Assembly: GCA_963728205.1 (NCBI GenBank)
Contig: CAVSIV010000001.1
Coordinates: 640,001-704,000, forward strand
From: an uncultured Chloroflexia bacterium
Lineage (GTDB): Bacteria; Chloroflexota; Dehalococcoidia; UBA2979
Length of the DNA stretch: 64,000 nt
Reading direction: 5' to 3'
The first letter of the stretch is position 1; the number at the start of each line of letters is the position of its first letter. The translations under genes were made by a program, and so were the position numbers. The notes under the pieces were generated by a model. That model was not told the DNA's origin and searched no databases. It saw only the letters and a program-made list of their open reading frames with translations. Shown here in pieces: positions 1 through 64,000 of this stretch.

Positions 1-442
1 CGCCGTGCACGAGCAGCACCTCCCCCGGCTCGAGCCGCGCGCGGTGCCGCAGCGCCAGGTGCGACGTCGCGTAGACGACGGGGAACGCCGCGGCGGTGGC
101 GAAGTCCATGCCCGGCGGGATGCGCGCGACGTCGTCCGCGCGCGCGACGGCCTGCTCGGCGAACCCGCCGTGGTCGAGGAACGCGAGCACGCGGTCCCCC
201 GGCGCGACGCGCGTGACGCCGGGTGCGACCTCCGACACGACGCCGGCCGCCTCCATCCCCGGCGCGAAGGGGTGCGCGGGCTTCTCCTGGTACTCGCCGC
301 GCGTGATCAGCACGTCGGCGAAGTTCACGCCGGCCGCGTGCACGTCGATGCGCACGCCGCCGGCGGACAGCGTCGGCGGCGCGACGTCTTCGACGCGCAG
401 CGTCTCGATCTCGCCGGGGGCGTGGCAGACGACGGCGCGCAC
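1..442 (-). CDS. NADPH:quinone oxidoreductase / MDR-family protein (5' part; runs off the window edge)
   Basis: Not in the ORF track. Manual minus-strand translation from GTG 442 gives MRAVVCHAPGEIETLRVEDV...VHAAGVNFADVLITRGEYQEKP..PFAPGMEAAGVV...LEPGEVLLVHG; AGAGGA RBS upstream. Confidence 0.85.
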   Translation of the reverse strand, partial: MRAVVCHAPGEIETLRVEDVAPPTLSAGGVRIDVHAAGVNFADVLITRGEYQEKPAHPFAPGMEAAGVVSEVAPGVTRVAPGDRVLAFLDHGGFAEQAVARADDVARIPPGMDFATAAAFPVVYATSHLALRHRARLEPGEVLLVHG

Positions 443-604
443 GCACGGGCTCCTCTCGCGCGCCGCGATTCTACCGACGGGGAGGCGGGTTCGAGCGGCG
501 GCGGTGAAGGCGCCGGTCGAGCCCGCCAGCTTCATTCGCTGAATGCAGGGAGAACACCTGTGCTGATACCATCCGCCGCGGCGGGCGGAGCGGGGAGGTG
601 GACG

Positions 605-1132
605 ATGGCGACGTGGGGCGAGTTCGCCGGCGGTGCGGCCGGGCTGGTGGAGGTGCGACCGGACCGCGGCCCGGGCGCTGCGCCCGGGCCATGGGAGGCC
701 GTCGCGGGGGGCGCGGCCGCGATGGCGGCGGCCGGTGAGCGGCTGCTCAACGCGCCGCCGGTCGGCATCGCGCTGCTCGCGACGGTCTCGTCCGCCGGCC
801 GGCCGCGCGTGCACCCGTTCATGCCGCGCGTGATCGACGGCCGGCTGTGGGCCTTTGTGATCGCCGACTCGCCCAAGGCGCGCGACCTGCTGAGCCGCCC
901 GTACACAATGCACTCGCAGCCGACCGACGAGGACGAGGAGTTCTGGGTGAGCGGCCGCGCGCACGCAGTCGATGACGCCGCTACGGTCGCCCGCCTCGCC
1001 GCGGTCATGGAGTGGGCCCGTACCGACGAGGAGCGGCTCTTCGCCTTCGACGTCGAGCTGGCCGGCTGGACCCGCTGGCTCGACTTCACGAAGCCGGGCC
1101 ACCGCCCGCTGCACGAGCGCTGGCGCGCGTAA
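605..1132 (+). CDS. Pyridoxamine 5'-phosphate oxidase-like (split-barrel) protein
   Basis: MATWGEF...LATVSSAGRPRVHP...SPKARDL motif; GGGAGGT RBS before ATG 605. Confidence 0.7.
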   Translation: MATWGEFAGGAAGLVEVRPDRGPGAAPGPWEAVAGGAAAMAAAGERLLNAPPVGIALLATVSSAGRPRVHPFMPRVIDGRLWAFVIADSPKARDLLSRPYTMHSQPTDEDEEFWVSGRAHAVDDAATVARLAAVMEWARTDEERLFAFDVELAGWTRWLDFTKPGHRPLHERWRA

Positions 1133-1147
1133 CTCCCGCGGACCCAC

Positions 1148-1223
1148 AGCGGTGGCAGACATGCCGCCGACAGGTCGCGGCTGCGAAGGCCGCGTTCGCG
1201 TCGGCGGCATCTCTGCCACCGCT
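1148..1223. repeat. REP-like inverted repeat, family 1
   Basis: AGCGGTGGCAGACATGCCGCCGA ... TCGGCGGCATCTCTGCCACCGCT; the same arm recurs at 13309, 17227 and 39058. Confidence 0.7.
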
Positions 1224-1311
1224 TTGTCGACAAGTCCCGCGCTCAGCACGCCCACCGCGGACCGGGTGACGGCGTGCCCTATCATCGCGGCGCAGCGAGG
1301 GGGTGTGCGTG

Positions 1312-2913
1312 ATGACGACCGGCACGAAGCGAAAGCCCAGCCTCTGGATCTTCGGGCTGGAGTCCGAGGAGCCCACGTACGAGGAGCGCGTCGCGCACGC
1401 GTCGAAGCTCTCGTCGCAGCTCGGCGTGACGCTCACCGCGCCGCGCATCCCGACCGCCGACGAGCTCACGCTGCGCGCGCCGCGCATCCAGCCGCCCGCC
1501 GCGCTCGCGGCGTTCTGCATGCAGGACAACTGGGAGCGCGCCTTCCACGCCTACGGCGCCGATCGCAGCCAGTACGCCGTCTACGGCGAGTACCCGAACC
1601 CGCCCGACGTCGTCGCGCATCCGCGTACCGAGGCCGAGCTCGAGGCCACGCTCGAGTGGTGCTCGGACGCCGGGCACATCGTCGTGCCCTACGGGGGCGG
1701 CTCGTCGGTCGTCGAAGGCGTCACCCCACCGGCCGACCGCGGCCCGGTCGTGACCATCGACATGGACCGCTTCGACCGCGTGCTCGAGATCGACGAGGTC
1801 TCGCGCGCGGCGCGCATCCAGGCCGGCGTCTTCGGCCCGCACCTGGAGGACCAGCTGCGCTCGCACGGCTACACGCTGCGCCACTTCCCCCAGTCGTTCG
1901 CGCACTCGACGCTCGGCGGCTGGATCGCAACGCGTTCGGGCGGCCACTACGCGACGAACCACACGCACATCGACGAGTTCGTGGAGTCGGCGCGCATGCT
2001 CACGCCGCGCGGGTGGTGGGAGCCGCGCCGCCTCCCCGCGCACGGCGCCGGCCCCGACGCCAATCGCATCGCGATCGGCAGCGAGGGCATCCTCGGCATC
2101 ATCACCGAGGCGTGGATGCGCATCCAGGCGCGCCCGAAGTTCCGCGCGACGGCCGGCGTCCGCTTCCCCTCGTGGCGCGAGGCGTACGAGGGCGCGCGCC
2201 ACATCGTGCAGGCCAAGCTGTGGCCCGCGAACCTGCGCGCGCTCGATCCCGAGCTGGCGCGCAGCGGCGCCGGCATGGACGGCACCGAGGCGCTGCTGAT
2301 CGTCGGCTTCGAGTCGGCCGAGCTGTCGCAGCGGGGGCCGATCGCGCAGGCGGTGGAGATCGCACGCGCGTACGGCGGGATCGTCGACGACGACGAGGTG
2401 CAGATCGACGACGGCACCGGCCAGCCGACGGGGCGCGGCGGCGCGGTCGGCGCATGGCGCGACACGTTCATCCCGCGCGGCGGCGGGCTCGCCGCCGGCC
2501 TGGGCATGGTGGGCGGCACGTTCGAGACGGCGATCACGTGGGACCGCTGGCCGGAGTTCGACGCGACGGTGCGCGAGCGCACGATGCGCGCGTTGAACGA
2601 GATCTTCGGCGGCGGCACGCTGAACTGCCGCTTCACCCACGTCTACACCGACGGGCCCGCGCCGTACTACACGTACTCCGGTGCCTACCGCGCCGGCGAC
2701 TGGCGTGAGCAGCAGCGCCAGCTCAAGCAGGCGGCGTCCGAGGCGATCATGGACGCGGGCGGCACGATCACGCACCACCACGCGGTCGGCCGCCAGCATC
2801 GCCCGTGGTACGACGTCGAGCGCCCGGAGCTGTTCGCCGACGTGCTGCGCGCAGCCAAGCGCACGCTCGACCCGAACGGGGTGCTCAACCCCGGCGTGCT
2901 GATCGACCCGTAG
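1312..2913 (+). CDS. FAD-binding oxidoreductase (alkyl-DHAP synthase-like, FAD_binding_4 + FAD-oxidase_C)
   Basis: PYGGGSSV, STLGGWIAT, GSEGILGIITE, and C-terminal HHHAVG...DPNGVLNPG. Confidence 0.85.
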   Translation: MTTGTKRKPSLWIFGLESEEPTYEERVAHASKLSSQLGVTLTAPRIPTADELTLRAPRIQPPAALAAFCMQDNWERAFHAYGADRSQYAVYGEYPNPPDVVAHPRTEAELEATLEWCSDAGHIVVPYGGGSSVVEGVTPPADRGPVVTIDMDRFDRVLEIDEVSRAARIQAGVFGPHLEDQLRSHGYTLRHFPQSFAHSTLGGWIATRSGGHYATNHTHIDEFVESARMLTPRGWWEPRRLPAHGAGPDANRIAIGSEGILGIITEAWMRIQARPKFRATAGVRFPSWREAYEGARHIVQAKLWPANLRALDPELARSGAGMDGTEALLIVGFESAELSQRGPIAQAVEIARAYGGIVDDDEVQIDDGTGQPTGRGGAVGAWRDTFIPRGGGLAAGLGMVGGTFETAITWDRWPEFDATVRERTMRALNEIFGGGTLNCRFTHVYTDGPAPYYTYSGAYRAGDWREQQRQLKQAASEAIMDAGGTITHHHAVGRQHRPWYDVERPELFADVLRAAKRTLDPNGVLNPGVLIDP

Positions 2914-2920
2914 CCGCGCG

Positions 2921-4096
2921 ATGACGCCGGCCGCCGCCCCCGACTTCGAACGCGCGCTGGAGCGAGCGGTCCCGTCGACGATCGACGAGGCGATCCGCAT
3001 CTGCGAGATCCCCGCGCCGTCGTTCCACGAGCACGACCGCGCGGCCCACGTGCACGCGCGGCTTGCCGAGATCGACGGCTGGGCGTCGCTGCAGACCGAC
3101 TCCCTGGCCAACGTGGTGGGCGTGCGTCGCGGCGCGCCCGGCCGGGCGCGCGTGCTCGTGGCGGCGCACCTCGACACGGTGTTCCCGGACGCGTCGACGC
3201 CGGTCGTGCGCGAGCGCGGCCGGCTCGTCGGCCGCGGCATCGGCGACAACTCCGTGGCGGTCGCGGCGCTGATCGCGGTCGCGCGGGCGCTGGCGGCGAC
3301 GCGCCCGCGCGGGGTCGGCGACCTGATCCTGGCGGCGAACGTCTGCGAGGAGGGGCGCGGCGACCTGCGCGGCATCCGCCGGCTGTGCGACGACCTTCGC
3401 GGCGAGTACGACGCCGTGATCGCCGTCGAAGGGCTGTCGCTGCATCGCATCCAGACGCGCGGCGTCGCGAGCCTGCGCTACGAGGTCGCGGTGGCGACCG
3501 CCGGCGGCCACTCGTGGGGCGCGTACGGCCGGCCGAACGCGATCGCGATCCTCGCGCGGGCGATCGCCGCGCTCGAGCCGCTGATGCCGGCGGTGGGCGT
3601 GGAGCCCAAGACGACGATGAACGTCGGCGTGATTCGCGGCGGTCGCTCCGTGAACACGATCGCGCCGGAGGCGGCGTTCGAGCTCGACATGCGCTCCGAG
3701 GACCCGGCGGCTCTCGCGACGCTCGACCGCGCCGTGAAGCGCGCGCTGCGGGACGCCGTGCAGGCGGCGCCCATCGCCGAGGGCGAGGAGCGACCGGCGC
3801 TCTCGATCCGGCGCATCGGCAACAGGCCGGGCGGTGCGGTCGCGGAGACGCTGCCGCTGATCGCGGCGATCCAGCGCGCGCGGGCGGCGAGCGGCCTCGC
3901 GCCGGCGCCGTACAACGCGGGCTCCACCGACGCGAACTACCCGATGTCGCTCGGCGTGCCGGCGACCTGCATCGGCGTCACGACCGGGGGCGAGGCGCAC
4001 ACGCCGCGCGAGTGGATGCGGACGGGGCCGCTGCGCCGCGGCCTGCCCTACCTCGGCCGCGCGATCGCCGCGGTCGCGCGGCTGCCGCGCGAGTAG
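2921..4096 (+). CDS. M20/M25/M40 family metallo-hydrolase
   Basis: AHLDTVF, GIGDN, EEGRG, GGHSW, STDAN and AHT metal-site motifs. Confidence 0.85.
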   Translation: MTPAAAPDFERALERAVPSTIDEAIRICEIPAPSFHEHDRAAHVHARLAEIDGWASLQTDSLANVVGVRRGAPGRARVLVAAHLDTVFPDASTPVVRERGRLVGRGIGDNSVAVAALIAVARALAATRPRGVGDLILAANVCEEGRGDLRGIRRLCDDLRGEYDAVIAVEGLSLHRIQTRGVASLRYEVAVATAGGHSWGAYGRPNAIAILARAIAALEPLMPAVGVEPKTTMNVGVIRGGRSVNTIAPEAAFELDMRSEDPAALATLDRAVKRALRDAVQAAPIAEGEERPALSIRRIGNRPGGAVAETLPLIAAIQRARAASGLAPAPYNAGSTDANYPMSLGVPATCIGVTTGGEAHTPREWMRTGPLRRGLPYLGRAIAAVARLPRE

Positions 4097-4126
4097 CGCT
4101 CCCCCGACGCTCGAACCAGCCGGCGA

Positions 4127-5569
4127 TCAGCCGCGCTCGCTCTCGCCGGCGTCGACGTACCAGGACGCACCGACGCGCGCCGTTCGCACCTCCTGGCGGA
4201 ACGCGCCGACGTGCGACGTGAGCGTGCGCCGCTCGACCGCGACGCCCGCCGCTTCGGGCCCGTCGCGCAGCGCCTCGACGAGCACGCGCCCGTCGAGCGG
4301 CGCGGCGGGGCGCAGCCCCATCGCGTGGAGCAGCGTCGGGGTGATGTCCGTATTGCCGGCCGGGAGCGGGTCGACCAGCCCGCGCCGGAAGTCGGGGCCG
4401 GCGGCAATCAGCGTGTTACGCACCTCCCACGGGCTGAGCGCGCCGTGGTTCGCGCGGGAGGCACCGCCGGCAGAGCGACGCGTGCCGGGGTAGCCGTGCT
4501 CGTTCGCCTCGTCCGACCACGCGAGCGAGAACAGCACGTCGGGCTCGAGGTCGCCGCCGTGCCCCACCTCCGACATTGCGAGCGTGCCGGGCAGCGGCCG
4601 CTCGCCGCGCGGCCCGGTGAAGATGCAGCCGACGCCGTCCAGCCCGGTCAGCACCTCGACGACGCGGGCCACGCGGTCGGCGCCGCCCTCGCGGACGTAG
4701 AGCCCGGAGCCGCCGGCCGCGATCACGTCGGTGCTCTCGGGTGACGTCTTCACGCCGGCGGCGACGAGCGCGTCGGTGACATCGACCGGGGGCCCCATCG
4801 TCGAGAAGCCGTGATCGGAGGTGACGACGACGTCGGTGGTGTCGCGCAGGCCGGCGCGGTCGAGCGCGTCGAGGATCGCGCCGAGGTGGTCGTCGGCGTC
4901 GCGCACGGCGCGCAGGGTCTCGGGGTGGCCGACCCCGTGCCGGTGCTCGGTGCGGTCCGGGTCGGTGTGCCAGTAGGTGACGAGATCAGTCCCGGCGGGA
5001 AGCAGGACGTCGGTGATGAGCCGCGTGAAGTAGGCGTTCTGCGCGGTGTTGGGGAGGTCGCCTTCGGGCATCGAGCCGAGGGCGGCCTCCATCGCCTCGC
5101 GCGTCGTGCCGGCCCACAGCGCCTGGTTGTAGATCACGCCGCCGGCGCGCTCGACCTCGGGGTGCTGGAGGAAGCTCGAGCCCGGGCTGCCGGTGCCGAC
5201 GATTGCCGCGGTACCGCCGGCCGCGAGCACCGCCTCGGCGAGCGTCGGGCGCAGGAGGAGTCGGCCGCCGCGGTGCGCGCGGACGCGGGCGAGGTGCGCG
5301 AAGTCGGCCGACGTCAGCGCCTCGCGGTCGCCGGGCAGCACGAAGTTGTTGTCGGGCATGCCGTGGCTGCGCGGCAGCGCGCCGGTCGCGATCGATGCCG
5401 AGTTGCAGCGCGTGACGGTGGGGAAGACGGCGTGGCTGTCGGGGAAGCGAACGCCGTCGGCGGCGAGCGCGTGCAGGCGCGGCGTTGTCTCCGCGGTCAC
5501 GAAGTCGGGCCGCAGGCCGTCCCACACCATCACGATCGCGCGGCGTCGCAGTCGCGGCGCGTCGACCAT
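4127..5569 (-). CDS. Alkaline phosphatase superfamily (type I phosphodiesterase / nucleotide pyrophosphatase)
   Basis: DGLRPD, FPTVTRCN, DPDRTEH, TSDHG motifs. Confidence 0.85.
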   Translation of the reverse strand: MVDAPRLRRRAIVMVWDGLRPDFVTAETTPRLHALAADGVRFPDSHAVFPTVTRCNSASIATGALPRSHGMPDNNFVLPGDREALTSADFAHLARVRAHRGGRLLLRPTLAEAVLAAGGTAAIVGTGSPGSSFLQHPEVERAGGVIYNQALWAGTTREAMEAALGSMPEGDLPNTAQNAYFTRLITDVLLPAGTDLVTYWHTDPDRTEHRHGVGHPETLRAVRDADDHLGAILDALDRAGLRDTTDVVVTSDHGFSTMGPPVDVTDALVAAGVKTSPESTDVIAAGGSGLYVREGGADRVARVVEVLTGLDGVGCIFTGPRGERPLPGTLAMSEVGHGGDLEPDVLFSLAWSDEANEHGYPGTRRSAGGASRANHGALSPWEVRNTLIAAGPDFRRGLVDPLPAGNTDITPTLLHAMGLRPAAPLDGRVLVEALRDGPEAAGVAVERRTLTSHVGAFRQEVRTARVGASWYVDAGESERG

Positions 5570-5701
5570 CGCAGGCTCCTTTCCGGGGCAGGCGCATCCT
5601 ACGCGGTCAGGGAGTAGGGCTCGCGAACTCCGTCTTCGCGGCGCTCTTGCGACGTCGTGGTGACATCACTATGATGTCGCACGGCTGGAGAGGAGGGCGC
5701 C

Positions 5702-6697
5702 ATGCAGGTGAAGGCGCCGGTCCGAGAGGGCGGGGTGCGACCGCGCTGGGACGCGCCGCTTGTCGTCGACCGCGTGACGAAGGCGTACCGGGGTGGAGTG
5801 CGCGCGAACGACGAGGTGTCGCTGCGGGTCGAGCCCGGCGAGGTGTACGGGCTGCTGGGGCCGAACGGGGCGGGGAAGAGCACGCTCGTCGGCCAGATCA
5901 TCGGCCTGCTCGCGCCCAATAGCGGCACGATCCACCTCGGTGAGACCGATCTGATCGCCGACCCGGGCGTGGCACGCCAGCTGTGCGCGTACCTGCCGCA
6001 GGCGCAGCTGCCGATCGAATCGCTGCGCGCCGAGGAGGCGATCGAGCTGGTGGGCCGCATGCGCGGCGGGCGCCGCGCCGACGTGCGCGCGCGGCGGGAC
6101 GCGCTGCTGTCGGCGCTGGACATCGAGCCGTGGCGACGCCAGATGGGGGCGAGCCTCTCGGGCGGCGTGAAGCGGCTCGTGGGGTTCGTGATGGCCGCGA
6201 TCGTGCCGCGGCCGCTGGTGATCCTGGACGAGCCGACGAACGACGTCGACCCGGTGCGCCGGCGCCTGCTGTGGCAGCAGATCCGCGCGCTGGGCGCGGC
6301 CGGCTCCACGGTGCTGCTCGTGACGCACAACGTGCTCGAGGCGGAGCGCGCGGTGGAGCGGCTCGCGATGATGCGGGCCGGCCGCATCGTGGCCCAGGGC
6401 ACGCCGGCGACGCTGAAGGCATCGCTCCGCGGCCAGCTGCGGCTCGAGGTCGTGCTGGAGCCGACCGCCGACGAGCCGGCGCCGCCGGGGTTTGCGCCCG
6501 CGCCCGTGCGCGTGGGGCGGCGGCTCATCTACACGCTGGACGAGACGGCCGCGACGGACGCCATCGAGTGGGCGCGCGGCCTCACGGCGTGGGGCGTGGC
6601 ACAGGAGTTCGACCTGGGGGCGTCGAGCCTCGAGGAGGTCTACGTGCGGCTCGTGGGCGGCGCGGACGAGGCGGGCGAGGAGGCCGGTGGTGCATAG
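5702..6697 (+). CDS. ABC transporter ATP-binding protein
   Basis: Walker A GPNGAGKS, LSGG signature, ILDEPT Walker B. Confidence 0.9.
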   Translation: MQVKAPVREGGVRPRWDAPLVVDRVTKAYRGGVRANDEVSLRVEPGEVYGLLGPNGAGKSTLVGQIIGLLAPNSGTIHLGETDLIADPGVARQLCAYLPQAQLPIESLRAEEAIELVGRMRGGRRADVRARRDALLSALDIEPWRRQMGASLSGGVKRLVGFVMAAIVPRPLVILDEPTNDVDPVRRRLLWQQIRALGAAGSTVLLVTHNVLEAERAVERLAMMRAGRIVAQGTPATLKASLRGQLRLEVVLEPTADEPAPPGFAPAPVRVGRRLIYTLDETAATDAIEWARGLTAWGVAQEFDLGASSLEEVYVRLVGGADEAGEEAGGA

Positions 6698-7499
6698 CGC
6701 GGCGACGGCGAGCGCGATCGCGGACCGAGACGCGCCGACGGTCGGCGTGCGTCGTGGCGTCGGCTACTGGCTGACTTCGTACTGGATGATGCTGCGCTGG
6801 GAGCTGCTCAGCATGCGGCTCTTCCTGCCGATGATGGTCGCCGTGCAGTTCTTCATCGGCGCCGGCATGGTCGTCGGGCTCGGCTTCCTGTTCGACCACA
6901 TCCCGCCGCAGCAGGCGCTCTACCTCTCGACGGGTGGCGCCGTGATCCCCCTGCTCACGCTCGGGCTGGTGATGGTTCCGCAGGAGGTCGCCGGCCACAA
7001 GCTGGAGGGCACGTACGACTTCCTGTGGTCGCTCCCGGTGCCGCGCATGACGACCTACCTGGCCGGAGTCACGGTGTGGACGGTGGTGTCGCTGCCGGCT
7101 GGCGTCGCGGCGCTGCTGGTGGCGGCGTGGCGGTTCCAGATCCACTTCGACGTCAGCCCGCTCGTCGTGCCCGCGGCGACGCTCGTCGTGGTGGTGGCGA
7201 CCGCCATCGGCTACGCATTCGCCCATGCCGTCCCCAACCCGCGCGTCACGAACCTGATCACGCAGGTGCTGATCTTCGCGATCGTGATCTTCTCGCCGAT
7301 CAACTTCCCGTCGAACCGGCTGCCCGACTGGCTCGCGTGGGTGCACCAGTGGCTGCCGTTCGAGTCGTCCGCGATCGTGATGCGTGGGACGCTCGCCGAC
7401 GGGCTCGTTGAGAGCATGACGCGGGCGTTCATCGTGCTCGGGGTGTGGGCGGTGATGTCGTGGGTCGTGACCTACCGGGTGCTCTCGCGGCGCGGGTAG
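6690..7499 (+). CDS. ABC-2 type permease
   Basis: About six hydrophobic segments, LPDWLAWVHQWLP; GTG start overlaps the ATPase stop. Confidence 0.85.
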   Translation: MHSAATASAIADRDAPTVGVRRGVGYWLTSYWMMLRWELLSMRLFLPMMVAVQFFIGAGMVVGLGFLFDHIPPQQALYLSTGGAVIPLLTLGLVMVPQEVAGHKLEGTYDFLWSLPVPRMTTYLAGVTVWTVVSLPAGVAALLVAAWRFQIHFDVSPLVVPAATLVVVVATAIGYAFAHAVPNPRVTNLITQVLIFAIVIFSPINFPSNRLPDWLAWVHQWLPFESSAIVMRGTLADGLVESMTRAFIVLGVWAVMSWVVTYRVLSRRG

Positions 7500-7531
7500 G
7501 CGCGACGCGAGAGGACCCGGCGGCCGCGGAC

Positions 7532-8077
7532 TCAGGCCTGCGCCGCGGCGGGGACGCTCTCCACGATCTCCGCGGTGATCGTCAGCCGCACCTTCTTGCC
7601 GACGAGCCAGCCGCCCGACTCGAGCGCCACGTTCCAGTTCAGGCCGAACTCGCCTCGCTCGAGCTCGGTGGTGAGCTCGAAGCCGGCGCGGCGGCCGCCC
7701 CACGGGTCGGCGACCGGGCCGCTGAACTCGCCGCGGAGCGTCACGGGGCGCGTCACGTCGCGGATCGTCAGGTCGCCGGCGATCTCGACCGCGTCGTCGC
7801 CGACGCGCCGCACCTCGGTGCTGCGGAACGTGATCTGCGGGTGGTGCTCGACGTCGAGGAAGTCCGGCGACTTCACGTGCGCATCGCGCTCGGCGTTCCG
7901 CGTGTCGATGCTCGCCGCGTCGATGCGCGCCTCGACGTGCGACCGCTCGGGGTGGTCGGCGTCGATGTCGATGTCCGCCTCGACGCCGTGGAACTGCCCC
8001 TTCACGGTCGTGACCATCATGTGGCGGGCGGAGAAGCCGACCTCGGTGTGTGCGGCGTCCAGGGTCCAGCGGCTCAT
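7532..8077 (-). CDS. YceI family protein
   Basis: WTLDAAHTEVGFSARHM, IDTRNAERDAHVKSPDFLD, GDLTIRDVT. Confidence 0.9.
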   Translation of the reverse strand: MSRWTLDAAHTEVGFSARHMMVTTVKGQFHGVEADIDIDADHPERSHVEARIDAASIDTRNAERDAHVKSPDFLDVEHHPQITFRSTEVRRVGDDAVEIAGDLTIRDVTRPVTLRGEFSGPVADPWGGRRAGFELTTELERGEFGLNWNVALESGGWLVGKKVRLTITAEIVESVPAAAQA

Positions 8078-8203
8078 CGTGATCTCCTCTGCTGCGAATC
8101 GGGTGGTGCGTGGGGCATGCGTGCATCGCCGTCGTAGTTACGTGTCGTATGTCGCATACCATCGGTAAGTCACGATAGGGGAGTAAGTTACGAACGTCAA
8201 GCA

Positions 8204-8220
8204 CCTTACGCTGCGTAAGG
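8204..8220. promoter_or_regulatory. Palindromic operator between divergent yceI-like and HxlR genes
   Basis: CCTTACG-CTG-CGTAAGG (TTAC-N5-GTAA) in an AT-enriched intergenic region, with additional GTAAGT(T/C)AC half-sites upstream. Confidence 0.55.
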
Positions 8221-8240
8221 AGATCGACTATGCTTGCTGC

Positions 8241-8588
8241 ATGACGACCGACGAGCCGCTCAGCCCGTTCTGCCCGAAGTTCCACCACGCCGTCGAGGTG
8301 ATCGGCCGGCGATGGACGGGCGCGATCCTGCGGGCCATGCTCTCGGGCACCGAGCGCTTCAGCGAGATCGCCGCGACGGTCCCGGGCCTCAGCGACCGGC
8401 TGCTCTCGGAGCGGCTGAAGGAGCTCGAGGCGGAGGGCATCGCGGAGCGCGTGGTGATCCCCGAGACGCCGGTGCGCATCGAGTACCGGCTGACGGCGAA
8501 GGGCCGCGACCTGGGCGCGGCAATCGAGGCGCTCTCGGCCTGGGCGGACCGCTGGGCCGACGCGCCTGCCGACGAGGTGCCGGCCTAG
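8241..8588 (+). CDS. HxlR/DUF24 family winged-helix regulator
   Basis: N-terminal Cys (FCP), IGRRW, RFSEI, LSERLKELE, EYRLTAKG. Confidence 0.9.
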   Translation: MTTDEPLSPFCPKFHHAVEVIGRRWTGAILRAMLSGTERFSEIAATVPGLSDRLLSERLKELEAEGIAERVVIPETPVRIEYRLTAKGRDLGAAIEALSAWADRWADAPADEVPA

Positions 8589-8820
8589 CCTCGACGCATC
8601 CTTTGCGCCGCGTCAGGTCACGGCGCCGTCGTGTGAGGCGCAGCGACCGGCGCCTTCACGAGGCGCCATTCAAGGCCGGCGCCGCGCGAGATGCGCGCTG
8701 TTGGTTGCTCCCCACCGAGCGCCCCCTGACAATCACGTTCACCCACTTCGCCACGTGTGCGCCGCGCGACCGCATCGGCCGGGTCGCCCGGGCCCGGCCT
8801 ACCCCGAACGGTGGTTCGCG

Positions 8821-10650
8821 GTGACGTCCCTCATCGAGGCGAACACGTTCACCGGGAACCGGGTCGTCTACTACCTCGGCAGGTATCGGAAGCAGTACCT
8901 CCTCGGGTTTGTCGCGCTGCTCGGCGCGAGCGTCGCCGCGCTGCTCCCACCGTTCCTCGTCCGCTACGCCGTGGACGCGATCCGGAACGGCACCACGCGC
9001 GGCTACCTGCTGCGCATCGGCCTGCTCATCCTCGGGCTCGCGATCGTCGAGAGCTTCCTCCGCTACCACGCGCGTCTGCTGGTCTCGGGCAGCTCCCGGC
9101 GCATCGAGTACCACCTGCGCAACGAGATCGCGGTGCAGCTGCTGCGGCTCGACCAGCGCTTCTACCTGCGCTCGCGCACCGGCGACCTGATGTCGCGCGC
9201 GACGAACGACCTGCAGTGGGTCCGCGACTTCATCGGCCCGACGCTGAACGACGTCACCCGCACCATCGTCATGGTGCTGATCGGCCTCGGCGTGCTGCTC
9301 ACGATCGACGTGCGGCTGGCGCTGATCTCGGTCGCGTACCTCCCCCTGGTCGCCGCGCTGGCGATTTACTTCGAGGTCGGCATCGACAAGCGCTTCATGA
9401 AGGTGCAGGAGCAGTTCGGCGTCCTCACCGAGCGCTCGCAGGAGAACATCTCGGGCATCCGCGCGATCAAGGCCTATGCGCAGGAGGAGGCGGAGATCGC
9501 CGCCTTCGGGCGCGAGAACGACACGATGATGCGGCGCGCGATGAGCCTCGCGACGTTCACGTCGGGGCTCTACCCGGTGATGGTCTTCCTGACCGGCGCC
9601 GGCACGATGCTGGTCGTGTGGTTCGGCGGCCACGACGTGGTGAACGGCCGCATCACGGTCGGTCAGTTCGTCCAGTTCAACACGGTGCTGGCGCTACTCG
9701 CGAACCAGCTGACGGCGCTCGGCTGGGTGGCCGCCGCCTGGCAGCAGGGCATCGTGGCCACGCGCCGCATCAACGAGGTGCTGCACGAGGTACCGGCGAT
9801 CGCCAGCCCCGCGCACCCGCACCCGCTCGCGGCGGTCCGCGGCGACGTCGCGTTCGAGCACGTAACCGTGCGCTACGCGGGGCGTCCGATCCTGACCGAC
9901 GTCAACCTCGAGATCCGTGCCGGCACGCGCGTCGCGGTCGTCGGCGGGACCGGCGCGGGCAAGACGACCATCGTCAACCTGCTGGCGCGCCTGGCCGACC
10001 CGGACGAGGGTCGCATCACCGTCGACGGCATCGACGTGCGCGAGCTGCCGCTCGACCAGCTGCGCGCCGCCATCGGCTTCGTGCCACAGGAGTCGTTCCT
10101 CTTCTCCGACTCGCTGCGCGAGAACATCGCGCTCGGACGGCTCGACCCGCCCGAAGACGCCGTGGTCGCGGCGCTCGAGACGTCGCAGCTCGTGAACGAC
10201 CTCGCGCAGCTCGACGATGGGCTGGACACGCTGATCGGCGAGCGCGGCGCGACGCTCTCCGGCGGGCAGAAGCAACGGGCCGCGCTGACGCGCGCGTTGC
10301 TCAAGGACCCGCCGATCCTGGTGCTCGACGACGCGCTGTCGCACGTCGACACGCACACCGAGGAGGAGATCCTCAAGCGGCTCCAGTCGTTCATGCGCGG
10401 ACGCACGACGATCGTGATCGCGCACCGCACCTCGTCGCTGCGCACCGCGGACCGCATCGTCGTGCTCGACGACACGCGCATCGTCGAGCGGGGCACGCAC
10501 GAGGAGCTCGTCGCACACGACGGCGTGTACGCCCGCTTCTTCCGCGAGCAGCGGCGGGCGGAGGCGGCCGAGGCGGAGGTGGACTCCGAGCTCATCGACG
10601 CCCGCCACGACCCGTCGTCGGTGGGCGGCGCCGGCGAAGGGGCGTCCTGA
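8821..10650 (+). CDS. Multidrug-type ABC exporter, TMD+NBD subunit 1
   Basis: TGDLMSRATND, GGTGAGKT, LSGGQKQR, degenerate Walker B LDDA. Confidence 0.9.
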   Translation: MTSLIEANTFTGNRVVYYLGRYRKQYLLGFVALLGASVAALLPPFLVRYAVDAIRNGTTRGYLLRIGLLILGLAIVESFLRYHARLLVSGSSRRIEYHLRNEIAVQLLRLDQRFYLRSRTGDLMSRATNDLQWVRDFIGPTLNDVTRTIVMVLIGLGVLLTIDVRLALISVAYLPLVAALAIYFEVGIDKRFMKVQEQFGVLTERSQENISGIRAIKAYAQEEAEIAAFGRENDTMMRRAMSLATFTSGLYPVMVFLTGAGTMLVVWFGGHDVVNGRITVGQFVQFNTVLALLANQLTALGWVAAAWQQGIVATRRINEVLHEVPAIASPAHPHPLAAVRGDVAFEHVTVRYAGRPILTDVNLEIRAGTRVAVVGGTGAGKTTIVNLLARLADPDEGRITVDGIDVRELPLDQLRAAIGFVPQESFLFSDSLRENIALGRLDPPEDAVVAALETSQLVNDLAQLDDGLDTLIGERGATLSGGQKQRAALTRALLKDPPILVLDDALSHVDTHTEEEILKRLQSFMRGRTTIVIAHRTSSLRTADRIVVLDDTRIVERGTHEELVAHDGVYARFFREQRRAEAAEAEVDSELIDARHDPSSVGGAGEGAS

Positions 10651-12437
10651 TGGGCTTCGGCTATTACGACGAAGAGTCGGCGATCGGGAAGGTCTACGAC
10701 CGCCGGCTGCTGACGCGACTGTGGAAGTACGTCGGGCCGTACTGGGTGCAGGTAGCGTTCGCCGGCTTCTTCATGGTGTGCGTGGCGATCCTCGAGCTGA
10801 TGCCGCAGCTGATCCTGCGCCAGGCGATCGACGGCCAGATCACGCAGGGGCGCACCGACGAGCTCGGGAAGCTCACGCTCATGTTCTTCGCATCGCTCGC
10901 CGGCATCTTCGTGATGCGCTACGGGCAGGCGATGCTGATGGCATATGTCGGTCAGAAGACGATGATGGCGCTGCGGCTCGACCTCTTCTCGCACCTGCAG
11001 CGCATGGCGATCGCGTTCTTCGACCGCAACCCGGTGGGGCGCCTGGTCACGCGCCTGACGAACGACGTGCAGATGCTCGACCAGGTGCTGTCGCAGGGCA
11101 TCGTGCAGATCCTGACGAACCTGCTGATGGTGAGCGCGATCGTCGTGGTGCTGCTCGTGATCGACTGGCGCATGGCGCTGGTCATGTACATCTTCGTGCC
11201 GCTGCTCGTGTACGCGGTGCGGCGGTTCGCGCTCTCGCAGCGCGAGGGCTTTCGCGACCAGCGCGTGTGGCTGGCGCGCGTGAACGCGTACCTCAACGAG
11301 CTCATCACCGGCGTCGCCGTGATCCAGCTTTTCAACCGGCAGGGCGAGAGCGGTCGACGCTTCGACCACCGCAACTCCGGCGTGCTCGACGCCAACCTGC
11401 GCGTGTTGTTCTGGTACGCGGTGTTCGAGCCCACCGTCATCCTCTTCGGCGCGGTCACGACCGGCGTCATCCTCTGGTACGGCGGCGGCCGCGTCGTGCA
11501 GGGCACGCTGACGCTCGGCACGATGGTGCTGTTCATCGGCTACATGAGCCGCTTCTACTGGCCGATCCGCGAGCTCTCGGAGCGCTATACGACGCTGCAG
11601 TCCGCGATGGCGTCGGCGGAGCGCGTGTTCGGGATCATCGATGAGCCCGAGGAGGTGACGGACGTCGCCGACCCGGTCGAGCTCGCGCATGTGCGCGGCA
11701 AGATCGAGTTCCGCAACGTGTGGTTCGCCTACCACGCCGAGAACTGGGTGCTGCGCGACGTCTCGTTCGTGATCGAGCCGGGCGAGAAGGTCGCGATCGT
11801 CGGCGCGACCGGCGCCGGCAAGTCGACGATGATGGCGGTCCTGAATCGCTTCTACGACGTGCAGCGCGGCGAGGTGCTCGTCGACGACGTGCCGATCCGG
11901 CGCTACCGGCAGCGCGACCTGCGCCGCCACGTCGGCCTGATGCTGCAGGACCCGTTCGTCTACACGGACACGATCGCCGAGAACATCCGGCTGCGCGATC
12001 CGTCGATCCCGCTGGAGCGGGTGCGGCTGGCGGCGGAGGCGGTGGGGGCATCGACGTTCATCGCACAGACCCCGGCGGGCTACGAGACGATGCTCGCCGA
12101 GCGCGGCGGGAACCTCTCCACCGGGCAGAAGCAGCTGATCGCGCTGGCGCGCGTCGCGGCCTTCGACCCGGAGATCGTGCTGGTGATGGACGAGGCGACG
12201 GCGAGCATCGATCCCGAGACCGAGGCGATCATCCAGCGCGGCATCCAGCGGGTGACGACGGGTCGCACGACGATCGTGATCGCGCACCGGTTGAACACCA
12301 TCCGGATGGTGAACCGGATCCTCGTGCTGCATCACGGCGAGCTGGTCGAAGAGGGGACGCATGAGACGCTCGTGCGGCGCGACGGCATCTACGCGCGGCT
12401 GTACGAGCTGCAGTACCAGGGGCAGGGGGCCGGGTAG
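10650..12437 (+). CDS. Multidrug-type ABC exporter, TMD+NBD subunit 2 (heterodimer partner)
   Basis: TGATG overlap with the previous gene; GATGAGKS, LSTGQKQL, DEATASID. Confidence 0.9.
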   Translation: MGFGYYDEESAIGKVYDRRLLTRLWKYVGPYWVQVAFAGFFMVCVAILELMPQLILRQAIDGQITQGRTDELGKLTLMFFASLAGIFVMRYGQAMLMAYVGQKTMMALRLDLFSHLQRMAIAFFDRNPVGRLVTRLTNDVQMLDQVLSQGIVQILTNLLMVSAIVVVLLVIDWRMALVMYIFVPLLVYAVRRFALSQREGFRDQRVWLARVNAYLNELITGVAVIQLFNRQGESGRRFDHRNSGVLDANLRVLFWYAVFEPTVILFGAVTTGVILWYGGGRVVQGTLTLGTMVLFIGYMSRFYWPIRELSERYTTLQSAMASAERVFGIIDEPEEVTDVADPVELAHVRGKIEFRNVWFAYHAENWVLRDVSFVIEPGEKVAIVGATGAGKSTMMAVLNRFYDVQRGEVLVDDVPIRRYRQRDLRRHVGLMLQDPFVYTDTIAENIRLRDPSIPLERVRLAAEAVGASTFIAQTPAGYETMLAERGGNLSTGQKQLIALARVAAFDPEIVLVMDEATASIDPETEAIIQRGIQRVTTGRTTIVIAHRLNTIRMVNRILVLHHGELVEEGTHETLVRRDGIYARLYELQYQGQGAG

Positions 12438-12606
12438 CGCGCGCCAGGCCTGCGCGGCGGGGTTAGTCGAGCGGACCCAGCCCCGCCGCGACGCCTGACT
12501 ACTACCGGCACCGTGATCATCGGCACGATCCACGCGGGCGCAGAGGTCAGCGGGACGCGGTGCGTCGGCCATCCGGCGGATCCGCCCCGGGACGGGAGAG
12601 ACGGGC

Positions 12607-13281
12607 ATGGAGTCGAAGCCGGCCGACCGGGTGGGACTGTTCGAGGCGCTGTACTCGACGCGGGCGCTGCGGCGCTTCAAGCCGGACCCGGTGCCCGACG
12701 AGCTGCTGTTCCAGGTGCTGGACGCCGCGATCCGCGCGCCGGCCGGGAGCAACCAGCAGATCTGGCACTTCCTCGTCGTGCGCGACCCGGAGAAGCGGCG
12801 CCAGATCGGCGAGATGTACTGGCAGACGTGGACGAGCTACGGCAAGCAGTATGTCGACGACCCGAGCGCGATCGACCGGCTGCCGCGGCAGATGCGGCTG
12901 GTCGTGCGGTCGACGGACGACCTCGCGCGGCACATCGCGGAGGTGCCGGTGCACCTCTTCGTGTGCGGGCCGCCGCAGGCCGGCGGGACGCTGTACCCGG
13001 CGGTGCAGAACATCCTGCTCGCGTGCCGGGCGCTCGGGCTGGGCAGCGTGATGACGGCGTTCCATCGCGCGCACGAGGCGCGGCTGAACCCGCTGCTCGG
13101 CATCCCCGAGGGGCAGGTCGCGCACGCGCTGCTGCCGATCGGATGGCCGCGCGACCGCATCGGGCCCGTGAGCCGGCGCCCGGTGCGCAAGGTGGCGAGC
13201 CTGGACACGTGGGGCGAGCCGTGGCCGTACGCGGAGTCGCAGCCGGACGACGGGCTGCGCGCGCGCTGGACGGGCGAGTAA
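12607..13281 (+). CDS. Nitroreductase family protein
   Basis: RALRRFKPDPVP, APAGSNQQ.WHFLVV, AVQNILLACRALGLGS. Confidence 0.85.
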   Translation: MESKPADRVGLFEALYSTRALRRFKPDPVPDELLFQVLDAAIRAPAGSNQQIWHFLVVRDPEKRRQIGEMYWQTWTSYGKQYVDDPSAIDRLPRQMRLVVRSTDDLARHIAEVPVHLFVCGPPQAGGTLYPAVQNILLACRALGLGSVMTAFHRAHEARLNPLLGIPEGQVAHALLPIGWPRDRIGPVSRRPVRKVASLDTWGEPWPYAESQPDDGLRARWTGE

Positions 13282-13308
13282 GTCGCGCGGCGGAATCCGA
13301 AGCCGCGC

Positions 13309-13414
13309 GTCAAGCGGCGGCAGCATGCCGCCGACGCGCCGCGTCTCGTGAGCACCCACGCCGGCGGCGGCGGAGGCCGCCTCCCGCATCGGCGGCATGC
13401 TGCCGCCGCTTGAC
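13309..13414. repeat. REP-like inverted repeat, family 1 (between convergent genes)
   Basis: GTCAAGCGGCGGCAGCATGCCGCCGA ... TCGGCGGCATGCTGCCGCCGCTTGAC. Confidence 0.7.
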
Positions 13415-13430
13415 CGGGGCGCTGGCGGCG

Positions 13431-14235
13431 CTACGTGCCGGTGAAGTTCGGCGCACGCTTCTCCACGAAGCTCATGCGCGACTCGCGCACGTCGTTCGGC
13501 GCCTTCCGCGCGTAGTTGAGACCGTTGTACTCCTCGCGCAGCGCCGTCCTGAGGTCGTTCTGGAGGTTGCGCTGGATGACGCGCTTCGCGCTGCGCACGG
13601 CCATCGGCGGCCAGACCGCCATCTGCTCCGCGAATGCCATCGCCTCGTCGATGAGCGACTCGGCACCGACGAGCCGGTCGAGCAGCCCGATGCGGTAGGC
13701 CTCCTCGGCGGCGACGTCGCGGCTCGTCGTGATCAGGTCGACGGCACGCGAGTAGCCGACGATGCGGGGCAGGAAGAAGCTCATGCCGGAGTCGGGCGAG
13801 AGGCTGCGCTCGAGGAAGACGGTCTTGAAGCGTGCGGCTTCGGAGCCGACGCGGACGTCGCAGGCGAGCGCAAGGCTCATCCCGGCGCCCGCGGCCACGC
13901 CGTTCACCGCGGCGATGGTCGGCTTCGACATCTCGTAGAGCGAGAATCGCCTGGCGGCCGACCCAGCCGTACTCCTCGAGGCGATCGAGCTGCGGCGGCG
14001 GGGCGTCGTTCGCGGAGGGCGGGCGACCGCCGGTGAGGTCGGCGCCGGCGCAGAACCCGCGGCCGGCGCCGGTGAAGACGGCGACGCGCACGCCGTCGTC
14101 TGCCTCGATCTCGGCGCACACCGCGACCTGCTCGTCCTGCAGGCCCTTGTTCAGCGCGTTCAGCTTCTCCGGGCGATTCAACGTGACCAGCGCCACGCGG
14201 CCGCGTCGCTCCAGCGTCAGAAAGTCGTATCCCAC
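13431..14235 (-). CDS. Enoyl-CoA hydratase/isomerase (one extra base near 13945, probably a sequencing error)
   Basis: TLNRPEKLNAL..TGAGRGFCAGAD in one frame and KPTIAAVNGVAAGAG..LACD in another. Removing one T from GATTC (to GATC) gives a continuous ...QAISLYEMSKP. Confidence 0.85.
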
Positions 14236-14371
14236 CGGTGCCCTCCGCTCCAGTGATCGCGGCTCGTCGCGATCGCGCGACAGCATACGCAGCGTCGCAA
14301 CGGGCGCGGGGCCGAGGCGCGGGCGGCGGCCCCAGCGTGCGCGCTACACTTCCGCCGCAAGGAGGTCTCGT

Positions 14372-15640
14372 ATGCCCCCGTCGCTCTCCCTCCTCGTGCA
14401 GCGCCTCGTCCAGCCCGTCGCCATCCGCGTCATCCTGCTACGCGAGCGGCTGCGCACCGGCGTCGTCTTCAACCCGCTCGACGGCGCCTACCACCAGGAC
14501 CCGACGCCGGCCTACGCGCTGCTGCGCGAGCGCGACCCCGTCCACCGCAGCGACCTGATCAAGGGTTGGGTGCTCTCGCGCTACGAGGACATCGACGTGA
14601 TCCTGCGCGACCATCGCCGGTTCTCGAACGACGCGCGCAAGGCGTCGGGGAACACGATGGACGCGGCGGTGATGCAGCTGCAGGAACCGAGCATGCTGTT
14701 CCTCGACCCGCCCGACCACACGCGGCTGCGGTCGCTGGTCGCGCGCGCCTTCACGCGCAGCGCGATCGAGGCGTGGCGCGGTCGCGTCGAGGCGACGGTG
14801 GATCAGCTGCTCGACGAGATCGGCGACGCGCGCGAGTTCGACCTGATGGAGACGTTCGCGAACCGCCTGCCGACGCTCGTGATCGCGGAGATGCTCGGCG
14901 TGCCGGCGGTGGACTACGCGAAGTTTCGGGAGTGGTCGGACGCCGTGTCGCGGACGCTCGAGCCGACGATCACGCCGAAGCAGCTGGAGGAGGCGATCGC
15001 GACCGAGCAGGAGCTGCGCCGCTACTTCGACGGCATCGTCGAGGACCGCCGCCGCGAGCCCCGCGAGGACCTGGTGAGCGTGCTGGTCGCGGCCGAGGAG
15101 GGCGGCGAGAAGCTGACCCACGACGAGCTGCTCACGATGCTGATCCTGCTGCTCGTCGCCGGCAACGAGACGACGAGCAACCTCATCGGCAACGGCGCGC
15201 TCGCGCTGCTCCGCCACCCCGATCAGCTCGCGTGGCTGCGCGCGCACCCGGACGCGATCGACGCCTCGATCGAGGAGCTGCTGCGGTACGACGGCCCCGT
15301 GCAGACCGACGGCCGCACGGTGCTCGAGGACATGGAGATCGGCGGCAAGCCCGTGAAGGCGGGCGAGCAGGTCATCCTGCTGCTCGGCTCGGCGAACCGC
15401 GACCCTCGGCAGTACCCGGACCCCGACCGGCTCGACCTCTCGCGGGGCGACAAGAGCCACCTCGGGTTCGGCCGCGGGATCCACTCGTGCGTCGGCGCGC
15501 CGCTCGCGCGGCTCGAGGCGCAGGTCGCGTTCCAGCGCCTGTTCCAGCGCTTCCCCGACATGCGGCTGGCGGACGCGAAGCCCGAGTTCAAGGACCACAT
15601 CGTGCTGCGCGGGCTGCGACGCCTGCCGGTGCGGGTGTGA
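14372..15640 (+). CDS. Cytochrome P450
   Basis: DPPDHTRLR, AGNETT, EELLR, FGRGIHSCVG heme motif; AAGGAGG RBS. Confidence 0.95.
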   Translation: MPPSLSLLVQRLVQPVAIRVILLRERLRTGVVFNPLDGAYHQDPTPAYALLRERDPVHRSDLIKGWVLSRYEDIDVILRDHRRFSNDARKASGNTMDAAVMQLQEPSMLFLDPPDHTRLRSLVARAFTRSAIEAWRGRVEATVDQLLDEIGDAREFDLMETFANRLPTLVIAEMLGVPAVDYAKFREWSDAVSRTLEPTITPKQLEEAIATEQELRRYFDGIVEDRRREPREDLVSVLVAAEEGGEKLTHDELLTMLILLLVAGNETTSNLIGNGALALLRHPDQLAWLRAHPDAIDASIEELLRYDGPVQTDGRTVLEDMEIGGKPVKAGEQVILLLGSANRDPRQYPDPDRLDLSRGDKSHLGFGRGIHSCVGAPLARLEAQVAFQRLFQRFPDMRLADAKPEFKDHIVLRGLRRLPVRV

Positions 15641-15653
15641 CGGTCGCGCCGGC

Positions 15654-16958
15654 GTGAACTCACCGCTCCGCGCGCGCGGCCCACGGCGGGACCGCGTGGC
15701 CGCGCGGCTGCTTCGCTATCCGCGGGTGCTGCGGACCATCGTGTCCGGGCTGATGCTGAAGGAGCGGGTGCAGAGCGGCGTCGCGTACAACCCGCTCGAC
15801 CGCCGCTACCACCAGGATCCGTACCCCACCTATCGCCGGCTGCGCGACCGCGATCCCGTGCACCGCAGCGCCCTTGGGCCGATGTGGGTGCTCACGCGCT
15901 ACCGCGACGTCGACGCGGTCCTGCGCGACCACGGGCGCTACGCGAACAACCCGACCCTCGCGCGCGGCCAGATGACGCCGGGCGACCTGCAGGGCGTGCG
16001 CTACCCGAACCTGCTCGTGACGGACCCGCCGGATCACACCCGCCTGCGCACGCTCGTCGCCCCGGCGTTCACGCGCAGCGCGATCGAGGCGTGGCGGCCG
16101 CGCATCGAGCGTGCCGTCGACGAGCTGCTCGACGCCGCGGCGGCGGAGCCGGCGTTCGACCTCATGGAGGCGTTCGCGAACCCGCTGCCGGTCGTGGTGA
16201 TCGCGGAGATGCTGGGCGTGCCGCGCGAGGACTTCCGGCGGTTCAAGCGCTGGTCGGACGCGACCGCGCGGCTGATCGAGTTCACGGCGTCGCGCGAGGA
16301 TGCCGACCGCGCGTACACCGCGCGCGATGCGCTCCGCGGCTACCTCGACGGGATCGTCGAGGAGCGGGTGCGCGAGCCGCGCGAGGATCTGATCAGCGTG
16401 CTGGCCGCGGCGCAGGAGTCGGGCGACCGGCTCTCGCGCACGGAGCTGCTCTCGATGCTGACACTGCTGCTGATCGCGGGCAACGAGACGACGTCGAACC
16501 TGATCGGGAACGGGACGCTCGCGTTGCTGCGCGATCCGGAGCAGGCGGCGTGGCTGCGCGCGTACCCCGAGCGGGTGGACGACGCGGTCGAGGAGCTGGT
16601 GCGCTTCGACAGCCCGGTGCAGGCCGACCGGCGCGTCGCGAAGACGGATCTCGAGATCGACGGCCGGCGCGTGCGCCGGGGCGAGCAGGTCGTGCTGCTG
16701 CTGGGCGCGGCGAATCGCGACCCCGAGCAGTTCCCCGGCGCCGAGCGGCTGGACCTCGCGCGGGGCGACAAGAGCCACGTGGGGTTCGGGCGGGGGATCC
16801 ACCATTGTCTCGGCGCGCCCCTGGCACGGCTCGAGGCGCAGCTGGCATTCCCGCGGCTGCTCGAGCGCTTCCCGGCGTTGCGGCTCGCGGAGCAGGAGCC
16901 GCGGTTCAAGGATCACATCGTGCTGCGCGGGCTGGAGCGCCTGCCCGTGCGGCACTGA
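15654..16958 (+). CDS. Cytochrome P450 (tandem paralog)
   Basis: AGNETT, EELVR, FGRGIHHCLG. Confidence 0.95.
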   Translation: MNSPLRARGPRRDRVAARLLRYPRVLRTIVSGLMLKERVQSGVAYNPLDRRYHQDPYPTYRRLRDRDPVHRSALGPMWVLTRYRDVDAVLRDHGRYANNPTLARGQMTPGDLQGVRYPNLLVTDPPDHTRLRTLVAPAFTRSAIEAWRPRIERAVDELLDAAAAEPAFDLMEAFANPLPVVVIAEMLGVPREDFRRFKRWSDATARLIEFTASREDADRAYTARDALRGYLDGIVEERVREPREDLISVLAAAQESGDRLSRTELLSMLTLLLIAGNETTSNLIGNGTLALLRDPEQAAWLRAYPERVDDAVEELVRFDSPVQADRRVAKTDLEIDGRRVRRGEQVVLLLGAANRDPEQFPGAERLDLARGDKSHVGFGRGIHHCLGAPLARLEAQLAFPRLLERFPALRLAEQEPRFKDHIVLRGLERLPVRH

Positions 16959-16980
16959 CGGACGGGCGAGGAGGACGCCG

Positions 16981-17202
16981 ATGTGCCGCTCCATCAAGCA
17001 GCTGCGCCTGCGCGACGAGGTCGCGGGCGACGACGAGATCGAGGCCGCCGCGCGCCAGTTCGTGCGCAAGATCAGCGGCTACCGCACCCCTGCGTCCGCG
17101 AACGCGGAGGCGTTCGAGGCGGCCGTGCGTGAGATCGCCTCGACGTCGCGCGGCCTGCTGGCCGCGCTGGCGGCGAACCACCCGGCGGCGCGGGCGCGGT
17201 AG
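16981..17202 (+). CDS. DUF2277-like small protein
   Basis: MCRSIKQL...EIEAAARQFVRKISG..PASANAEAF; GAGGAGG RBS. Confidence 0.8.
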   Translation: MCRSIKQLRLRDEVAGDDEIEAAARQFVRKISGYRTPASANAEAFEAAVREIASTSRGLLAALAANHPAARAR

Positions 17203-17226
17203 GTGTCTGGCCCCCGGGGGCCGCGG

Positions 17227-17252
17227 CAAGCGGCGGCAGACACGCCGCCGAT
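17227..17252. repeat. REP-like family 1, single arm
   Basis: CAAGCGGCGGCAGACACGCCGCCGAT. Confidence 0.45.
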
Positions 17253-17306
17253 GTCGGCCGCCGCGGCAGCGGCTGCATCGCCGCGGGGATCCGCGAGCGC
17301 CGACCT

Positions 17307-17801
17307 GTGAGCACCGAGGTGGTCGCCCTCGGCGCCTGGTGCGATCTGGACTTTCCGGACGAGCGCGTGGCCGCCGCCGGCCGGATGCCCCAGGGGCACC
17401 GGCCGGCCGGCTGGGCGCCCGCTCCGCTCGGAGCGCGAGGTGCCTCCCCGGGTGGTGCCCACTTCCGCGTGCACGAGTTCGCGGTGCTGGCCGACGGCCG
17501 TCGGGTGACCATCCGCGACGACCTCGGCTTCTCGTCGTACCGCGCCTCGGGAGTCACACGGAGCGTGGACCCGTGGGAGGGCATGACGCGGGAGCGGGTG
17601 GCGCACGACGTTCGCAACGTTGTGCTCCCCGATGACGACGAGTCCGGCGATGCGCACCCGTACGAGTGGTTGCGTGAGCTGCTGCGGCGGCAAGGGATCG
17701 AGACGTCCGCGGAGCGGCTCCAATCGGTGCCGTACAGCGTCGAGTTCAGCGACCGGCTTGAGCGCCGCCTCCGGGGTGAGCGCCCGTCCCACGGGCGGTA
17801 G
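17307..17801 (+). CDS. Hypothetical protein
   Basis: Plausible composition (FAVLADGRRVTIRDDLGF...NVVLPDDD..HPYEWL); no family recognised. Confidence 0.55.
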   Translation: MSTEVVALGAWCDLDFPDERVAAAGRMPQGHRPAGWAPAPLGARGASPGGAHFRVHEFAVLADGRRVTIRDDLGFSSYRASGVTRSVDPWEGMTRERVAHDVRNVVLPDDDESGDAHPYEWLRELLRRQGIETSAERLQSVPYSVEFSDRLERRLRGERPSHGR

Positions 17802-17979
17802 GTCGGACCCCGCGTTCGGCGGTGGGCCACCTGGGCATGCGAGCCGGCTCGGCGGTCGGCGGGCTTCCTCGTCGCCGTGGCTGGTGCCGCCGTTCGGGTC
17901 GCGGACCTCGCACTGGTGACGAGAGGCGGTCGCCACGCACGGCCCGACATCGCACGGGCCGATGGGGGGAGGCGCCGCC

Positions 17980-19182
17980 TCACGGGATCACGCCGCCGTC
18001 CTTGAGCGCGATGATGCGGTCCCAGTCGTAGCCGAGGTCGAGCAGCACCTCCTCCGTGTGCTGCCCGAGTTCCGGCGCGCCGGACCGCACGGACCACGGC
18101 GTGCCCTGGAAGTCGCTGGGCGTGGCCACCATCTTCGCGGGGGGCTCGCCCTCGGCCCCCGGCACGTCGACCCACGCGCCGGCCCTCGCCGCGATCGGGT
18201 CCGCCGTGAGCTCCTCGAGCGTCTGCACCGGCGCCCACCACACGTTGTGCGCGTCGAACACCGGCCCCCACTCGCCGAGCGAGCGCGCGCCGAGCACCTC
18301 GTCGATCAGGGCCACGAGGTCCGCCGCGTTCACCGCTCGCAGCATGAGGCTCACGAATCGCGGGTCCTGCATCCACTCCTCGTGGTCGATCGCGCGGCAG
18401 AAGTCCGGCCAGTGGCGGTCGCCCTCGAGCATCAGCAGCCAGATCCAGCGGCCGCCCTTCACGCGGTAGCAGTTGATGAGCGGGTTGATGAAGTTGCCGC
18501 GCTGCTGCGGCTGGGGCGCGACGCCGGTGCGCAGCGCCGTGTTCAGGTCCCAGCCCAGCTGGTAGACGGCCGAGCGGATGAGCGACGTCGTGACGAACTG
18601 GCCTTCGCCGGTGCGCTCGCGCGCGTAGAGCGCCGCGCAGATCGCGCCGGCGGCGTTCGCACCGGTGAGGTGGTCGCCCATCCCGCCGCGCTGCATCGGC
18701 AGCTCGTCGGTGCTGGAGCGCAGGATCGACGCCACGCCGCCGCGCGCCCAGTACGCGCCGACATCGAACGCCGCGCGGTTCGCGTCCTCGTGCCCCAGCC
18801 CGTAGGCCGACACGTGCGCATAGACGAGACGCGGGTTCGCCGCGCGGAGGCTGTCGTAGTCGAGCCCGAGGCGCTGCACGCCGCCGGGCCGGGTGTTCGT
18901 GACGAAGACGTCGGCGCGCGCCACGAGCGCGTGCGCGATCTCGCGACCGGCGTCGGACGCGAGGTCGACGGCGAGGCTGCGCTTCCCGCGGTTGTCGAGC
19001 TCGAACGGCGGCGGCATCGCCCCGACCCCGAACATCGCGCCGAGGCCGCGGAACGGGTCGCCCGTCAGCGGCTCGACCTTCACGACGTCGGCTCCCCAGT
19101 CGGCGAGGATCCCGGCAGCCGACGGCCCCGCGACCCACACGCCGAGCTCGACGACCTGCACCCCTGCGAGCGGTCCGCTCAT
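17980..19182 (-). CDS. CaiB/BaiF family III CoA-transferase
   Basis: GPLAGVQVVEL..WVAGP, ADVVKVEP..GDP, NRGKRS, APELGQHTEEVL. Confidence 0.9.
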   Translation of the reverse strand: MSGPLAGVQVVELGVWVAGPSAAGILADWGADVVKVEPLTGDPFRGLGAMFGVGAMPPPFELDNRGKRSLAVDLASDAGREIAHALVARADVFVTNTRPGGVQRLGLDYDSLRAANPRLVYAHVSAYGLGHEDANRAAFDVGAYWARGGVASILRSSTDELPMQRGGMGDHLTGANAAGAICAALYARERTGEGQFVTTSLIRSAVYQLGWDLNTALRTGVAPQPQQRGNFINPLINCYRVKGGRWIWLLMLEGDRHWPDFCRAIDHEEWMQDPRFVSLMLRAVNAADLVALIDEVLGARSLGEWGPVFDAHNVWWAPVQTLEELTADPIAARAGAWVDVPGAEGEPPAKMVATPSDFQGTPWSVRSGAPELGQHTEEVLLDLGYDWDRIIALKDGGVIP

Positions 19183-19183
19183 C

Positions 19184-19591
19184 TCACGCGCCCGTCTCCA
19201 GGAACTCCACCCAGTTGCCGTCCGGGTCCTCGACCATCGCGATGCGCACGCCCGGCCGAATCTCGCGCGGCTCGATCGTGACGGCGTAGCCGGCAGCACG
19301 CACCTCCTCGACCAGCGCGTCGAGGTTGCTCACGGAGATCGTCCAGTAGCGGTAGCCGGTCGCGGCCTGGATGCCGCCGGTGGCCGCCTGCGCCGGCGGC
19401 TGCTGCGCGGGGACGACGACCTTGATCAGGCTCGTGCCGCAGAGCAGCCGGTGCATCACGCCGCCGGCGCCGGCGGGCATCTGGCCCTGGTACTGGAAGC
19501 CGAGCGTGTCGCGGTAGAAGCGCAGCGCGGCTTCGCCGTCCTGCACGACGATCCCGAGGTCGATCGAGTCCTTGGTCAGTGCGATGGGCAT
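19184..19591 (-). CDS. VOC/glyoxalase family protein
   Basis: FYRDTLG, DPDGNWVEF. Confidence 0.85.
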   Translation of the reverse strand: MPIALTKDSIDLGIVVQDGEAALRFYRDTLGFQYQGQMPAGAGGVMHRLLCGTSLIKVVVPAQQPPAQAATGGIQAATGYRYWTISVSNLDALVEEVRAAGYAVTIEPREIRPGVRIAMVEDPDGNWVEFLETGA

Positions 19592-19711
19592 GGGACGGCT
19601 GCCTTTCGTTGGTCCGCGCGGCGGGTGGCCGCGCGGGCTGGCTGGTTCTCGGGGCGGCTCAGCCCGCTCACGCGGGGGCCGCTCGCCCCGTGGCTGGGTC
19701 GTGGGGCGAGC

Positions 19712-21748
19712 TCAGCCCGCTGAAGCGGGGCCGTTCGCCGCGGAGGCGCTCGCCTCGGAGACGCCGGCGCTCAGCCCAATCTCGCGGAGGAACGCGTCGT
19801 TGCGCGGCTCGCGGCCGAGGAACTCGCGGATCAGGTCCGCGGCATCCCGAGTGCCGCCCCTCTCGAGGATCACGCGGCGGTAGTCGGCGCCGACGGCGGT
19901 GCGGTCCGGCTCGCCCTCGAAGCGCGTGAACATGTCGTCGCCGAACACCTGCGACCACAGGTAGCCGTAGTAGCCGGCGTCATACCCGAAGAGGTGGCCG
20001 AAGCCGCACTGGAAGTGCGTGCCGGCCGGGAAGGGGAACGCGGTGATCGGGTGCAGCTCCTCGGCGATCGCGTCCGTGTCCTTGTCGCGGCCCGCGTCGT
20101 GGTACGCGAGGTCGAGCCGCGCGAAGTACAGCTGCCGCAGGTAGAACAGCCCGCTCGCGACGTTCTTCGCTGCGATCATGCGGTCGAGCAGGTCGGCGGG
20201 CAGCGGCTCGCCGGTGTCGACGTGGCGCGTGAAGCCCGCGAGCACGTCGCGGTCCCACACCCAGTGCTCGAGCATCTGCGACGGCGCCTCGACGAAGTCG
20301 CGCTCGACGTGCGTGCCGGCGAAGCGGGCGTACCGCGAGCGCGTCATCGTCTGGTGCAGGATGTGCCCGAACTCGTGGAAGAGCGTCTCCACCTCGGAGT
20401 GGCGCAGCAGCGACGGCGACTCCGCGGTCGGCTTCGTGAAGTTCGCGACGATGGCGCTGGCCGGGGCCTGGTACGCGCCGTCCGGCAGGCGGCGGCCGAG
20501 CAGCAGGTTCCACGCCGCGGCGTGGCCGTACTTGTCCGGCCGCGGATGCAGGTCCATGTAGAAGTGCGAGATGTGCGAACCGTCGGCGGCGTCCTCGATG
20601 GCGTAGAGGCGCACGTCGGGGTGCCACGCCCTCGCCTCCGGCACGCGGACGAAGCGCACGCCGACGAGGCTCTGGTAGACGTCGAACAGCCCGTCGAGCA
20701 CGGCGTCCAGCGGGAAGTACTCGGCGACGGCGAAGGCGTCGACCTCGAACCGCTCCTTCAGCACGCGCTGCTGGTAGTAGCGCCAGTCCCAGATCTCGAC
20801 GCGCGTCTCGGCCGGGGGCGTGCGGCGGTGGCGCGCCTTCGACTCGGCCAGCTCGACCATGTCGATGTCGGCCTTCTCGCGCACGCGCCGCTCGAGGTCG
20901 ACGAGGAAGTCGGTCGCGGCGCGCGGCTCCTTCGCCATGCGGACCTCGAGCTGGTAGGCGGCCCACGACGGGTAGCCGAGCGTCGTGGCGATCTCGTCGC
21001 GGACGGCGATCGCCTCGGTGAGGATTGGGAGGTTGGCCTCCGCCGCCTTGTTGTGGTTCTTGAGGAAGAGCTCGCGGCGCAGCTCCTCGCTCTCGGCGGC
21101 CTCCATGAACGGGTAGAACTCGGGGTAGTCGAGCGAGACGCGGAAGCGCGGGCCGTCCGGGGTGTCGACCGTCTGCAGGCGGTCGACATAACTCTGCGGC
21201 AGCCCGGCCAGGCCGTCGCGCTCGACGAGGATCGCGTCCTGGAACTCGTCGACATTGCGGCGGAAGTCGACGCCGAGCGCGACCAGCCGCTCTTTCAGCG
21301 CCTGCACTCGCGCCCGCCGGTCGGCGTCGAGGTCGAAGCCGTTGCGGCGGTAGTCGCGCAGCTCGAATTCGAGCAGGCGCGCGGTGTCCGGGTCGAGCCC
21401 GGCGGCGGCCGGGGAGTCGGCGAAGGCGCGCAGCGCGCGGTAGACGTCTTCGCGGAAGCCGATGGTCGTCGCGTAGGTGTCGAGCTCCTGCTCCGCGGCG
21501 AGGCCGGCGGCGCGCACGTCGGCATCCGCGGCGACGTAGGCGAGGAAGCCGTAGCGGCCGCTGGCGGTGGCGAGCACGTCGAGGACGCGGTCGAGCGGCA
21601 GCAGGGTGTTGTCGGCGGTGCGGTCGGCGTCGGGGACGGCGACGACGGCGTCGAGCATCGCGTCGGAGCGGCGCATCGCGTCCGCCGCGCCCGCGCGCAG
21701 GGAGTCCGGGGTGACGGTGGGGTAGTCGAACGGTGCAGGTGCTGGCAT
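19712..21748 (-). CDS. M3 family metallopeptidase (thimet oligopeptidase-like)
   Basis: FHEFGH (HEXXH), DFVEAPSQMLE, GYYGYLWS. Confidence 0.95.
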   Translation of the reverse strand: MPAPAPFDYPTVTPDSLRAGAADAMRRSDAMLDAVVAVPDADRTADNTLLPLDRVLDVLATASGRYGFLAYVAADADVRAAGLAAEQELDTYATTIGFREDVYRALRAFADSPAAAGLDPDTARLLEFELRDYRRNGFDLDADRRARVQALKERLVALGVDFRRNVDEFQDAILVERDGLAGLPQSYVDRLQTVDTPDGPRFRVSLDYPEFYPFMEAAESEELRRELFLKNHNKAAEANLPILTEAIAVRDEIATTLGYPSWAAYQLEVRMAKEPRAATDFLVDLERRVREKADIDMVELAESKARHRRTPPAETRVEIWDWRYYQQRVLKERFEVDAFAVAEYFPLDAVLDGLFDVYQSLVGVRFVRVPEARAWHPDVRLYAIEDAADGSHISHFYMDLHPRPDKYGHAAAWNLLLGRRLPDGAYQAPASAIVANFTKPTAESPSLLRHSEVETLFHEFGHILHQTMTRSRYARFAGTHVERDFVEAPSQMLEHWVWDRDVLAGFTRHVDTGEPLPADLLDRMIAAKNVASGLFYLRQLYFARLDLAYHDAGRDKDTDAIAEELHPITAFPFPAGTHFQCGFGHLFGYDAGYYGYLWSQVFGDDMFTRFEGEPDRTAVGADYRRVILERGGTRDAADLIREFLGREPRNDAFLREIGLSAGVSEASASAANGPASAG

Positions 21749-21923
21749 GCGCGCGATGATACCCGCGGCCCCCGGGGCGTGCGTCGAGCGGCGAGGGACC
21801 TGGTGCGAGCGGCGCGTGGCGAACGCGCTGAGCGCCGGCAGCGGCCCGCTGCGACCGGTCTCAGCGCCGTGACCCGGCGCCGCTCGAAGCACGCTTTACA
21901 CTCGCATGAAGGGGGGACCCGCC

Positions 21924-23210
21924 ATGACCACGCGCACGCACCCGTTCACGCCGGCGATGAAGGAGTGCCCGTACCGGACCTACGACGAGTGGCGTGAGCA
22001 GGCGCCGCTGGTTTGGAGCCCCGAGATCAACGCCTGGCTCGTCACGCGCTATGACGAGGCGAAGGCGGTCCTCGACGACGCTGCGACGTTCTCGTCGACG
22101 AACAGCGTCTTCGGCGGCCCCGAGCTCGCGCACCCCGAGTTTCCCTCGATGATCAACCGCGACGAGCCGGACCACAGAGCGCTACGGGCCATCGTCTCCA
22201 AGGCGTTCACGCCGCGCACCATCGATGAGGCCTGGCAGCCGCGCATCCGCGAGGTGGCGACGGAGTTGATCGACGCCGCGGTGGCGCGCGGCGACGGGCG
22301 CTTCGACATCGTGCGCGACCTCGCCTACCCGCTGCCCGTGCGAATCATCGCCGAGATCATCGGCATCCCGCCCGAGCGCTTTGCGCAGCTCAAGGCGTGG
22401 TCGAACGAGATCGTCGCCGGCATCGGCCGGGTGCCGGAGCACGGCTACGAGTCGATGCAGCAGGCCGCGGCCGCGGCCGAGCAGGCGATGCGCGAGCGCG
22501 AGCAGGCGCTGGGCCAGGGCGAGGGCGCGGACGAGGCCGAAGAGCAGGGTCCGATGTTCGCGTTCTTCATGGAGCAGATCGCGGACCGGCGCGCGCACCC
22601 GCGCGACGACCTGGTGACGCGGCTCGTGCGGGCGGAGGTCGACGGCCGCCACCTCGACGACGGCGAGCTGATCGCATTTCTCGTGCTGCTGCTCGTGGCC
22701 GGCAACGAGACGACGACGAACCTGATGAACCACGCCGTCCGCGCGATGGCCATCTACCCGGACGAGCAGCAGCGGCTGCGCGACCACCCGGATCAGATGG
22801 GCGCGTTCCTCGAGGAGACGCTGCGCTGGGAGGCGCCGATCCAGGGCTTCTACCGCCGCGCCCGGCGCGACGCCGACGTGGGAGGCGTCGCGGTGAAGGC
22901 CGGCGACGCGCTGCTCGTCCTCTACGGCGCCGCGAACCGCGACCCGCGGAAGTACGAGTGCCCCGCAGATCACGACACCGAGCGCTTCGCCGGGACGAGC
23001 GGCACGCGCGACCACCTCGCGTTCGGCTGGGGCATCCACTACTGCCTCGGCGCGAACCTCGCGCGCATCGAGGCGGGCATCGCGATGGACCTCGTGCTCG
23101 ACCGCTTCTCGCGGATCACACCCGTCGAGGGCTTCGAGACGCAGTGGTTCGACACGCCGTTCTTCCGCGGCCCCACGAGCTACGTGGTGAACGTGGCGTA
23201 CCGCCGCTAG
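21924..23210 (+). CDS. Cytochrome P450
   Basis: AGNETT, EETLR, FGWGIHYCLG. Confidence 0.95.
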   Translation: MTTRTHPFTPAMKECPYRTYDEWREQAPLVWSPEINAWLVTRYDEAKAVLDDAATFSSTNSVFGGPELAHPEFPSMINRDEPDHRALRAIVSKAFTPRTIDEAWQPRIREVATELIDAAVARGDGRFDIVRDLAYPLPVRIIAEIIGIPPERFAQLKAWSNEIVAGIGRVPEHGYESMQQAAAAAEQAMREREQALGQGEGADEAEEQGPMFAFFMEQIADRRAHPRDDLVTRLVRAEVDGRHLDDGELIAFLVLLLVAGNETTTNLMNHAVRAMAIYPDEQQRLRDHPDQMGAFLEETLRWEAPIQGFYRRARRDADVGGVAVKAGDALLVLYGAANRDPRKYECPADHDTERFAGTSGTRDHLAFGWGIHYCLGANLARIEAGIAMDLVLDRFSRITPVEGFETQWFDTPFFRGPTSYVVNVAYRR

Positions 23211-23302
23211 CCGGGACGCGTGGGGGTGGGCGCGCCGACCGGCGCGTTCACCGCGCGCCGCTCAAAGCGCACCGGGGGTGGCGGTGGCGGGGTCCTCGAG
23301 CG

Positions 23303-23791
23303 CTAGCGCCGGATCTCGATGCCACCCAGCAACGCGACTGCGCGGATCTCGAGTACCGGCGCGTCCTCCGGGAGGACGTCGTCCGCGGTGCGGTCGTCGA
23401 TCCCGCCGAGTGCGCCGCGCGCGCGGAGGGCGACGCGCCAGCCGGCCGGCACGCGCACGTCGACCCCGCCCATCACGGCGCGGGCGCGAAGCGTCGCGCC
23501 GCCGGGCGCGATCGAGGCGCTGCGCAGGTCGAGCCGCGTGCCGCCCATGACGGTCAGCACGGAGCCGCCGCGGAACGCCCGCGCGCGGCTCACCAGCGCC
23601 GTGGAGGTCATGATCGCATTGAGGGCGATCGCGTCGCTCGCCTCGTCGCCCTGCGACGGGAAGAGGCGTCGCGCCGCGACGCCCGCGAGCGCCATCCCGA
23701 CCTGCAGGGCGACCGCGGCGATCGCGACGCGCCTCAGCGTGCGCTTGAGCGCGCGCCCCCGCGCGCGGCTGCCGGGCAACACGCCGTCCAC
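23303..23791 (-). CDS. LiaF/DUF2154-like cell-envelope protein
   Basis: GGSVLTVMGGTRLDLR, AVMGGVDVRVP..W, ALLGGIEI beta repeats; start uncertain. Confidence 0.65.
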   Translation of the reverse strand: MDGVLPGSRARGRALKRTLRRVAIAAVALQVGMALAGVAARRLFPSQGDEASDAIALNAIMTSTALVSRARAFRGGSVLTVMGGTRLDLRSASIAPGGATLRARAVMGGVDVRVPAGWRVALRARGALGGIDDRTADDVLPEDAPVLEIRAVALLGGIEIRR

Positions 23792-23796
23792 CGCGG

Positions 23797-24417
23797 TCAG
23801 CTCGTGCGCAGGCTGTCGAGGAAGTGGTCGACGAGCGCCCCCACCTCGATGCGCGCTGCCGGGATGTCGGCGGCAAAGGCGATCAGGTGCGAGGCCTCGC
23901 TGATCACGCCGAGCATGAGCTGAGACATGTAGTCGACCGACGCCTGGGCGGCGAGGAGCCCCTCCTCCTGCGCGCGCAGGAGGCCGCTGCGGATCAGGCC
24001 GAGCGCGTACTCCGCGTCGATCTCGCGCCAGCGCTCCCAACCGAGCACCGACGGCGCGTCAATCAGGACGATGCGCTGGACCGTCGGCTCCATCGAGTGG
24101 TCGAGGTACTCGTGGTAGCCGGCGCGCATGCGCTCCCAGAGGTCGGCCTCAACGCGGGTCGCGTCGATGATGCGGTCGCGCAGCTCGTCCTGGAGGTCGC
24201 GATAGACGGCCTCGAAGAGGTCCTGCTTGTCGCGGAAGTGGTGGTAGAGCGCACCGCGCGTGACGCCCGCCGCCTGCACGATTTCCTCGGTCGGTGTGCT
24301 CGCGTATCCGCGCTCGGAGAACAGCGCGCGGGCGACGCCAATCAGCGCCCCGCGCGTGCGGTCCGACTGCTCGCTCTTGCGATTGCGCACGACTTCGGGA
24401 GCATGGGGCTGGGTCAT
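23797..24417 (-). CDS. TetR/AcrR family regulator
   Basis: ARALFSERGY...AGVTRGALYHHFRDKQDLF. Confidence 0.9.
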   Translation of the reverse strand: MTQPHAPEVVRNRKSEQSDRTRGALIGVARALFSERGYASTPTEEIVQAAGVTRGALYHHFRDKQDLFEAVYRDLQDELRDRIIDATRVEADLWERMRAGYHEYLDHSMEPTVQRIVLIDAPSVLGWERWREIDAEYALGLIRSGLLRAQEEGLLAAQASVDYMSQLMLGVISEASHLIAFAADIPAARIEVGALVDHFLDSLRTS

Positions 24418-24549
24418 GGGCCTACCAATCCGTCCGGGCGCGGACACCTGCCCGGGGATCGGTGCAGGCGGGCGGAAGAGCGATTATGGCACGCGGTGCG
24501 CCCGGCCGGGCCTGACGACTGTGATATGTGCACGCTTCGGCGTGCCCGC

Positions 24550-25107
24550 TCAGGGCGCGAGCGGGAGCCGGTGGCCGAGGATCTCGTACGGCTCGTCGTG
24601 TTCCGAGAAGCGCAGCGCCGGGCACAGCGTCACCCAGCCGCGAGCGGCGTAGAACGCGCGCGCGTCGGTGCTTGCCGTGCGCGTCGACAGCACGGCCGTC
24701 CGCCGCGCGACGCCGTCGAGCAGCGACGTGAGCAGCGCCGAGCCGAGGCCGCGGCTCTGCAGCGCGGGCAGGACATGGAGCTCGACGACCTCGAACGCGT
24801 CGTCGAGCCACTCGGCGGCCTGCGCCTGCGTCAGCGCGCCGGCCACGATGTCGTGCCACCACTCGCCGGGCGTGCCGCGATAGCCGTAGGCGAAGCCGAC
24901 GAGCGTGCCGTCCGCGTCCGCGACGGCGGCGCAGGCGCGGAGGGCGTCGCGTGCGACGTGGCGTTCCAGCACCTCGCGGAACGAGCGCCGTGAGATGGGG
25001 TCGGTCGGCTCGCCCAGTGCGGCTGCCTTCACGTCGAACACCGCGTCGGCGCGCGCGAGCAGCCCCGCCGCGTCGAGTCGCTCCAGCCGCCACTCGGTCC
25101 CGGTCAT
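24550..25107 (-). CDS. GNAT N-acetyltransferase
   Basis: LHVLPALQSRGLGSALL motif A; ARAFYAARGW. Confidence 0.85.
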   Translation of the reverse strand: MTGTEWRLERLDAAGLLARADAVFDVKAAALGEPTDPISRRSFREVLERHVARDALRACAAVADADGTLVGFAYGYRGTPGEWWHDIVAGALTQAQAAEWLDDAFEVVELHVLPALQSRGLGSALLTSLLDGVARRTAVLSTRTASTDARAFYAARGWVTLCPALRFSEHDEPYEILGHRLPLAP

Positions 25108-25183
25108 CGCGCGCTCCCCGGACGCCTGCGCCGCGCGAGGCGGTCGCACCAGGCGGCTATCATCGGCCGAGATCGGAGCCCCC

Positions 25184-26251
25184 ATGAGCCAGCCCGCCCC
25201 GCCCGCTCGTCGCTCGCGCGAATTTCCGCCCATCTTCGACGGCCACGAGGACTTCATCTACTCGATCCTGCACCCGCGCGACACCCCGTCGAGCCTGACG
25301 CACCCCCGGCAGCGGCGCGACTTCCTCGCGGACGGCTCCGCCGATGACGACGCCCCGCCGTTCGGTCACGTCGACGTGCCGCGCGCGCTGCGCGGCGGCC
25401 TCGGCGGCAGCTTCACCTCGATCTACCTCACGACCGAGGAAGCCGACATCGACCCGCTCGCGCACGCGATGCGCTGCCTTGATGAGCTGCTGCGGATCGT
25501 CGACCGCTCGGGGGGCGGCGTGCGGCTCTGCCGGACGGCCGCCGAGGTCGAGGCGGCGTTCGACGCCGACGCCTTCGCCTCCGTGATCGCGTTCGAGGGC
25601 GCCGACCCGATCTCGATGAGCCTGAAGGAGTTGCGGGTCTTCTACGAGGTCGGCCTGCGCTGCCTCGCGCCGACCTGGAGCCGCTCGACGATCTTCGCGC
25701 ACGGCGTCGCGTTCTCCGGCAGCCTGCCCGACGCCGGGCTCACCGAGAAGGGGCGCGAGCTGGTCGCGGAGTGCAACCGACTGGGCATCGTGCTCGACGT
25801 GTCGCACATCAACCGCGCCGGCTTCCGGGACATGCTCGAGGCGTCGAGCCGCCCGGTGATCGCGACACACTCGAGCGTGCAGGCGATCGCGCCGCACGTG
25901 CGCAACCTGGACGACGCGCAGATCCGCGCGCTCGCCGAGCAGGGCGGCACGATGGGCATCAACTTCTCGAACGCCTTTCTGCGCCCGGACATGAACGCCG
26001 ACGGTGCGAACGACACGCCGCTCGACGTGCTGCTCGACCACTTCGACCACGTGGTGAACCTCGTCGGCGACGAGCATGTCTCGTTCGGCACGGACTTCGA
26101 CGGCACGGATGTGCCGTCGGCGGTGCGCGACGCCGCGGGTCTGCCGGTGGTGCTGCGCGGCCTGCAGGCGCGTGGCTACTCCGACGACGCGCTCGACCGC
26201 ATCTGCCACGGCAACTTCCTGCGCGCCGCGCGCGAAAGCTGGGGCGCGTAG
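25184..26251 (+). CDS. M19 membrane dipeptidase family
   Basis: DGHED, LDVSH, ATHS, RNLDD, GTDFDG. Confidence 0.9.
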   Translation: MSQPAPPARRSREFPPIFDGHEDFIYSILHPRDTPSSLTHPRQRRDFLADGSADDDAPPFGHVDVPRALRGGLGGSFTSIYLTTEEADIDPLAHAMRCLDELLRIVDRSGGGVRLCRTAAEVEAAFDADAFASVIAFEGADPISMSLKELRVFYEVGLRCLAPTWSRSTIFAHGVAFSGSLPDAGLTEKGRELVAECNRLGIVLDVSHINRAGFRDMLEASSRPVIATHSSVQAIAPHVRNLDDAQIRALAEQGGTMGINFSNAFLRPDMNADGANDTPLDVLLDHFDHVVNLVGDEHVSFGTDFDGTDVPSAVRDAAGLPVVLRGLQARGYSDDALDRICHGNFLRAARESWGA

Positions 26252-26296
26252 GTCAACGGGGGGTTGTTGGAGCCGCGCCCGGTGAAGGCGCAGGTT

Positions 26297-26665
26297 TCAG
26301 CATGGAGACGACGACCGGCGCCTTGACCGACCGCCGCTCGAAGCCGGCTCGTCGCTCACTCGGCGCGGAATCTCGTAGCGGCGCAGCCGGCTTCCGGCCG
26401 CGGCGCTCGCGTCTTCCTCGATCTCGATGTGCTGTCCGGCGCGCAGGCCGGGCCACCGGATGCGGTAGTGCTCGTGCGGGAGCTCCGGGCCGCGGCAGGT
26501 GCACGGCTCGGCCTCGATGCGCGCACGGCAGGAGGCGCCGCCCGTCGCGAGCGTGAACGGGTCACCGGGACGTGGAAACAGGCCGAGGTCGCGCTTGAGG
26601 ATGAGCAGGTAGCCTTCGCGCGCCTCCTCGGAGGAGATGCGGCGCCGGTAACTGCGATGCGCCAT
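26297..26665 (-). CDS. Hypothetical protein (CxC...HxH motif)
   Basis: GGAGG RBS; MAHRSYRRRISSEEAREGY...PCTCRGPELPHEHY. Confidence 0.6.
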   Translation of the reverse strand: MAHRSYRRRISSEEAREGYLLILKRDLGLFPRPGDPFTLATGGASCRARIEAEPCTCRGPELPHEHYRIRWPGLRAGQHIEIEEDASAAAGSRLRRYEIPRRVSDEPASSGGRSRRRSSSPC

Positions 26666-26757
26666 CTCTCGACCCCCTCCGCCGCGCAACGCAGGGAATT
26701 GTACGCCGCGCCCGATCGCGGTTCCGCTCACGCCGCGTCGGCGCGAAGATCGGACGC

Positions 26758-27318
26758 ATGACAAACACGCAGCCGTTCGCGCAGCCCGGCGGCGCGCCGC
26801 CGCTCGACGATCGCCTCGACCGCCGCGACGCCGCGCTGATCGCCGCGCGTCCCGACGTCGTCGCCGTCCACATCAACGACTCGCGCTGGTGGCAGAACGC
26901 ATCCTTCGCGCTGCCGCTGCTCGTGTGCCTGGTGTCGCTCGCGCTGGGCGCGCTGCTGCGGAGCCCGGAGGCAATCGGCTTCGGGCTCTTCCTCGCGGTC
27001 GTGACGGCGATCATGGTGCCGGTGGTGATGTTGACGTGGCGCTCGACCGCAACCGCCGTCGTGCTGACGACGGGCGGCGCGCTGTCGCTCCACCACGGCC
27101 TGGTGTTGCACGAGCTGCGCTGGCCCGAGCTGCGGCGCATCGAGCGGGTCGAGTATCTCGGCAACACCCGGCACAAGCTCGTGCACGGCGACGGCGAGGA
27201 GGAGCGCTTCATGTCGATCGAGAGCGAGATCGAGCACGCCGACGACCTCGTCGATCGTGCCTTTGCGCTGTCGGGGCTGGAACGCGGCCGGCAGGAAGCG
27301 CCCGGCAGCGGTGCCTGA
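26758..27318 (+). CDS. Two-TM membrane protein with PH-like C-terminus
   Basis: Two hydrophobic helices followed by ELRWPELRRIE. Confidence 0.55.
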   Translation: MTNTQPFAQPGGAPPLDDRLDRRDAALIAARPDVVAVHINDSRWWQNASFALPLLVCLVSLALGALLRSPEAIGFGLFLAVVTAIMVPVVMLTWRSTATAVVLTTGGALSLHHGLVLHELRWPELRRIERVEYLGNTRHKLVHGDGEEERFMSIESEIEHADDLVDRAFALSGLERGRQEAPGSGA

Positions 27319-27805
27319 CGGCGAGCGCGACGTCGCGGCGGAGGTGCGGGCGCACCTCGACGCGCTCGGCGCGCCGTACGAGGTGCTCGCGTGCGATCCG
27401 GACCTCGCCGACACGGTGAACTTCTCGGCGCACTACGGCATCCCGATGGAGCAGTCCGCGAACTGCATCATCGTCGGCTCGAAGCGCGAGCCGCGGCGCT
27501 ACGCCGCGTGCCTTGCGCTGGCGACGACGCGCGTCGACGTGAACAAGACCGTGAAGGCGCTGATGGGCGCGGGCAAGCTCTCGTTCGCGCCGCCCGAGGA
27601 GACGACCGCGCTGACCGGGATGCTGATCGGCGGCGTCACGCCGTTCGCGCTGCCGCCGGACGTGCCGCTGTACATCGACCGGCGCGTGATGGAGGCAGAG
27701 CGGGTGTGGGTGGGGGGCGGGAGCCGGTCGCAGAAGATCGCGATCGCGCCCGGCGTGCTGCAGCGTCTGCCCCGCGCGCAGGTGGTCGATGGGCTCGCGT
27801 ACTAG
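27311..27805 (+). CDS. YbaK/EbsC aminoacyl-tRNA deacylase family
   Basis: GKLSFAPPE..TGMLIGGVTPF, WVGGGSRSQK. Confidence 0.85.
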   Translation: MPDGERDVAAEVRAHLDALGAPYEVLACDPDLADTVNFSAHYGIPMEQSANCIIVGSKREPRRYAACLALATTRVDVNKTVKALMGAGKLSFAPPEETTALTGMLIGGVTPFALPPDVPLYIDRRVMEAERVWVGGGSRSQKIAIAPGVLQRLPRAQVVDGLAY

Positions 27806-27868
27806 CGGTGGCGACCCCGTCGCTGGCGGCACGCTGCGTCGAACGGCGCTGATGCGCCGGCAGTGCGC

Positions 27869-28264
27869 TCAGTTCTCGCGGGGGTGTGACGTGCGGTGGA
27901 GCAGCTGCTCGACCTCGCGCACCGCGGCGCGCGCCTCGTCATGAGCGGCGGCTTCCGTCGATCGCGCCGCGAACGGGGTCGCGACGCCGGACCACACGCG
28001 GTAACCCAGCGCGAGCCCGCCGGCGAGTCCCACGGACAGCCCGACCCAGAACGCCAGCCAGGTCGCCGCGCCGACGATCAGGCCGTGCACGCCGCTGCCG
28101 ACGCCACCGAAATGGCCGATCAGCGCGACGCCGCCAGCGAAGATGCCGACGGCGACGAGGCCGGCGATGACGCCCAGTCCGAGCGCGAAGACCAGCGCGG
28201 GCCGAGCCCCGGCGACCTCGTCGTCATGGCGCGTCGGGCGGCGTCGCTTGAATTCGAACTGCAT
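27869..28264 (-). CDS. Hypothetical membrane protein
   Basis: Two long hydrophobic segments. Confidence 0.5.
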   Translation of the reverse strand: MQFEFKRRRPTRHDDEVAGARPALVFALGLGVIAGLVAVGIFAGGVALIGHFGGVGSGVHGLIVGAATWLAFWVGLSVGLAGGLALGYRVWSGVATPFAARSTEAAAHDEARAAVREVEQLLHRTSHPREN

Positions 28265-28399
28265 GCCTTGAGGATACCGCCGGTGCAATCGCCTCCTTGA
28301 GGCGATCGTCACGAAATCCCGTGACCGGTGGGCGTCGCCGGGCGTGCAGCCGTCGGCCGATCTGCGTACGGTTCTGCCGCGGCAGGTCAGCAGGGCCGC

Positions 28400-29416
28400 T
28401 CAGGCCGGCGCAGGGGCATCCTCGCGGGGCAGACCGAAGGCGTCTGCGACGAGCTCATAGGATCGCACCCGCGCAGCGAATTCGTACGTGATCGTGAGCA
28501 ACACGAGTTCGTCAACGGCGTGCTCGGTTGCAAGGTCGTTGAGACGCGCGCGCACCTGTTCCGGGGAGCCGATGGCCGAGCGCGGGCGGCTGTATTCGAT
28601 GTACTCGCGCTCGGGCGCCGAGTACTCGAAGGCCAGCGCGGTCTCCACCGATGGGATGCCGCCGTGACGGAAGCGCCAGCAGTAGCGGCTCCAGGAGAGG
28701 CGGATGGCCTCGTCCTCGGTCGGCGCGCATAGCGTCGAGACGCCGAGCGAGACGCGCGGGGCGTCGTACCACGGCGAGGGCCGGAAGACCTTGCGGTAGA
28801 TCTCCACGGAGCGGGCGGTGGTCTCGGGATTGATGAAGTGGGCGTGCGAGTACGGCAGGCCGAGCTCGCCGGCGAGCATCGCGCTCTCCGACGACGAGCC
28901 GAGCAGCCAGAGGTCGGGCATGGTGTCGCCGCGCGGCGTGGCGTGAACGTCGTGGAACGGGTGGTCGGGCGGGATCTCGTCGGCGAGGTAGCCGGCCAGG
29001 TCGAGCACCTGCTGCGGGTAGTGCTCGAGGCTGAGGCGGCCCGGGCCCAGCGCGAGGGCGTCATCGGCGAGCCGGCCGCTCCCCGGAGCGCGGCCGAGCC
29101 CGAGGTCGATGCGGCCGGGGAAGAGCGCCTCGAGGGTGCGGAAGACCTCGGCAACCTTGTACGGCGAGTAGTGCGTGAGCATGACGCCGCCGGAGCCGAC
29201 CCGCAGGCGTCGGGTCTGGCCGGCGACATGCGTGATCAGCACCTCCGGCGCCGACGAGGCGAGCCCGCTGCTTGCGTGGTGCTCCGCGAACCAGAAGCGG
29301 TGGTAGCCCAGCCGGTCTACGGCGCGTGCGAGCTCGACGCTCTCGCGCAGCGCCTGCTCCGCCGTCCCGCCCTCGCGGATCGGCGACTGGTCCAGGACGC
29401 CGAGACGGATCGCCAT
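28400..29416 (-). CDS. LLM-class flavin-dependent oxidoreductase
   Basis: LDQSP, RFWFAEHH, RVGSGGVML, PGRIDLGLGRAPG, WLLGSS. Confidence 0.9.
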   Translation of the reverse strand: MAIRLGVLDQSPIREGGTAEQALRESVELARAVDRLGYHRFWFAEHHASSGLASSAPEVLITHVAGQTRRLRVGSGGVMLTHYSPYKVAEVFRTLEALFPGRIDLGLGRAPGSGRLADDALALGPGRLSLEHYPQQVLDLAGYLADEIPPDHPFHDVHATPRGDTMPDLWLLGSSSESAMLAGELGLPYSHAHFINPETTARSVEIYRKVFRPSPWYDAPRVSLGVSTLCAPTEDEAIRLSWSRYCWRFRHGGIPSVETALAFEYSAPEREYIEYSRPRSAIGSPEQVRARLNDLATEHAVDELVLLTITYEFAARVRSYELVADAFGLPREDAPAPA

Positions 29417-29555
29417 GCGTGGACCCTCCTGCGCGCCGCGATCCTACCGCGGCAGCCTCGTGGGGAGGGCCCGTCACGGCGCACCGCCCCCGGGACGCGG
29501 AAGGGTGGCGCCGTTGCTCGCGGCCGCCTCACGCCGACGGCGCGCACCGTCCGCG

Positions 29556-30659
29556 CTATGCGGGCGGTGCGCCGATCGGTTCCCCGTGCCAGCGCAGGAT
29601 GCGCTGGGCGGGCGGCGGAAAGAACGTGCGCAGGCCGGCGAGGATCGCCTCGCGGCGCTCCCGCTGCGCGTCGTACGGCGCGTCGAGCCGCACGTCGTCG
29701 ACGTCGAACGGGTTGATGCCCCAGCGCCCGAACGCCGCGCCGGCGAAGCGGCCGTCGACCACCACGTACGCGAGGACGCCGCTGCGGCCGTAGCGCCGCG
29801 CAAGCTCGCGCCGGTGCGCGAGCACGAGCGCGTCCTGCGGGTCGAGCACCGCCTCGAACCGCTCGCCGGCCCCCGCGCGGGCGGCGGCGGCCGCCGCGCC
29901 GGGCGCCAGCCAGGCGTCGCCCACGCCGTCGATCGCTGCCGCCTCCGCGCGCCCCGCCGCCGCCAGGCGCGCGAGGCTCGCGCGCGTCGCGGCGACGCCG
30001 AAGCCGCCGCGATCGACCAGCCGCTCGGTGGTCGCGAACGCGAGCACCTCGAGCGCCCGTGCCAGCACCTCGTCGATCGCCTCCTCGCGCGCGAGGGCGG
30101 CGGCCGCGACCGCCGGGTGCTCGTCGGCGAGCAGCGTCCACGCGTTGTCCCACTCCGTCTCGTACTGCAGCTCGGTCAGCAGGAACGCGCGCTGCAGCTC
30201 GATCAACGCGGCCGACAGCCGCCGGCCGGGCATCTCGAGCAGCGCCTTCAGGTCGGAGCGCACCGTCGGCCCCTCCGACTCGATCAACTCGAGCACCGCG
30301 CGCGCCTCCGGCGACAGCCGGTCGGCCGGCCGCCGGTACGCGGCCGCATACACGGGGAGGTCCTCGGCGACGACGTACGCGATCATCCCGCCGGCGAAGC
30401 GCCCCTTCACGATCGCGCCGCGGCGCCGCAGGTCCTCGCTCGCCGGCAGGTCGTCGAACGTGACGCGCGGCGCGAGCTGCGGCGGTGTGCCGGGGAACGT
30501 GAACGACCGCGGCGCGACCGGCTGCAGCGCGCGCAGCGCGGCCAGCAGCCCCCGCGAATCGCGCAGCCGCGTCGACGGCGCGAGGTGCTGGCGGCGCGCG
30601 CGCTCGCCGAGCAGCGCGTCGAGGTCGGGAACGGCAGGGCGGCGGCCGGCGCGAGACAT
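29556..30659 (-). CDS. Winged-helix AlkZ/YcaQ (HTH_42)-like protein
   Basis: RARRQHL N-terminus, ALQP, LDPQDALV, VVVDGRFAG; family call is tentative. Confidence 0.5.
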   Translation of the reverse strand: MSRAGRRPAVPDLDALLGERARRQHLAPSTRLRDSRGLLAALRALQPVAPRSFTFPGTPPQLAPRVTFDDLPASEDLRRRGAIVKGRFAGGMIAYVVAEDLPVYAAAYRRPADRLSPEARAVLELIESEGPTVRSDLKALLEMPGRRLSAALIELQRAFLLTELQYETEWDNAWTLLADEHPAVAAAALAREEAIDEVLARALEVLAFATTERLVDRGGFGVAATRASLARLAAAGRAEAAAIDGVGDAWLAPGAAAAAARAGAGERFEAVLDPQDALVLAHRRELARRYGRSGVLAYVVVDGRFAGAAFGRWGINPFDVDDVRLDAPYDAQRERREAILAGLRTFFPPPAQRILRWHGEPIGAPPA

Positions 30660-30807
30660 CGCGGGCAGCTTAGGGCAGGTACGCACAGACTCCAGCGCCG
30701 CGCGCACAACTTCGCGCACGCCCGACCTTGGACCTCTGGCGAGGCTTCGTATGGTGAAGAGAGAGATTGTGAAACAGGGCACGAACCAGGAGATGGAGGC
30801 GGATGGC

Positions 30808-31374
30808 ATGACCCGGGTCGTTCGACCGGAGCTCGTCCACCGCATCGCGCGGACGCCGTCCGACGTGATCAGGGCCGCGATGCGCGAGCTGCCGTACGGC
30901 ATGTACGTGGTCGGCTCGCGGCTCGAGGACGGGCCGAACGCGATGATCGCGGACTGGGTGATGCAGGTCTCGTTCACGCCGCGGCTGGTCGCGGTGGCGC
31001 TGGAGCGCGATGCGACCACGCTGCGCTGCATCCGCGAGCACGGCGCGTTCACCGTCAACCTGCTGCAGGAGCAGGACAATGGCATGGCGCTGGCGGCGCG
31101 CTTCCTGCAGCCCCACGACGCATCGAAGATCCGCGGGCGCAGCGAGCTGGCGGCGGCGCGCACCTACGACAAGCTCGCCGGCGTCGAGTACACGCTTGGG
31201 CGCTGCGGCTGCCCGATCCTCTGTGACGCGCTCGCCTGGCTCGACTGCGAGGCGCGCGACTTCGTCGCCGTCGGCGACCACGTCCTCGTCACCGGCGAGG
31301 TCTGCGACGGCGACGTGACCGGCCGCGGGACGCCGCTCACGTCGACCTACACCGGCTGGAGCTACAGCGGCTGA
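30808..31374 (+). CDS. Flavin reductase-like protein
   Basis: LPYGMYVV, WVMQVSF.P, ALAWLDCE, GDHVLVTGEV. Confidence 0.85.
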   Translation: MTRVVRPELVHRIARTPSDVIRAAMRELPYGMYVVGSRLEDGPNAMIADWVMQVSFTPRLVAVALERDATTLRCIREHGAFTVNLLQEQDNGMALAARFLQPHDASKIRGRSELAAARTYDKLAGVEYTLGRCGCPILCDALAWLDCEARDFVAVGDHVLVTGEVCDGDVTGRGTPLTSTYTGWSYSG

Positions 31375-31443
31375 CGGCACACGGGGGCCGACCTCGCCGG
31401 CGGGCGGTATCGTGATCGCCGGAAGACAGAGAGGTGGCCCCCG

Positions 31444-32010
31444 ATGCCCGAGTCGTCCCCGAAGGGCGTCCCCGACCGCGTCACGCGCACGCACGACGAC
31501 ATCGTCGCGGAGGCGACGCACGAGCTGCCGTACGGCATCTACGTGATCGGCTCGAACGACCACGGCAAGCCGAACGCGATGATCGCGGACTGGGTGATGC
31601 AGGTGTCGTTCCGCCCGCGCCTGCTCGCCGTGGCGATGGAGCGTGACTCGACGACGCTGGCGAACGTGCGCGAGGAGCGCGTGTTCACCGTGAACCTGCT
31701 CAAGCAGGAGGGGAACGGCATGGCGCTCGCGGCCGGCTTCGTGCAGCCGCAGCACGGCGCGAAGGTGCGCGGCCGCAGCGCGGCCGAGGCGGCGCGCGAG
31801 CACGACAAGCTCGCCGGCGTCGACCACGAGCTGACCGAGGGCGGCTGCCCCATCCTCTCCGACGCGCTCGCCTGGTTGAGCTGCGAGCTCGAGGCCGAGC
31901 ACGAGGTGGGCGATCACGTGCTGGTGATCGGTCGCGTCGTCGACGGCGAGGTGATCGGCCAGGGCGAGCCGCTGACGTCGACCTTCACCGGCTGGGTGTA
32001 CAGCGGCTGA
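31444..32010 (+). CDS. Flavin reductase-like protein (tandem paralog)
   Basis: LPYGIYVI, WVMQVSFRP, GDHVLVIG, ends GWVYSG. Confidence 0.85.
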   Translation: MPESSPKGVPDRVTRTHDDIVAEATHELPYGIYVIGSNDHGKPNAMIADWVMQVSFRPRLLAVAMERDSTTLANVREERVFTVNLLKQEGNGMALAAGFVQPQHGAKVRGRSAAEAAREHDKLAGVDHELTEGGCPILSDALAWLSCELEAEHEVGDHVLVIGRVVDGEVIGQGEPLTSTFTGWVYSG

Positions 32011-32044
32011 GCCGCGTACCCTCCCGTCCGGGAGGCGGGCCGGC

Positions 32045-32581
32045 GTGATCGAGATCGTCTTCGAAACCCATTCGCTCACCGAGGACAACGCGGCGGGCCG
32101 CGCCACGGGCTGGCTGGACGGTCGGCTCTCCGCGGAGGGGCGGCGCCTGGCGGCCGAGCTCGGCGCGCGCCGCCGCGACGACCGCATCGCCGCCGTGTTC
32201 GCCTCGGACCTCGGCCGGGCGCGCGAGACCGCCGACATCGCCTTCGCCGGTTCCGGCATCCCGGTGCTGCTCGACTGGCGGCTGCGTGAGTGCGACTACG
32301 GCGCGCTCAACGGCGGACCCACGCGCGAGATGCACCCGTCGCGGCGGCTCCACATCGACGAGCCGTACCCGGGCGGCGAGTCGTGGCGCGAGGCCACGGA
32401 CCGCGCGGCGCGGGTGCTCGACGACCTCGCGCCGCGCTGGTCGGGGCGGCGCGTGCTGCTCATCGGCCACGTCGCGACGCGCTGGGCGCTCGACCGGCGG
32501 CTGCTCGGCCGCACGCTCGAGGCGCTCGTCGACGACGACTTCGGGTGGCGCGAGGGCTGGGAGTACGTGCTCGACGCGTAG
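32045..32581 (+). CDS. Histidine phosphatase family protein
   Basis: FETHS (RHG variant), SDLGRARETA, LRECDYG, PGGES, LIGH. Confidence 0.8.
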   Translation: MIEIVFETHSLTEDNAAGRATGWLDGRLSAEGRRLAAELGARRRDDRIAAVFASDLGRARETADIAFAGSGIPVLLDWRLRECDYGALNGGPTREMHPSRRLHIDEPYPGGESWREATDRAARVLDDLAPRWSGRRVLLIGHVATRWALDRRLLGRTLEALVDDDFGWREGWEYVLDA

Positions 32582-32602
32582 CCGCGGTCGACGGGTGGCG
32601 CG

Positions 32603-33865
32603 CTACGGTCCCCGGTCAGAAGGCGCCGCTTCCGCTTCGACATCCTCCTCGAGCCCGACCCCGAACAGCCCGGCCCGCACCACGGCGAGCGCGTCGGGCG
32701 CGCGGGTCAGCAGCACGCCGATTCCCAGCACGATGTACATGATCGACAGCCCGTAGCGGACGTGCTGGCTGGGGAACGCGAGCTGCAGCAGGAACAGGCC
32801 GCCCAGCGGGATCGCCGCCTGCGGCGACAGGCGGCGGTCCGCGATCAGCATCAGCGCGAAGAACGACTGCGCGGCGGTGAGCAGGACCTCCTCGCGCTGG
32901 CGGCCGTCCATCGGCAGCCCGGCGAGCGTGTGCCCGGAGATCGCGAAGGCGATTGCGAGCGACCCGATGAGCAGCGTCCACTGGTTGACCAGCGACGAGA
33001 TCAGCGCGGTGAGCCCGCCGCTCGCGTTGCCGCGCCACACCAGGTACGTCGCCGCGAGGAACTCCGGGCTCTCGGACGCCAGCGGCGCGATCCACTGCAC
33101 GAGCAGGAACTGGTCGATGCCGAACTGCGTGCCCGTCGCGATCAGCCCGTCGGCGAACGGCTCTGCCGCGGCGAGGATGACGCCCGCCGCGTAGATGAAG
33201 AGCGCCGCCACGACTCCGCGCCGCCGCCACGGGCTGAGGTTCGCGACGAAGGCGACCGGCCCCTCCGCGGCCTCCGGCTCGCCGCGCGGCTGGCGCGAGA
33301 CGCGATAGAGGTAGAACGCGAGCAGCGAGATCAGCACGACGCTGTCGACCAGGCTGATGCTGCCCTTGAGCGGGATCGTGAACGCGTAGAGCGTCGCGGC
33401 GCCGAGCGTCACGACCTCGACGCTGACCGAGCGCGGCAGCTGGATGACGCGGCCGCGCGTGAAGAGGTAGAACGCGCCGAGCACGGTCGCCCACCCGAGC
33501 CCCACGATCAGGCGGTTGCCGCCGGTCATGTTGGCGACGGCGAACGGCGCCTGCGACGGATCGCTGCCCGCGCGCCACGCGAACAGCAGGTCGACGGCGT
33601 ACTCGGGCAGCACCGCGACGAAGGCGAGGATCGCGAGGCTGAGCGACGGCGGCAGGTCGTGCTCGCCGGCTTCCGCCGCGGCGCCGAGCACGAACGCGGC
33701 GCCGAGGATGCCGACGCCGAACACGGCGGTCTGCCAGGCCACCGGGAGCTCGATGCCCCCGAACCGCACGACGAGCCCGGGCACCCCGAGCAGGAGCACG
33801 ACGATCGAAACGATCGTCATCGTCCTGCTGGTCCCGCCGGCGTGCGGCTCCGCGGCTGCGCTCAC
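32603..33865 (-). CDS. Sodium:calcium (cation/Ca2+) antiporter family
   Basis: AVLPEYAVD, ANMTGGNR, PLASESPE, SSLVNQWT repeats; start GTG 33865 or ATG 33820. Confidence 0.85.
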   Translation of the reverse strand: MSAAAEPHAGGTSRTMTIVSIVVLLLGVPGLVVRFGGIELPVAWQTAVFGVGILGAAFVLGAAAEAGEHDLPPSLSLAILAFVAVLPEYAVDLLFAWRAGSDPSQAPFAVANMTGGNRLIVGLGWATVLGAFYLFTRGRVIQLPRSVSVEVVTLGAATLYAFTIPLKGSISLVDSVVLISLLAFYLYRVSRQPRGEPEAAEGPVAFVANLSPWRRRGVVAALFIYAAGVILAAAEPFADGLIATGTQFGIDQFLLVQWIAPLASESPEFLAATYLVWRGNASGGLTALISSLVNQWTLLIGSLAIAFAISGHTLAGLPMDGRQREEVLLTAAQSFFALMLIADRRLSPQAAIPLGGLFLLQLAFPSQHVRYGLSIMYIVLGIGVLLTRAPDALAVVRAGLFGVGLEEDVEAEAAPSDRGP

Positions 33866-34743
33866 CTCCCGGCCCCGCTCGGCACGAGCGACTCGAAGAC
33901 CACGACGCCGTTGCGCGCGCGGCTGCCGTGGCCGCAGGTCGTGAAGCCGGCCGGCGCAAGCGGCCGGAGCGTCTCGCCGGCGAACATCAACTCGGCGAGC
34001 GACCACCCGCCGGCGCCGCGCGCCTGCACGACCAGCGCCTCGCCGCCGGGATCCGGGAAGGGGTCGCGCAGCTCGGCGGCCGCGCCGGCGCCCACCGGCC
34101 GCCACTCGCCGCCGTCCGCGGGCACAGCGCCGACGGCGAACGCGTCGCGCACGCGGTGCGAGAAGTAGATGGTCTCGCCGTCGACGGACCACGCGACCGA
34201 CTCCGCGGCGACGTCGCTGGCGACGGAGGCGGGCTCGGCGTGCTCCTCGGCGGCGACGAGCCAGATGCCCGGCCGTCCGTCGCGGTTCGAGACGAACGCG
34301 ATGCGCGTGGAGTCGGGATTGATTGCGGGGCGCTGGTCGTACCACTCGCCGGTCGTGACCTGGCGCACGCCGCGGCCGTCCAGTCGCATCGTGAACACGT
34401 GCGCCTGCACCTCGCCGGCGAGGCCGAGGCGACCCGGCGTCTCGCGCACCTCGTCCATGTCGACGCTGCGCTGGTTCCCGAAGCGGTCGGAGACGAACAC
34501 GATCTCCGTGCCGCTCAGGCCGTAGCCCGGGTGCCACGAGCCGGACGCCATCGACGTCAGCCGGAACACCTTCCCGCTCTCGAGATCGGCTCGCCAGATA
34601 CCCGGCGTGCCGAGCGCGCCGCCCCAGAAGACCGCGTGCGTGCCGTCGGGGTGGATGCACGGATGGGCGTAGTAGCCGACGGGCGGCGAGATCCGTCGCA
34701 CCTCACCGCTCGGGAACCACGCGAAGATCGCCGGATCGGGCAT
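33862..34743 (-). CDS. TolB-like (PD40) beta-propeller protein
   Basis: HPCIHPDG, IVFVSDR, DGRGVRQVT, PDSTRIAFVSNRDG, WSVDG. Confidence 0.75.
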   Translation of the reverse strand: MPDPAIFAWFPSGEVRRISPPVGYYAHPCIHPDGTHAVFWGGALGTPGIWRADLESGKVFRLTSMASGSWHPGYGLSGTEIVFVSDRFGNQRSVDMDEVRETPGRLGLAGEVQAHVFTMRLDGRGVRQVTTGEWYDQRPAINPDSTRIAFVSNRDGRPGIWLVAAEEHAEPASVASDVAAESVAWSVDGETIYFSHRVRDAFAVGAVPADGGEWRPVGAGAAAELRDPFPDPGGEALVVQARGAGGWSLAELMFAGETLRPLAPAGFTTCGHGSRARNGVVVFESLVPSGAGR

Positions 34744-34810
34744 CGCGCCCCGATTCTCGGCGATGCGGCGACGGGCGACAAACGAGGATGCACACCGTCG
34801 CGCATTGCGG

Positions 34811-35596
34811 TCAGGCGCGGCGCTCGTGCGCGGGCTCGGAGTCGTCGCCGAGCAAGCGCAGCACCGGGGGCGCGACCTCGAGCTCGCGATAGAGCGGTTC
34901 GACGACGTTCGACGCCCGATCGACAGCCTGGCGGATCTCCTCGTTCCAGAACTGAGCCAGCGGATCCAGGTCCTCCGCGCTGAGCCGCAGCTCGTGCATC
35001 GAGTACGAGCCGCGCTGGTAGAGGACGACGTCCACGGGAGGGTCGACGTCGGTCGCGCTGGTGCGCGTCGCATCGAACGACAGCAGGCCGTCGCGCAATG
35101 CCTGGCGCAGCGGGTTGCCGTACCGCCAGACGCGGTCGAGCAGCGGCTTGCCGTACCGCGTCTCGCCGATGATCACGTACGGCGTGCCCGTGCCGACCTC
35201 GATCCAGTTGCCCTCGGGGTAGATCAGGAAGAGGTGGTGCGTGTCGTCGTTGCGCAGCTGCCCGCCGAGGATGAGGTGCAGGTCGAAGGCGAGGCCGCTC
35301 TCGGCGAGCCAGCGCTGATCCTCCTCGCGCACGCGCCGGATCTCGTCGGCGAGGGCATTGGCGGCGCGGTACATCTTGTCGAGGTCGGTGCCGTCCTGCT
35401 GCAGGCGCTCGTCGAAGTACGTGATCGCCTTGTCGCGCAGCGACCGCAGGCCGCTCGTGAGGATGAACATTGCAGCGCCCTGGTGCTGGTGCACCGAGAT
35501 CTTCTTCGCGACCGAGGCCTCGGTGCCGCTCGTGATGCGCGTATCCGCGATGGCGAGCAGGCCGTCGTCGGTCTTCATGCCGAGACAGAAGGTCAT
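34811..35596 (-). CDS. Anbu-type proteasome-related Ntn hydrolase
   Basis: MTFCLG N-terminal Thr, ADTRITSG, IYPEGNWIE, IGETRYGKPLLDR. Confidence 0.9.
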   Translation of the reverse strand: MTFCLGMKTDDGLLAIADTRITSGTEASVAKKISVHQHQGAAMFILTSGLRSLRDKAITYFDERLQQDGTDLDKMYRAANALADEIRRVREEDQRWLAESGLAFDLHLILGGQLRNDDTHHLFLIYPEGNWIEVGTGTPYVIIGETRYGKPLLDRVWRYGNPLRQALRDGLLSFDATRTSATDVDPPVDVVLYQRGSYSMHELRLSAEDLDPLAQFWNEEIRQAVDRASNVVEPLYRELEVAPPVLRLLGDDSEPAHERRA

Positions 35597-35603
35597 GCGT
35601 TTC

Positions 35604-36443
35604 CTATTGCTGCGTCGCCGCCTGGCCGTGGCTCTCCACGCGCAGCGCGGCGCTCCACGACTCCTCGGTGACGCCCTGGTACGAGCCGCGCACCGGCGCC
35701 ACGTCATCGTAGTCGCGACCCAGGGCAGTGACGACGTAGCGCTCGTCCTCGCGGACGTGGTTCGACGGGTCGAAGCCGTGCCACGCGCCGCCGGCGTAGA
35801 CGCGCACCCAGGCGTGGCTGGCGTCGGCGGCGGCGGCGCCGTCGGTCGGGGCGAGGTAGCCGCTGACGTACAGCGCCGGCACGCCGCGCAGGCGCAGCAC
35901 CGCCAGCATGAGGTGCGTGAAGTCCTGGCACACGCCGCGCCCGTGCGCGAGGAAGTCGAGCGCCGTGTCCTCGACCGCGGTCTCGCCGGCGGCGAACTCG
36001 AAGCGGTCGGCAAGCAGGTCGCTCAGGCGCACGGCGTAGGCGAGCGGGTCGGCGGCGGGATCGCCGTCGCCCGCGGCCGCGGCCGCAAGTGCGACGAGGC
36101 CGGCGTCTCCGCCGGGGACGCGGCGCGTGGGCTGCACGGCGAGCGTGCGCAGCAGTGGCGTCAGCGCCGGCGCGCCGACCGGCCCGGCTGCGGTCTGCAC
36201 GCGGGCGCGCAGTGTGATGCGGACGCGCTCCACGGGGCCGAGCAGCGACACGCTGTGCATCGTGTTGCCGAATGCGTCGGCGCGCGGGTGCTCGTGCAGC
36301 GGTCCGGGCGGGTCGACGGTGAGCGACTGCTCGACCACGTGCTGCCCGCCGACCGTCGTCGGCGCCACGTGCAGCTCCATGTTCAACAGCCGCACCGGCG
36401 GGTCGTAGCGATAGGTGCTGCGCCAGTCGAGGGAGACCAGCAT
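35604..36443 (-). CDS. Transglutaminase-like protein
   Basis: GVCQDFTH, YVSGY, SHAW, FDPSN, GRDYDDVAP. Confidence 0.9.
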   Translation of the reverse strand: MLVSLDWRSTYRYDPPVRLLNMELHVAPTTVGGQHVVEQSLTVDPPGPLHEHPRADAFGNTMHSVSLLGPVERVRITLRARVQTAAGPVGAPALTPLLRTLAVQPTRRVPGGDAGLVALAAAAAGDGDPAADPLAYAVRLSDLLADRFEFAAGETAVEDTALDFLAHGRGVCQDFTHLMLAVLRLRGVPALYVSGYLAPTDGAAAADASHAWVRVYAGGAWHGFDPSNHVREDERYVVTALGRDYDDVAPVRGSYQGVTEESWSAALRVESHGQAATQQ

Positions 36444-37405
36444 CAGACGGAGTCCGGGAGCGCGCGGAACACGTGGTCGGTGAGCCCGACGTTGACCGAC
36501 GCGAGCTGCACCTGCACGCCGTCGAGGTATTCGTGCAGCCCGGTGCCGAGCGCCTGCTGCACGTCCATGGCCGCGAGGTCGAGCTCGAGCAGCGCGATCG
36601 CGCGCTCGCCGTGCACGCGCTGGCGCGGCGGCGTCTGCCGCGTGGCCGCGCGGTAGTGGCGCTGCAGTGCGCGCACGCAGAACAGCAGCGAGCGCGGGAA
36701 GTCGGGGTGGAAGAGCAGCATCGACGCGACGCGCGGGCCGCTGATCTCGCCCGGCCCGGACTTACGGAACGCCTCCCACGCGCTGGCCGAGCGCAGGATC
36801 GCCATCCACTGGTAGCGGTCGAGCGCGCCGCCCACCTCGCTCACCGCCGGCAGCAGCAGGTGGTACTTCGTGTCGAGGATGCGGCTTGTCATGTCGGCGC
36901 GCTCGACGAACAGTCCGCAGCGGAACCAGTCGCGGCCCTCGTCGAAGAGCACCGTGTTGTCGTAGAGCCCGAACACCGTCTCGATCGCGCGCTTCACGCC
37001 GCCGCAGTGATCGTAGAGCTCCATCTCACGCAGGTCGTTGCGACGGTTGAGGTCGAGGTGCAGCGTGTTGATCTCCTCCCACACCTCGCGCGAGATGTGC
37101 GGCCGCAGCGTGCGCGCGAGCTCGCGCGCGGCGGCGACGGTGCTGCGGATCGAGTTCGGGTTGTCGCGGGCGAGCACGAGGTACTCGGACGGCGAACGGC
37201 TCGCGTTCGCCGCCCGCGCGGCCGCGAAGTCGGCGTGCGCGCCGGTCGCGGCGATCAGCGCCTCCCACGTCGACGGCGCGTGCTCGACGAGCGCGCCCGC
37301 CTCGACCGACGCGTGGAAGTCGACGTGCACCATGCGCGCGACGTTCTCAGCGCGCTCCAGGTGGCGGCCCAGCCAGTACAGGTTCTCGGCGGTGCGACTC
37401 AGCAT
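36443..37405 (-). CDS. Alpha-E domain protein
   Basis: MLSRTAENLYWLGRHLERAEN, ERADMTSRILD, FPRS. Confidence 0.9.
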   Translation of the reverse strand: MLSRTAENLYWLGRHLERAENVARMVHVDFHASVEAGALVEHAPSTWEALIAATGAHADFAAARAANASRSPSEYLVLARDNPNSIRSTVAAARELARTLRPHISREVWEEINTLHLDLNRRNDLREMELYDHCGGVKRAIETVFGLYDNTVLFDEGRDWFRCGLFVERADMTSRILDTKYHLLLPAVSEVGGALDRYQWMAILRSASAWEAFRKSGPGEISGPRVASMLLFHPDFPRSLLFCVRALQRHYRAATRQTPPRQRVHGERAIALLELDLAAMDVQQALGTGLHEYLDGVQVQLASVNVGLTDHVFRALPDSV

Positions 37406-37410
37406 CGCCG

Positions 37411-38913
37411 TCAGACCCCCGGCGGGACGGCGGGCCCGGCGTCGCCGGCCGCGCCCGCCTCGCCGTCGTCGGTGAGCACCCAGGTGTCCTTGCTGCCGCC
37501 GCCCTGCGACGAGTTCACGACGTACGACCCCGCACGCAGCGCCACGCGCGTGAGGCCGCCCGGCAGCACCCACGTCGACGCGCCGCTCAGCACGTACGGC
37601 CGCAGATCGGCGCGGCGCGCCTGCAGGCGGTCGTCCTGGAACGTCGGGATCGTCGAGAACTCCTGCAGCGGCTGCGCGATCCACTGGCGCGGCTCCGCCC
37701 GCACCGCCGCGACCACCTCCGCGAGGCGGTCGTCGCTCGCCTGCGGGCCGATCACCACCCCGTAGCCGCCCGACGCGTTCGCCGGCTTCAGCACGAGGTC
37801 GCGCGCGTGCTCGATGATGGTGGCGCGCTCCTCAGGCACGGCCGCCGCGTAGGTCTCGACGTTCGGCAGGATCGGCTCCTCGCCGAGGAAGTAGCGGATG
37901 AGGTCGGGGACGAAGCGATAGACGACCTTGTCGTCGGCGACGCCGGCGCCCACCGCGTTCACGACCGTCACGTTGCCGGCGCGGTACGCGCTCATCAGCC
38001 CGCTCACGCCGAGCATCGAGTCGGGGCGGAAGGCCAGCGGGTCGAGGAACGCGTCGTCGACGCGCCGATAGATGACGTGCACGGGCTCGAGCCCCGACGT
38101 CGAGCGCAGGTAGATGCGGTCGTCGTGCGCGACGAGGTCGACGCCCTCGACGAGCGGGATGCCCATCTGCTGCGCGAGGAACGCGTGCTCGAAGTACGCC
38201 GAATTGTAGATGCCCGGCGTGAGGACGACCGCCCGGCACTCCGCCTCCGAGATGTGCGGCGGGCGCACCTGGATCAGCATCGAGAGCAGGCGGCCGGGAT
38301 AGTCGCCGACCGGCGCGACGCCGCGCGGCGGGAAGAGGTCGGGCGCGACGCGCACCATCACCGTGCGGTTCTCGATCACATAGGAGACCCCGGAGGGCGT
38401 CCGCAGGTTGTCCTCGAGCACGACATAACCGCCGTCGGCTGCGCGCACGAGGTCGACGCCCGCGATATGCGCGTACACGCCGAGCGGCGGCTCGAAGCCG
38501 GCCATGCGGGCGTTGTACTCGGGGGCCCCGAAGACGACGTCGGCCGGGACGACGCCGTCGGACACCGAGCGCTGCTCGTTGTAGATGTCGTGCAGGAAGA
38601 GGTTGAGGGCGCGCACGCGCTGCGTGAGGCCAGCTTCGACGTGCAGCCACTCGCTGTGCGCGACGATGCGGGGGATCAGCGAGAAGGGGAAGATACGCTC
38701 GGTGCCCTGCTCGTCGGAGTAGACGGTGAAGGTGATGCCGGCGTTGAGCAGCGCCAGGTCGGCGCGCGACTGCCGGAGGTGGTACTCGGCGACGTCCCAC
38801 GCAGCGAGGCGCTCGGCGAACGCGCGGTAGTGCGGGCGGATCGCGCCGGTGCCGTCGAACATCTCGTCGGGGCCGGCGAGGGGCTCGTAGCCGTGGAGGA
38901 ACTCGCCGGGCAT
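37411..38913 (-). CDS. Circularly permuted type 2 ATP-grasp protein
   Basis: GITF.VY, LEDNLRTPSGVSY, YRRVDD.FLDP, DLRP, GGLTRVAL, VNSSQGGGSKDTW. Confidence 0.95.
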   Translation of the reverse strand: MPGEFLHGYEPLAGPDEMFDGTGAIRPHYRAFAERLAAWDVAEYHLRQSRADLALLNAGITFTVYSDEQGTERIFPFSLIPRIVAHSEWLHVEAGLTQRVRALNLFLHDIYNEQRSVSDGVVPADVVFGAPEYNARMAGFEPPLGVYAHIAGVDLVRAADGGYVVLEDNLRTPSGVSYVIENRTVMVRVAPDLFPPRGVAPVGDYPGRLLSMLIQVRPPHISEAECRAVVLTPGIYNSAYFEHAFLAQQMGIPLVEGVDLVAHDDRIYLRSTSGLEPVHVIYRRVDDAFLDPLAFRPDSMLGVSGLMSAYRAGNVTVVNAVGAGVADDKVVYRFVPDLIRYFLGEEPILPNVETYAAAVPEERATIIEHARDLVLKPANASGGYGVVIGPQASDDRLAEVVAAVRAEPRQWIAQPLQEFSTIPTFQDDRLQARRADLRPYVLSGASTWVLPGGLTRVALRAGSYVVNSSQGGGSKDTWVLTDDGEAGAAGDAGPAVPPGV

Positions 38914-39057
38914 GGGACGCCTTACGCCGGGTGGTGCGCGGTTGCGTGCTGTTTATAGCAGGCGGCGGTTTCGCGCCTGTTGCCGGCCGCGCCGGCGCGC
39001 GGCAGGCTGCGGATGTTCGGTCGCGGGTCGCGGGTCCGCCGATCGCGGATCTCGACA

Positions 39058-39110
39058 AAGCGGCGGCAGAGATGCCGCCGACTGCATCGGCGGCGTTCTG
39101 CCGCCGCTTG
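39058..39110. repeat. REP-like inverted repeat, family 1
   Basis: AAGCGGCGGCAGAGATGCCGCCGA-ctgca-TCGGCGGCGTTCTGCCGCCGCTT. Confidence 0.7.
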
Positions 39111-39141
39111 CAGCGGGTTGTTGGATCTGTGAGGTGCCGCC

Positions 39142-40117
39142 ATGCCGCACGTGCTCGCCGCCGACGTCGGCGGGACCTGGATGCGCGCCGCCGTCGTGAG
39201 CGACGCCGGCGCGGTGCTGGCGCGGCGGCAGGGCGCGACGCTGCCCGAGCGCGGCATCGAGGACGCGGCCGAGCGGCTCGCGACGCTGCTCGGCGAGGCG
39301 AGGCGCGAGGCGGGCGTTCCGGTCCTGGGGCTCGGCATCTCGAGCGCGGGGCCGATCGAACCCGCGTCGGGCACGTACGCGCACCCGCCGAACCTCCCTG
39401 GCTGGCACGGGTCCACGATGTGGCCGGTGCTCGAGAGCCTGCTCGCGGTGCCGGTCACGTTCGGGCACGACGCCACGCTCGCCGCCGTCGCGGAGACGCG
39501 CCTCGGCGCCGGCCGTGGGCTGCGCGATTCTGCTCTACATCACGGTCAGCACGGGCATCGGCGGCGGGATCGTGGCGAACGGCGCGCCGGTCACCGGCGC
39601 GCACGGCGGCGCGGGCGAGGTCGGCCACCTGATCGTCTCCCCCGGCGGCCGCGCCTGCGGCGCCGGCTGCGCCGGCTGCCTCGAGGGCGTTGCCTCCGGC
39701 CCCGCCATCGCCGCCGACGCGCGCGATCGCCTCGCCGCCGGCGCGGACATGGGCGGCGGCTCCGCGCTGCGCGCGGTCGCCGGCGCCGGGGAGCTCACCG
39801 CTGCCGACGTCTTCGTCGCGGCCGACGCCGGCGACGCGCTCGCGCGCGACGTCGTTGCCACGGCGATCGGTCACCTCGGCATCGGGATCGCGGGCCTGCT
39901 CGCCACGCTCGACCCCGCGCTCGTCGTGATCGGCGGCGGCGTGGGGCTCGCGCTCGCCAGCCGCGCCGATGCGCTGCAGGCGGCGGTGCGCGCCGTCGCG
40001 CTGCCCCGCTACGCCGGCGGCGCGCCGCTCGCGTTCACGGCGTTCGGCGACGACGTCGGGCTCATCGGCGCGGCGGTGGCGGCGTTCGCGGAGGTGGGAG
40101 TGGCGGTCGGGGAGTAG
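39142..40117 (+). CDS. ROK family sugar kinase (one extra T at 39528-39529, probably a sequencing error)
   Basis: ADVGGT...PNLPGW in one frame; YITVSTGIGGG, GEVGH, CGAGCAGCLEG in the next. GATTC to GATC restores the frame. Confidence 0.85.
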
Positions 40118-40198
40118 GTGGTTCGACTTCGCTCACCACGAACGGGACGCCGAGGAAGCCACTCAGCCGACCGTTCGTGGTAAGCGAAGTCGAACCAC
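40118..40198. repeat. REP/REPIN doublet, family 2
   Basis: GTGGTTCGACTTCGCTCACCACGAACGG ... CCGTTCGTGGTAAGCGAAGTCGAACCAC. Confidence 0.8.
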
Positions 40199-40209
40199 GG
40201 ATCCGCGCG

Positions 40210-41578
40210 CTACTTCCCCACCGGCCCGAGCACGCGGTCGAGGTACGCGTTCGAGAACGTGCCCTTCGGATCGACCCGCGCGCGCACCTGTTGGAACTCG
40301 TCCCAGCGGGGGTAGAGCGGCCGCAGCGTCGACGCGTTCTGGAAATGCAGCTTGCCCCAGTGCGGACGGCCGTCGTAGTCGCGCATCACCGCCTCGACCG
40401 CCGCGAAGTAGCGCTCGTACGGCTCGTGGCGTCGCATGTGCACCGCGATCGAGCAGGTCGCGCGACCCTGGCACATCGAGAGCGGGATGTCGTCGGCGGC
40501 CGCGAAGCGCACCTCGATCGGCATCGCGATGCGCTGCGGGCTCTGCGCGATCACCTCGCGCACGCGGCCGATGGCCTCGCGCGCGGCCTCGCGCGGGATG
40601 AAGTACTCCATCTCGTGGAAGCGGACCTTTCGCTCCGACGTGAAGACGAGATAGCTCCGGTCGACGTAGTCCTCGCGCGTCGTCGACGGCAGCAGCCGCC
40701 GCGCGCGGCGGGCGACGCCGGGCGCGACGCGGTCGACCTGGACGAGCCCGTTCGACGCGAGGTTCGCCACGAGCACGTCGTCGCGGAAGCGGCGCCACGC
40801 CGGCAGCGCGTCGGCCGGCCGCGGCGTGCGGTTGTTGCGCTTGGTGAACGCGAGCGACGAGCCCGGGTACCAGAAGAACTCGAAGTGCTCGTTCTCCGCG
40901 ACGTGGCGATTGAGAATCCTCGATCACCTCGTCGACGGGCAGCATCTGCTCGAGCGCGTGCAGGTTGAACGCCGGCTCGAGCCGCATCGTCACGGTCGAG
41001 ATCACGCCCAGCGCGCCGAGCCCGACGCGTGCCGCGCGGAAGAGCGCGGCGTCGTCCTCGGTGGAGCAGTCGACGACCGACCCGTCCGCGGTGACGACGC
41101 GCACGGCGGCGACCTGCGTGGCGAGGCAGCCGTAGCGGATACCGGTGCCGTGCGTGCCGGTGGAGATGGCGCCGCTGATGGTCTGGTAGGCGATGTCGCC
41201 CATGTCCTCCATGGCGAGTCCACGCGGGAAGACGCGACGGCTGAACGCGGCGAGGGTCATGCCGGACTGCGCGGTAGCGCGCAGCGTGGAGCGGTTGGTG
41301 CGCAGCAGGCGGCCGTAGCTGCGCAGGTCGAGCAGGTGGCCGTCGGTGAGGGCGATGCCGGTGAACGAGTGGCCCGAGCCGACGACCTTCACGCGTTCGC
41401 CGATCACCGATGCGGAGCCGACGATCGCGGCGATCTCGTCCTCGGTGCGGGGCCGATGGATCTCGAGCGGCGAGCAGACCTGCGTGCCGGCCCAGTTGTG
41501 CCAGCGGGTGCGTTCCTGAGTGGGCAGGGGCACGTCGACTCCCGTTCGTGGCGCCGCGGGGCGCCGAGCACGGGGCAT
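40210..41578 (-). CDS. D-arabinono-1,4-lactone oxidase-like FAD oxidoreductase (one extra base near 40915)
   Basis: WHNWAG, VGSGHSF, TGTHGTG, GLGALGVI, then EMEY, GRPHWGK, DPKGTF. GATTC to GATC restores ...EDLNRHVAENEHFEFFW. Start uncertain. Confidence 0.85.
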
Positions 41579-41611
41579 GATCCGGCGAGGGGGAGTCTCG
41601 GGCAAGGCGTG

Positions 41612-41709
41612 GGTTCGACTGCGCTCACCACGAACGGACGCGAGGGGAGGCCGTCAGCGGAGCGCTCGCGAGGCCGGTCCTGGCCGATCATGGTGAGCGC
41701 AGTCGAACC
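41612..41709. repeat. REP/REPIN doublet, family 2
   Basis: GGTTCGACTGCGCTCACCACGAACGG ... CCGATCATGGTGAGCGCAGTCGAACC. Confidence 0.75.
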
Positions 41710-41725
41710 ACGAACCGGCGCTGCG

Positions 41726-42460
41726 TCAGAGCGCGCGCAGGATCTCCGCCGGTGCGTTCGACGTGATCGACGCGACGCCGAGCGCGGCGAGCGCCCGCGC
41801 GGCCGCCGGTGCGTTCACCGTCCACGTCGTCACCACCAGGTTGCGGCGCTCCGCCTCGCGCATCAGCGCCGCGTCGACGAGCCGATAATCCGGGTTCACG
41901 CCGTCGAGTCCGAGGCCGGCCGCGAGGTCGACGGCGCGACGCAGTCCGTCCACGCCCTCTCGCTGCTGGACGCTCACCGTCGCGACCGCGCTGTGGAGGT
42001 GGCGCTTGAGTGCGGCCAGCTCGCGCGCGTCCGGACCGGTGAGCCGGCAGACGTCGGCGAGACCCGAGCGCCGCACCGCCTCCGCGATGCCGTCGACGAG
42101 GCGGGGCGCGCAGATGTCGACGACCGGGTAGACGTCGCCGGCCCGGAAGGCCGCGAGCGCCTCGGAGAGCGTGGGGACGCGCTCCGGCGTCTGCGCGCCG
42201 CCCGGTCCGCGCAGCGCGAGCATGCGCACCTGGTCGACGGTGACCGCGTCGACGCGTCTGTCGATGCCGGTCGTGCGCGCGAGCGTGTCGTCGTGCACGA
42301 GGACGAGCGTGCCGTCCGCCAGCGCGCGCACGTCGAACTCGACACCGTCGACGCCGTCCGCGATCGCGGCGGCGATGCCGGCGAGCGAGTTCTCGGGATG
42401 CGTCGCCATGTGCGTGCGATGCGAGACGATGAGCGGCCGGCGCGGAGGATCGCCTACCAC
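41726..42460 (-). CDS. Glycerophosphodiester phosphodiesterase family
   Basis: SHR..PENSL, EFDVR, LVHD.TLARTT, RVPTLSE, TWTVN, GVASITSN. Confidence 0.85.
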   Translation of the reverse strand: MVGDPPRRPLIVSHRTHMATHPENSLAGIAAAIADGVDGVEFDVRALADGTLVLVHDDTLARTTGIDRRVDAVTVDQVRMLALRGPGGAQTPERVPTLSEALAAFRAGDVYPVVDICAPRLVDGIAEAVRRSGLADVCRLTGPDARELAALKRHLHSAVATVSVQQREGVDGLRRAVDLAAGLGLDGVNPDYRLVDAALMREAERRNLVVTTWTVNAPAAARALAALGVASITSNAPAEILRAL

Positions 42461-42642
42461 CAGCCGACCTTGTGGAGCTTGCCGGAGTGCTCCCAGCCGC
42501 GCGTGCCCGTCTTCTGGATGCGCGCGAGGTGCTTGGCGCAGAGCCAGAGCGTCAGACGCTCGCGGTCGTCGTCGATCCAGCGGAGGATGGCGACCTCGGC
42601 CTTGGGCGGGGCAGTGCAGAATTCGCAGCGCTGTGTGGGCAT
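42454..42642 (-). CDS. Small putative Zn-binding protein (CxxC...CxxH)
   Basis: MPTQRCEFC...LWLCAKHL; its stop overlaps the GDPD start. Confidence 0.55.
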   Translation of the reverse strand: MPTQRCEFCTAPPKAEVAILRWIDDDRERLTLWLCAKHLARIQKTGTRGWEHSGKLHKVGWW

Positions 42643-42745
42643 GGCGGGATCGTAGCAGCGCGCGCCCCGGCTGGCTGCCGATCGCGTGCGGCGCTCGGGT
42701 GGGGTGGTCGGGCGCCGCCGGGATGCGCGCGGCGAGAGGCGGGAG

Positions 42746-43312
42746 ATGGACGCGGGTCGAACGACACGCTGGGCGACGGCGGCGAGCGCGCTGCTCGCGC
42801 TGGCGGTCGCCACACTGGGCGCCGTCGTGATCCGTCGCGGCGACACCGGCGGGCTCGACCCCTGGCGCACGGTCATCGTCGCGTGGGCCGTCGCGCCGTT
42901 CGCGCTGCCGTGCTGGGTCGCACACCGGCCGGCGCGAGCGGCGGACCGGCTCCCGGCATTGTGGTTTGCGGTGCCGATCGGCGCCGTGGCGTCGGTGTTC
43001 AGCTACCTCGCGCTGCTGCCTTCGCTGCTGCTCCTGCTCGCCGCCGCGGTGCGCGCTTCGCGCGGCGTCTTCGGCGCCGAGGGAGCCGGCGGCGCCGCGA
43101 CGGGCGGCGCGCTGCTGTTCGCGGGCGGATGGATCGCGGGATTCCGCGCGCTCTTCGCCTCGGCCGACGCGCGCTGCGGCGGCATCCCCGGCGGGTCGAC
43201 CTGCACCAGCGACGTCGTGACGGCGCCGGAGGCGGTGATCGCGCTGGCGCTCCTGGCGACGGGCGTCGTGCTCGCGGCGTGGCTCGCCGGACGCCGCGTG
43301 CGGTCCGCGTGA
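42746..43312 (+). CDS. Hypothetical membrane protein
   Basis: Several hydrophobic segments and a C-x7-C loop. Confidence 0.5.
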   Translation: MDAGRTTRWATAASALLALAVATLGAVVIRRGDTGGLDPWRTVIVAWAVAPFALPCWVAHRPARAADRLPALWFAVPIGAVASVFSYLALLPSLLLLLAAAVRASRGVFGAEGAGGAATGGALLFAGGWIAGFRALFASADARCGGIPGGSTCTSDVVTAPEAVIALALLATGVVLAAWLAGRRVRSA

Positions 43313-43382
43313 TGCGGCGCGGGGCAGGCGGAGTCGCTGGCACGGGGTTCTCGCGCAAGCAGGCTGCGCGCGCGTCCGGAAC

Positions 43383-45132
43383 CTACAGCGCGTCGTGCAG
43401 CGCTTCGCCGCGGTGCAGCCGCGCGGCGATGTCGAACGTCTGGCCGACGGCACGCACCGTCGGCGCGTGCGCCGTGAGGAAGCGCGCGGCGCCGATCAGC
43501 ACGTGGTCGCCCTCGGGCCGCCCGCGGAAGTGCCCGAACTGCCGCACCGCCGCCTCGTAGATCTGGAACATGTGGAAGCCGGCGTCCTCGCGCAGCAGCG
43601 CGTGGCCGAGCGTGCCCACCACCGCGTCGTGGCGCCCCGCCGCGAGCATCGACGCGACGAGTGCGGCCGTCTCGTCGACCCGTTGCTGCCGGTCGAAGCG
43701 CGCGAGCACGTCGTCCCGCGACGCGATCGTCCCGGCCCCGCCGGCGGCGGGGATCGGCTGCTTCGGCACGTTGAGGAAGCGCTCGAGGTAGACGGACATC
43801 GCGCCGTCGAAGATGCCGCGCGCGAGGTCGCGCGACGGCGCGCGGCGCATCGCCTGGTCGACGGCGTTCGTGTACGTGAACGTGTGGTGCACGGTGTCCC
43901 AGTCGCCGAACTCGTTCGACACGTGGAAGTGCACCGGCCGGCGCGCCGCCGCGTAGGCGACCGCCGCGGCGAGCTCCACGAGCGGCGCGCCGGCGCGCAC
44001 GGCGTCGAGCATCGCTGTCAGCGACGTCTGCGGCTCGTCGTCGAGGATCGACTCCGCCACGGCGCGGTGGTCGTCCCAGCCCTCGTCGCGCTCGCCGCCC
44101 TCCGCGAGCGCCTCGTCGAGCAGCCCGTACGTGTCCTCGCAGCAGGGCCGGCAGGTCGACCGGGTGCTGCCACGCCGACGTCTCCTCCATGCGCGTCGCG
44201 CGCACGAGCGGGCCGATTAGTGCCGGGAGGATTGCCTCGGCGTGGTCCCAGCCGATGAGGTCGAGCAGCTCGAAGGCCTTGTTCGCGAAGTCGAGCGCGT
44301 GGCCCTCGTCGAGGAAGCGGTGGTCGGTGCACGCGGCGAAGATCATGTCGGCAAGCTGGGGCGGCGGGAGGCCGATGCGGATCGCCGTGCGCAGGCAGCG
44401 CTCGGCCGGCTCCGCCGAGCGGGTCTCGATGAAGCGCCGGAACCACTGGCGGTAGACCTCCGGCCGGCGCTCGGTCGTCGCGAGCGGCTCGAGGTCGAAA
44501 TCGGGCGGCTCGCCCTCGGTGTCGGCCGCCACGTGCGTGAGTGCCTGGTAGAGCGCCCGCGGGCGGTCTCCCGGGTCGAGCACCGGCAGCACGTTGCCCA
44601 TGGCGGTGAGGATCGACATCCCGGCGCTCCAGCCGGCGGCGCGGTTGGCGGCGCCGAACAGCGCGGCGCGCTCGAGCAGCGGCGCGGTCTCGCCCAGCTC
44701 GTGCAGCCCGATCACGGACTTCGCCAGCACGAGCCGGATGTTCTGCTCGAGCCCCTCCTGCAGCTTGCCCACCCAGTGCGCGCGCCGGTCGCCCTCGGCC
44801 GGCGTCGGGTCGAGCCACACGTCGCCGTCGCGCACCTCGGCGTGGAAGGTGGGGACGTCGTCGGCGAAGGGATCGAAGGTGCAGCCGCCGGCGAGATCGA
44901 AGCGCGCGTGGTGCCAGTGGCAGGTGAGGATGCCGTCGCGCACCGTGCCGCGGCTGAGCGGGAAGCCCATGTGCGGGCAGCGGTTGTCGAGCGCGTGCAC
45001 GCGGCCCTCGTGGACGAAGAGCACGACCGGCCGGTCGCCGGCGGACACGACCTTCGGCTGATCGCGCTCGAGCTCGGCGAGCGAGCAGACGCGGGTCGCG
45101 GTCGGGCGGTCGGTGCGGTGGGTCGTGGTCAT
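43383..45132 (-). CDS. Rieske [2Fe-2S] domain protein with long helical C-terminal region (one extra base at about 44140)
   Basis: CPHMG...CHWH Rieske ligands. Removing one base (CTGCGAG to CTCGAG) joins the frames: ...LLEDTYGLLDEAL...VAESILDD. Confidence 0.8.
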
Positions 45133-45288
45133 CGGGCGGCTCCGTTCGCGCGGTGGGCGTGGCGACGACCCTACGACTTCGAGCGTGCTCGAAGTCAAGG
45201 CGACGGGTGCGGCTGACGCGGCGTGCATCGAGCGGCGCCTTGACCAGGTGCCGCTCGAACCGGGCTGGTCGCTGGTAGTGTGGCGCGC

Positions 45289-45582
45289 ATGACCGAACCC
45301 GAGCGGCTCTTCACCCTCGACGAGGCGCGCGCGTTGCTGGGGGGCGTGCGTGACCTCGCACCCGACGGGCTCCGCCAGCCGCTGAGCCGCGCTGACGTCG
45401 CGGCGGTCCTCAGCGCCGGCATCGAGATCAAGGGCGTTGACCCGCTGCTGCTCGACTTCCCGGCCGAGGTCGCGGGCGTGCCGGCGTACTGGTGCTGGCG
45501 CGAGGGCGAGGACGGCATCGACTGGTGGCACCCGCGCGACACCGGCTTTGCCGGGCGCCGCCGCGTCGACGACCTCGACTAG
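45289..45582 (+). CDS. DUF2203-like protein
   Basis: FTLDEARALL, LLDFP, YWCWREGE, WWH...GFAGR. Confidence 0.75.
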   Translation: MTEPERLFTLDEARALLGGVRDLAPDGLRQPLSRADVAAVLSAGIEIKGVDPLLLDFPAEVAGVPAYWCWREGEDGIDWWHPRDTGFAGRRRVDDLD

Positions 45583-45586
45583 GCGC

Positions 45587-46390
45587 TCAGGCCCGGCGCG
45601 ACCAGCGCGTCTGGGGCGGCTCCTCGCGTTCGCCGTCGACGTAGATCGCGTCGACGCGCTCGTTGTAGAAGCAGATCAGCCCCGCGATCTTCGGGCACTC
45701 CGGCACCGGGAACGGATGGGACCAGGCCACGTCCTCGCGGACCTCGCCGCCGGCGCGCACGCTCCAGTAGCGCGCCACGCCCTTGTACGGGCACTGCGTC
45801 TGCGTGTCGGTTGGCTCCAGCAGGTCGAGCCGCACGTCCTCGGGCGAGAGGTAGTAGCGCGTCGGCAGGCCCGTCTCGAAGAGCAGCCACGGGCGATGCG
45901 ACTCCGCGACCGTGACGCCGCCGATCTCCACGCGCACGTGGCGCGACGAGCGCAACACGTCCACGCGCTTGTACGGGTCGCGGGGGTGGACGAGGACCTC
46001 CTCGTCCTCCTCGAACCACTGGTCCATGCGGTTCCAGTAGAACGCGACGTAGCCGGCGAGCGATGCCTGCTCTTCGTGCGGCTGCGGGTACGACCACACC
46101 GCGTTCTCTTCGACGCGGTCGCCGACCCGGAGCGTCCAGTACGACGCCTCGCCCTTCCACGGGCAGGTCGTGTGGTGATCGGTCGACTCGAGCAGGTCCA
46201 TGCGCACATCGTCGAGCGGCAGGTAGTAGACGGGCACATGCCCGATCTCGTGCAGCAGCAGCGCGCCGCGCGTGTCGGCGATCCACTCGCCGCCGAAGCG
46301 CACGCGCACGCGGCGCGGGCAGGGCTCGACGAGCACGTGCGGCTCGCCGCTCTGCTCGCGGGCGATCACGCGGACGGAGCTGACTTCCAT
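45587..46390 (-). CDS. DUF427 (tandem domain) protein
   Basis: Two CP(W/Y)KG.A.YW repeats, HPRDPYKRVD. Confidence 0.9.
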   Translation of the reverse strand: MEVSSVRVIAREQSGEPHVLVEPCPRRVRVRFGGEWIADTRGALLLHEIGHVPVYYLPLDDVRMDLLESTDHHTTCPWKGEASYWTLRVGDRVEENAVWSYPQPHEEQASLAGYVAFYWNRMDQWFEEDEEVLVHPRDPYKRVDVLRSSRHVRVEIGGVTVAESHRPWLLFETGLPTRYYLSPEDVRLDLLEPTDTQTQCPYKGVARYWSVRAGGEVREDVAWSHPFPVPECPKIAGLICFYNERVDAIYVDGEREEPPQTRWSRRA

Positions 46391-46460
46391 GAGCGGCCTC
46401 CGATCGGCGGGTGCGCGACGAGGGTACGACCGCGCGTCGTACCCTCCTCGACCGGCCGCA

Positions 46461-46844
46461 ATGGACCGGCGTTCCTCGATATACTCGACGGGAGCGAGAG
46501 ATTCGGCGCCGTCGGGGCGTCGCGGGAGGTTCGACTTCGTGCGGATCGTCGCCAAGCTGCTCGAGGACTTCAACAGCGACTGGCACTGGGTGGACCTGCA
46601 TGACGCGGAGCTGGTCGACCCCGCCGATCGCGTCTATCAGATCAGCGGCGCGGACACCGTCTGCGGCATCCGTTTGAGCGGGCCGAACACGACGCGCCTG
46701 CACGACACGGGTGCGCCGCCCGAGCCGGACTGCCCTGCCTGCCTCGAGGGCGGCGGGCTTGACCCGTCCGAGATGGTGCGCCTGGCGCAGGAGCTGACCG
46801 AGGCGGTGGCCGTTCCGGTGCGCCCGCTCCGGCAGGCACGCTAG
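46461..46844 (+). CDS. Hypothetical protein (WH...TVCG...CPAC, putative Zn finger)
   Basis: His/Cys pattern; the start may instead be GTG 46539. Confidence 0.5.
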   Translation: MDRRSSIYSTGARDSAPSGRRGRFDFVRIVAKLLEDFNSDWHWVDLHDAELVDPADRVYQISGADTVCGIRLSGPNTTRLHDTGAPPEPDCPACLEGGGLDPSEMVRLAQELTEAVAVPVRPLRQAR

Positions 46845-46888
46845 CGCGCCTCGGCGCCCGCCGCGGGGCAGCGCCTGAGGAGCGATCG

Positions 46889-47227
46889 ATGGCACGACTC
46901 GTGGTCTACGGTCGCTCGGGCTACTGCCCCGACATGGCGCGCTGGCGGCGCTGGCTCGCCGACTACGCCGTGGACTTCGTCGAGTTCGACATCGACACCG
47001 ATCCGGACGCTTACGACCGCATGATCCGCTGGACCGGCCACGAGTCGGTGCCGACGCTCGTGATCGCCCCGGACGACGACGTGGAGCCGGTCGCCGCGCC
47101 TGCACCGCTTCCAGCCGGCCGCGGCCCGCGAGGCATCGACCGTGGGACGATGCTCACCGAGCCGGCCGCCGGCCAGGTCTCGGCATTCCTCGAGCGCAAC
47201 GCGATTCCCTTCGCGGCGCGCGCATGA
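46889..47227 (+). CDS. Glutaredoxin-like protein
   Basis: YCPDM (single Cys), EFDID.D, TGHESVPTLV cis-Pro motif. Confidence 0.7.
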   Translation: MARLVVYGRSGYCPDMARWRRWLADYAVDFVEFDIDTDPDAYDRMIRWTGHESVPTLVIAPDDDVEPVAAPAPLPAGRGPRGIDRGTMLTEPAAGQVSAFLERNAIPFAARA

Positions 47228-47324
47228 GCCACCTCGCGCTCCGCAGCGGCGCCGCTGAGGGCGGTCGCCCGGGCGACCGCCCGGTTCACGTCGGCTGCCG
47301 CGTCGCGCCCGCGGCCCGCGACTC

Positions 47325-48266
47325 CTAGCGCGAGCCGCGCAGGCGCGGGTCGAGCACGTCGCGCACCGCGTCGCCGAACATGTTGGTCGCGAAGACGACA
47401 AGGGTGATCGCGACGCCCGGCAGCATCGCCAGGCGCGGGTTCGTCTTGAAGTAGGCGTTGCCCGTCGCCGACAGCATCGCGCCCCACGACGGCGTCGGCG
47501 GCTGAGCGCCGATGCCGAGGAACGAGAGCGACGCCTCGATGATGATCGCCACGCCGAGGACGTAGGTCGCGAGCACGATCATCGGCGCGATCACGTTGGG
47601 CAGGATGTGGCGGAACATGATGCGTCGGTCCGTGCAGCCGATGCAGCGTGCGGCCTCGACCCACATGTTGTGCTTGGCGGCGAGCGCCGATCCGCGAATG
47701 ACGCGCGCGGGCCGGGGGATCGACAGGAACGCGACGACCCAGAAGCCCTGCCAGATGCCCGGGCCGATGATCGAGACGATCGCGATCGCCAGCACGAGGA
47801 ACGGCACGACCTGGATGGAGTCGACGACGCGCTGGATCACCAGGTCGGTCTTCCCGCCCACGTACGCGGAGAAGAGCCCGACGACGCTGCCCAGCGGGAT
47901 CGAGATGAACGCGACGCCGAGCGCGAAGAAGACGGAGATCTGCGTGCCCTTGAGCAGGCGGCTGAGCATGTCGCGGCCGAGGTTGTCCGTGCCGAGCACG
48001 TAGAAGTGCGTGCCGTCGCGCGATGTCGTCCACATCCCGAGCAGGCGGTCCGCGCCGCGGAACTTCTCGGGGTCATAGGGCAGGATGAGCCCGGTGTACG
48101 CGCCCACCGCGATGACGAGCGCGAGTACGGAAAGGACCCCGCAGATCGCGCCGAGCGGCCGCTGCCTGGCGAATTTCCAGGTGCTTCGGCGGTAGCGCGT
48201 GAGCGCGCCCGGCCCCTGTAGCGACTGGACGCCGACGCCCCCAATCGCGGTTTCTCGCGTTGCCAT
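47325..48266 (-). CDS. Peptide/nickel ABC permease (DppC/OppC-like)
   Basis: LGTDNLGRDMLSRL, EAARCIG..RHILPN, LSFLGIG..PPTPSWG. Confidence 0.9.
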   Translation of the reverse strand: MATRETAIGGVGVQSLQGPGALTRYRRSTWKFARQRPLGAICGVLSVLALVIAVGAYTGLILPYDPEKFRGADRLLGMWTTSRDGTHFYVLGTDNLGRDMLSRLLKGTQISVFFALGVAFISIPLGSVVGLFSAYVGGKTDLVIQRVVDSIQVVPFLVLAIAIVSIIGPGIWQGFWVVAFLSIPRPARVIRGSALAAKHNMWVEAARCIGCTDRRIMFRHILPNVIAPMIVLATYVLGVAIIIEASLSFLGIGAQPPTPSWGAMLSATGNAYFKTNPRLAMLPGVAITLVVFATNMFGDAVRDVLDPRLRGSR

Positions 48267-48289
48267 GACGTCACCCCCTCAGGGAGTCG

Positions 48290-49240
48290 CTACGCGTAAC
48301 GGATGCGCGGGTCGAGCCATGAGTAGCTGAGATCCACGAGCAGGTTCGCGAGCAGCGTGACCGTCACGAGGATGAGCAGGATCCCCTGCACCAGCGGGTA
48401 GTCGCGCTGCAGCACCGCGTTGATGTAGGTGTTTCCGACGCCGTTGATGCTGAAGACCTGCTCGACGATCACCGAGCCGCCGATCACCTGTGCGATCTGG
48501 AAGCCCAGCAGCGTGATCACGGGGATCAGCGCGTTCCGGAACGCGTGCTTGAAGATCACGGAGCGTTCGTTGAGGCCCTTCGCACGTGCCGTGCGCACGT
48601 AGTCCTCGCGCTGCGTCTCGAGCATCGTCGTGCGGATCATGCGCATGTTCTGCGCCGAGAGCGCCGCGCCCAGCACAAAGGCGGCCGGGAGGAACTGCTG
48701 GAGGTTCCCCCACGGGTTCTGCCACAGCGGTTGGTAGCTCTGCGGCGGGAACCAGCCGAACCACTGCGCCGCGTAGATGATGATCATCGTGGCCAGGAAG
48801 AAGTTCGGGATCGAGATGCCCATGATCGAGATGCTGCGCCCCAGGTAGTCGATCCACGTGTCCTGGTACACGGCCGACGACACCCCGACCGGGATCGCGA
48901 TCAGCAATCCGACCACGATGGCGATGGCGCCGAGCTCGAAGCTGATGGGCGCGGCGTGCTGCACGACCTTGAGCACGGGCTGGTTCAACCAGAACGATGT
49001 GCCCCAGTCGCCGTGCGTGATGCCGCCGATCCAGCGGAAGTACTGGACGGGCGCCGGCACGTCGAGTCCGAGCTCGTGCCGGAAGAGCTGCTCGGTCTGC
49101 TTGTCGACGCCGCGCGCCTCCGCCATCTGCGCGACGACGTAGTCGCCGGGCATGATGCGCAGCAGGCCGAACGTCAGGATCGTGATCACCACGATCGTCG
49201 GGATCATCAGGATCAGGCGGCGAATGATGTAGCGCTGCAT
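48290..49240 (-). CDS. Peptide/nickel ABC permease (DppB/OppB-like)
   Basis: DYVRTARAKGL, KHAFRNAL, RDYPLVQG, LDPRIR. Confidence 0.9.
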   Translation of the reverse strand: MQRYIIRRLILMIPTIVVITILTFGLLRIMPGDYVVAQMAEARGVDKQTEQLFRHELGLDVPAPVQYFRWIGGITHGDWGTSFWLNQPVLKVVQHAAPISFELGAIAIVVGLLIAIPVGVSSAVYQDTWIDYLGRSISIMGISIPNFFLATMIIIYAAQWFGWFPPQSYQPLWQNPWGNLQQFLPAAFVLGAALSAQNMRMIRTTMLETQREDYVRTARAKGLNERSVIFKHAFRNALIPVITLLGFQIAQVIGGSVIVEQVFSINGVGNTYINAVLQRDYPLVQGILLILVTVTLLANLLVDLSYSWLDPRIRYA

Positions 49241-49384
49241 CGGCTGCTCCGCTTCGGCCCGGCCCGGGCGAATCTAGATGAGGCACCGGCAGGATGGCGT
49301 ACGTGTGAACGGGCTCTCGGTGCGCGGAACGATAGTCAACCCGAAACACGCATGTAAAGGGCCCCCGCGTCCCCGAGGCATGGG

Positions 49385-50215
49385 CTACGGGTCCTCGGAC
49401 TCCGCGCGCGGGGGACCGGAGACCTCGCCGGCCCCGCGCCGCTCCTTCTGCAGGTCGCGGTAGTGGTACGTGTAGAGGGCGCCGAAATTCGTGACGCGTT
49501 CCTTTTCGGAGCGCGCCTCCCAGTACGTGCGCTGGCTCTCGCGGAACCGTTCGACGTCCGCGGCCCCGCCGGGAGCGAGCTCCACGTCTTCGCGCGGCAC
49601 GAAGAGCACCTGGCCGATCGGTGCGGCGCCAGTCGCGCTCAGCACATCGCCCGGCTGGAGCACGTAGCGGAACTCCGTGTTCTGCGCGTACCAGTCCGTC
49701 TCGACGCGCACGGTGAGCGACGGGACGTGCGGTCGCTGCTGCTCGTTGAGCACGCCCATGTAGACCGTGTCCCACCCCTCGGGCGTCACGAAGTCATGCG
49801 CGCCGCGCAGCCCGACGCCGCCGGGCGGCGTGTGGACGTTCGTCGTGAGCGCGTCCACGAGCGCGAGGACCGCCGCGTCATCGAGCTTGGTCGCGGGATC
49901 GATGTAGCGAACGTCCTGCGCTTCGACGCCGCCGCTTCCTGCGGACGGCTGGATGTCGGCGACGAACGCGCGGTGCGACATTCCGCCCGCGTCCTGCACG
50001 AAGAAGGTGAGCCGGTACACGGTCTGCTCGAGGTACCGGATCTGCAGCGACTCGCGCGCGTCGAGGGGCGGATAGACGAGGAAGCCGGAGCGGCTCGCGT
50101 CCTCCAGGACGGGGCAGAAGCGCGCCTGCTGCGGCAGCCACGCACGACGGTTCTCCGGCGCCGGCACCTTGCCGATGCCCGGTCGCCGCTGGCTGTCGAG
50201 GATGGTCACGCGCAT
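49385..50215 (-). CDS. Hypothetical protein (DUF6065-like)
   Basis: ARFCPVL..SGF, FVTPEGW, VETDWY, APIGQVLFVPR, YRDLQK; family call is tentative. Confidence 0.55.
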   Translation of the reverse strand: MRVTILDSQRRPGIGKVPAPENRRAWLPQQARFCPVLEDASRSGFLVYPPLDARESLQIRYLEQTVYRLTFFVQDAGGMSHRAFVADIQPSAGSGGVEAQDVRYIDPATKLDDAAVLALVDALTTNVHTPPGGVGLRGAHDFVTPEGWDTVYMGVLNEQQRPHVPSLTVRVETDWYAQNTEFRYVLQPGDVLSATGAAPIGQVLFVPREDVELAPGGAADVERFRESQRTYWEARSEKERVTNFGALYTYHYRDLQKERRGAGEVSGPPRAESEDP

Positions 50216-50386
50216 CGCGCACCGCCGACCGTCGTGCTCGCTGGGGCGTCACATGGTCGCGGATCCTGTCAAGGAGCGCCCGCCGGCGGCGAGCGAGCGG
50301 GACCGGGCGCAAACGGGCCGAGGCGCGCGGTGGATACGTGCGCTCCTCGGCGATGCGTCCGAGCGCGGGTTGCCCATCGCAATCGC

Positions 50387-50441
50387 TTGACGGGTGCGCC
50401 CCGTGCCGCTACATCGAATGGAATATTCCGCGTGTCATGAC
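50387..50441 (+). promoter_or_regulatory. Putative sigma70 promoter with palindromes, upstream of SBP1
   Basis: TTGACG-N17-TACATC, then GGAATATTCC and TGTCATGAC. Confidence 0.5.
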
Positions 50442-50482
50442 TCGGATAGCACCACACGGATAGCACCAGAGGGGACGGCAGG

Positions 50483-52357
50483 ATGGACCACTCGAGCTAC
50501 TGGAACCGGCGCCGCTTCGGCCGGCGCGCGGCCATGCGCGGTGCCGGACTGGGTGCCGCCGGCCTGGCGGGGGCCGCCTTGATCGGCTGTGGCGGGGGCA
50601 ATGGTGGGGGCGGCGACAGTGCGGGCGGCGGGGCCACCGTCCCGGCGGGCCAGCTCGTCGGCACCGCGGCCGCGGGGCAGGGCACGGCCGGGGCGAACGC
50701 CACCGCCGTCGCGAAGGACCAGGTCCGCCTCAAGCCCGGCATCTACGACGGCGCGGTTGCCGCATCGCCCGCCGAGGCGAACCCGATGGTCAACGGCAAG
50801 CGCGGCGGCACGCTGCTCATGCGCTACCTCGACCCGCCGCGCATGGACCTCAACCGCACGCTGTCGTGCACCATCTACACGACGCTCAACCACACCAACA
50901 ACAAGCTGGTCCGTGGGCGCACCGGCGCCAACGCGCCGCTCTTCAACGTGGACCTGGAGCCCGACCTCGCCGAGTCGTGGGAGGTCGTCGACAACGGCGC
51001 CCAGTTCAACTTCAAGCTGCGCAAGGGCGTGAAGACGCACAACGTCGCCCCGCTCAACGGCCGCGAGTTCACGTCCGAGGACGTGCTGGCGGGCTACGGC
51101 ATGTACCAGAAGGGCGGCAGTCAGAAGGACGTCTTCTCTCCCGTCGACTCGATGACGGCACCGGATCCGTACACCGTCGTCTTCAAGCTCAAGGAGCCGA
51201 TGTCCGACTTCCCCGCAACGATCGCGTCGTGGGCCTTCGTCTACATGAAGGAGTTCGTGGACGACGATGACCTGCGGCAGAAGCAGGCCGCCGGCACAGG
51301 GCCGTTCATCCAGAAGGAGTGGACGCGCAAGGAGCGCTCGGTCTTCGAGCGACACCCGGACTACTTCGAGAAGGGGCTGCCCTTCGTCGACGGCGTCATC
51401 ACCACGGCGCAGGACGACCTGAACACGCTGCGCGCCAGCTACCAGACCGACCACCTCTTCGAGTGGACCGCGCGCGACGACGCCGACCTGCAGGACATGC
51501 TCAAGTCCCGCGGCGACACCATGGTCGCGACGAAGTTCCCGATCGCGCGCGGCGCGAACGTCAACGGCTTCCAGTTCCAGATGAAGAACAAGACCTTCCA
51601 GGACGAGCGCGTCCGCCACGCCCTGTCGCTCGCGTTCGACCGCAACGGATACGACCAGGCGCAGAACGCCGGCGACAACTCGAACCCTGAAGGTCCGTAT
51701 TCGAACTCGCCCATGCCGTGGCCGTACCTCTTCGACGCCTACCCGACCGCCAAGGCGAACGGCCAGTGGTACCAGTACGACCCGGACCAGGCATCGAAGC
51801 TGATGCAGGCGGCCGGCTACACGAAGGACAAGCCGCTCAGCTTCACGCTCAAGTCGTACTACAACGCCACGCCCATGTCGGAAGTCATGGTGCCGGGCAT
51901 CAACCAGAGCCTTCCCGAGGTCAAGATCACGTTCCTGAAGGTCGACAACCCGACCCACGTGACGCTGATGTCGGACCGGAACTTCGAGGAGGCGGTCGGC
52001 TTCCTGTGGGGGCCGCCCGCATACCCGATGGACCAGTGGATCTACCCCTTCTACCACTCCACGGGGAGCACCAACTACGGAAGCATCAACGACTCGACGC
52101 TGGACGGTCTGCTCGTGAAGCAGCGCCAGGCGACCGACGCGGCGGCGAAGAAGGAGGTCTGGCAGCAGATCTACGCGCGCATCCACGACCAGGTCTACCA
52201 GGCGTGGTTCCCGGAGCCGCGCATTCGCGTCGCGTGGCAGAACTACATGCTGAACTACCGCTACCACGCGTTCATGGGCAGCTACACCTGCTACGCGGCC
52301 GACCAGTCCCGAGCGATCTGGCTCGACGACGGTGCACCGGGCGTGAACCGAACCTAG
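50483..52357 (+). CDS. ABC solute-binding protein, family 5 (Tat lipoprotein)
   Basis: GRRAAMRG...ALIGC lipobox; LEPDLAESWE, FKLRKGVK, GTGPF. Confidence 0.9.
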   Translation: MDHSSYWNRRRFGRRAAMRGAGLGAAGLAGAALIGCGGGNGGGGDSAGGGATVPAGQLVGTAAAGQGTAGANATAVAKDQVRLKPGIYDGAVAASPAEANPMVNGKRGGTLLMRYLDPPRMDLNRTLSCTIYTTLNHTNNKLVRGRTGANAPLFNVDLEPDLAESWEVVDNGAQFNFKLRKGVKTHNVAPLNGREFTSEDVLAGYGMYQKGGSQKDVFSPVDSMTAPDPYTVVFKLKEPMSDFPATIASWAFVYMKEFVDDDDLRQKQAAGTGPFIQKEWTRKERSVFERHPDYFEKGLPFVDGVITTAQDDLNTLRASYQTDHLFEWTARDDADLQDMLKSRGDTMVATKFPIARGANVNGFQFQMKNKTFQDERVRHALSLAFDRNGYDQAQNAGDNSNPEGPYSNSPMPWPYLFDAYPTAKANGQWYQYDPDQASKLMQAAGYTKDKPLSFTLKSYYNATPMSEVMVPGINQSLPEVKITFLKVDNPTHVTLMSDRNFEEAVGFLWGPPAYPMDQWIYPFYHSTGSTNYGSINDSTLDGLLVKQRQATDAAAKKEVWQQIYARIHDQVYQAWFPEPRIRVAWQNYMLNYRYHAFMGSYTCYAADQSRAIWLDDGAPGVNRT

Positions 52358-52393
52358 CGAGGTCGCGCCGCAACAGCCGGCGCGACGATAACG

Positions 52394-52424
52394 GCGGGGC
52401 CCGGCGCGCAGCGCCGGGCCCCGC
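52394..52424 (+). terminator. GC-rich hairpin after SBP1
   Basis: GCGGGGCCCGGCGC-GCA-GCGCCGGGCCCCGC followed by TTCGT. Confidence 0.6.
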
Positions 52425-52466
52425 TTCGTATCTCGCGATGCCACGGCTCAACGAGCCGGGCAATAC

Positions 52467-52521
52467 TTGACAGCGCATATCACGAGCGTGTACATCGCTG
52501 CGATATCGCGACTGTCATGAC
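52467..52521 (+). promoter_or_regulatory. Putative sigma70 promoter with palindromes, upstream of SBP2
   Basis: TTGACA-N18-TACATC, then GCGATATCGC and TGTCATGAC. Confidence 0.5.
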
Positions 52522-52555
52522 ACGAGGCGGTGCGAAGCAGAGGGGACAGCAACTG

Positions 52556-54427
52556 ATGGCAGAGTCCAACTACTGGGTCCGCCGGTCTGTCGGCCGGCGG
52601 GCGGTACTGCGCGGCGCCGGCCTGGGAACGGCCGGACTTGCGGGGGCTGCGCTGATCGGGTGTGGCGGCGGTCAGAGCGGACAGGGCGCCGAGTCCGGCC
52701 AGGCCGGGGCAACGGTGTCGACGGGGCAGATCGTGTCGTCGGCGACCGCGGCGGCCACGTCCGCGAACGCGACCCCCGTTCCCGCAGACCAGGTGCGGCT
52801 GAAGCCGGGGATCTACGAGGGGCCGGTCGCGCCGTCTCCAGCCGAGGCGAACCCCAAGGTCAACGGCAAGCGCGGTGGCACGCTCCTGATGCGGTACCTC
52901 GACCCCCCGCGCATGGACATCAACCGCACGCTCTCGTGCACGATCTACTCAACGCTGAACCTCACGAACAACAAGCTCGTTCGCGGGAAGACCGGTGCGA
53001 ACGCGCCGCTGTTCAACGTGGATCTCGAACCGGACCTCGCCGAGTCCTGGGAGGCGCTGGACGGGAACACGCAGTTCACGTTCAAGCTGCGCAAGGGCGT
53101 GAAGACGCACAACGTCGCACCACTGAACGGGCGCGAGTTCACGTCCGAGGACGTGCTGGCCGGATACGGGATGTACAAGGACGGCGGGAGCCAGAAGGAC
53201 GTCTTCTCGACCGTCGAGTCGATGACGGCGCCGGACCCGTACACGGTCGTTTTCAAGCTCAGCGGTCCGATGTCGGACTTCCCGGCAACCCTGGCCTCCT
53301 GGGGCTTCGTCTACATGAAGGAGTTCGTGGACGACGAGGACCTGCGGCAGAAGCAGGCCGCCGGCACGGGGCCGTTCATCCAGAAGGAGTGGACGCGCAA
53401 GGAGCGCTCGGTCTTCGAGCGGCACCCTGACTACTTCGAGGACGGTCTCCCGTTCGTCGACGAGGTCATCGACACCGCGCAGGACGACCTGAACACGCTG
53501 CGCGCCAGCTTCCAGACGGACCACCTCTTCGAGTGGACGCATCGCGACGACGCGGACGCGGAGGACATGTTCAAGGCGCGCGGCGACACGATGGTCGCCA
53601 CGAAGTTCCCGACCTCGCGCGGCGCAAACGTCAACGGGTTCCAGTTCCAGATGAAGAACCCGACGTACCAGGATGAGCGCGTGCGCCACGCGCTCTCCCT
53701 GGCGCTCGACCGCGACGGGTTCGACGCCGCCTACAACGCGGGCGACAACCAGAACCCCGAGGGTGCGTACTCGAACGCGCCCATGCCGTGGCCGTACCTC
53801 TACGACGCCTACCCCACGGCCAAGGTGAACGGCCAGTGGTACAAGTACGACCCCACAGAGGCGTCAAAGCTGATGCAGGCCGCGGGCTACACGAAGGACA
53901 ACCCGCTCGCGTTCACGCTGAAGTCGTACTACTACGCGACCGCGCTCTCGGAGGTCGTCGTTCCGGGCATCAACCAGAGTCTGCCCGAAGTGAACATCAC
54001 GTGGCAGAAGGTCGACAACCCGACGCATGTCACGCTGATGTCCGATCGCAACTTCGATTCGGCCGTGGGCTTCCTCTGGGGCCCCGCCGGATTCGCGATG
54101 GATCAGTGGATCTACCCCTTCTATCACTCGAAGGGAGGCACGAACTACGGGAGCATCAACGACTCGCAGCTCGACGACCTGCTCATCAAGCAGCGGGAGG
54201 CGTCGGAACTGGACGCGAAGAAGGAGATCTGGCGGCAGGTCTGGGACCGCATCCACGACAAGGTGTACCAGGCCTGGTTCCCGGAGGCGCTGCGGCGCGT
54301 GTCGTGGCACAACTACATGCTGAACTACCGGTACCACGGATTCATGGGCAGCTTCGTCTGCTACACGTCGGACCAGGCACGGGCGATCTGGCTCGACGAC
54401 GGCGCGCCCGGCGTGAACCGCACCTAG
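52556..54427 (+). CDS. ABC solute-binding protein, family 5 (Tat lipoprotein), tandem paralog
   Basis: GRRAVLRG...ALIGC; highly similar to 50483-52357. Confidence 0.9.
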   Translation: MAESNYWVRRSVGRRAVLRGAGLGTAGLAGAALIGCGGGQSGQGAESGQAGATVSTGQIVSSATAAATSANATPVPADQVRLKPGIYEGPVAPSPAEANPKVNGKRGGTLLMRYLDPPRMDINRTLSCTIYSTLNLTNNKLVRGKTGANAPLFNVDLEPDLAESWEALDGNTQFTFKLRKGVKTHNVAPLNGREFTSEDVLAGYGMYKDGGSQKDVFSTVESMTAPDPYTVVFKLSGPMSDFPATLASWGFVYMKEFVDDEDLRQKQAAGTGPFIQKEWTRKERSVFERHPDYFEDGLPFVDEVIDTAQDDLNTLRASFQTDHLFEWTHRDDADAEDMFKARGDTMVATKFPTSRGANVNGFQFQMKNPTYQDERVRHALSLALDRDGFDAAYNAGDNQNPEGAYSNAPMPWPYLYDAYPTAKVNGQWYKYDPTEASKLMQAAGYTKDNPLAFTLKSYYYATALSEVVVPGINQSLPEVNITWQKVDNPTHVTLMSDRNFDSAVGFLWGPAGFAMDQWIYPFYHSKGGTNYGSINDSQLDDLLIKQREASELDAKKEIWRQVWDRIHDKVYQAWFPEALRRVSWHNYMLNYRYHGFMGSFVCYTSDQARAIWLDDGAPGVNRT

Positions 54428-54451
54428 CGCGGCGTCCCCGGAGGACGGCAC

Positions 54452-54480
54452 GAAGGCCCGGCGCATCGCGCCGGGCCTTC
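54452..54480. terminator. Hairpin between convergent genes
   Basis: GAAGGCCCGGCGC-ATC-GCGCCGGGCCTTC. Confidence 0.65.
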
Positions 54481-54515
54481 TGCGTGTGCGGGGAATCGCC
54501 GGCGGACGCGACGCC

Positions 54516-55436
54516 CTAGGGCTCGTCGATCACCGGGTTCTCGAGCTCGCCGAGGCCGGTGATCGCGACGCGCACGCGGTCACCGTGCGTCAGCCACTCG
54601 CGCGGGTCGCGCGCCTGCCCGACGCCGGACGGCGTGCCGGTGAACACGATGTCGCCGGGCCGCAGGGTCATCGCCGTCGAGATGTAGGCGATCAGCGACG
54701 GGATGTCGAAGATGAGGTCGCCCGTCGTCGACTCCTGCTTCAGGACATCGTTCACCCATGTCCGCAGCGTGAGCGCCGCCGGGTCGGGCACCTCGTCGCG
54801 CGTCGCGATCCACGGGCCGGTCGGGCCGTGCGTGTCAAAGCCCTTGCCCATCGTCCAGGTGGCGGCGTGGCGCTGGAAGTCGCGCACGGAGACGTCGTTG
54901 CCGTTCATGTAGCCCGCGACGCAGTCGAGCGCGACGTCCGCCGAGACGTTGCGGGCGTCGCGGCCGATCACGAAGACGAGCTCGCCCTCCCAGTCGACCA
55001 TGCTGCTGGCGCGGGGCACATGGATGGGGCGGCCGGGGCCGCTGATCGCCGTGTCGACCTTCGTGAAGACGATGGGGCGCTCGGGCAGCGTCGCGCCGGT
55101 CTCCGCCGCATGCGCGCGGTAGTTGAGCCCGATGGCGAGCGCCTTGCCTGGGCGCGGGATCGGCGCCTCGAAGCGGAAGCCGGGCTCCGCAACGTCGAAT
55201 AACACGCCGCCGGCGCGCAGGGCGTCGGAATCCCGCGCGGCCCGCCCGGCCGCGTCGTTCAGCGCCGCGCGCGCGGTGTCGAGGCCGGCATCGCCCAGCG
55301 CCAGCAGCGGGATCATCTCCGTGGGCAGCAGCGCGCCGGTAGCCGCGGCCGCGCGCGCGAGGTCGACGACGCGGGCGTCGTCGAGCATCGCCCCGGTGCG
55401 CGTCGTGCCGCGGGAGGTGTAGGTGACGAGGCGCAT
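54516..55436 (-). CDS. Fumarylacetoacetate hydrolase family protein
   Basis: IGLNYRAHAAE, DWEGEL, NDVSVRD, GKGFDT, PGDIVFTGTPSGVG. Confidence 0.9.
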   Translation of the reverse strand: MRLVTYTSRGTTRTGAMLDDARVVDLARAAAATGALLPTEMIPLLALGDAGLDTARAALNDAAGRAARDSDALRAGGVLFDVAEPGFRFEAPIPRPGKALAIGLNYRAHAAETGATLPERPIVFTKVDTAISGPGRPIHVPRASSMVDWEGELVFVIGRDARNVSADVALDCVAGYMNGNDVSVRDFQRHAATWTMGKGFDTHGPTGPWIATRDEVPDPAALTLRTWVNDVLKQESTTGDLIFDIPSLIAYISTAMTLRPGDIVFTGTPSGVGQARDPREWLTHGDRVRVAITGLGELENPVIDEP

Positions 55437-55560
55437 TCGGTGCTCCATCCAGCGCAGACCGCGGACCGCAGGCCGCGGCCGGTGACGGATGGTAGCGGAA
55501 CGGCGGCCGGCGGGTGGGCGGAGCGGGTGGCCGCCGCGGCCGGGGGCGCCGCCGCGGACG

Positions 55561-56157
55561 TCAGGCGGAGCGCGCCTCGGCGGCGGAGGCGGCGTCGAGC
55601 GCGGCGCGCAGCGCGTGCAGCGCACGCATCTGCGCCGCGCGCGCGGCAGCGGCGGTGCAACCGACGCGCTCCGCGATCTCGTCGTACGACAGGCCGTCGA
55701 TCACCCGCAGCCGCGTGATCCAGCGCTGCCGCGCCGTCAACGCCGAAAACGCGATCTCGATGCGCGCGTCGACCTGATCCGCCAGCGCCTGCTCCTCGGC
55801 AGACGGCTCGATCGGGTCGGGGCTCGCGTCGAGCGGGGAGCTCTGCTTCCGCGTCCGGTAGAAGTCCTTGATCGTGTTCGAGGCGATGTGGAAGAGCCAC
55901 ACATTGAACGGGCGCGACTGGTCGCGCCGGTCGATCGCGCGCAGCGCCTTGAGGAACGTGAGCTGGAGCACGTCCTCGGCGTCCTCGGGTTGCGGGAGCC
56001 GCCGCCGCGCGTAGGCCAGCAGGTCGCGCCGGTAGGCGGCGCAGAGCGTGCCGAAGGCGTCGCGGTCGCCGCCCGCCGCACGCGCCGAGAGGTCGCGCAC
56101 GGCGTCGGGCGTCAGCTCGGCCGCAACCGGCCCGAAGGGGAGGATGGCGTCGCTCAT
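55561..56157 (-). CDS. ECF-type RNA polymerase sigma factor
   Basis: AGGDRDAFG, DAEDVLQLTFLKA, WLFHIASN (region 2); LTARQR..GLSYDEIAERVG (region 4.2). Confidence 0.9.
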   Translation of the reverse strand: MSDAILPFGPVAAELTPDAVRDLSARAAGGDRDAFGTLCAAYRRDLLAYARRRLPQPEDAEDVLQLTFLKALRAIDRRDQSRPFNVWLFHIASNTIKDFYRTRKQSSPLDASPDPIEPSAEEQALADQVDARIEIAFSALTARQRWITRLRVIDGLSYDEIAERVGCTAAAARAAQMRALHALRAALDAASAAEARSA

Positions 56158-56260
56158 ACCTGGAGAATCGGCTGAGTCGGCGCTGAAGATTACCCGCGCT
56201 CCCCTCTGCGGAACTGGCCGGACCGGCCGACAGGGGCCGCGTGACGCGCCGGGACGTGCG

Positions 56261-56289
56261 AAGGCGGGGGCCGTGGGCGCCCCCGCCTT
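56261..56289 (-). terminator. Hairpin after membrane gene A (copy at 59455-59483)
   Basis: AAGGCGGGGGC...GCCCCCGCCTT. Confidence 0.45.
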
Positions 56290-56312
56290 GGTGCTGAGCC
56301 GCGGTCCGCCGC

Positions 56313-57146
56313 CTATGCGGCGAGCCGTGCCCGCTTCGCCGCGATGAAGTCGGCGACGTCCTCGGAGGAGGCCTCGACCTCGGCGAGGAGCCGCTCGTAG
56401 TCGCGGATGAGCGCGTTGGCGCTGGCCGCGTCGAGCATGGCGCCCTTCGCCTTGGAGGCTCCCTGGCGGAGGGCCAGGGCGAGCACGCCAACCGGAGCGG
56501 TGAAGGCGGCGAAGCCGAGCGGACCGAGCTCTCGCCAGGAGAGTGCGAGCCCGAGGGCGACGAGGCCCATCACCGCGAAGTGGACGGCGAGCCAGAGGTA
56601 GTTGTCCTTGACGACCTTTCCGAGCGCCTGTCCGGTGGTGCACGAAATCATCGCGCCCACCAGCGTCATGTTGACGATCCACATCGCCAGCCCCGCCGCG
56701 ACGGCGGCGACGACGAGGGTGCCGGCGCTCTCCGGCATGAGCCGGGTGAGCCCCGCGTAGACCCCCGCCGCCGCGGTGCCGGCGAGCACCAGGACGGCGG
56801 AGTTGTAGGCGAGGCGGGAGACCGGCTTGTGGCGGAAGAGCCACGCGGCCAGCCCGACGACGATCGCGAGCGGCACGGCCGCCCCGACGCCGTAGAGGAT
56901 CCCGCCCCCGACGATCGCGGCCGCGGAGACGGACGCGCGCGTCTGGGTGAAGAGCTGGGTGCCCTGGCGTTCGAGCACCGCGGCGAGCGCCAGCATCAGC
57001 AGGAGCCCGCCCCATTCCGGCGGCCGGAGGAAGACCAGGAGGCCTGCTCCGGCGACCGCGCCGAATCCCGTCACCCCGTACAGGAGGGCCTGTGCCCTGC
57101 TCCGGGCGAGGGATGAGATCCACCGTGTGGTGGGACTCTCAGCCAT
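56313..57146 (-). CDS. Multi-pass membrane sensor-like protein (resembles the N-terminal membrane domain of HD-GYP/GGDEF proteins) with no catalytic domain, copy A
   Basis: About 7-8 TM segments; ASVSAAAI..G ILYG, KP..RLAYN; ends after a short amphipathic helix. Confidence 0.75.
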   Translation of the reverse strand: MAESPTTRWISSLARSRAQALLYGVTGFGAVAGAGLLVFLRPPEWGGLLLMLALAAVLERQGTQLFTQTRASVSAAAIVGGGILYGVGAAVPLAIVVGLAAWLFRHKPVSRLAYNSAVLVLAGTAAAGVYAGLTRLMPESAGTLVVAAVAAGLAMWIVNMTLVGAMISCTTGQALGKVVKDNYLWLAVHFAVMGLVALGLALSWRELGPLGFAAFTAPVGVLALALRQGASKAKGAMLDAASANALIRDYERLLAEVEASSEDVADFIAAKRARLAA

Positions 57147-57185
57147 GGTGTCGACCTTTCAGCACAACACTCGCTCGGAGGGTGA

Positions 57186-58985
57186 CTAGTCCCAGGTGAT
57201 GGCATCCCAGGTGATGGCGTCCCACGTGATGCTGTCCCAGGTGATCGAGTCCCACGTGATGGCGTCCCACGTGATGGAGTCCCACGTGATCGAGTCCCAC
57301 GTGATGGAGTCCCACGTGATCGAGTCCGGCGACGCCGGCTTGTTCTGGATCGAGCCGTCGCTGCCGATCCACAGGCTCTTCGGGAGCCCCTGGTTCGCGG
57401 CGCCCTGGCTCGGGCCGAACACGGCATCGTAGGCATTCAGCGCCGGCGCGTTGGAGCTGGGGAACGTGTCAGCCGTCCCCGTCAGCTGGGCCTTCACCTG
57501 GTCCGGCGTGAGGGACGGGTTGTGCTGGAGCATCAGCGCGACGGTGCCGGAGACGACCGGGGCCGACTCGGAGGTGCCGCTGAGCATCATGTAGTGCTCG
57601 CCGACACGAAGCTTCGGGTTCTGCAGGTAGAGCAGCGACGGCTTGTTGCCCGTCGTCGCGATCAGGTGCCAGCCCGGGGCAACCAGGTCGGGCTTCTGGA
57701 ACCCGTCGTGCGTCGTGCCGTACGTCGACCACGACGCCAGCGTGTCGTCCGTCGTCTCGAGCGTCGCATTGTCGCTGAAGGCGCCGACGGAGATCACGTA
57801 CGGGTCGTTCGCGGGTGGGTGGTCCGTCGCGAACGCGTCGCTCGTGCCGAGGTTGCCCTCCGACGAGACGACGACGATGCCGTGGAACCACAGCTGCTCA
57901 ATCGCGGCGTCGAGCGGGCTCGTGAAGAAGCTCTCCGGCGTCGACTGCGTGAACGACATGTTCGCGACGCGGATGTTGTACTTCGCCTGGTTGTCCAGCA
58001 CGTACTCGAGACCCGCGAGGACGTCGCCGAGCTCGATGCCCTTTTCGAACGTTCCCACCTGGACGTCGACGATGTTCGCGTCCGGGGCGATACCCATGTA
58101 GCGCCCCTGGCTGTCAGCGCCGTTGCCCGCGATCACGCCGGCCGTGTGCGTGCCATGCCCGTACGGGTCGCGGACGCCCGCGAGCGCCGTGTCGTTCGGG
58201 GTGTAGCGCGCGACCACGCGGCCGCCGAAGTCGGAGCCGACGGCGTGGCTGACGCCGGTGTCGATGACCGCAACGCCGATGCCCTTACCGGTGACTCCCT
58301 CGTCCCAGACGTCGGTTGCGCCGACGACCTGCGGGAACACGGACACGACGTCGGTGTAGTCACCGCGCTGCTTCCCGTCGGGGAGCCTGGAGCCGAGGAT
58401 CGAGGCGCGGTCCTGGTGCGTACCCTTGGGGCCGGCGGCTGCCTTGGGGGCCGGCGTTGCCTTCGGCGCGGGGGCCGCCTTGGTGCCCGGGCCAACCTTC
58501 GGAGCGCGCGCCGCCTTCTTATCCGGTCCGGCCTTCGGGGCCGGAGTCGGGGTCGGGGTCGGCGTGCCCCCCGCCAGCAGCGACGTCCAGTTGTTGCGGT
58601 CTCGTGGGCCGCGGCCCGTCATCTCGATGTTCGAGTTGAGGCTGATCGACTTGACCGACGTGTTGCCGGCCAGCGCGTCGAGCTGGTCGACGGGGATGGT
58701 CGCCTCGACGGCGGGAATGATGTGGTACTGCTGCGACACGGTGCCGCCGGCCGCCTCGACGGCGGCAGCGGTGGCATCGGTATCGCCGGTGGACTGGATG
58801 ATGACGGCGACGAAGCCGTTGTCCTGGTTGGCGGTGTCGTACACGGCGGCGTTGACGTTGCTCGGGCCGGCGGCGCGGGCGGGGGCCTGCGACGCGGGCC
58901 CGAGCATGAGCGCGACCGCGACGAGCGCGACCAGGACGGTGAGGAAGACCGGCCAGCGCCGGCCGGTGAGCTTGTTCAGGACCAC
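57186..58985 (-). CDS. Secreted S8 subtilisin-like protease A with 9x (S/A)ITWD tail
   Basis: Signal peptide, I9-like prodomain, VAVIDTG (Asp), HGTHTAG (His), SEGN (oxyanion Asn), SGTSESAP (Ser). Probable start GTG 58985. Confidence 0.92.
   Translation of the reverse strand: MVLNKLTGRRWPVFLTVLVALVAVALMLGPASQAPARAAGPSNVNAAVYDTANQDNGFVAVIIQSTGDTDATAAAVEAAGGTVSQQYHIIPAVEATIPVDQLDALAGNTSVKSISLNSNIEMTGRGPRDRNNWTSLLAGGTPTPTPTPAPKAGPDKKAARAPKVGPGTKAAPAPKATPAPKAAAGPKGTHQDRASILGSRLPDGKQRGDYTDVVSVFPQVVGATDVWDEGVTGKGIGVAVIDTGVSHAVGSDFGGRVVARYTPNDTALAGVRDPYGHGTHTAGVIAGNGADSQGRYMGIAPDANIVDVQVGTFEKGIELGDVLAGLEYVLDNQAKYNIRVANMSFTQSTPESFFTSPLDAAIEQLWFHGIVVVSSEGNLGTSDAFATDHPPANDPYVISVGAFSDNATLETTDDTLASWSTYGTTHDGFQKPDLVAPGWHLIATTGNKPSLLYLQNPKLRVGEHYMMLSGTSESAPVVSGTVALMLQHNPSLTPDQVKAQLTGTADTFPSSNAPALNAYDAVFGPSQGAANQGLPKSLWIGSDGSIQNKPASPDSITWDSITWDSITWDSITWDAITWDSITWDSITWDAITWDAITWD
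57189..57323 (-). repeat. 9 x 15-bp coding repeat, (S/A)ITWD
   Basis: Six SITWD and three AITWD, with synonymous codon variation, ending at the stop codon. Confidence 0.95.
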
Positions 58986-59057
58986 TGCACTTTCCAATCG
59001 CTGTTGGCGTTGGCGAATGCGTCACCGCTCGGCGCGTGCGTCGCGCCTCGCGGCGGG

Positions 59058-59156
59058 TCCCCGTTCGGCAGCCCGGCTACCCGTGGCTCTGTGTGAGCCG
59101 GGAGGGCCCGTGGCTTTGCGTCCCCCGGTTCCCCGGGGTTTGCCGTTGTCGTGGGG
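59058..59156 (-). ncRNA. c-di-GMP-I (GEMM) riboswitch aptamer A2
   Basis: Minus strand: ACGGCAAACCCCGG-GGAA-CCGGGGGACGCAAAGCCACGGGCCC...GGTAGCCGGGCTGCCGAA. Confidence 0.88.
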
Positions 59157-59264
59157 CCAGCTGGACTAGATGTGTGGCATCGTCTCGACTCCTCCGTCTC
59201 GCGGCCGCCTGGCGGCGGCTGCGCCCCTGATCCGAGGAGGGCGGAGGCATCGGGCCTCGCAACC

Positions 59265-59357
59265 TTCGGTAGCCCGGCCGTCATGACCCCTCGTACGAGG
59301 GGCGGTAGACCCGTGGGCTTTGCGCCACCCGGTTTCCCGGGCTTTGCCATTTCTCGG
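59265..59357 (-). ncRNA. c-di-GMP-I (GEMM) riboswitch aptamer A1
   Basis: Minus strand: ATGGCAAAGCCCGG-GAAA-CCGGGTGGCGCAAAGCCCACGGGTCTA...ATGACGGCCGGGCTACCGAA. Confidence 0.9.
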
Positions 59358-59413
59358 ATTGCCGCTTGCCAGGGACGGCTCGCCGTTGCGGCGGGGCGTC
59401 CCTTACCCGGGAA

Positions 59414-59440
59414 GACGAACGACGGGCACTCCGCGTGACG
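59414..59440 (-). promoter_or_regulatory. Putative ECF promoter A, CGTCAC-N17-CGTC
   Basis: CGTCAC gcggagtgcccgtcgtt CGTC ttcc. Confidence 0.6.
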
Positions 59441-59506
59441 CGCCGGGACGTGCGAAGGCGGGGGCCGTGGGCGCCCCCGCCTTGGTGCTGAGCCGCGGTC
59501 CGCCGC

Positions 59507-60341
59507 CTATGCGGCGAGCCGTGCCCGCTTCGCCGCGATGAAGTCGGCGACGTCCTCGGAGGAGGCCTCGACCTCGGCGAGGAGCCGCTCGTAGTCGCGG
59601 ATGAGCGCGTTGGCGCTGGCCGCGTCGAGCATGGCGCCCTTCGCCTTGGAGGCTCCCTGGCGGAGGGCCAGGGCGAGCACGCCAACCGGAGCGGTGAAGG
59701 CGGCGAAGCCGAGCGGACCGAGCTCTCGCCAGGAGAGTGCGAGCCCGAGGGCGACGAGGCCCATCACCGCGAAGTGGACGGCGAGCCAGAGGTAGTTGTC
59801 CTTGACGACCTTTCCGAGCGCCTGTCCGGTGGTGCACGAGATCATCGCGCCCACCAGCGTCATGTTGACGATCCACATCGCCAGCCCCGCCGCGACGGCG
59901 GCGACGACGAGGGTGCCGGCGCTCTCCGGCATGAGCCGGGTGAGCCCCGCGTAGACCCCCGCCGCCGCGGTGCCGGCGAGCACCAGGACGGCGGAGTTGT
60001 AGGCGAGGCGGGAGACCGGCTTGTGGCGGAAGAGCCACGCGGCCAGCCCGACGACGATCGCGAGCGGCACGGCCGCCCCGACGCCGTAGAGGATCCCCGC
60101 CCCCGACGATCGCGGCCGCGGAGACGGACGCGCGCGTCTGGGTGAAGAGCTGGGTGCCCTGGCGTTCGAGCACCGCGGCGAGCGCCAGCATCAGCAGGAG
60201 CCCGCCCCATTCCGGCGGCCGGAGGAAGACCAGGAGGCCTGCTCCGGCGACCGCGCCAAATCCCGTCACCCCGTACAGGAGGGCCTGTGCCCTGCTCCGG
60301 GCGAGGGATGAGAGCCACCCGGTGGTGGAAGTCTCAGCCAT
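59507..60341 (-). CDS. Membrane sensor-like protein, copy B (extra C at 60095-60098 relative to copy A; error or pseudogene)
   Basis: Near-identical to copy A, with GGATCCCC instead of GGATCCC. Confidence 0.75.
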
Positions 60342-60382
60342 TGTGTCGACCTTTCAGCGCAACACTCACGCTCGGAGGGTGA

Positions 60383-62068
60383 CTAGTCCCAGGTAATCGA
60401 GTCCCAGGTGATGGCGTCCCACGTGATGCTGTCCCAGGTGATCGAGTCCCACGTGATGGCGTCCCACGTGATCGAGTCCCACGTGATGCTGTCCCAGGTG
60501 ATCGAGTCCCACGTGATCGAGTCCCACGTGATCGACGCCGGGCCGGCGGGGATGTTCTGGATCGAGCCGTCGCTGCCGATCCACAGGCTGCGCGGCAGCC
60601 CCTGGTTCGCGAGGCTCGCGTCCGCGGTGAACACCGCGCCGTACGCGTCGAGCGCCGGTGCGGTCGAGCCGGTGAAGGCCTTGCCCGTGTCGACGATCCG
60701 CGCCTTCACCTGGTCGGGCGTGAGCGACGGGTTCTGCTGCAGCATCAGGGCGACGGTGCCGGAGACCACCGGGGCCGCCGACGAGGTGCCGCTGAGCTTC
60801 ATGTAGCGTGAGCCGACACGCAGGTCCGGGTTGTCAAGGTACAGCAGCGACATCGCGTTGCCGGTGGTGGCGATCAGGCGCCATCCCGGGGCGATCACGT
60901 CCGGCTTCTGGAAGCCGTCGTGCGTCGTGCCGCGGCTCGACCAGTCCTTGAGGAAGTCGTCGGATGTGTCGAGCGTGGCGTTGTCGCTGAAGGCGCCCAC
61001 GGTGATGACGTACGGGTCGTTCGCTGGCGGGTGGTCCGTCACGTAGGCGTCGGACGTCCCGCGGTTGCCCGCAGCGGTCACGACGACGATGCCGTGGAAC
61101 CAGAGCTGCTCGACGGCGGCGTCGAGCGGGCTCGTGAAGAAGCTCTCCGGCGTCGACTGCGTGAACGAGAGGTTCGCGACGCGGATGTTGTACTGGGCCT
61201 GGTGGTCCAGCGTGTACTGGAGTCCGGCGATCACGTCGCCCAGCTTGATGCCCAGGGCGTAGTCACCGACGCGGACCGCGATGATGTTCGCGTCCGGTGC
61301 GATGCCCATGTAGCGCCCAAGGCTGTCGGTGCCGTCGCCGGCGACGATGCCGGCCACGTGCGTGCCGTGACCGTAGGCGTCGCTGCTGGTCAGTCCGCTC
61401 GGGGCGTAGCTCGCGACGATGCGGTTGCCGAAGTCGTTGCGACCGACGTCGTTCACGCCGGTGTCGATGATGGCGACCCCGACGCCCTGGCCCATGACGC
61501 CTTCATCCCAGGCGTCGGTGGCGCCGACGACCTGCGGGAACACCGAGACCACGTCCGTGTAGCGACCGCGCGCCTTCCCGTTCGGGAGGCTCTGGCCGAG
61601 GATCGAGTACCGGTCGGCCTTCGGCGTCGCGCTGTCGGTCGTGGGCGTGGGCGTCGCCGTGGCCTTGAGCAGCGACTTCCAGTCCGGGGCACCGAGACCG
61701 GTCGGCTGGATGTCCGAGTTCAGGCTGATCGACTTGACCGACGGGTTGGCGGCCAGCGCGTCGAGCTGGTCGACGGGGATGGTCGCCTCGACGGCGGGGA
61801 TGATGTGGAACTGCTGCGAGACCGTGCCGCCGGCAGTCGCGACGGCCGCGGCGGTGGCATCGGTATCGCCGGTGGACTGGATGATGACGGCGACGAAGCC
61901 GTTGTCCTGGTTGGCGGGGTCGAGGACGGCCGCGTGCACGTTGCTCGGGCCGGCCGCGCGGGCGGGTGCCTGCGAGGCGGGGCCGAGCATGAGCGCGACC
62001 GCGACGAGCGCGACCAGGACGGTGAGGAAGACCGGCCAGCGCCGGCCGGTGAGCTTGTTCAGGACCAC
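60383..62068 (-). CDS. Secreted S8 subtilisin-like protease B with 10x (S/A)ITWD tail
   Basis: VAIIDTG, HGTHVAG, AAGN, SGTSSAAP; same signal peptide as protease A. Probable start GTG 62068. Confidence 0.92.
   Translation of the reverse strand: MVLNKLTGRRWPVFLTVLVALVAVALMLGPASQAPARAAGPSNVHAAVLDPANQDNGFVAVIIQSTGDTDATAAAVATAGGTVSQQFHIIPAVEATIPVDQLDALAANPSVKSISLNSDIQPTGLGAPDWKSLLKATATPTPTTDSATPKADRYSILGQSLPNGKARGRYTDVVSVFPQVVGATDAWDEGVMGQGVGVAIIDTGVNDVGRNDFGNRIVASYAPSGLTSSDAYGHGTHVAGIVAGDGTDSLGRYMGIAPDANIIAVRVGDYALGIKLGDVIAGLQYTLDHQAQYNIRVANLSFTQSTPESFFTSPLDAAVEQLWFHGIVVVTAAGNRGTSDAYVTDHPPANDPYVITVGAFSDNATLDTSDDFLKDWSSRGTTHDGFQKPDVIAPGWRLIATTGNAMSLLYLDNPDLRVGSRYMKLSGTSSAAPVVSGTVALMLQQNPSLTPDQVKARIVDTGKAFTGSTAPALDAYGAVFTADASLANQGLPRSLWIGSDGSIQNIPAGPASITWDSITWDSITWDSITWDSITWDAITWDSITWDSITWDAITWDSITWD
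60386..60535 (-). repeat. 10 x 15-bp coding repeat, (S/A)ITWD
   Basis: Eight SITWD and two AITWD, ending at the stop codon. Confidence 0.95.
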
Positions 62069-62141
62069 TGCACTTTCCAATCGCTGTTGGCGTTGGCGAA
62101 TGCGTCACCGCTCGGCGCGTGCGTCGCGCCTCGCGGCGGGT

Positions 62142-62239
62142 CCCCGTTCGGCAGCCCGGCTACCCGTGGCTCTGTGTGAGCCGGGAGGGCCCGTGGCTTT
62201 GCGTCCCCCGGTTCCCCGGGGTTTGCCGTTGTCGTGGGG
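62142..62239 (-). ncRNA. c-di-GMP-I riboswitch aptamer B2
   Basis: Essentially identical to A2. Confidence 0.88.
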
Positions 62240-62345
62240 CCGGGAGCTGGTTACGGGCTCGTCATGTTCCGAACCTCCGCTTCGCGACGCCCGGCGGCGT
62301 CTGCGCCCCTGATCCGAGGAAGACGGAGGCGGGCAGCCTCGCAAC

Positions 62346-62438
62346 TTCGGTAGCCCGGCCGTCATGGCCCCTCGTACAAGGGGCGGTAGACCCGTGGGCT
62401 TTGCGCCACCCGGTTTCCCGGGCTTTGCCATTTCTCGG
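62346..62438 (-). ncRNA. c-di-GMP-I riboswitch aptamer B1
   Basis: As A1, with P3 variant CCCCTTGTACGAGGGG. Confidence 0.9.
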
Positions 62439-62494
62439 ATTGCCGCTTGCCAGGGACGGCTCGCCGTTGCGGCGGGGCGTCCCTTACCCGGGAA

Positions 62495-62521
62495 GACGAA
62501 CGTCAGACCGGGTTTGTGACG
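62495..62521 (-). promoter_or_regulatory. Putative ECF promoter B, CGTCAC-N17-CGTC
   Basis: CGTCAC aaacccggtctgacgtt CGTC ttcc. Confidence 0.6.
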
Positions 62522-62588
62522 TATGTCGCGGGCGCCGTCGACCCTGAGCCGTCCGGCGCCCGCGCGTTTCATGTTGATCAGCCGCCGG

Positions 62589-62795
62589 CTAATCCCAGGT
62601 GATCGAGAACGTGCCGTAGCTCGGCCCGGGGGCCGGAGCGGGCGTCGAGGCGGCCGGGGGCCCGATCTGGCTCGACGAGGGCTTGGCCGCCGAGCTGACA
62701 CCCGGCGAGCCGAACAGCGAAGCACCGGCGAGGATTCCGCCGGCGACGACGGCGACGACGATGCGGTGGAGGTGACCAAACTTGCGCAGGACCAT
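62589..62795 (-). CDS. 68-aa secreted peptide ending in SITWD (candidate signal-peptide precursor)
   Basis: MVLRKFGHLHRIVVAVVAGGILAGASLFGSPGVSSA-AKPSSSQIGPPAASTPAPAPGPSYGTFSITWD*. GGGGA RBS; start context AGTGCA-(A/G)TGGTCCTG shared with the proteases. Confidence 0.8.
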   Translation of the reverse strand: MVLRKFGHLHRIVVAVVAGGILAGASLFGSPGVSSAAKPSSSQIGPPAASTPAPAPGPSYGTFSITWD

Positions 62796-62838
62796 TGCAC
62801 TGTCCCCATTCCGGATCATGAGACTCGTGGTGCGTGGT

Positions 62839-62937
62839 CCCCGTTCGGTAGCCCGGCTACCCGTGGCTCGGTGAGAGCCGGGAGGGCCCGTGGCTTTGCG
62901 TCCCCCGGTTCCCCGGGGTTTGCCGTTTGTCGTGGGG
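62839..62937 (-). ncRNA. c-di-GMP-I riboswitch aptamer C2
   Basis: ACGGCAAACCCCGGGGAACCGGGGGACGCAAAGCCACGGG...GGTAGCCGGGCTACCGAA. Confidence 0.88.
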
Positions 62938-63046
62938 TACGTGACTCAGGTGCGACTGGTCATCGGCCCCTCCGCTCCTGCAGCCCCCGGTGCGGGTCGC
63001 TGCTCCTCAGAATCCGAGGAAGACGGAGGCGGGAGGCCTCGCAATC

Positions 63047-63138
63047 TTCGGTAGCCCGGCCGTCATGACCCCTCGACGAGGGGCGGTAGACCCGTGGGCT
63101 TTGCGCCACCCGGTTTCCCGGGTTTTGCCGTTTCTCGG
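63047..63138 (-). ncRNA. c-di-GMP-I riboswitch aptamer C1
   Basis: ACGGCAAAACCCGGGAAACCGGGTGGCGCAAAGCCCACGGGTCTA...ATGACGGCCGGGCTACCGAA. Confidence 0.9.
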
Positions 63139-63193
63139 ATTGCCTGCATGCGCGGGACGCGCGACCTCCGTCGAGAGTCCCGTCACCGGAGAA

Positions 63194-63220
63194 GACGAAC
63201 GGGTACCGGCCGGTGTGACG
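63194..63220 (-). promoter_or_regulatory. Putative ECF promoter C, CGTCAC-N17-CGTC
   Basis: CGTCAC accggccggtacccgtt CGTC ttct. Confidence 0.6.
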
Positions 63221-63340
63221 CGAACGGGCGAGGATGGCGCGCACCGGCGCGGGCGCCGGTGGCGAGACGCGGGCGCACCGCCCGCGTCACGCGCGACGCC
63301 GCCGCTCCACGCGTGCACCGGACGAACCGAGGGGCGGGGG

Positions 63341-64000
63341 CTAGGCGGCGACCTGCGGGCGGTGCGTGGCGATGAACTCCGCGACGTCCTCCGAGGAGGA
63401 CTCCACCTCGGCCAGCAGCCGCTCGTACTCCGCGATCAGCTGGTTCGCGCTCGCGGCGTCGAGCATGGCGCCCTGCGCCTTCGACGCGCCCTGGCGCAGC
63501 GCCAGCGCCAGCACGCCGACCGGCGCGGTGAACGCCGCGAAGCCGAGCATCCCCAGTTCGCGCCATGACAGCGCGAGTCCGAGCGCAACGAGTCCCATCA
63601 CGGCGAAGTGCACCGCGAGCCACAGGTAGTTCTCGCGGATGACGGCGAGCAGCGGCTGCCCGGTCGTGAGCGCGATCATCGCGCCGACCAGGCTCATGTT
63701 GACGGTCCACATCGCGATGCCGGCGCCGACGGCCGCGACCACGAAGGTCGCCGCGCTCGCGGGCAGGAGCGACGTGATCAGCGCGTACGTCCCGGCGGAC
63801 GCCGCGCCGGCCAGGATCAGCACCGCCGAGTTGTAGGTCAGCCGAGAGAACGGCTTGTGCCGGAAGAGCCAGGCCGCGAGGCCCACGGCGATCGCCAGCG
63901 GGACCGCGGCGCCGACGCCGTAGAGGATGCCGGCACCCATGATCGCCGCGGCTGAGACCGAGGCGCGCGTCTGCGTGAAGAGCTGCGTGCCCTGCCGCTC
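63341..64000 (-). CDS. Membrane sensor-like protein, copy C (diverged; 5' end beyond the window)
   Basis: Same motifs as copy A: ILYGVGAAVPLAI, RHKP, NYLWLAVHFAVMG, YERLLAEVE. Confidence 0.8.
   Translation of the reverse strand, partial: ERQGTQLFTQTRASVSAAAIMGAGILYGVGAAVPLAIAVGLAAWLFRHKPFSRLTYNSAVLILAGAASAGTYALITSLLPASAATFVVAAVGAGIAMWTVNMSLVGAMIALTTGQPLLAVIRENYLWLAVHFAVMGLVALGLALSWRELGMLGFAAFTAPVGVLALALRQGASKAQGAMLDAASANQLIAEYERLLAEVESSSEDVAEFIATHRPQVAA

Follow-up and report, generated by a model that had tools for sequence, protein, structure and literature searches.

A small gene behind tandem c-di-GMP-I aptamers encodes a protein ending in the tail unit of neighbouring S8 proteases

Organization of the locus

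The window, by which we mean the whole stretch of 64,000 nucleotides analysed here, carries three units led by paired aptamers on the minus strand. One unit contains a small ORF (62589..62795, read 62795->62589) of 68 codons followed by TAG. The other two contain S8 proteases, namely protease A at 57186..58997 (minus strand; PF00082, 2.9e-42), with aptamers at 59358-59265 and 59153-59063, and protease B at 60383..62080 (minus strand; PF00082, 1e-43), with aptamers at 62439-62346 and 62236-62146. The assignment to S8 is in line with the catalytic residues D202, H234 and S429, which are invariant in 85 sequences (alignment A5), and an I9-like propeptide is modelled with high confidence in the proteases. 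Proteases A and B end in arrays of 9 and 11 [SA]ITWD units, respectively, which run directly into the stop codon; SITWD is thus the protease tail repeat, as an earlier note on this DNA had recognized.

Directly after protease A, a MASE9-like polytopic membrane protein is encoded (copy A, 56313..57146). Copy B (60341-59507) carries a +1 G, and copy C, whose start is outside the window, ends at 63341; all three copies lie on the minus strand. Such a protein follows every tailed protease examined with downstream sequence, that is, two in the source genome of the window (G000), two in G003, and one each in G023 and G002. The MASE9 lead stems from a feature search (0.95) and from the nearest clusters, 15-32% of whose members carry MASE9; the MASE9 profile PF20972 gave no match to the membrane protein even at E <= 10. 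The membrane protein carries no GGDEF/EAL or kinase output.

An ECF sigma factor (55561..56175, minus strand; Pfam Sigma70_r2 and r4, NCBIfam sigma70-ECF) closes the locus, and a protein with 77% identity occupies the same slot after the membrane protein in G003:C25. In addition to the riboswitches, proteases, membrane protein and sigma factor, the neighbours include an FAA hydrolase and a protein with a DnaJ domain. A peptide-transport set (two peptide-binding proteins of the SBP_bac_5 family and two ABC permeases) is encoded 8-15 kb away, outside the repeated unit. No Rap/RRNPP-type receptor was found among the neighbouring proteins scanned. A radical-SAM/RiPP reading of the Trp units was considered and rejected, since no maturase-like gene is present among 16 neighbouring proteins scanned.

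The small ORF and its coding signal

The N-terminal segment of the small protein (residues 1-36; 62688..62795, minus strand) is predicted from its translation to be a signal peptide or signal anchor. Its basic part spans residues 1-11 (R4, K5 and R11, plus H8 and H10); a hydrophobic stretch of 17 residues (12-28) comes next, followed by ..VSSA/A.., a Pro/Ser/Ala-rich spacer and the end ..YGTF-SITWD-stop. This layout is present as the earlier note had described it, and the basic and hydrophobic pattern is kept in all four homologues. The putative signal-peptidase site VSSA/A named there, judged by eye from the translation, is present in G000 but is not conserved, two homologues having Pro at +1. 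At the opposite end, the C-terminal block PAPG-x5-F-SITWD (62592..62636, minus strand) is conserved in alignment A4, and its last five codons (62606->62592) encode one protease tail unit, SITWD.

The GC3 of the small ORF is 0.88 in G000 and that of its G003 homologue is 0.90, compared with 0.92-0.95 in neighbouring genes and 0.66-0.68 in the overlapping frames. This contrast with the overlapping frames, together with homologues that keep the start, frame and stop, makes the small ORF very probably a real gene, as far as its sequence can tell. A purine-rich Shine-Dalgarno-like stretch is located 4-7 nt 5' of the start in every copy of the gene, and no Pfam or NCBIfam family was matched by the small ORF. 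A search of sequencing runs returned no RNA run with this stretch; contigs from four DNA runs matched it in short pieces, for the most part over the aptamers, and no piece spanned the small ORF.

The match between the small ORF and the protease tails is beyond chance, as judged by genome-wide counts. The six-frame translation of the 4.13-Mb genome contains 27 ITWD motifs: proteases A and B together account for 20 and the small ORF for one, and none of the six located elsewhere stands directly before a stop. The looser ending [IVL]xW[DNE]-stop closes nine frames in the whole genome, and a filter of GC3 >= 0.85, computed over the stop-to-stop frame, leaves three: the two proteases and one unrelated frame of 590 aa.

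The tandem riboswitch leader

Two full-length c-di-GMP-I aptamers (RF01051) are found directly upstream of the small ORF on its strand, aptamer 1 at 63047..63139 (66.9 bits) and aptamer 2 at 62844..62934 (63.5 bits), both above the gathering score of 35. Tandem aptamers also precede the small gene in G003 (55.7 and 49.6 bits) and in G001 (53.2 and 46.6 bits), two further genomes of the same genus. In the putative expression platform (62787..62843, minus strand), GGGGACC (62842->62836), which adjoins the 3' side of aptamer 2, pairs with AUGGUCC (62795->62789), which is composed of the start codon and codons 2-3. The helix between these two segments is part of the minimum-free-energy fold in all six leaders folded, and the spacers connecting them vary in length and sequence among leaders. 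The MVL start common to the small ORF and the proteases is explained by this predicted RNA helix, which would sequester the start codon. The start context AGTGCA(A/G)TGGTCCTG is likewise common to the small ORF and the proteases (alignment A1), which agrees with the earlier note, and probably reflects the same constraint at the RNA level.

Alternatively, the GGGG could pair with a run of CCCC on the 5' side of aptamer 2 and close P1, if P1 is placed as in the Vc2 structure. Binding of c-di-GMP probably frees the start codon, which would make the leader an ON switch. The leader would serve as an example of tandem c-di-GMP control that appears to operate at the level of translation and to restrict codons 1-3 of the genes behind it.

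The small ORF had been proposed to stand behind its own promoter and riboswitch pair. The pair is there, as described above, whereas a sigma-70-type promoter was not confirmed: a consensus scan returned zero sigma-70 promoters and zero terminators. A promoter-like motif, GTCACA-N16-CGTC(TTC), is located 5' of aptamer 1 (63191..63219, minus strand, coordinates read by hand). All three units of G000 carry it upstream of aptamer 1, as does the small-ORF unit of G001, and it is partly present in the G003 protease unit. By its sequence, the motif looks ECF-type, not sigma-70-type, and may function as a promoter.

On the 3' side of the stop codon, a GC-rich hairpin lacking a U-tract (62527..62564, minus strand) is a possible terminator. 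The fold of 62600->62440 has z = -3.57, with none of 200 shuffles as stable, and in G003 a hairpin and then T's come after the stop codon of the homologue. The small ORF and the proteases have nothing in common 3' of their stop codons, and the idea that the small ORF is a deletion remnant of a protease gene was rejected on this ground.

Homologues and distribution

Homologous small ORFs, for which the earlier note had suggested a search, were found in two other genomes of the genus (G003:C121 and G001:C62) and as a metagenomic protein without its DNA context (P0002), with lengths of 91-93 aa. All four small proteins start with MVL and end with PAPG-x3-5-[FL]-[SA]ITW[DN]-stop. The gene lengths differ among the three genomes (204, 273 and 279 nt), and all three retain an open frame that runs from MVL to ITW[DN]-stop. 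The conserved positions in alignment A4 are M1, V2, L3, R11, G19, L22, A25, P54-G57 and I65-W67, with P54, A55, P56, G57, I65, T66 and W67 invariant in all four sequences. The terminal pentapeptide is thereby conserved among the homologues, ITW being invariant in 4/4 and the endings being SITWD, SITWN, SITWN and AITWD. The conserved C-terminal block is about 15 residues long; a hydrophobic residue (F, L, L, L) precedes the terminal unit in every case, and Y, V, V or I stands three positions before that residue. Most of the small protein is weakly constrained, since the dN/dS values of three pairs (0.59/0.93, 0.54/0.64 and 0.63/0.96) are only mildly below 1 overall.

In G003 and G001, the small gene is remote from any protease and lies in differing surroundings composed of unrelated enzymes and a tRNA. 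It is thus present in three different neighbourhoods, each time with the riboswitch pair intact. The small gene had been viewed as a minimal, signal-only version of the protease gene, and this view does not hold. The two genes have no more in common than the leader with its riboswitches, codons 1-3 and the terminal five residues, and the isolated position of the small gene in the two sister genomes argues against a cut-down protease. What is supported is a small, separately regulated gene whose product appears to be exported.

The small-protein family is confined to one genus in the searches made. Searches with alignment A3 gave 98 pattern matches in genome contigs and 76 in metagenome contigs, none of which was confirmed. 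A class-wide six-frame search of 401 genomes was significant in G000 alone; 49 other genomes gave matches at E = 6.7e-4 to 0.1 (<=22 bits), none reaching the last model position. A word-indexed protein search yielded three proteins among 308 candidates. The degenerate DNA pattern I-x-W-[DN]-stop matched 22 times in G001, G002, G003, G023 and G043 (13 matches ending in TGG, two known ORFs, two protease ends and five others) and revealed no further analogue. Among proteins of 36-116 aa, none made of tail units was found; three longer ones were, two of them the window's own.

The Trp-centred tails of the proteases

The c-di-GMP-controlled S8 proteases of the genus carry 7 to 21 tail units each. 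Trp-repeat tails are common on bacterial subtilases, as 106 of the 150 best cluster representatives related to protease B contain at least three tandem xxxW[DENQ] units. Among these best 150 relatives, the arrays comprise 3-37 units, usually end 0-11 residues from the C-terminal end and are sometimes followed by further domains. The protease tail is, on comparison of the sequences, a local form of this widespread Trp-centred pentapeptide repeat. Units of the ITW type are confined to the closest protease relatives, so that the end of the small ORF copies a lineage-specific flavour of the unit. A literature search by unit motifs returned no account of Trp-repeat tails on subtilases.

In structure prediction, the 21-unit tail forms regular three-residue strands with a pLDDT of 77-95 in the best of five models; the mean pLDDT exceeds 70 in only two of the five, and one sequence was modelled. 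The best PDB matches of this tail in Foldseek are pentapeptide-repeat beta-helices, with the SV2 luminal domain at E = 6e-7, and the next ones are Rfr23, AlbG and MfpA, with TM-scores <= 0.36. The 11-unit tail of protease B has a pLDDT below 50. The pentapeptide-repeat profile PF00805 gave no match, and Pfam finds just Peptidase_S8 in proteases A and B. The long Trp-centred tail thus models as a beta-solenoid, and its wide occurrence together with this model speaks for a module with a role in binding or structure, and against a reservoir of signal peptides.

Tail unit and small-protein ending are not identical in every genome. In G003, the small protein ends in SITWN, whereas the protease tails there consist of AITWD and GI[RK]WD units. 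In G001 (95% complete, 380 contigs), searches with protease B and its tail as queries found no tailed protease.

Proposed role of the small protein

The small gene is very probably real, is conserved and narrowly distributed, and its role is put forward here as a proposal. Our leading proposal, to which we give a little less than an even chance, is that the small protein represents one tail unit, exported and standing by itself, which engages whatever reads the protease tails. The basic and hydrophobic N-terminus would route the protein through Sec, and this segment would then be cleaved or retained as a membrane anchor. Beyond the variable Pro/Ala-rich spacer, the free C-terminus would present a block of about 15 residues ending in one [SA]ITW[DN] unit. 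Expression would be gated by the two c-di-GMP-I aptamers and the helix hiding the start codon. Outside the cell, the protein could act as a one-unit mimic of the protease tail. The reader could be the MASE9-like membrane protein, the end of the beta-solenoid formed by the tail, or the substrate cleft of the protease, where cleavage behind the conserved F/L might ensue. In this manner, the small protein would tune a module of protease and membrane sensor that ends in the ECF sigma factor.

Several points weigh against a tail mimic. On its own, a single pentapeptide has no fold, and its binding would be weak. The small gene is present in G001 although searches of that genome found no tailed protease, and the SITWN ending in G003 departs from the tails of that genome. 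Moreover, the solenoid model comes from one sequence, and the 11-unit tail is modelled with low confidence. The weak constraint on most of the protein, the restriction of the family to one genus and the missing Pfam match to MASE9 count against it as well.

A more specific and distinctly speculative version, which we hold to be doubtful, makes the Trp unit a ligand read by the MASE9-like protein. The tail would be its multivalent, tethered form and the small protein its c-di-GMP-gated monovalent form, competing or priming; the sensor would hold or release the ECF sigma factor, which would drive the GTCACA-N16-CGTC promoters ahead of each riboswitch unit. If true, c-di-GMP, a secreted protease and an ECF sigma factor would be joined in a self-contained extracellular feedback loop.

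The best surviving alternative, though rather unlikely in our estimate, is a Phr-like pro-peptide: the S8 proteases would cut before the last five residues, and the freed pentapeptide would be a diffusible signal, also supplied in many copies by the tails, that the cell imports or senses. Such a precursor would account for the order of signal segment, variable spacer and conserved C-terminus ending at the stop in 4/4. The S1/S4 pockets of subtilisins prefer hydrophobic residues, and the F, L, L, L before the unit and the Y, V, V or I three further back fit this preference. The small gene is co-regulated with S8 proteases of intact catalytic triad, and adjacent to them in G000. In addition, the 11-unit tail, modelled as disordered, would be accessible, and the SBP_bac_5 proteins and ABC permeases could import a peptide. 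However, units could leave the array only through cuts behind Asp or Asn, an unusual site for S8 enzymes. The conserved block extends over about 15 residues, not five, and the unit of the small ORF and that of the tails differ in G003. The widespread tail module, with its 3-37 units, sometimes with further domains behind it, and a long version modelled as a solenoid, also disagrees with a signal store. Finally, the neighbours scanned include no Rap/RRNPP-type receptor, and the peptide transporter stands apart from the repeated unit.

The hydrophobic residues before the unit would equally suit the S1/S4 pockets if the small protein were a trans-acting protease regulator, its C-terminal block plugging the S8 substrate cleft in the fashion of an I9 propeptide and delaying or limiting activity near the producer. 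The C-terminus of a subtilisin propeptide occupies the substrate cleft; the proteases here have a confidently modelled I9-like propeptide and are co-induced with the small gene by the same riboswitch design. We consider such a regulator unlikely, as the gene exists in G001, a genome in which the searches turned up no tailed protease, and the free acidic or amide C-terminal residue offers no obvious P1.

It is also improbable that the gene is an evolutionary by-product with little or no function, that is, a chimera in which deletion or recombination, in an ancestor of the genus, joined the riboswitch leader and the initial codons of a protease gene to the final unit of its tail. Its resemblance to the protease gene is limited to the ends, its dN/dS is 0.6-0.85, it occurs in one genus only, and long open frames are cheap at 72.5% GC. 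Against this origin, the frame and both conserved ends survive a dS of ~0.65-0.95 and several in-frame length changes, the conserved PAPG block is absent from the proteases, the riboswitch pair is intact in three neighbourhoods, and the GC3 is 0.88-0.90. That the ORF is not a gene at all, only an accidental frame in a long riboswitch-regulated leader or small RNA, as the missing Pfam/NCBIfam family and the lack of a matching RNA run might suggest, is highly improbable given its GC3, the start, frame and stop conserved in three genomes, the Shine-Dalgarno-like element, and a start-codon-sequestering helix that makes sense only with initiation there.

A natural one-unit version of the repeat provides a handle on the question of what reads the tails, and the clue to the partner is built in, because the free C-terminus copies the repeat unit of the co-regulated secreted proteases.

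Comparison with known systems

The protease tail resembles the pentapeptide-repeat family (PF00805; Rfr23, MfpA, Qnr, AlbG and the SV2 luminal domain) in its period of five and in its hydrophobic positions, i-2 and i, the latter taken by a large side chain. It differs in having Trp instead of Leu/Phe at the centre, in lacking a profile match and in the low structural similarity (TM <= 0.36). The single unit of the small ORF cannot form such a fold alone.

The Phr pro-peptides of Bacillus are exported through Sec, processed by subtilisin, Epr and Vpr, and active as a C-terminal pentapeptide. The small proteins resemble them as small precursors (68-93 aa), probably exported, with a variable spacer and a C-terminal block at the stop. 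They differ from Phr in having no adjacent Rap or RRNPP receptor gene, a conserved block longer than five residues, a unit that is also repeated on proteases, and riboswitch control.

In C. difficile, PPEP-1/ZmpI is a metalloprotease that cuts large LPXTG adhesins at Pro-Pro sites, and riboswitches of opposite polarity govern protease and substrates. A secreted protease and the proteins with its recognition motif thus both stand under c-di-GMP riboswitches, as the proteases and the small gene do here. Here, however, the proteases belong to S8, and the small protein is a candidate substrate only.

The closest likeness in kind is the CD1980.2 family of Clostridioides difficile, 58-aa membrane-associated proteins encoded behind c-di-GMP-I riboswitches and repressed by c-di-GMP via premature termination (PMC13724677). 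No homologues beyond C. difficile are reported for that family (PMC13724677). The CD1980.2 proteins and the small ORF are alike in being small, with a hydrophobic segment and no known domain, directly 3' of a class I c-di-GMP riboswitch, lineage-restricted and easily overlooked. The likeness is one of description, and no sequence relation is claimed. The tandem aptamers and start-codon helix of the small ORF suggest translational activation instead, and its C-terminal motif matches proteases, a feature absent from the CD1980.2 proteins. The importance of small proteins behind c-di-GMP riboswitches has emerged recently, through the control of C. difficile sporulation, and the small ORF represents a second, apparently unrelated such family, from uncultured soil Dehalococcoidia.

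Organization of the locus

The 68-codon ORF (62795-62589) is part of a locus whose features all lie on the minus strand of the source genome G000, an assembly of 4.13 Mb with a GC content of 72.5% in which the window spans G000:C1:640001-704000. Read from high to low coordinates, the locus begins with the MASE9-like membrane protein C, which ends at 63341 and is followed by the tandem c-di-GMP-I aptamers (63139-63047 and 62934-62844) that precede the ORF. Next come the aptamer pair of protease B (62439-62346 and 62236-62146), S8 protease B itself (62080-60383) and, 3' of it in the 59403-60341 region, membrane protein B. The aptamer pair of protease A (59358-59265 and 59153-59063), S8 protease A (58997-57186), membrane protein A (57146-56313) and an ECF sigma factor (56175-55561) complete the locus. 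When compared with copy A, to which it is otherwise 99% identical over 350 nt, membrane protein B has a single additional G in a run of G that splits its frame; this could reflect a pseudogene or a homopolymer assembly error.

The second aptamer of both protease units (59063-59153 and 62146-62236, minus strand) best matches the c-di-GMP-I-GGC variant (61.5 bits, gathering score 59), and that of the small-ORF unit best matches plain c-di-GMP-I. A seventh c-di-GMP-I aptamer (44.6 bits), located just outside the window at G000:C1:704833-704927 on the minus strand (loci L046/L049), is followed by a gene whose 155-aa product matches the DnaJ domain weakly (26.8 bits vs a cut-off of 27.8) and then by membrane protein C. 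Other c-di-GMP-I aptamers of the genus are found at G000:C1:782192-782286 (L044) and G000:C6:264006-264096 (L045), and in the related genomes G002 (L024) and G003 (L025). The genes after them encode an apparent Flp-type pilin, recognized by eye, and a secreted protein with Gly-Asn repeats, and the c-di-GMP-I riboswitch regulon of the genus appears to consist of surface and secreted proteins.

The small ORF and its homologues

GC3 is 0.88 in the ORF frame, 0.92-0.95 in the neighbouring genes and 0.66-0.68 in two long overlapping frames. The ORF, singled out in the earlier note as an easily missed peptide gene, has homologues. Scanning the sequence after each c-di-GMP-I aptamer in five related genomes revealed a 91-codon ORF in G003, a member of the same genus, which follows a tandem aptamer pair, starts with MVL and ends in SITWN. 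A profile built from these two sequences and run against a collection of 5.8 billion proteins (three matches among 308 candidates) added one further protein, P0002, of 91 aa and also ending in SITWN, while a six-frame search located a 93-codon copy ending in AITWD after two aptamers in the related genome G001. The family is known from these four members.

In the four-way alignment, M1, V2, L3, R11, G19, L22, A25, P31 and A36 are invariant, as are P54-A55-P56-G57 and I65-T66-W67, so that the ITW of the terminal pentapeptide is kept in all four. The middle of the protein varies in length and sequence, with all length changes in frame (genes of 204, 273 and 279 nt). Judged from this pattern and from pairwise dN/dS values of 0.59/0.93, 0.54/0.64 and 0.63/0.96, constraint is mostly weak and falls chiefly on the two ends. 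Strong conservation is limited to the N-terminus and a C-terminal block of about 15 residues, the last five of them being a single lineage-specific tail unit. The gene and its riboswitch pair are surrounded, in G003 and G001, by unrelated genes and are far from any protease, which argues for an autonomous unit rather than the remnant of a local deletion.

Outside the genus, no homologue was confirmed in genome_contigs or metagenome_contigs, and a 401-genome sample of the class yielded weak matches only, all of which stopped short of the profile's C-terminal end. A motif-plus-stop pattern returned no further analogue in five related genomes. Three of the four genomes, G001 (95% complete, 380 contigs), G003 (310 contigs, 90% complete) and G002 (80% complete), are fragmented MAGs. 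That the ORF was not found in G002, nor a tailed protease in G001, is therefore no sign of absence. Taken together, the ORF is very probably a real gene, narrowly distributed and with an unusual, informative C-terminus.

A single protease tail unit at the C-terminus

The predicted product has a basic start, a hydrophobic stretch of 17 residues, a Pro/Ser/Ala spacer and the end YGTF-SITWD-stop. As the earlier note held, this end equals a single [SA]ITWD unit of the protease tails, which comprise nine units in protease A (57186-57330) and 11 in protease B (60383-60545), both arrays running into the stop on the minus strand. Six-frame translation of G000 contains 27 ITWD occurrences, 20 in the proteases, one in the ORF and six elsewhere; none of these six precedes a stop, arguing against a chance match. 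The product is probably exported, its N-terminus being of the export type. Only in G000 does the signal-peptidase site, read by eye, look canonical; Pro occupies +1 in two homologues, so an anchored form is as likely as a soluble one.

A predicted leader helix at the start of the protein

Six leaders were folded, namely those of the small ORF and both proteases in G000, of the small ORF and a protease in G003, and of the small ORF in G001. In all six minimum-free-energy folds, GGGGACC straight after aptamer 2 pairs with (A/G)UGGUCC, a stretch made up of the start codon and the four bases that follow it. In the window, this helix joins 62836-62842 with 62789-62795 and recurs near 62068 and 58985; loci L037, L070 and L030 have it too. 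The spacers between GGGGACC and the start codon are about 40 to 80 nt long and unrelated in sequence. According to the folds, the start-codon-sequestering helix is what fixes the first residues M-V-L in both proteases and small proteins. The shared start context, from which the ORF had been read as a cut-down 'signal only' protease gene, is explained by the helix and is no evidence of a truncated protease.

An alternative partner for the GGGG run is a C-run immediately 5' of aptamer 2, where, going by the Vc2 structure, the closing helix of this aptamer class lies. Binding of c-di-GMP would thereby free the start codon, making the leader an ON switch. Upstream of aptamer 1, a GTCACA-N16-CGTC(TTC) motif is present in all three G000 units (63191-63219, ~62480-62510 and ~59400-59430, minus strand) and in G001, and partially in G003. 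Motifs of this kind resemble ECF-type promoters, and a sigma-70 scan found no sites. In G000 as in G003, the last gene of the locus encodes an ECF sigma factor; the motif is a candidate ECF-type promoter that the sigma factor at 56175-55561 may recognize. The ORF is predicted to be separately transcribed and controlled by c-di-GMP riboswitches.

The protease tail and its membrane partner

Querying 1.84 billion cluster representatives with protease B yielded 66,713 relatives at E ≤ 1e-3. Among the best 150 of them (P0008-P0157), 106 carry at least three tandem xxxW[DENQ] pentapeptides (3 to 37 units), most commonly SVNWN, SVSWN and SVNWD, and the array usually ends 0-11 residues from the C-terminus. 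ITW-type units occur only in the closest relatives. The [SA]ITWD tails are thus the local form of a Trp-centred repeat that is found very widely. No Pfam or NCBIfam model covers the tail, and a tail-motif search of the literature found no relevant description. Another S8 protease of the genus, in G002:C8 (L018), has a different C-terminal pentapeptide repeat of VLGRD units, partly hidden by masked bases.

In the AlphaFold2 model of protease B (85-sequence alignment), the I9-like propeptide and catalytic domain are confident (mean pLDDT 82.9), and the 11-unit tail falls below 50. Folded alone, the 21-unit tail of a G003 protease forms regular three-residue strands with pLDDT of 77-95 in the best of five models, whose means are 74.6, 71.4, 58.6, 45.1 and 42.2. 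Its best PDB matches are pentapeptide-repeat beta-helices, with the SV2 luminal domain at E = 6e-7 and Rfr23, AlbG and MfpA at E = 5e-3 to 5e-2, the TM-scores of the best matches not exceeding 0.36. On these grounds, the tail is most likely a Trp-centred variant of the pentapeptide-repeat solenoid or a segment folding only on binding; in both cases it resembles a module more than a row of cargo peptides.

All tailed proteases with available downstream sequence (G000 A and B, G003:C25, G003:C83, G023:C20 and G002:C238) are followed by the same polytopic membrane protein. This pairing is established for this genus and its neighbours. In G000 and G003, the ECF sigma factor (77% identity) comes next. 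In Atlas, the membrane protein falls close to clusters that carry MASE9 (0.95), which serves as a lead only; no Pfam match to MASE9 was obtained.

Possible roles of the small protein

A peptide signal is one of several live options for how the product acts. We tentatively favour a free-standing tail mimic. The product would be exported, its N-terminus cut off or kept as a membrane anchor, and outside the cell would offer a single tail unit to the reader of the protease tails, which could be the membrane protein, the protease cleft or the end of the tail solenoid.

The version in the earlier note, in which a cut after the conserved F/L frees the pentapeptide as a signal, fits the hydrophobic residues at -6 and -9. 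Five findings make it unlikely. Releasing units from the arrays would require cleavage after Asp, and in G003 the unit of the ORF does not match those of the tails. Conservation at the C-terminus extends over more than five residues, the tail module occurs widely and probably folds, and the ORF has no receptor gene next to it. Two ABC permeases and a paralogous pair of SBP_bac_5 peptide-binding proteins, relevant to a Phr-like reading, are encoded 8-15 kb away, outside the repeated unit (47325-49240, minus strand, and 50483-54427, plus strand). That the protein plugs the protease cleft as a product-like ligand is improbable, and that it is an evolutionary by-product is about equally so. That the ORF is not a gene is scarcely credible beside its homologues.

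Comparison with known systems

Among published systems, the CD1980.2 family of C. difficile comes closest, with 58-aa membrane-associated proteins that are encoded after class I c-di-GMP riboswitches and control sporulation (PMC13724677); it is of the same kind but a different family. Unlike the ON switch proposed here, c-di-GMP is described there as repressing these genes through transcription termination (PMC13724677). Tandem c-di-GMP riboswitches are a known arrangement, enriched in Thermodesulfobacteriota and Deinococcota in the analysis of PMC12452182. The ORF partly resembles Phr pro-peptides but lacks their defining feature, an adjacent receptor. Two elements are new relative to these systems: a free C-terminus that copies a protease tail in just one unit, and a riboswitch that would constrain the first three residues at the level of codons.
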